DNA of 64,000 nucleotides from Salpingoeca rosetta (Eukaryota > Protista > Choanoflagellata), in the NCBI GenBank assembly GCA_033442325.1, contig JAWQFM010000021.1, forward strand, positions 406,040-470,039, in the 5' to 3' direction. Position numbers and translations under genes: made by a program. The notes below the pieces were generated by a model. It was given only the letters and a program-made list of their open reading frames with translations. It made no database searches and was not told the origin of the DNA. Below are positions 1-64,000 of the stretch, piece by piece (the first letter of the stretch is position 1; every line of letters starts with the position of its first letter).

Positions 1-22401
<22,401 letters not shown>

Positions 22402-22747
22402 GCTTTGCTGTGTGTCGCTTGTGCTGTGGATGGCCCACACCCGCAGGCTACCACGTAGCCAGCTACTGCTGCCACTGCCAACGAGTCAAAAATTACTTCT
22501 GAGGGGAGTTCAACAACCAGTGCCGTCAGCAGTACCGGCAACACATCACAACTTCAGTTGAAACAAGCGCGTCTGACTGTGTGGCTTGGGTTCTCTGATG
22601 ATGTGACGGCTGGTTCCGGATGCTTGCTGTGCGTGCCTGTTACTACTTTGCTTCGCTTGCTGTTGTTGATCCCTTCTTGATGGTGCGCCTTGTTTGTGTG
22701 TGTTTGTTGGCGATTTGCTGGTGCAGAGGTCAATTTTCTTTCGCACA
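22402..22747. promoter_or_regulatory. Putative bidirectional promoter between BLTP2 and STK19
   Basis: 346 bp between divergent predicted start codons (22401 minus, 22748 plus). Inferred from gene arrangement only. Confidence 0.5.
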
Positions 22748-24300
22748 ATGCCACGGAAACGGCCAAAGCTGCAGCTCGCAGGACTGAGCGACGACGATGA
22801 TGGCGGTGGTGGTGGCGAGAGGAGGGACGATGAAGGCTTACTGAGAGGGGTGGCAGCGGTGGTGCGGAGAGGCCAAGAGGACGAGAGCGCAGCGGGAGAA
22901 AGAGAAAGAGAAGCAGCGAGTGGGGCGGACGATGCTGAGCGGTTGCCTGGGCAAGAGGCCTTTGACAGCATCGCGGACTTGTTCCCAACACAGTACGTGT
23001 GCATGGATGCGGGGTGCTGTGTCGACAAGTCACATGGGCCAGGCGATGACCCTTTCTTGTTTGCGTGTGTGCGTGTGTGCGTGTGTGCGTGTTTGCGTGT
23101 GTGCGTGTGTGCGTGTGTGCGTGTGTGCGTGTGCGTTGTGTGGTTTCGTGTGTGTGTGCTCTTGTGTGTAGGTGCTTGTGTGCGCGTGATTGTGTGTGCG
23201 TGATTGTGTGTAGGTGCTTGTGCACATTGTGCACACATGCCTCCGCGGTACTGCACTGATACTGCTTGCTGCACTTGCGAATGCAGGTTTTTCAGCAATG
23301 TGCTGCCACCAGTGGTATTACAGCACCAGCTCTTTCATAGCGGCGTCGACCCCGGTGCCGTTGAACGATTTGTGGTGAGTGGGATCGCCTGCTGTGCGCA
23401 TCTTCTATCTATGCCTGTGCGTCGGTGGAAGAAGCGGAAAGAGCAACCGTTGTGGTTTCCTTCCATCACAAACGCTGTTGTACCCATTGCACTGGCCTGA
23501 ACTGCGGTGCTGTTGTTCAGGATGAGAGCTTGAAACGAGGAACCTTGCTGAAGTTTGAATTGGCGCGTCGTGATGCCGTGTGCCTCGTGCGCAAGCGCGG
23601 TAGGCGTGCCGCAGTTAGAGGGCAGTGGGACGTGCGCATTCTTGACGAATGGCTATGGCTGTGTGTGTGTGTGTGTGTGTGATGGCTTCCTGAAGCGCAC
23701 GTATGCACGCGCAAACCCACACACAGACACCGACACTTGCACAAACTCACTTACTCACACTCACTTACTCACGCCCACACACACACACACACACTCTCTC
23801 TCTCCCTCTCTCAATAATTTGCCCTTATGCTCACCTCCTCGCCTTTCATTTCCCCTCCCCATCCCTCGTCAGATTATGTTGCATGCCTTCGCCGCCGGTT
23901 TCATCTCAAAGGGGCGGTTGACGCACAGGCGCAGAGCGCAAACGAGGGTGGCCGTGACAAAGCCGAAAGCACAAGCGTCGCTCAGAAGGGTGCGGCTGTG
24001 CCGGCTGCTGGCAGGAGCATACAGGACCTGGTGGCCACGTTCTTGCAACGTGTCACTCTCACAACACTTCTCGACAAGGTGTGAATGCGCTGTCCACTTT
24101 GCACATGTGTGTTCATTGGTGTGGGGAGCTGTGATTGTCTCAGGAGCAGCTTTGGGCCTCTCCCGTACTTCTGACGTTCTCTGCATGCCTGTGTATGTCC
24201 GTCTCACAATTGCCCATCTCTCCCTCTCACAACTACCACTTCTCTCTCTCTCTCTGTCTCTGTCTCTGTCTCTGTCTGCCTCCCTCCCTCCCTCTCTCTG

Positions 24301-24393
<93 letters not shown>

Positions 24394-24625
24394 GTCTCAC
24401 ACGGGGCGCGATGCACAGGCCATGCTGACGGCACAAGGGTTTTCTGTACTCGACATTCCACGACTGGTCCAGGCGGGCGTACTGCGCATCATGCCAGGTC
24501 GTGCGAAAGCAGAGAGAGGCCTTGGGTGGGAATGGGGCTTTAGAACTTTGGAGGTTGCGCACAGGGGCGGAATGTGGGCCTTGATGTCGCTTGGTTGGGA
24601 AGGTGAAGCGAATCCATACACAATA

Positions 24626-24668
<43 letters not shown>

Positions 24669-25193
24669 ATGACAGGGTCGGATGGGCTGTTCTCGCTGGG
24701 GCTGCCAAACCTGGGCACGTTTGCAAAGGAGCTGCTTGAAGGGCGGAAGCAGCTGCTGGCCACCATCCGGCGCAAGAAGTACAAGTGCGTGTGCGCCATT
24801 ACGTGGGCCGCGATGCATACAAGCGCTTTTGTCTGCGACGGGGTTCCGGCTCTGCAAACTCACATGCACACGCACGTTCATGTACACAAACAGTTACATG
24901 CACACGCACGTACATGTACACAAACCTTTGCACGCACGCACGTACATGAACGCAAACATATGCACATGTTCATGTACACGCGCATTCACATGTCCGCATG
25001 CCTGCGGCACTGCAGAGAAGCGCTGCGGGTGGACTTGGAGAAGGTGGCGTTGAAGGAGACACGCCTGCCTGTGCAGTACCACGTGTTGGACGTGATGGGG
25101 TGTTCCCACATTCGCGTGTCGCAGACCACGCGTGGGCCAATGCTTAGGGTTCAACAACACACAGCTCAACGTGCAGTGGGCGTGCATCATTAG
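22748..25193 (+). CDS. STK19: STK19 / winged-helix repair factor homolog, multi-exon
   Basis: MPRKRPKLQL (NLS-like start), then exons LPPVVLQHQLF, DIPRLVQAGVL, FSLGLPNLGTFAKELLEGRKQLLATIRRKKYK and RLPVQYHVLDVMG...SQTTRGPMLRV. These match the recalled STK19 C-terminus (VPGAGRFIK...GRQAVLSMVRKAKY...YHVHDLIG...TTSGTLLRL). Confidence 0.85.
24302..24387. repeat. (GTCT)n microsatellite, intronic
   Basis: gtctgtctgtct... run inside an STK19 intron. Confidence 0.95.
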
Positions 25194-25206
25194 CATGTAT
25201 GTGTGT

Positions 25207-25301
<95 letters not shown>

Positions 25302-25901
25302 TCTGGCTTCGTGCAGGAGAGAGCCCGTGGGGAGTGAAGGTCGTACAGAGGCTTGGGTATCGGTGTACTCATGTCAGACAGAACACCGTGCATCGCACGG
25401 CATAAACTATAGAGCTTGTAACAGCAGCACGAAAGCTGCGGCTCGCAATGTATGTACACGTGTGACGTGAGGCAGTTGAGGAGGAAGCCTTGTGCGAGAA
25501 GAAGTAACCGTAACATCACCAGTGTAAAGGACAGTAGGGAGGGAATCGACTGACAGCAGTGGTCATGGTGATAATGGGCAGGGCAGCTGGTTGAGCAGGG
25601 CTGCAAATACACACACGTCGACACACACGCAAGTGCACGCACAAGCACACACACACACACATCCACATCCACACACACACACACATCCACACACATCCAC
25701 ACACACACGCACACATCCACACACACACACACACACACCGTTTCTGCTCAATAGGAAGTTTATAATGCGTTGGTTCCACGACCCTCACATCTACACATCC
25801 ACACACCATACACATCCACACACCATACACACACACACACACACACACATCCACACACATCCACACACCACACACACACACACACAGAGCACAGCATTCA
25901 T

Positions 25902-26252
25902 TCATTCGGCCATGTGAAGGTCCAGGGACGGTCCGTCATCAGAGGCAATCCAGGAGGACGCGCCAGCCACGGTGAGAAGGCCTCCGGCTGCCGCGGCGAT
26001 GTATGCCAGTGCATCGTCGCACTTGCCCAGCACGGGGATGAAGTCTGGGATGATGTCGATGGGAAGCTGGAGGTACAGGAATGCTTCTGCGGTGATGAGC
26101 ATGCCCAGGGTCATGCACAGGTAGCCCGGGTCCACAGCCACAATGTCCATGACATCTGTGATGAGCAGGGACTGGTACCACAGCACTGGCGCCGTCGCCA
26201 TGAACATGATGCAGCCCACCTGCTGCATGAACCCTCCAACCAACCCAGACAT
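25902..26252 (-). CDS. Small intronless membrane protein with DUF1232/YkvA domain (116 aa)
   Basis: MSGLVGG...AFLYLQLPIDIIPDFIPVLGKCDDALAY matches the YxxxPxDxIPDxxPxxGxxDD signature; flanked by hydrophobic segments. Confidence 0.8.
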   Translation of the reverse strand: MSGLVGGFMQQVGCIMFMATAPVLWYQSLLITDVMDIVAVDPGYLCMTLGMLITAEAFLYLQLPIDIIPDFIPVLGKCDDALAYIAAAAGGLLTVAGASSWIASDDGPSLDLHMAE

Positions 26253-26818
26253 TGTGCTTGGCTGCCGTGAAGGTTTGTTTGTGTGTGCTTGCGTGTTGTC
26301 TTGCGTGTTGTGTTGTGCTTTGTTTGTGTGCAATTTGGCTGTCTTGCTTTGGCTTGTGCGAATGTCATGTCACGCTTTCTTTCGTTCCCAAGTGCCCACA
26401 CGCACCATCCTGCCGTTCCTCCCATTATCCCCACGATCGCTCAGCTCCCCAAAGCGCCCATCATCTTGGCGCCTCCTCTCTCTTGTGCTCTGCAGGACCA
26501 AGGTTATGTGTTTCATCGTTTCATTCCTTCATGTGCATCAAAAGGACCGCCAGGGCGTTGTGTGTATGTATGTATGCACAAGCAGGTAGACAAGTCTCTT
26601 AGCCCCTTTCAAAAAGGGTGTGTGAGAAGCAAGAGATAAGCTGAAAGCACGCAATGAAGGGACACTTAGGAGCAAGGACTGTGCTTCGTCAAGAAAGGGG
26701 AGGAGGAGGAGGAGGAGGGTCGAGGGGTGGTCATAGGTTGAAACCGGGCAAGGAAAGGAAGAAAGGAAGGTCATGAGAGCATGATAAATGGCGGCAAGTG
26801 TATCAATCAATCAATCAA

Positions 26819-26861
<43 letters not shown>

Positions 26862-26867
26862 GCAAGT

Positions 26868-27764
26868 CTAGTAGGTGGATGATGATTGGGCAAAGGGGAC
26901 GTGTGTCGGCTGCACCAAACGACAGGCGGCCAGCTGCGCAAAGTGGCTCACGTCCCAGCCTTGCACGCGTGCCGTGGAGGCAACCCGCATGTACAGGCTT
27001 GTATCGACGCCTGGCATCTCCTCCTTGCACACAATGGGGAATGCCGGGTAGAGGCTGGCCATGTACTCCAGCAGCGCCGCCATGTCGGTGCAGCCGAGCA
27101 AGTGTTGCACGGCCTGCACCTGTGCCTGCGACAGGCCCGTCTCCAGCATGGCTTCCAGCTGCTGCGCTTGCTGACGCAAGATCGCAGGCGCACACTCGGC
27201 AAAAGCGTCCGGGCAGTCCCCGGCCGTGGAAGAGGAGCACGCCGACGAGAGAGCGCACCACGCTCCTTCCACACCGGAGGTCATGCCGTCGTAGTTGGCG
27301 TGCCCATGCGGGGCTGGGGATGCGGGGCAAGAGTAAGGCCGGGGCGCACTCGAAGCATCACGGTCCTCGGCGAGAGCTGTGGCGAGATGGGACATTGACG
27401 CACACGACGACAAGGGCGTGCCGGGCCTTGCATTGCCTTCTTGGTCCTGATGGTGGTCTTGTCCCTGTGCTTGGTGTTGTCGCTGTTGCTGGTGTTGTTG
27501 TTGCTGGTGTTGGGCCATGAAGGTGTCCTCCAGTTGTGTGAGCTGCTCCTGAAAGGCCTCCTCCAGCTCGGTGGCGACGGTGGACATGGCGAACGTGTTG
27601 CGATCGAGGAGGAAGGCGGCAAACATGGCCCGCGTCGTGTCAAAGTGTGGGGATGCCAGCAAGTGGTAGGCGTAGGTCTGCTCCCGCTGTTGCTGTGGCA
27701 GCGAAGCGTGCCCGTCTTGGTCTTGGTGCGTAAACGTGATTGATGGCATCGCTGTTTCGCACAT
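26868..27764 (-). CDS. Intronless hypothetical protein (298 aa)
   Basis: ATG-initiated, GC-rich ORF free of dinucleotide repeats, with a Q/H tract typical of host proteins. No family recognised. Confidence 0.65.
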   Translation of the reverse strand: MCETAMPSITFTHQDQDGHASLPQQQREQTYAYHLLASPHFDTTRAMFAAFLLDRNTFAMSTVATELEEAFQEQLTQLEDTFMAQHQQQQHQQQRQHQAQGQDHHQDQEGNARPGTPLSSCASMSHLATALAEDRDASSAPRPYSCPASPAPHGHANYDGMTSGVEGAWCALSSACSSSTAGDCPDAFAECAPAILRQQAQQLEAMLETGLSQAQVQAVQHLLGCTDMAALLEYMASLYPAFPIVCKEEMPGVDTSLYMRVASTARVQGWDVSHFAQLAACRLVQPTHVPFAQSSSTY

Positions 27765-28959
27765 GGTCAGAGGAGCACAACAGAAAGAGATCCGAGAGAT
27801 CCGAGAGAACCGAGAGATCCGAGAGGCAGGAGAGATGGGTGTCTCAGACGTCGGGAGGGTGCTTGGCCGTCAAGTGTGGGATTGTTCGCTTGGTGTGCTT
27901 GTTCTCTCAATGTGGTACGTCGCTCGCTGGCTGTTGAAAGGAGGGGGAGAAGCGTGTGCTGGGAGGCAGAGGAGGACGCGATGGAGGGTTGAAGGCTTGG
28001 TCGGAGGGAGATGGGGAATGTGGAAAATGAAGCTACATGCTGAGGAAAGGGTTGCACACACCACCAGACCACCAAAAGCCGCAGCTTTGTGAACAGAGTA
28101 ACACAACACACAACCAGCATGCAGAAGAGAGCGCAGCGACAACAACCGCACACGCACAATTGTCATCTAGCAACGTCGCAACATTTTAGCGGCTGTTGGC
28201 GGCAGGAGCTAAACCTGCAGAGCCGAGCCACCCAACGCCGCCCCAGCGCCATGCACCAAAGCCACAGAAGTCACAAAGGAACAGCCATGATGTAGACGTT
28301 GCGTTCGCGATACCGCCAAACCAAACGAACAGAACGGGCACAATGGTTGGTTTCGACATGCAGTGCGGCTCTTGTTGCGACGTGCAGACGTTTGTGTGCG
28401 TTTAGAGGTGACCAATGTTTACCACTTATTTCCCCATCACACCATGCACATCATGAAGAAGTGAGCACCAACTACATGTGTGATGAGATGCAAATTTAAC
28501 ACACAAACTTCAAACGCCGCACCCAAAAAGCTGCACGCCAGCACCGAAACACTGACGCAAGGCTTCTGCGATTTTCTGGCTGGTCTGGCGTGGTTGGGGG
28601 GCAGCCAGTTGTTGCTTGTTCCTTGCGTGCGCGGCGCGTGTGCAGCGTTGCGTGGCTGGTTGGTGCTTGTGCAAGCGGCGTTGCTTGACATGCGACCACG
28701 CTGCGTGCATGCTGCCTTCGCTCTGCTTCGGCCAGGCTGCATGCGCGCAGGCGCGCGCGGGGGGCGTGTTTGTGTAACAACAAAACCAAACCTTTGGCGA
28801 GATTTCCAAGAACAGTGGCAGCTGTTCCCACGGGCGCGCGATGCAACGTTGGGTGCGGTTGGGTGCTTTGAGGGGTGTGAACCTGAAAGTCGCCAAAGCC
28901 ACCACAAGAGTCGTCAAGGTATATTGTCTGCGTGCATCTAGGTTTTACGTCGCCAACCA

Positions 28960-29380
28960 TCAGCACTTCCGGGCAACGCGGCCAACGTGCGGCGTCCCTC
29001 CTTGCACATCCACGAAAGCAATTTCGAGTGTGCATCTGGTGAGTGTGGCTTTCATGAAGCCGTGCATGCCGCGGCTGAACTCCACGCCCACGCCCGCGTT
29101 TAAGTCTCCTCGTGCCTCTGACTTCAACTGCCAAAGAACGCGCGCGTGTGAATGTGCGTGAATGCGAGTGAGTTTCGGGGATGCAAGTGCACGCACCTGT
29201 CGGAAGGAATGAGCCACTCGTGTGCAGCCGAGGTTTTATTTGTGGTTGTGTGCATGTTTGCGTGCAAAATCATGTGATGTGACAATGTGACGACGAGCGA
29301 TTGGATACACTAACGCGAACACATGCGAAAACACACACACACACACACACACAACACACACACACAACACACACACACAC

Positions 29381-29420
<40 letters not shown>

Positions 29421-29717
29421 TTACTTGTGGCTGTGTCTCATAGCCTCCGCCGCCAGAGACAAACAGGTGCAGCTGCTGCCCTGATGCCGACGAAGCTGCC
29501 ACTGCCGGCCTGTACACCAAATGTTGCAGGCTGTGATCCTGCAGTGTGTTGTATTATGTGTGTGTGCGTTGTGTTGTGTGTGTGTGTGTGTTGAAGTACA
29601 CGCAGATGTCATGTCACACAAACCCTTGAACCAAAACCAATACCTTCCGACGTTACACAGCCGCACACACACACACACACACACACACAAGACACAAACA
29701 GACAGACAGACAGACAG

Positions 29718-29760
<43 letters not shown>

Positions 29761-30226
29761 GACACAAACAGACAGACACACACACACACATAACACACAC
29801 ACACACATAACACAACACACCACAACACAACGTACGTGGCCGTTGAAGTATGCTTGCACGCCATGCTTGACGAGCCGAGGAAGCAGTTCGTCAATGAGCT
29901 CAGGGGTGGGCCCGTTGCCGTGGAGGCTGAAGATGCTCCAGTGGCCGACAACAAGCTTCCAGTCGGCCGCAACAGCAAGCTCGCGGTCCAGCCACGCGTA
30001 CTCCTCCTCCTTCTCTTCCACACTCAACTGCTCAGTTGAAGGGTTGAGTAAGCGGTGGTGGTGGTGGTGGCGGCGGTGTGTGTTTGTGTTTGTGTTGGTG
30101 TGCGTATAGGAGAAGGGAGGTGAAAAAAAAAGGGGGGGGGGTGACACGGTGGTGGAGTTTGTGACTTGATTCAAGTCAGCGAACAAGCGGGGGAGCAGAT
30201 CAGAAAAGAGCAAAGCTGAGATTATT

Positions 30227-30283
<57 letters not shown>

Positions 30284-30590
30284 CACGAGCGTGCGTACAT
30301 TGGGAAGCATGCTGTCCTCACAGCGAAAGTTGCTCATGCTGCCACACACAAGCAAGCACGTGTCCAAGTACAGGATGCGCACAGTGGCACCTGTTCATGT
30401 GGGGTGAAATGGGCACGCTGTGTTACATGTGAAATGCAGAAACAGGGCACGCACGCAGGCACAGTCCAACAAGAGATGACTGCAAGTGTGTGGACGGACA
30501 AAATGTACTCACGTAAAGGTCAAGCGCAGAAGCAAGACACGCAGACACAGAGATACACGCAGACACACACACACACACACACAGATACAC

Positions 30591-30673
<83 letters not shown>

Positions 30674-30686
30674 TACACGGACACAC

Positions 30687-30735
<49 letters not shown>

Positions 30736-32098
30736 CACGCATCCCACGAGCATCCACGTCGTCGCACCTCCAACGACAAACTGTTCAGCATAGTAGCGGG
30801 CGGGCATGTGCCATTGTGGGGAAAGGGATGCGACATCCAGCATGGCAGCCACGCTTCCACGGCAGTCTGAGCGCGCGAATTCACACAAGCAATATCAAAG
30901 ACTGTGGGCATACCATTGGCGCCTTGTCTGTTCCCGCAACGGTGGGCACAGGCGTGTGGTTACCCGCAGCACACACACACACACACATACACACACACAC
31001 ACACACGAAGGCGAGCGACTAGGTACACAGAACCCTCCTCCCTTGTTTCCCTTGTCTCCCTCTCTCTGTCTCTTTGTCTCGCCTGTTCATTTTCATGCGT
31101 ACCGTGGTTGCCTGGAATAATGTGCCATGGCACCTGCAGCGAAGGCGCCGCGTAGGGCGTGAAGAACTTTTCCTGGATCTGCGGGTCCTGGTCGCTTCTG
31201 ATGCCATTCGAGTAGATGATGTCCCCCGTTGTCATGACAAAGGACGGCTTGTGTTCCTCTGCGGCATGTGTCAGGGTCGCAGCCACTTCATGCTGGTGAA
31301 AGTCAAACCCTGCGAGTGAGTGAGTGAGTGAGTGGGTGGAGCTGGTGTAAGGTCACAACACAACATCTGAACCTACACGGTGCCAATTGAACAGACGCCC
31401 CCCCCCCAACACATACCCATGAAAACACACACAGACACACAGACACACGTACACACACACACACACAGACACACACATACACATACAGACACAGACGCAC
31501 ACAGACACACAGACACACACACCAACCTGGAACGACGCCTGTGCCAAAGTCACCAATGACAAGAAATCGGAGCTCATCGTCATGTGTGGAAGGGGGGATG
31601 GAAGCGGGCGGAACGACGCGTGGGTATTTCCGATCAACGCCTACATCGTATATGTGCGTGTGGGGAAGGGAGGGGGTGGGTGCGTCGGAGGTGGAAGAAC
31701 AGTAGAGAGCAGGGAGCGGAGGGAGTACAGGGCGAAGAAGAACCAACGCAAACACAGACACAGACACAGACACAGACACAGACACAGACACAGACACAGA
31801 CACAGACACAGACACAGACACAGACACAGACACAGACACAGACACAGACACAGATACAGACACAGACACAGACACAGACACAGATACAGACACAGACACA
31901 GACACAGACACAGACAGACATAGGCACAGACGAAATACACACAAGCAAATACAGACAAGACAGACAGACAGACAGACAGGCATGCACACACACTCACACA
32001 CACTGACCTGTGGAGAGAAGGCGCAATCCATACAACACCAGCACCAGTGTCACAACCACAGCCACCGCAGCCCGCACCACAACAGTCTTCCCTTCCAT
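28960..32098 (-). CDS. Purple acid phosphatase (tartrate-resistant ACP5/PAP-type metallophosphoesterase), multi-exon, N-terminal signal anchor
   Basis: All five metal-ligand motifs recovered after splicing: LVIGDFG (~31550), TTGDIIY (~31220), IIPGNH|D (~31105), LVVGHW (~29945), YFNGH|DH (29840/29540). Also [20 protein letters not shown] and a final exon [10 protein letters not shown]...FVDVQG ending at TGA 28960. Confidence 0.9.
31753..31915. repeat. (CAGACA)n hexanucleotide repeat, intronic
   Basis: About 27 copies of cacaga/cagaca in intron 1 of the phosphatase. Confidence 0.93.
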
Positions 32099-32370
32099 GG
32101 CTCGCGGCCTATCGCGAATATCTTCAAACAACTTTCCACAATCCAATCCAGCACTTCGCGCTGGCGTTTTTCCCACCACATCCTCCCCATATCACCACCA
32201 CACAACAAGGAGTCATCATCACACCTCACGCCACGCTCGCTCAGCACAAGCACAAGCACAAACACAAACACAAACACACAATCACCAAAGCACAAAGCAC
32301 AAGACAACCATCTCTCACCACCTCCCTCCGTTCTCACGTTGGCGCCGCTCGACTTGGTTTTCACCAAGCA
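32099..32370. promoter_or_regulatory. Putative bidirectional promoter between the phosphatase and the RTK
   Basis: 272 bp between divergent predicted ATGs. Inferred from arrangement. Confidence 0.45.
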
Positions 32371-34513
32371 ATGCACAAGTCGCGTCACCGCCAAGGAGGC
32401 GGGCGCGGCGCGCCACGTTGTTGCTTCAACCCACGAGAACTGCACCAGGCAAGATCACGCCCATCAACAGCAACACAACCACTGCCCACACAAACACACT
32501 CAGCGAGGAACCGAGAACACAGCGTTGTGGGCTCCCGCTTCTTACGTGACAGCGTCACTGGGTCGCTGTCATGCGCCACAGTGATCGTGCTGTGCTGCGT
32601 GTTGGCGGCGCCCCTTCTGCTGCCAGCCGCACAAGCACAGGAAGGAGGCGAACACGAGAACCAAGTCCCCTGCTTGATTGAGACATCAACCACAGTCGCG
32701 CCACGCGTGTGCGACTCCGTGATTGTCCGCGTACGCGATGGTGCAGATGATGTGGTCACCACCAACCTGACACAGGTGAACGGCAACATGACGCTCGTGC
32801 TCGGTGGCAACTTCCAAGGCACATGGGGCTTCCCAGACCTGATTTACGTGGGTGGCCAGATCTCCTTCGAGTACGACGGCAGCCCGTCGGAGATCCAACC
32901 CATGGGCGGCCTGACACTGGGAAGCGTCGACGCGGGGCCTCTGCACATCGGCGGCGGCATCAACGCACAGCCAGTGGATGCCAGCGACAACTCCCACCTA
33001 CGCAATCTCACCGTGCCCTGCCTCTTCTCGCTCGGGTCGCCAGAGTTTGCCATGCGCGTCAACAGCGACAGCACCATGACGTTTGTCGCGCTGGCCCTTG
33101 GCCAATCCTCCACCACCCCGCTGCGCGTGCTCATCAACGCCAACGATGTGGATCGGCTCCCCGACGACCCGCTGCCGACCTGCCCACCGCTGCAAGTGTA
33201 CGGGCACATCAAGCTGGATAAGCTTTCAAATGCAGACGTTGTTCTCGGCCACCTCCTCCATCTCGACGGCAATCTCAACATCAACAACGCCGCCACCACG
33301 ACACAAGTGCGCGTCGTTGTTCGCGACGGCCCACCACCAACCCGCCCCGCAGAGCAGTCCCTCTCGTTTGCGTGGCCGCAGATGGTCGTCACCGGGGCCG
33401 TGCGCTTTTCGCCCGAGACGGTCACCACCAGCGCCGCGTCCATCGTCACCGTAGACGGGCTTGCATCCGCCCAGGGTGTTGCATATGGTGCAACAGTCAC
33501 CGCCTTCACCGTCTTTGCCATCAACGGCGGTAATGTGCCACGCAGCAGTGTTGTGCAGGACTTTCAGGGCGGCGACTGCAGCTACCACGGCATCAAGATT
33601 GGCGGCGCGTGCACTTGCTGGGGCTTTGCAGCCGGTCCAACATGCGCAGACACAAACGGTGCGCTTGTGTACTTTGTTTGTGTGTGTGTGTTTGCTTGTT
33701 TGTTTGTTTGTTTGTTTGTTTGTTTGTTTGTACTTTTGTGTGTGTGCAAATTGCGTGTGCGAGTACGTGTGTTGTATGTGTTATATGTTCGTTGCTCATC
33801 CCTGTTGCTCTTCCATGTCTCACTCCCATGTCTCCTCGTTTCTCTTTGCTTCTATCCTCTCCTCCTTCCCTCCCCCTTTCCCCCGACAGCCCCGTCTGCG
33901 TGTCTGTTCTCTGCTGCGATCCCGCAGCTCTCGGGCAAGTTCTTCACTGTCGCCTCCCGCGCCCTCACACATGACGCCCCCGCCATCGCCGCCAGGCCCA
34001 TCGCTTTTCTCCGTAGTTAGTTCGTTTTGCAGTGCACATGTGCGTTTGTGTGTGCGTGTTTATGTAGCTGGGTGGACGAAGGGCGCGTGGGTACTTCCGC
34101 GACCGTCGCACACACACACATACACACACACACACACGCACGCACACACGCACACACACTTCCACACACGCACAATGACACACACACACACACACGTCCA
34201 CGTCACCCTCCCTCATCCATGTATCGCCCGATCGTCCGTTCCCCTCGCAATACCAGACGCGACCAACGGCACGTCGCGCTACCACTTGATCCCGCGAGTG
34301 ACAACGATGCGTGTGGCTGCCGAGAATCGCACGTCCGTAGGCTGGCACCTCACCAGCGCCGGCCTTGACGCAATCACGTCGGATGAAGCGCCAGCACACC
34401 TCATTGCCCGCACCAGTGGAATGCTGCCGTCACTTCTCCTGACACCGCCTCGCACGGCCTGGTACCGCGCCGCCGACACCACGTATCGCGATGATAGTGC
34501 TGACGATGATGAT

Positions 34514-34572
<59 letters not shown>

Positions 34573-35110
34573 AATTGAGGGAGAACGTGATGGTGATCCG
34601 CGCTGGCAGCATGCGCGCGCGTCATTGCCTGCACGCATCCTTGAAGGCACGTCGTTCGGGCCCGTTCGCCCGAACGGCAACTGCCCCGCGCTGTGCACGC
34701 AGTGCGAGACACCGACATTCTGTGTCAGCGGCGAAAATGTGTGCTCCGAGACACTGTCCGATTGCGGGTTTGCGAGCTTCTGCAGAGACGCGAGTGTGTG
34801 CGGCGGTGTGGAGCAAAGGGCAAGCCCTTTGGATCCAACGTGCGACCTCATGCGGGACGCGCCAACCACCACAACGGCAACTTCCACATCATCAGCTGCA
34901 ACAACCACAACCACAACCACAACCACAACAACAACCACAACAACAGCAGCGACTACGGTGGCAGGCACAACTACAGCTCCAGGATCGACAACGACCACAA
35001 CCACAACGCCTGCCGCATCCTCCAATACGCCAATGACAACCACAACCACAACAACCATCACAGCCACACCGACGACGATAACCACAACAACAACCAGCAG
35101 TACTACAACC

Positions 35111-35153
<43 letters not shown>

Positions 35154-35155
35154 CC

Positions 35156-35186
<31 letters not shown>

Positions 35187-36346
35187 CCATCACAGCCACA
35201 CCGACGACGATAACCACAACAACAACCAGCAGTACTACAACCACAACAACAACAACAACAACAACAACCACAACAACAACAACAACAACAACAACAACCC
35301 CATCTGCTGCCAACGCGACCACGACACCACCAATTGCATCGACAAGCACGGCTGCCACGACGAGTGGTGGCGGTGGTACCACGTCCTCATCCGCAGTTGG
35401 CGATGCGGGCGCAATTGCCGGCATTGTTGTGGGCGTTGTCCTGTTCCTGGTGCTCATTGCCATCCTGATTGTCGTGCTGCTGCGCCGCCGGAAGAACAAC
35501 GTGGACAGCGTCCTCACAGCACTCGGGTCTGTCAACCTCAACCCAACGTTCGACCCCAGCCATGGTGGCGGCCACGGAAGCAACGGCGCCAAGTCTGCTG
35601 CGCCACCCGTCCCCGCCCCCTTTGACCCAAAGCGCGTCGGCAGGTGGATGGATTCGCCGGTGTACACGCAGGACGGCAACAACAACAGCGGCGGCGGCGG
35701 CAGCGGCGGTATGGACGATGCAACGCGCGTTTCCCGCGTGCCCACGTCGTCCTCTGCAGCCACATCTGTTCGCCCACCGTCCGCCGCGCTCAGCGAGGCG
35801 TCCAACGCAGACATCATCTACACGAGCCGATCGGAGCTCAATCTGTCGTCGTACTTTGTGGTGCCCAAGCAGTGGCAGTACCCGCGGTCGAAGCTGCAGC
35901 TTGGCGAGCTGCTGGGACAGGGCCAGTTTGGTGCCGTGTACACGGCCGAGGCGCCCGGCATCATCGAGGGGTCGAGCGTGCACACGGTGGCGGCGAAGAT
36001 GCTGAAGGAGACGGCGAGCGAGGCGGACCACGAGGACTTTATTGGGGAGCTCGAGCTCATGATGCAGATTGAGTGCCACCCGAACGTCGTCGCCTTCCTC
36101 GGCATCTGCACGCAGGAGGAGCCATACTTCATCCTGGTGGAGTTTATGGCCAACGGGAACCTGCGCGACTACCTGCGCACGTCCCGCGTTGCCGGCAGCA
36201 ACAACCTCTGCCTCCTCCCCGCCGACCGCCTGCTGCAGTTTGCAATGGACATTGCAAGCGGCATGGCCCACCTCGCCAGTCAGCAGATTGTCCACAGGTG
36301 TGGTGTGTGTGTGTGTGTGTGTGTACTTGTGCGTGTGTGTGTGCAC

Positions 36347-36424
<78 letters not shown>

Positions 36425-37126
36425 GTGTGTGTGCTTGTGTGCGAACATGAAACCGCAGCGCTTCATGTTCCTGCCATTATTCCCTCACATGCCAGCACCC
36501 CCACCTGGCATCAACACCACTCACCGTGCCATCACCCTCACCCCACATCAGGGATCTGGCTGCGCGCAATGTGCTCGTTGACGCTGCGCTGACGGCGAAG
36601 ATTGCGGACTTTGGTCTTGCCCGCGACGTCGCTGCCTCCCCAGAGGGGCACTACGCCGTCGTCAACAACCTCAGAAAGGTGCTGTGTGCGGATGAACGAG
36701 TGTGTGTGTGCATGTGTGTGTGTGTGGGGGGGGTATGAACGAGAGGGAGTGCGTGTATGTATGTGTGTGTGTGTGTGCACGTGTGCAGGATTGCATGTGG
36801 TGAGACGCATGAGAAGCAGATACGTACCATTCTCAACCCGTCCTTCTCTCCATCCCCGCTCCCTGCTGTTCAGATGCCGCTGAAGTGGATGGCGCCGGAA
36901 GCGCTGGACCCGAACCAGCGCGTGTTCTCGAGTGCCAGCGACGTGTGGTCGTTTGGCGTGTGCTTGGGCGAGATTGCCACGCTCGGCTGCAGCCCTTACG
37001 GCGGCATGAAGGGCGTGGAGGTTGCACGCTCCATCCTCATCGACGGGTTCAGGATGACAAAGCCACAGCACTGCTCGCAGGTGTGTTGATGTGTACAGGT
37101 GTGCGTATGTGTTTGTGTGAAACTGC

Positions 37127-37164
<38 letters not shown>

Positions 37165-38377
37165 GTGCGAATGCTGCTCTCCTGCACTCTGTTGTCCCAT
37201 TGTCATGTTGATGCAACCGCCCAGCTCATCACCTTCCCTCCTCCTTCCCGCCCCCCTCCCCCTTTCGTCCATTCCACAACAGCAATACTACAAGCTGATG
37301 GAGAAGTGCTGGCAGCTGCGCCCAGAGCGCCGCCCCACATTCGTCACGCTGCGCAAACTCATTGCAAAGCTGCAGTCTGCACCAGAGACACACCTCTCGT
37401 ATGTGTGCACGGAGCCCAACAAGCACGCGCCGCTGTCACGCGACCCGAGTGCCGAGGACCCGTCCCTGGTCATGCACGATGACGAGTATGAGACCAGCGC
37501 CGGGATGGTCGCCATGCACGCCGGCAGCGACGGTGGCGACGACGACGATGACGACGATGGTGTGGACGCAACACCACAGTCGCCGAATCGCAAGGTCAGC
37601 TTCCGCCGCTGCGCTGTGGACGAGACGCTCTACAGCAAAGTCAACCAGCTGCGAGCGGAACGGGGCTCCGGGTACATGGTTCGCCCGGCGTATGGCGACG
37701 ATCCCGTGTACAGCACGGTGCCGCCCGCTGCCGTGTCCCGCAACAGCAGCCGGCGCAGTCGCCTCGGCACCCGCGGTACACGCGCATCCGTGGCACCGCG
37801 GCCGTCGTCGCTGTACGCGCGCGTGATGCGGCTGGGCCGACGGGAGTCGGAAGGTGCGTATGCACGGCTGGAGGTGCGGGGGCCTGCCTCTGATCCCGTG
37901 TACTCGTCGCTGGCGGCAGTGCTGCAGCAGCCGTCACCTTCGGCTGAGGGCGACTACGACAACCTGCAGCAAGTGGGCGGTATGGACAGTCCAACAGCAA
38001 CAACGACGCCGACGCTAGCAGCAGCGCCAACCCCGCCCCCACCGAGGGTGTTGCCACGCAAGTCGCAACGTCAGCGCCAACAACAGCATCAGCGCCTGTC
38101 TGAAGCCGAGGAGGAAGAGCAGGAGGAGGAACAACAGCAGCAGTATGAAGTGCTGTCAGCAGCAGCAACAGGGACGTCGGCGGTGCCTGAGGACGACAGC
38201 AATCTCTACGGCATGCTGCGGGGCATCCCACTTCCCAATGACCAGCTGGTGCTGAGAGTGGCGTCCAACGCCCCGAGCGGACGCAATGGGAATGATGATG
38301 ATGATGATGACAGTGACAATGGATACAGCCGGCTGAACATCAGCGGTCCACGGAACCGCCTTGACAGCATGGCATAG
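32371..38377 (+). CDS. Receptor tyrosine kinase: signal peptide, L-domain-like / EGF-like / Cys-rich ectodomain, Thr-rich mucin stalk, TM helix, PTK domain, Tyr-rich tail
   Basis: Signal [19 protein letters not shown]; [26 protein letters not shown] followed by RRRK (~35410-35490). Kinase motifs [15 protein letters not shown]|DLAARN (split by intron 36298-36551), [19 protein letters not shown] and SDVWSFG. Stop at 38377. Confidence 0.93.
34865..35300 (+). repeat. Coding (ACA/ACC)n poly-Thr mucin-like repeat with an internal duplication
   Basis: [23 protein letters not shown] occurs twice (~35050 and ~35180) within the RTK ectodomain. Confidence 0.9.
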
Positions 38378-38410
38378 GACACGTGTGTGTGTGCTGTGTG
38401 TGCGTGTGCG

Positions 38411-38448
<38 letters not shown>

Positions 38449-38635
38449 TGATTTTTTCGGTAGCCGCTTTAACCGATGCTTCATGTTTGATTATGCATTC
38501 GATGACGTTTACGCTCGTTATCACAGCACCAATTTGCCTTGCAGGCACGCTTGCTAGGTCGATTTAATGCTTCTCCCACGCCCTTGTTTCGCTTTCTTGC
38601 CGTTTTCTTCTCAAACCCGCAATAGGGTGTTGTTG

Positions 38636-38689
<54 letters not shown>

Positions 38690-38725
38690 TGTTGTTGTTG
38701 TTGTTGTTGTTGTTGTGTGTGTGTG

Positions 38726-43467
<4,742 letters not shown>

Positions 43468-43615
43468 CGTCTGTTGCGCTGCGGAAATTTACATGAAATC
43501 ATTCGCAAATGTTCACGACTCAAAGGCACAACAGGGCGCCTGAAGACGACTCAAACACAAACACAAACAACAGAGACACACAGGACACCAGCGTTGTTCA
43601 CCGCACCAAGCTGAC
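43468..43615. promoter_or_regulatory. Putative bidirectional promoter between RINT1 and RSPRY1
   Basis: Only 148 bp between divergent predicted ATGs (43467 minus, 43616 plus). Confidence 0.5.
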
Positions 43616-48888
<5,273 letters not shown>

Positions 48889-49436
48889 NNNNNNNNNNNN
48901 NNNNNNNNNNNNNNNNNNNNNNNNNNNNNNNNNNNNNNNNNNNNNNNNNNNNNNNNNNNNNNNNNNNNNNNNNNNNNNNNNNNNNNNNNNNNNNNNNNNN
49001 NNNNNNNNNNNNNNNNNNNNNNNNNNNNNNNNNNNNNNNNNNNNNNNNNNNNNNNNNNNNNNNNNNNNNNNNNNNNNNNNNNNNNNNNNNNNNNNNNNNN
49101 NNNNNNNNNNNNNNNNNNNNNNNNNNNNNNNNNNNNNNNNNNNNNNNNNNNNNNNNNNNNNNNNNNNNNNNNNNNNNNNNNNNNNNNNNNNNNNNNNNNN
49201 NNNNNNNNNNNNNNNNNNNNNNNNNNNNNNNNNNNNNNNNNNNNNNNNNNNNNNNNNNNNNNNNNNNNNNNNNNNNNNNNNNNNNNNNNNNNNNNNNNNN
49301 NNNNNNNNNNNNNNNNNNNNNNNNNNNNNNNNNNNNNNNNNNNNNNNNNNNNNNNNNNNNNNNNNNNNNNNNNNNNNNNNNNNNNNNNNNNNNNNNNNNN
49401 NNNNNNNNNNNNNNNNNNNNNACAGTCACAAACACA

Positions 49437-49473
<37 letters not shown>

Positions 49474-49630
49474 GACTGACTGACTGACCAACTGACTGAC
49501 CGACTGACTCACTCACTCACTCACTCACTCACCCATTCACTCACTCACTCACTCACTCACTCTCACGCACATAAACACACTCACATACACATACACAAAG
49601 ACGCACGCGCACATCCACTGTGTGACCGTA

Positions 49631-50138
49631 CCTGTGCGAGCTGTGAATAGCCACCGCCGATGGTGCTGAACCAGTTCATCATGTGAAAATGGCGTTGCCG
49701 GTCTGCAAGCAGCGCCATGAGGCGTCGGGACCACTGCAGGTCCGGCTGCACCGTCCATCGTCGAGTCTGCACGCGGATGTGCCAGACAGACGTGATATCT
49801 TTGCTAGTTGTCGGCGTGTGCAGCTGCGCTACACTATCTGCAACATCTCGCAAAATGTGCCGTACTGGTACAGTGGACATCTGCTGCCCTTGCACAACCA
49901 AACTGGCATGTGGTTGTTGGTCACAACACGGGCGGGTAATCTGGAAGTCGTAGCAGCAGCGGTGGTGCTCTCGCCCACCACACCCATCATGTAAGCTATC
50001 AGCACCGTCCACGGCACTGCCTTCCCAGCTTATCGTGCACCCACGTGTCTGTGCTAGTGCCTCCAAGCCCGCCACCACACTCCTCCCCACCAACAACCAC
50101 ACCCTCACATCACCATCACCATCATCAACCTCGTCCAT
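49631..50138 (-). CDS. Hypothetical protein, first exon; DUF4807-like (STxGG motif); remainder likely in gap
   Basis: ATG 50138 opens MDEVDD...MMNWFSTIGGGYSQLAQ, followed by a donor cag|gtacgg (~49631). WFSTIGG resembles the WLSTLGG motif recalled for DUF4807. Confidence 0.5.
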
Positions 50139-50341
50139 GCTGAGTTGTGAGGATTAGAGATATCTTCCATGGACTTTCGGAGAGTCCTTCCAGCTGCGTT
50201 CGTTGATTCTCACATCGTCTGGCACATCATCAAACGAAACACACGCACAGGGGGGAAGGTAGGAGAGCACCACCACAGCAAGCAGGCAAAACACGCATGC
50301 AAGGGAGGAGGGAATGCAAGCGGAGGATGTGTCGAGTGCGT

Positions 50342-50394
50342 TTATCTGCGACGCGTTCCACCGTACCCTGAGAGCGCACGTGTACATGTGTGTG

Positions 50395-50490
<96 letters not shown>

Positions 50491-50716
50491 TGAGAGACAG
50501 GCGAATTGCAGGGTCACCCTTCACCTCCCCCCCCCCAATCTTCCCTCGTTTTCCTTTCTTGCATTATTCGATCGCAACACAATCAACAACACCGCGGCGA
50601 CTCACCGGTGCTGGCGTGCGTGCCGCTGCTGCGCGGAGGCGAGGGCGAGCGACGTGCTGCAAGGCAGGTGACAGATGCGCAGACAGGTTACAAAGGTTGT
50701 AAGTTTATGTACGTTT

Positions 50717-50748
<32 letters not shown>

Positions 50749-51164
50749 TTGCGTGTGCTTTTGGCACCTGGATAAAACAAATGGTGCACATATCATCACC
50801 CAAAAGTGCCATATGAATCAAAACAATGCACCCGCGCACGAGACAGCTCACCGCTGGCGCCTGTGTTGTAGTAGTAGTTGTTCTGGCGGTAGCCTCCACC
50901 CCAGCCCGGCTGCATCCCATATCCGTAGTATGCGCGGCGGCGGGGGGCCAGGTACCCCAGCAACCCGCCGAGGCCAAACCCTGCAAGGCGAGACACGAGG
51001 AGGAGGAGGACGAGGACGAGGACGAGGAGGAAGGGTGGGTGTGGCGGTTCAAGGATGAGAACACACACATATGTATGAGTCGGTTGAGAGGGGGAGAAAA
51101 CACAGCAAAGGCGAAAGCGCTTGTTCATGGTTTGTGGTTGGGAACGGGGAGTAACGACGCAACC

Positions 51165-51219
<55 letters not shown>

Positions 51220-53162
51220 ACGGACGAACCATGCCAGAAGTTCCACCCGCCCTGTGCGGCTGCGCCCTGATTCATCGCCTGCTGATATGACGGCGGCGCA
51301 CAGCCGGGGCCGCTCCCGGGGTACCCTGGGCATGATGATGATGATTGATTGATGGTTGGTGATGATGATTGATGGTGATGATTGGTGATTGATGATTGGT
51401 GATGATGATTGATGGTTGGTGAGGAGGCAATGGTGAGATGGTGGGATGGTTGGTGCAGTCACGTGCGAAAGGACAGTGGCGAACGGTCTCAACATCAGCA
51501 CGACCATCACTGTCCCTGTCACTGCGTGTGCGAGGAGTGTACCTGGTGGGGGCGCTGTGTTGTGGAAGCGGCCGCCTGGTCCAAAATCATTTGGATCCAT
51601 CGCACCCTCACCGTACATCTCCTGCGCAACGCGACCTGCAACAACGATGATGATGATGATGATGTGGACACGCAGACAGGAATGGCAAGGCGGATTATAG
51701 TGATGGTGGGGGAGATGAGAGCCAGCAGCGGTTGCAAACACGCACACACATAAGCACAAGCACACACACACATAGACATAAGCACGCACACCCACACAAG
51801 CGCACACATAAGCACGCACGCACACACACACACACACACACACACGCCAACTTACCTCGAGAGCACCACTTGTACATTTGGTAGGCAAGGAAGACAAGGA
51901 CCAAGATGAGAAGGAAGTTGCTGCCACCACCAGATGAACTGAAGACACGATGGAATGAAGAACAAGTGAGCAACGACGGCGATGGGCCATGTCGCCATGT
52001 CAAACGCAGACACAATCACATTCACACAAAGAGTCCCACACACCCAAACAAACAAACAAACAAACAAACAAAAACAAACAAACAAAACAAACACACAAAC
52101 AAACACACAAACAAACACACAAACAAACAAACAATCACACAAACAAACAAACACACACAAACAAACAAACAAACACACACACACACACACACAATAACAG
52201 CGACTCACGCGTGGCCTGCGTGGTGATGGTGGTGGTGGTGTTTGCCATGGCGGGAGCCGTAGTTGCCGGTGCTGTCCAGCGTGTACTCCACTCCGCAGCT
52301 GCCGGCCAGGATATACGGGTCGTCCGGGTAGTCGTACCCTTCGCACGTGACGTCTGTACGGCCAAGCTTCACTGAGTTGTCCAGCTCCGCCGTGCACTGC
52401 CACTGTACACACGCACAACAAGAGGCACCACCCATAATCAAAACAGGCGATGTGAGAGCGGCCAATTGGAAATGTGCGCTTGATCGCATTTTTGTACATG
52501 TGCGTGTGTGTGTACTTGTGTGTATGGGTTTGTGTGTGCTTGGAGAAGTGAGGCAGACCTGTGCAAGACAGGTTGAAACAAAATAGCGCAAAATTGCATG
52601 CACACACACACACATACACACACGCACATACACAGACATACACACACACACACACACACACACCTGCACACACACACACACACCTGCACGTCATTTCCGT
52701 CCCAGCCGACGTTTCGGCATTGCATGACGGTTGGCAGCACATCTCGATGGCAGTTGGCGGTGCCGTCGACACAGGTCATTTGAGGGACTGCACAGCAAGG
52801 TGATGAGGAGGTGTGGGAATGGAATGGGGCAAGTGAGCAAGCAAGTGAACAAGCAAACACACAAGTGCGAGCAGAGAGGGAGAGAGATGATACGCACTCA
52901 CACACACGCACGCAAAACACATGCACACATAAACACATACACACAACCACACAAGGCTTGCTTGGTATTTACCTGGACGCGAGCGCCTTCCGGTTGTCAT
53001 CTGGTCGGAGGACAGGGTGAGGACGGAGACATCTTTCAGGAGCGCCTTCTTTGCATGATGCGAGTGCTGCTGGTGGGACCAATGTGCGTGGCCCACGCAG
53101 GCCATCATCGTCAACACCAAAGCTGCAGCAAGCATGGCTGTGCCAGCCAGTTTCATCGACAT
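50342..53162 (-). CDS. SARAF: Store-operated calcium entry-associated regulatory factor (SARAF/TMEM66), multi-exon
   Basis: Signal peptide, then LLKDVSVLTL...MTTGRR, PQMTCVDG...VMQCRNVGWDGNDVQ|WQCTAELD...VTCEGYDYPDDPYILAGSCGVEYTL, TM FLLILVLVFLAY, GFGLGGLLGYL, and the characteristic C-terminus GYGGTRRR* (TAA 50342). Confidence 0.95.
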
Positions 53163-53171
53163 TTCCCCGTC

Positions 53172-53227
<56 letters not shown>

Positions 53228-53516
53228 TGTGTGTGTGTGTGTGTGTCGTTCACTCCTTCCTGTTTGCTGCGTTGATGTGATGAGTGTGAGAATGAACGCC
53301 GCGCCGTTCGCGAGATAGCCGGCTGGGGTCTGACGTGGGCGTTTGGTTGGTCTGTTGCTTGCTTTGCTTTCTTGCACGCTGTATTTGCCGTCGTTGCTGC
53401 TGCGTCATCCGCGTTGCATTTGCAAGTGCCTGCAATTGCAAAAACCCAAACACAGTTGCAAATTGCAATCACCTCTTGCCTGCATTTTATGCTGTTGGTT
53501 CCAAAATCAACTATGC

Positions 53517-53550
53517 GGGTCGGTTCCAATTTCAAAAGTATCTTAGGCAG
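53517..53550 (+). repeat. Left terminal inverted repeat (34 bp)
   Basis: gggtcggttccaatttcaaaagtatcttaggcag. Confidence 0.97.
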
Positions 53551-53815
53551 AAATGGCTGTTTCGAGATCTGAGGCGATCTTGGCGTTGTATGGGTGTCTG
53601 AGGTGTCAAACCATGATTTGCAGCCCTGCGTGTGCCCTGTCCATTGCACCCCTTGGGTTGACCATACACCTTGCCTGGACCGAGTTTGAGCGATTTTATT
53701 GAAAAGACATGGTGAGGGCAGGTGGTCGGTTATGCAGGCTGGGGGGGGGGGTTCAGGTAAAACTGTCAAGAAGAGGCCACAGCGCATCCATGCGCTTGCT
53801 TACACAAGGCACACG

Positions 53816-55173
53816 TTAAGTGGCGTTATCGTGAGTAGCTACATGCCGTGTGACTGTTGGTTGGTGAGGTAGTGGTGGTGGTGGTGGTGGTGGCGGCAGG
53901 GGCGGCAGGAGCGGCGACGAGTGTGCAGGCACGTCGTTGAACTGGGCCTCGTAGCCATCTGGGAAGAAGTTCTGCTGGTCCTCGTGTGACAGATGAGCAA
54001 GGTGCTTGTCACGGAGGGCACGCAAGTCTTGCTGGCGCTCTTTAGATATGTGGAAGCGCTCGAGAGGTGCAACGTGGCTGAACAGGTCCTCGCTGATGCT
54101 GGATGGGCGGAAGAGGGTCGTGTATGCATACCACTCCTCTGATGCTCGGGCGCGAAGCTGCACGGCCCCGGGCGCGGAGGGCCGGAACCAGAAATGGTGG
54201 AAGTCGCTGATGCCCGCGATCCTTCGAGCACCCGCGCGCTCAAAGGACTGCGAGAATGCGGATTGCTTGACGGTGGACGCGTCCACAGCGCTGTTTGTTC
54301 GGCTCGATCCGTCAATAACTTCCATAAACTGTCGCGGGTTGTACACGTCCTTGTTCTTGAAGGCATGCTTGAACACGCCAAAGTGGGCGTCGTTGGCAGC
54401 CTTGGTGTGGCCCGGGATCATGAAGTGCAGAATAATCTCCTGATGACGCAGGACTGAGCGCGCGCTGAGGTACTGCATCACACAGTTGTTCTTGTTCTGC
54501 GCCGCCGTGTTGTCCGCCAGGATGTACACACGCTCAGCCTCTGGGTAGCCCTCCAGCACGTGGTGCAGAAGCGACACCATGAAGTCTGCGCCCTGCACCA
54601 TGGCGCGTTGTGTCTCAGGAACAACGTAGTTGACTTGATGCGCCGTGCCCAAGTTGGCAATGCCGAAAACATCGACAGCCAAGCCGGTGGTGTAGTAGAT
54701 GTCTTTGGGCTCTTGGGTGAGATGTGGCAGCCTGCACGTCCCAGCCTTGTCCATGCTCAATGCCAAGGTGTTGGCGTGAAGGGCAGCGAAGCGTGCGTGG
54801 GCGTGGTAGAACGCACGCTCCAGTCGAGTGGGCAGCAAGTGCAGCTTGAGCTGGACGTGGTTCTGCAAGTCAGCAACCAGCATGCACGGCATCATCATGG
54901 GATGTGTTGATCGGCTGGCGGCCAAGTTGCAGAAAATTTCACAAAAACATGGCAAAATGGTCGGATAAAATTGTGGTGTGCGTGACAGCCCACCTTGGTT
55001 CGCCGCAACTCCATGCAGCGGTTGCAGAGGTCTGTGCGGTGCTTGTCGCTAGCAACCCAGGGCATATGCCGACGCCAGACGTACACAAAGTCCCCGTAGG
55101 AGAGGGCATCCCCTAGAACAACAAGCAGCACGACATGGGCCAAGCTGAGTGAGCGCTCGCTCGCGTTTGAGTC

Positions 55174-55224
<51 letters not shown>

Positions 55225-55735
55225 TGTGTGTGTGTATGTGTGTGTGTCTACTGTGGGGGGTGTTCCTTTGCACGAGCGGTGCGCTGACCTCCAGTAGTGC
55301 TTGGAGATGTGTCCTTGTGCACTCTCAGGTAGTCCTCATGCATTGCCTTCTTGGTCTTGTCAACGGGGAGGAGCAGCATCGGGCCCCGCTGTCCAGGGTT
55401 TGGCAGGCCATCCACCCGCGCGATGGCGTCAATCACTGCGAGGGCAAACTTGGTGCGAGGGTGCTTCACGTTCTTCGTGTTGCCCGGGCGCTTCGTTGGA
55501 GTCGGCACAACGTGCTCGTTGCGCAGGTCTTGAAGTGCGTTGGCAATCATGCGAGAGCCCATGCCCGTGACTTTCATGAACGACGTCTTGCACAAAGTTG
55601 CGCCTGACCATGGCACGCAGGGCATGTGTGCATAAAGCTGTGAGAATGAGGAGTGCTTTGGGAGCAAGTGGCGCGGCTTGCAGTGCCACTCATGTACGTG
55701 GCACCGACAAAGCATGACCTTCGTCAGCACGCAAG

Positions 55736-55799
<64 letters not shown>

Positions 55800-56546
55800 C
55801 AGCCCTCAGCAATCACGCACCTAACACGCACCTAACACACAGTACTTGGGGCGGAGTCGGTGCGTCGTGACGGGGACGGAGTCGTCATGATGCCGTTTGG
55901 CGCGGCTCTTGCGGGGCTTGCCTTTGGGGGGTGTGCCTGCCGCTCCAGAGACACACGTCGCCAGGAGGCTCTGGCATGCAATGCGCTTGGCATGCTGTGA
56001 CAGTCTGTCGTACTCTGCCCTGATCTGCTGCACGGTAGACCGCGGCAGAGAATCCAAGCATGTGCCCGAGGCGCACTTGCACTTCTTCTCAATGGCATGC
56101 GTGGGTGGAGCTGTGCGCTGTTGCCGGTAGATGCGTGCGTGTTCAGCTGATGTGTCGGCATCCTCATCCTCATCGTCCACCATTTCATCGTGATCGTCGT
56201 CCTCACACGCAGAACTATCGTGTGACTCGTCCTGCGTGCAGTGCGCGCCGTCTGGCAGTGCTGCGGACGATTTGGGCCGTGCATCGGATGTTGAGGTGCC
56301 CGACACCGTGTAGGACGTGCGCATATGCTGCAGGGCATGCCTCAGCTCATTGACCAGCGCTGCATCCACGCCGGGCAAGTCTGGCAGATCAAACTCCGTG
56401 TCCGTGAGTCGATGCACCAGCTCATCCACCGATTGTGCGATCTCCCCCGACGGCGGAAGAGCCACGTCTGGCCACCTCTCTGCACCCTCACCGCGCTCCC
56501 CATCGGATCCACCCAAGGGCAAACGGTGCGCGGCGCTGTCCATCAT
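53816..56546 (-). CDS. Sola-family DDD transposase, 4 exons, ~731 aa
   Basis: Exons 56546-55832, 55603-55289, 55112-54994 and 54862-53816 join through GT-AG introns in consistent phases (2,196 nt). Motifs: CKC...CL, YCVLG|ATLCKTSF, LSYGDFVYVW...RTDLCNRC, and the candidate catalytic triad LSMD, ILADNTAAQNKN, FMIPGHTKAANDAHFG. Confidence 0.88.
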
Positions 56547-56808
56547 TGAAGTCCCTTGGTGTGGTTGTGTGCGATTGGTATGTGTGCCAGTTTTCCGCCA
56601 TGAATTCAACCATCGGAGATTGTCAATCGATTTTCTCCGATTTCCAGTGAGCTTTCAAATTTTAGTGACATGGTCCATCGAACCAACCACCCCAACTTGC
56701 ATCAACCCGTTCTCGGCCCCACATACACCTCTGAGGCTCATCCGGGGCTCATTCGAACCGCCTCTTCGTGCTCTGTTCGCTCACGACATCCGCAGCAACT
56801 CAGCTCCC

Positions 56809-56842
56809 CTGCCTAAGATACTTTTGAAATTGGAACCGACCC
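56809..56842 (-). repeat. Right terminal inverted repeat (34 bp)
   Basis: ctgcctaagatacttttgaaattggaaccgaccc, the exact reverse complement of the left TIR. Confidence 0.97.
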
Positions 56843-56933
56843 ATGCTGCGGCGCTTGGCGAGCATCCTTGGTGAGTGTGAGTGCGTCCTTTGTGTGTGTG
56901 CGTGTGTCCTTGGTGAGAGTGAGAGAGAGAGAG

Positions 56934-56964
<31 letters not shown>

Positions 56965-56967
56965 CGT

Positions 56968-56998
<31 letters not shown>

Positions 56999-57000
56999 TT

Positions 57001-57034
<34 letters not shown>

Positions 57035-58586
57035 GGTTGAGACGTTAAAGGTCTTTGCAAGTGTGTTTGTGGATGTGTGCGTGCGTGTGTTTGTGCACGT
57101 GGTTGTTCCTGCTTCACTCCGTCTTCTCACCTCAACCACTCTCTCCCCTCAACCACGCCACAATCCATCCATGAATTGATGAAATCATGACATTGACACA
57201 GCCAGAGGCTCTCCGGAGCCACGCACTGAGGAAGAACCACCAGACGAGCATGTTGTGATTCCCCCCTCGGTGCAGGCCTTCTATCCCACCCATTTCCTCA
57301 ACGATTACGTGCAGGACGAGCCCGCCCCTTTCCCCTTGCACAAGGTAATCAAGAGCAGGCCACACACAACCTGCTTGCTTCCATCCACCCTTGTATCTTT
57401 TCACCCACCCTTCCTTCCCTCCCCTCCCTTCCTTCCTTCCTTCACCCACCCTTCCTTCCCTCCCCCCTCCCCTCCTTCCTTCCTCCCTCCCTTTCTTACT
57501 TCCTCCCTCCCTCCCTCCCTTTCTTACTTCCTTGTTGGGCGTTTTGGTTACCGCACGCAGCACTCCAGCTCATACGTGTAATGCTGTATCGCATTGTGTT
57601 CAGGATGATGACAGCTCGCGCTGGCTCCGCCTGACGTTGCTGCGCGCTCGATACGAGGCATACCTCGACTATGACATCAGCAGCAACCTCCCAGACGCCC
57701 AGGAATTCCTCCTCTTGTACGTGTGATTGTGTGTATTGGTTGAGGTGCAGCTGTGAAGGTGCATTCATGCAGCGTGAGCGGTTTGCGAGGATGCACATGG
57801 CCATGACAATGCTTTATTTTTACCCGACCGATCACTCGCTCACCCGATGCTCATCATCATCATCATCACCACCATCACCATCATCATTACCCCTACCGCC
57901 ATCATCCTCATCAACACGCACCCCGACCACTGCCGCTGCCACCTTTGACAGCGTGTTCACGCACTACCGCAACGATCCGGAGGTGCTGAGCGACCTGCTG
58001 CTGATGATGATCCGCACAAGCGCCGAGCTGCAGCAGACACCGGGCCTCCAACGCAGCAACCTCTACTTCGACTCCCGCTGGCTCAAGCTCCTGCCGCTGC
58101 TTGTCGAGGAGCTCGATAAGGCTTTTGATGATGAGCCTGAAGGGTACATCGCGCGCGAACTCGTGCCATGGATCTCAAGCATCATCTTCCACGCCGGGCC
58201 CTCTGCCGATATGTACCTCGACCGAGAACGTGCGTCACATGTCTGTTGCACAGAGGCAAAGGGAGGCAGAGGCGAGGGGATGCGTGTGTGTTTTGTTGCG
58301 CTCAGTTTTGTTTCAATGAATGCCGGTGTGCCTGACGTGGTTCCTGCATGTTTGTGACTGCGTACGTGCTTATGGTGTCAACACATCCGCACATGCATAT
58401 GGGCTCATCGCCACCTGTCCCACACGCCCCATCTTTACCATCACCACCACCAGGCGCCGTGTCGGTGCTGCTGCGCATCACAAAGTCCAGGTGCATCGGC
58501 GCCTCGCTCGCCGCTATCGTCCTCGCCCGCCTGGTCTGCACACGCACACACACACACACACAATGCTGCTGACATACGTGTATTCG

Positions 58587-58622
<36 letters not shown>

Positions 58623-58978
58623 CTGTGTGGCTGTGTGTGTGTGTGTGTGTGCGTACATCTCAGTCTTTACTGTATGCCTGCCCTTCCTATACGGCTGCGG
58701 TTGCATGCGACCACCATGTCCACTCTACTGGCACCCTGCCGTTCTCATCCATCACCACTTCTTCCTCTTCCCTTCAATGTGCAATGGCAGTACGGCGACG
58801 ATGCCGATCTTGCACAAGAGATTCTGTGCTGTGAACGCGACCTCAAAATGTGCATCCAATGTGAGCCCATGCCTGCAAGCATGCATGCATGCTTGCATGG
58901 TGTTTACGTTCCGCTGTGTGATTTGTTCTTCTTGACGCGCTTCCAATCGCCGCATTCCATGACATGCAACCAACCTCA

Positions 58979-59017
<39 letters not shown>

Positions 59018-59517
59018 CACACGCGCACATCACCACCACGACCACCGCTGCAGCTGCGCTGGACGGGTCTGTGTTTGAGGACCGCGAGTTTGGGTGCGGC
59101 CCCATCTGCGTCGCCCTCGCCCGTATCACCGCACACCAGCACGTCCGACGCGCCTTTGAGGAGCGGCTGCCAGACTTCATCAAGGTGCAGTCGGCAGTTG
59201 CTGTGGTGCAGTGCTTGGTGCTTGGTGCTTGGTGCTAGGTGTTTGGTGCTTGGTGGTGATGTGAGCAGCTGAGGGTGTTGGTCGAGGTAGTGGTGACGAT
59301 GGTTGGTTGGTGCTTGGTGAGATGGCATCAGTGGAAAGTATTCATGTTGCTTGTGCCATCTATCGCCAACCACCGCTGGTGTTGCTACCCTCCCACCCCT
59401 TACTGTCCCATCGCACGTGATCGCGTATGGTTGGTGTTGTCGCTGCCAATCAGATCCTGGAGCACAACCTGTGGGGCCCGCGCCATTTTTCCCTCGACTA
59501 CTACCGCATCGCACAGG

Positions 59518-59584
<67 letters not shown>

Positions 59585-60184
59585 TGTCTGTCTGTCTGTG
59601 TCTGTGTCTGTCTGTCTGTCTGTCTGTGTGTGTGTCTGTGTCTGTGTCTGTGTCTGTGTGTCTGTCTGTCTGTGTGTGGTCTCACTTTGCTGCGAGCTTG
59701 TCAACACCTCTCACCGCCCTACCCCCATCTCACCCAAACCTCCCCTTTTCCCCTTCCCCCTCCCCTCGCTCCCTCTCTTATCAACCCCACAGCTGCGTGC
59801 TGTCAGATATTGCGCAACTACGCGTCGTCCATCGTTTCAAACGCGATTTTGCACCGTGATGCAGCGCGCGCGCTGAAGAAGACGGCGCAGGAGCTCGCGA
59901 GCGAGACGGACATGTGTGAAGTTGCGTTCAATCTGCGGGTGGAGGTGCGACGAACGCAGCGCTTGCTGGCAAAAACAGCGAAGCAGCAGCACCACGACAG
60001 TGACAGTGGTGGCAGTGGTGACAGTGGCGAGAACGACAGCAAGAATGATGTTGATGGTGGTGATGATGATGATGGCGGTGTGAGTGAGGCTGCACCAGAC
60101 AGCCAACAAGACGAAGGTGGTGCCGACGATGAACATGGTGATGATGTTGAGGCGCAAGCGGAAGAGAGAGGTGGCTTGTTTTGA
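56843..60184 (+). CDS. Hypothetical helical (possibly ARM-like) protein with acidic tail, multi-exon; start codon is the right-hand TSD
   Basis: Exon 1 ATG CTG CGG CGC TTG GCG AGC ATC CTT G|gtgagt (56843-56870) splices in phase to cag|CC AGA GGC (57202), giving [16 protein letters not shown]... Later exons: [25 protein letters not shown]...[38 protein letters not shown]...GGLF*. Confidence 0.72.
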
Positions 60185-60211
60185 TGTCTGTGTCTGTGGG
60201 CATGTATGTGT

Positions 60212-60281
<70 letters not shown>

Positions 60282-60728
60282 ACGCGATTTGCTGCAGCTT
60301 GTGCTGTTTTCGTTTCCAGCACAGCCCTTCACCTCTCCTCCTCGATGTTTAAGCCTTTGCTTCTTGCTGCACCACCACGTTACCCTAATCTGCCGTAATT
60401 GTATTGCCGCTCCCCACACTACACGTGCGTGTGCTGCCACACGTTGTGTGCTGTGCTGACGTGACAATAGTTTCCAACCAATATAAAGAATGCTTTGGTG
60501 TGCAGGGAAGGCGTTTAATGACAACAGACGAAAAGTAGCAAGCAGCTAGGGCGAACGCAACAGAACAACATATGAGCGGTGACCAAAACAACAACTGCAG
60601 CGCTCAGACACACGCATGCACACACACACACACACGCACGCACGTACACACGTGCATAACAGGGTGCGGATGTCAGTGAAATCAACGAAAGCAACGCAGG
60701 AAACACGTGCACATAATACGCATTGCAC

Positions 60729-60790
<62 letters not shown>

Positions 60791-61104
60791 GTCCTACNNN
60801 NNNNNNNNNNNNNNNNNNNNNNNNNNNNNNNNNNNNNNNNNNNNNNNNNNNNNNNNNNNNNNNNNNNNNNNNNNNNNNNNNNNNNNNNNNNNNNNNNAAA
60901 AAAAAAAAAAGAAAAAAAAAAAAAAAATTGCGAACCTGCATATCGTACCGTCGTACGTCAATAAAAAAATAAAAGGTATAGTGTCCAAAAATCATGTACA
61001 CACGACAGCACATCGGCACCCCGCTAGCGGCGGCAGCACGGGTGCAGATCTTAATAATTCACATAAGTCGACGCAGAATAATCAGCCACATATTGCCTTG
61101 CACT

Positions 61105-61166
<62 letters not shown>

Positions 61167-61200
61167 CCTTACGCCAACATGTGTGCACGTGCGTGTGTGT

Positions 61201-63645
61201 TTAGATGCGGTTGTAGGTGCTGCGGTCCTTGGAGCGAAGACGCGAGACGTACAGGAACACAATGAGAACAACAAACAGCGCCCCAATGATGCCCCCGGCA
61301 ATGGCACCTGGCACACGGTCATCCCGCAACGTCAAGGGAGGGAGGGGGCGAATGAGATTCAGTGTTGATGTGAGATGTGTGGAACTGGTGCACACGAGAC
61401 GAGCGAGGCATCTGAACACAGTGTACTGCGACACAAACACGACACACACACACACACACACGAGCACACACACACACACACACCTGTCTCGCTGCTGATG
61501 TTGTGCCGTGGATAGGTCGCACAACCCTGTTCACAAAAACCATACATGGGCAGGGGACATGTCATTGAGTACGACAACCAATGCCCTTCTTGCTCGTGTT
61601 GTCTCGTCTTGGTTCTCCCTGCCATCGTCCATCACACCTTTCAACAAATCAAACTCGCTCATGATCAACACCAAGCACACCAACACAACACAAGCACCAC
61701 AAACACCAGCACCAACACCAGCATGAACACCACCACCAGCACCGCCACAAACACCAAACACACCAGCACAACACAAGCACCACAAACACCAGCACCAACA
61801 CCAGCATGAACACCACCACCAGCACCGCCACAAACACCAAACACCACCACGACCACCAACACCGCTCGGACCTGCAGGTTTTCTTGGAAGTTGAGGACAT
61901 ATGTTGCGTCGTGCAGTGGATTGCACTCGTCCGTCTGCGCAATTTGAATCCGCGACCCGCAGTTGTGGCACGCGCTCTGACACACGTGTGAAGGTGAATG
62001 TGCGTGTGATTGTGTGCGTGTGATTGTGTGTGTGTGAATGTGTAATGAGTGTATGTGTGTGAATGTGTGTATGTGTGTGTGTGTGGAGATGAATGTATGA
62101 TTTTGAATCGATGACACTTGACATGCGAGGCGACACCAGCAAGCAATGCACCAACGCGCAGGTCACCTTCAAGCACGCCACGTGTACAGCCAACAATGCA
62201 CCGACATCGGCGACATGCGTACATCGTGACAGTCCAGGTACAGGTTAATGCCTTCCTTCACCGCCTCGACCTTCTGGTACAGCGTGCTCACGGCCGGCTG
62301 CGCTCATGTGGTCGTGATTGTGTGTGCATGTGTACATGTGTGTGCGTATGTGAGTGAGTGAGCAAGTCAGACACACACATGCACACACATGCACACACAT
62401 GCACACACACATGCACACACACATACACACACAGGCGCTCCGGTCTCTCGATGTACCTTGCGGCATGTGCTGTCGGCGCGACCCAAATTCTGACAACAAC
62501 AGAGTGAATGGGTGGTGCAGCATGAATGTCAGCACGATTGCAAATACAATGACACAACTGTGACATGAGAGACGCAACACAGGCGTACAACACACACAGA
62601 CACACACACGTACACACACACACGCGCACACACGTGCACAGGCAAAGCACACACGTGCACACCTGGATGGTGGCTGTTGCGTTGCCGCCAAGCGTGCAGG
62701 CGTTGCTGCCAAAGTACTGGAACATGAGCAGTTCTGGAAGGGACGGGCGTGGAATATCGCCGGGTCCAATGCACGCGCCCTCACTGCGCTGCACAGAGGC
62801 GCTGAAGAGGTAGGAGCCCGTGTCGGTCTGCCCAAAAGTGTCCGCCACCTCGAAACACTCTGTGGTCAGCTTGCGTTTCAGCTCGGCGCCACAACTGTGA
62901 GGGCGTGGTTGGAAACACGTTGTGTGGTAGATGGTCGTGATGAGCACAGCGTGTAGTGTGTAGTGTGTGTGTGTGGATGGGTTTCGGCCTGCTCGCCTGT
63001 CCGTCTGTCGGCGCGCTTGCAGTCATCTGGGTTGCAGAATGAACCCCAATCATCGCCCCCCGCCCACCCCCAAATGCCCAGAAGTGAGTACACGCACTTG
63101 GTACAGGTGTCGTCCTTGCAGAACAGGCTGCCCGTGACTTTGTCCTTTGTTGCTGTTGATGGAGTAAACAAACGCATGGCACAACAAGCCATGGCGTGAG
63201 CGCAGGTTTGTGCTCAATTATGCAAAAGCATCATCACACCACTGTACGGGGGGGGGGACACCCGACTTGTGGGACGAGCAAACCCTGCTCCCGAAGCAAA
63301 ACAGCAGTGACAAGCAAACCAACGAACTCGGTGTCGTCGCTGCACAGGCACACCCACTCCCTCGAGCTTACCATCGTAGGTCAGCTTGTAGTAAGAAGGC
63401 TTTGGATCTGAGAAGATGGTGAGCTCTGGGAGTTGGTGACAACGTCCATCGAGCTTTTCCACCTGCACCACCATGGCCAACGAGTTGATTGTCTCCATAC
63501 GACACGTGCTGCTCGGTGGGAGGAGTTGTGTGTGTATGTGTGCATGTGATTGTGTGAGTGCGAGCGAGAGAGAGAGTGTGTGTATGTGATTGTGTGTGTG
63601 TGTGTTCCGGCAAAGAATGGCACCAAAGACGAGCAACAGGCAGTT

Positions 63646-63707
<62 letters not shown>

Positions 63708-63812
63708 GCACAACGTACTCCGAGTCTTGGAAGAGGGAGATGGTCAAGTTTTCATCCTCTGCAATTGTTGTGCCAGCAAGCAGCACAACAGCCACAACAA
63801 CAACTGCAAACC
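61201..63812 (-). CDS. Type I membrane protein with two Cys-rich repeats and a C-terminal YxxPhi tail; start beyond window end
   Basis: Signal-like FAVVVVAVVLLAGTTIA. Exons TCRMETIN...YYKLTYD, VTGSLFCKDDTCTK|CG, ...NACTLGG, NLGRADSTCRK, INLYLDCHD|SACHNCG...ECNP. TM GAIAGGIIGALFVVLIVFLYV, tail SRLRSKDRSTYNRI* (TAA 61201). Confidence 0.78.
61668..61845. repeat. Intronic tandem duplication of a ~84-bp unit (about 2.1 copies)
   Basis: cacaacacaagcaccacaaacaccagcaccaacaccagcatgaacaccaccaccagcaccgccacaaacaccaaacac occurs twice, 84 bp apart. Confidence 0.85.
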
Positions 63813-64000
63813 TGCACACGGCAATGTCCCACGCGCAAGCAGTGTGAGGCGGCCAAAAGGGTGTTCAAGTACAGAGAGAGAGAGAGAGAGAATGACAACC
63901 ACACACACACACACACAGAATGACACGCGCGCACATGCACACGCACACACACACACACACACACACAGCATGACTACCATAGCAAGCACAGCACAGCACA

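What the first reader, a model, noticed from the sequence alone, without database searches (positions are those of the whole stretch)
53489..56870. Transposon inserted on a host start codon: the TSD regenerates the ATG but separates the gene from its promoter
Seen: the 4-bp TSD is ATGC. The right copy (56843-56846) is the first four bases of a clean exon 1 (MLRRLASIL, gtgagt donor, in-phase splice to 57202). The reconstructed empty site reads ...caactATGCTGCGG, with A at -3 and a second in-frame ATG 24 nt upstream (53489, MLLVPKST). Before insertion this gene was head-to-head with SARAF across ~350 bp, like three other pairs in the window. Inference: the ORF survives intact, but its native promoter and 5'UTR now lie 3.3 kb away. 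It is instead head-to-head with the transposase (ATG 56546, ~300 bp), so it is either silenced or driven by the element's end. Excision would make it switchable. This is a candidate promoter-swap or reversible gene switch.
Basis: partly seen in the sequence, partly recalled or inferred. Interest (0 to 1): 0.78.

Follow-up and report, generated by a model that had tools for sequence, protein, structure and literature searches.

The report
Sola1 transposon sitting on start codon
In the choanoflagellate Salpingoeca rosetta, a complete jumping gene has landed exactly on the start codon of a host gene: the coding sequence survives, every base of the gene's own upstream DNA now lies 3.3 kb away, and whether the element now drives the gene is untested.

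Summary
A 3,326-bp cut-and-paste transposon (53517-56842) has perfect 34-bp inverted ends. It is flanked by a 4-bp direct repeat, ATGC. The right ATGC supplies the annotated start codon of the host gene PTSG_07844. That gene encodes a 432-aa ARM/HEAT-like protein with relatives so far only in one other eukaryote. All nine exons match the annotated protein.

The element encodes PTSG_07843, a 697-aa DUF7869 (Sola1-type) transposase that is weakly transcribed. The sequence of this family is absent from the published S. rosetta transposon catalogue. Two related families in the same genome also start with GGGT and make 4-bp duplications, so ATGC is very probably a true target-site duplication.

Before insertion the gene lay head-to-head with the single-copy SARAF gene (PTSG_07842) across 350 bp. 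It now lies head-to-head with the transposase across 296 bp.

The functional reading is not tested. I obtained no RNA, chromatin or empty-site data for PTSG_07844. My best guess is that the element's end now acts as a two-way promoter. The idea of a reversible switch is weak: no copies are identical, no empty site was found, and excision would probably leave a footprint.

This is an ordinary kind of event in an unusually tidy form. Other readers of this scan noted similar start-adjacent transposons on other DNA of this genome.

The parts
52208..53162 (-). First three coding exons of SARAF (PTSG_07842); start codon at 53160-53162
   Evidence: Pfam PF06682 matches exons 52974-53162, 52684-52788 and 52208-52402 (E 1e-7, 1e-11, 1e-29). 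This is the only SARAF locus in the genome. PTSG_07842 is annotated TMEM66 in the Fairclough 2013 supplement.
53163..53512 (.). Native 350-bp divergent intergenic region. SARAF keeps it; PTSG_07844 has lost it.
   Evidence: Read directly from the sequence. The distance follows from the SARAF ATG and the left ATGC copy.
53489..53491 (+). Upstream ATG, in frame with the host ORF in the reconstructed empty site (would add MLLVPKST)
   Evidence: With the element present, this ATG opens only a 27-codon ORF that runs into the left end of the element.
53493..53509 (+). Host 17-mer GTTGGTTCCAAAATCAA that resembles the element's inverted end (14 of 17 bases)
   Evidence: Local alignment score 11. Only 0.1% of 2,927 other 40-bp windows reach that score.
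53513..53516 (+). Left copy of the target-site duplication ATGC
53517..56842 (.). Complete Sola1-like (DUF7869) DNA transposon, 3,326 bp
   Evidence: Inverted ends. Only this copy has both ends. The transposase matches Pfam PF25273 and is collinear with the published Sola1 element SrosS.
53517..53550 (+). Left terminal inverted repeat (34 bp)
53839..56546 (-). Transposase gene PTSG_07843 (697 aa). Coding blocks lie at about 56546-55830, 55604-55290, 55113-54997 and 54862-53933, with a short last piece ending at the stop codon 53839-53841.
   Evidence: P0005 retrieved by homology and mapped by tblastn. FPKM 1.4-5.4 in eight conditions.
56547..56842 (.). 296-bp right end: transposase 5' region plus inverted end. 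It is now the only DNA upstream of PTSG_07844 and is the candidate two-way promoter.
   Evidence: Geometry. There is no upstream ATG in the last 170 nt. Promoter activity is inferred, not shown.
56809..56842 (-). Right terminal inverted repeat (34 bp)
56843..56846 (+). Right copy of the duplication ATGC; it is also the first four bases of the annotated PTSG_07844 coding sequence
56843..60184 (+). PTSG_07844 coding region, nine exons: 56843-56870, 57202-57344, 57604-57716, 57952-58229, 58454-58533, 58791-58860, 59054-59184, 59454-59517, 59793-60184
   Evidence: Each exon translation matches P0003 in order, and all introns are GT-AG. Homology to P0002 starts in exon 2.

Best explanation
A Sola1-type (DUF7869) cut-and-paste transposon inserted by a 4-bp staggered cut at ATGC. 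That site was the first four bases of the PTSG_07844 coding sequence, inside a 350-bp two-way promoter region shared with SARAF.

Shown: the duplication leaves one ATGC on each side, so the right copy keeps an intact start codon and ORF. SARAF keeps the whole native intergenic region. PTSG_07844 keeps none of it.

Deduced: any PTSG_07844 mRNA that contains its start codon must begin inside the element or read through it.

Inferred as most likely: the 296-bp right end, which must hold the promoter of the weakly transcribed transposase gene PTSG_07843, fires in both directions and now serves as the promoter and 5' leader of PTSG_07844. The gene would then have moved from SARAF-coupled to transposase-coupled control.
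For: Structure:
- Perfect 34-bp inverted ends plus flanking ATGC.
- The annotated PTSG_07844 protein starts at 56843, and all nine exons match it.
- Exons 2 and 3 contain no in-frame ATG, and the exon 2 frame is closed by a stop at 57180, so an upstream coding exon is needed (read).

Family and duplication length:
- Pfam DUF7869, E 1.7e-15.
- Four coding blocks collinear with SrosS, which is classed Sola1 with a 4-bp duplication.
- SrosS copy 1 has the duplication GTTT.
- A third family on contig C12 has AACT and the end GGGTCGGG.

Activity of the element's own promoter:
- PTSG_07843 is this transposase. It has 14-49 reads and FPKM 1.4-5.4 in all eight RNA-seq conditions.

Transposase under purifying selection:
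- dN/dS 0-0.25 at dS 0.05-0.10 between copies.

Context from papers:
- 98% of S. rosetta gene models have transcript support (PMC4054682).
- Divergent active starts share one nucleosome-free region. DNA transposons are generally expressed, and some families show ATAC signal at both ends (PMC12572184).

Leader:
- No upstream ATG in the last 170 nt before 56843.
Against: - I obtained no transcript, start-site or chromatin data for PTSG_07844. It is absent from the stored parts of the expression tables, most of which were cut when stored.
- The base at -3 changes from A in the empty site to C after insertion, which may weaken translation.
- The transposase promoter is weak (FPKM below 6).
- Exon 1 encodes nine residues with no conservation. 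Homology to the only full-length relative starts at residue 33. Exon 1 therefore rests on the annotation and on the need for an ATG.
- No promoter motif could be shown in the right end.
Confidence: 0.5

Rival explanations
1. The insertion has silenced or strongly weakened PTSG_07844. The intact ORF only means that the insertion is too recent for decay to show.
For: All native upstream DNA is removed, and the -3 base changes from A to C. The inverted ends and the duplication are perfect, which fits a young insertion. The gene is narrowly distributed and of unknown function, with only two relatives among 1.84 billion representatives, so it may be dispensable.
Against: 98% of gene models have transcript support. 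The ORF and all eight GT-AG introns are intact. Copies of the family differ by 3-5% and none are identical, so a very recent jump is not indicated.
Confidence: 0.2
2. The native SARAF-side promoter still drives the gene. Transcripts read through the element, which is removed as a long intron in the 5' leader. The donor would be a GT inside the left inverted end (53538), and the acceptor the mirror-image AG inside the right end (56817).
For: The inverted ends place GT and AG symmetrically. Donor sites in this gene are loose after GT. SARAF's promoter is strong, FPKM 44-211.
Against: A 3.3-kb intron would be about ten times longer than this gene's own introns, which are 230-340 nt. The read-through would be antisense to the transposase. 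The 50 nt left behind would put ATGs 53489 and 53513 out of frame, upstream of the real start (calculated). There are no data.
Confidence: 0.08
3. The true pre-insertion start codon was ATG 53489, not the ATG in the duplication. The element would then have entered the coding sequence at codon 9 and cut off eight N-terminal residues. The present start would be simply the next usable ATG.
For: In the empty site, 53489 is in frame and would be met first by a scanning ribosome if transcription began upstream of it. The N-terminal 32 residues are not conserved, so their loss would be tolerated.
Against: ATG 53489 has T at -3, whereas 53513 has A at -3. The native transcription start is unknown. This rival changes the wording, not the consequence: the ORF survives and the promoter is displaced.
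Confidence: 0.15
4. The locus works as a reversible switch: the element excises and re-inserts often enough to toggle the gene between two promoters.
For: This is the only copy with both ends. Its transposase is intact, transcribed and under purifying selection.
Against: The genome holds no identical copies and only three copies in all, two of them truncated. No empty-site sequence appears in the assembly or the metagenome collection. Excision that keeps both ATGC copies would not restore the original leader (inference).
Confidence: 0.04

Closest known systems
SrosS, the Sola1 element of Salpingoeca rosetta (Southworth et al. 2019, PMC6875170)
   Same: Same genome and same superfamily. Both have a DUF7869 core with the ADNxxAQNKN and GHTK motifs, an intron-containing transposase gene, a length of about 3.3 kb, inverted ends of 32-34 bp that start with GGGT, a 4-bp duplication and a very low copy number.
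   Different: It is a different family. The transposases are about 30% identical over 257 aa, and the end sequences are unrelated after GGGT. The end sequence of the window's element does not occur in the paper's supplementary sequence files.
Mu1 insertion at maize hcf106, where an outward-reading promoter near the transposon end replaces the gene's promoter (Barkan and Martienssen 1991; from my own knowledge, not checked here)
   Same: A DNA transposon at the 5' end of a gene cuts it off from its promoter, and expression may then come from the element's end.
   Different: In maize, outward transcription was shown and depends on the element's epigenetic state. Here nothing is shown at the RNA level. 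The insertion is also exactly on the start codon rather than in the leader.
Other start-adjacent DNA transposons noted by this scan in S. rosetta (s1-443198 CEP120/eIF3g, s1-432603 MULE, s1-442278)
   Same: Cut-and-paste elements lie inside very short two-way promoters, 4-28 bp from a start codon, and the same question arises of whether they supply a promoter.
   Different: These are unchecked AI notes on other loci and other transposon families. Here the distance is zero, because the duplication itself carries the ATG.

Membership tests
Sola1 superfamily of DNA transposons | DDE transposase of the Sola1 type | tested here: met
   Pfam DUF7869 (PF25273), E 1.7e-15. The same model matches both copies of SrosS, which its authors class as Sola1 by a RepBase match. 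tblastn to SrosS gives four collinear blocks, best E 1.6e-36. I did not compare directly with RepBase Sola1 consensus sequences, which are not available here.
Sola1 superfamily of DNA transposons | 4-bp target-site duplication | tested here: met
   ATGC on both sides of the only complete copy. The same length is seen for SrosS (published; GTTT confirmed) and for the C12 family (AACT). Only one complete copy exists in this family, so there is no replication within it.
Sola1 superfamily of DNA transposons | Terminal inverted repeats | tested here: met
   34 of 34 bp complementary.
Active autonomous transposon | Intact transposase gene and evidence of recent movement | tested here: inconclusive
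   The gene is intact, annotated and weakly transcribed, with dN/dS well below 1. However, there are no identical copies, the other two copies are truncated, and no empty site was found.
Transposon-derived promoter (outward-reading promoter in a transposon end) | Host-gene transcripts that start inside the element end | not testable with these tools
Transposon spliced out as an intron | Spliced reads that join the two ends of the element | not testable with these tools
   Only the GT at 53538 and the AG at 56817 in the inverted ends can be seen.

The most novel reading that the evidence does not exclude
The 296-bp end of this Sola1-like element is a portable, compact two-way promoter. By landing on the start codon, it rewired a host gene from SARAF-coupled to transposase-coupled control. 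Sola1-type elements of S. rosetta may land on or next to start codons preferentially: a second possible case is SrosS copy 2 at PTSG_04296. They may be guided by host sequence that resembles their own ends.
Probability: 0.12. Interest if true: 0.6.

Novelty: new member of a known kind. Interest (0 to 1): 0.35.

Why it matters
S. rosetta is the main laboratory model for the closest living relatives of animals. Its promoters are short and poorly defined.

This locus is a natural experiment. One gene has had its entire upstream DNA swapped for 296 bp of transposon end, while its former partner SARAF keeps the old promoter. That gives a direct test of what a minimal two-way promoter is in this organism.

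The element is also an uncatalogued, apparently intact Sola1-like transposon whose transposase is under purifying selection. It could be of interest as a source of genetic tools.

If the gene proves to be silent, the case is simply a young, tolerated knock-down. Either way, the kind of event (a transposon at a gene's 5' end) is well known.

Tried and rejected
- **Is the element SrosS?** No. The ends and sequence differ, and the end string is absent from the paper's supplementary files. SrosS itself is present elsewhere in the genome.
- **Confirming the duplication from other copies.** Not possible. The C36 copy has a left end with three mismatches and a right end cut off at a GT repeat. The C2 copy is an internal fragment.
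- **Expression of PTSG_07844.** It appears in no main text. The 2025 chromatin paper has no held supplement. The gene is absent from the stored Fairclough tables, most of which were cut when stored.
- **Empty-site junction.** No match in the metagenome collection or in the genome itself.
- **Promoter motifs.** Two motifs proposed in other notes (GTCAATTTTGCC and TTTYYACAAT) and one I saw in the native spacer (GCAAWTTGCAA) are not enriched in the window and are not in the element's right end.
- **Function of PTSG_07844.** No Pfam family on any exon. The Atlas search gives only ARM/HEAT-like look-alikes.
- **SrosS copy 2 on a start codon.** The annotated PTSG_04296 starts 72 codons further down, and Pfam is blank. 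I keep this as a lead only.
- **Joined spliced model.** I never built or searched one. Exons were searched and compared one by one by reference, and the full protein came from the database.
- **Human DNA.** The contig is not human.
Full report
**What the sequence shows**

The window is choanoflagellate DNA, not human. The genome has 55.4 Mb in 68 pieces. It holds both published copies of the S. rosetta transposon SrosS with exact ends. Its proteins carry PTSG locus tags of Salpingoeca rosetta.

At 53517-53550 and 56809-56842 there is a perfect 34-bp inverted repeat. It encloses 3,326 bp and is flanked directly by ATGC on both sides. The bases next to the inverted ends do not pair, so the ends are sharply defined. 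The chance that two given 4-bp flanks are identical is 1/256.

**The element**

The minus strand carries four coding blocks. The last one matches Pfam DUF7869 (E 1.7e-15). A homology search returned the annotated protein PTSG_07843 (697 aa).

Southworth et al. 2019 (PMC6875170) describe one Sola1 element in this species, SrosS:
- 3,270 bp long
- 32-bp inverted ends
- a 4-bp duplication
- two copies

Its sequence differs from the window's element, and the window's end string is absent from the paper's supplementary sequence files. Even so, the two transposases share four collinear blocks (best E 1.6e-36, about 30% identity) and the same core motifs.

DUF7869 matches nine places in the genome. 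These are this family (C21, C36, C2), SrosS (C3, C10) and four other loci. One of those four, on C12, has the end GGGTCGGGTTCAGTTCGAA and a 4-bp duplication AACT. SrosS copy 1 has GTTT. So three related families in one genome start with GGGT and duplicate 4 bp.

This is the best support available for reading ATGC as a true target-site duplication. It cannot be checked within the family itself. The C36 copy has a left end with three mismatches and a right end cut off at a GT repeat. The C2 copy is an internal fragment.

**The host gene**

No exon matches a Pfam family. A search of 1.84 billion representative proteins with exon 4 found only two relatives. A word search with the longer one, P0002, then returned PTSG_07844 (P0003, 432 aa) from S. 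rosetta.

Its sequence starts [16 protein letters not shown]. I compared the nine exons one by one with this protein. All lie in order and all introns are GT-AG. I did not build or search a joined model.

The exon 2 frame is closed by a stop at 57180, and exons 2 and 3 have no in-frame ATG (read). An upstream coding exon is therefore needed.

Homology to P0002 begins only at residue 33. The nine residues of exon 1 are not conserved. Exon 1 rests on the annotation, on its consensus donor and on the need for a start codon.

The published catalogue was refined with RNA-seq, and 98% of its models have transcript support. I could not see the evidence for this particular model. The Atlas search suggests an ARM/HEAT-like helical repeat protein.

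**Neighbours and geometry**

SARAF is confirmed on three exons and is single-copy. It is therefore PTSG_07842, which the Fairclough 2013 supplement annotates as TMEM66.

- Its ATG (53162, minus strand) lies 350 bp from the left ATGC.
- After the insertion, SARAF keeps all 350 bp.
- PTSG_07844 keeps none, apart from the duplicated ATGC.
- Its start now lies 296 bp from the transposase start, head to head.
- The base at -3 changes from A (empty site) to C.
- The last 170 nt before ATG 56843 contain no upstream ATG.
- In the empty site, an in-frame ATG at 53489 would add eight residues.
- With the element present, that ATG opens only a 27-codon ORF that runs into the left end.

**Expression data that could be reached**

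In the Fairclough supplement, SARAF has FPKM 211, 127, 120 and 76 in three thecate samples and one swimmer sample. It has 54, 44, 55 and 44 in the chain and rosette colony samples.

PTSG_07843, the transposase, has 3.98, 5.37, 3.32 and 5.44 in the first four samples and 1.65, 1.69, 1.38 and 2.32 in the colony samples.

So the element's own promoter, which must lie in the 296-bp right end, is active at a low level. Its output moves in the same direction as SARAF's.

PTSG_07844 does not occur in the stored parts of these files, most of which were cut when stored. The central question therefore stays open.

**State of the family**

Copies differ by about 3-5%, and the differences are mostly synonymous:

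| Comparison | dN/dS |
|---|---|
| Exon 1, window copy against C36 | 0.25 |
| Exon 2, window copy against C36 and against C2 | 0 |
| Exon 4, window copy against C2 | 0.02 |

dS is 0.05-0.10 in these comparisons.

Most of the divergence therefore arose in lineages whose transposase was under selection. This fits a functional enzyme. It says little about when this copy inserted. There are no identical copies and no empty-site sequence, so current mobility is not shown.

**Mechanism**

*Shown:* a 4-bp staggered insertion at ATGC, an intact annotated ORF, a displaced native promoter and a weakly active transposase gene facing the host gene.

*Deduced:* any mRNA that carries ATG 56843 has a leader made of element sequence.

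*Inferred:* the right end works as a two-way promoter. The background for this is published. In S. rosetta, divergent active starts share one nucleosome-free region. DNA transposons are generally expressed and low in H3K27me3. Some families show ATAC signal at both ends (PMC12572184).

I put about 0.5 on this reading. The rivals get:
- 0.2 on silencing or strong weakening
- under 0.1 on read-through with the element spliced out (GT at 53538, AG at 56817, 50 nt left behind)
- about 0.04 on a working reversible switch

A further rival, which I put at 0.15, overlaps these four rather than competing with them: ATG 53489 rather than the ATG in the duplication may have been the original start, so that the element entered the coding sequence at codon 9. 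This changes the wording, not the consequence.

An excision that leaves both ATGC copies would shift ATGs 53489 and 53513 out of frame with the gene. A return to the old state would therefore not be exact (inference).

**Comparison and novelty**

The element is a new family of a known superfamily. A transposon at a gene's 5' end that may supply a promoter is a known kind of event. The maize Mu1/hcf106 case is the classic one (from my own knowledge).

Other readers of this scan noted similar start-adjacent transposons elsewhere in this genome. I did not test those notes.

What is unusual here is the exactness: the duplication itself carries the ATG, so the host gene keeps zero native upstream bases.

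**Leads seen in passing**

The host DNA just left of the insertion (53493-53509) matches the element's end at 14 of 17 bases, a score in the top 0.1% of windows.

SrosS copy 2 has a duplication ACAT. On the flanking gene's strand this reads ATGT. It opens a 9-codon ORF with a GT donor. Two further small exons are in phase with PTSG_04296. The annotated start of that gene, however, lies 72 codons further down. This may be a second case of the same geometry, but it is not supported by the annotation or by homology.

Noticed in passing
window 53493-53509: The host sequence GTTGGTTCCAAAATCAA lies 4 bp left of the duplication. It matches the element's inverted end at 14 of 17 bases, in the same orientation. 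Only 0.1% of other 40-bp windows score as high. It could be a target-choice cue, a remnant of an older insertion, or chance.
   Followed up: partly
G000:C10:56592-60051 (SrosS copy 2) and its left flank, L042:3900-4595 minus strand: The duplication is ACAT, with one extra T at the left junction. Read outward, the flank gives ATG TCG AAG GAT GTG CGG TTC ATC CAG followed by a GT donor and a CA repeat. This exon and two more small exons are in phase with PTSG_04296. That gene's annotated start (MAQPFVL) lies 72 codons further down. It may be a second Sola1 insertion on a former start codon, but annotation and Pfam give no support.
   Followed up: partly
G000:C12:1416705-1419179 (L043:4206-6680); also C14:121811, C35:151765, C14:826835: There are four further DUF7869 (Sola1-like) loci besides this family and SrosS. 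The C12 element is 2,475 bp with a 731-aa open frame, the end GGGTCGGGTTCAGTTCGAA and a 4-bp duplication AACT. S. rosetta seems to hold more Sola1-like lineages than the single family in the published survey.
   Followed up: partly
window 53819-56546 against L034 (C36) and L035 (C2): Copies of the transposase gene differ almost only at synonymous sites (dN/dS 0-0.25, dS 0.05-0.10), even against the truncated C2 fragment. The divergence therefore predates the truncations and arose under selection.
   Followed up: yes
window 52208-56546 (PTSG_07842 and PTSG_07843): The transposase and the downstream, same-strand SARAF gene show the same direction of regulation in published RNA-seq. Both are two- to four-fold higher in thecate and swimmer cells than in colonies, although their levels differ about 40-fold.
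   Followed up: no
window 55160-55260, 55730-55800, 56900-57030: Long GT/CA dinucleotide repeats fill two transposase introns and intron 1 of PTSG_07844. They swamp generic repeat finders. In the C36 copy, such a repeat replaces the right end of the element.
   Followed up: no
window about 60790-60900: A run of N (an assembly gap) lies just downstream of the PTSG_07844 stop codon.
   Followed up: no
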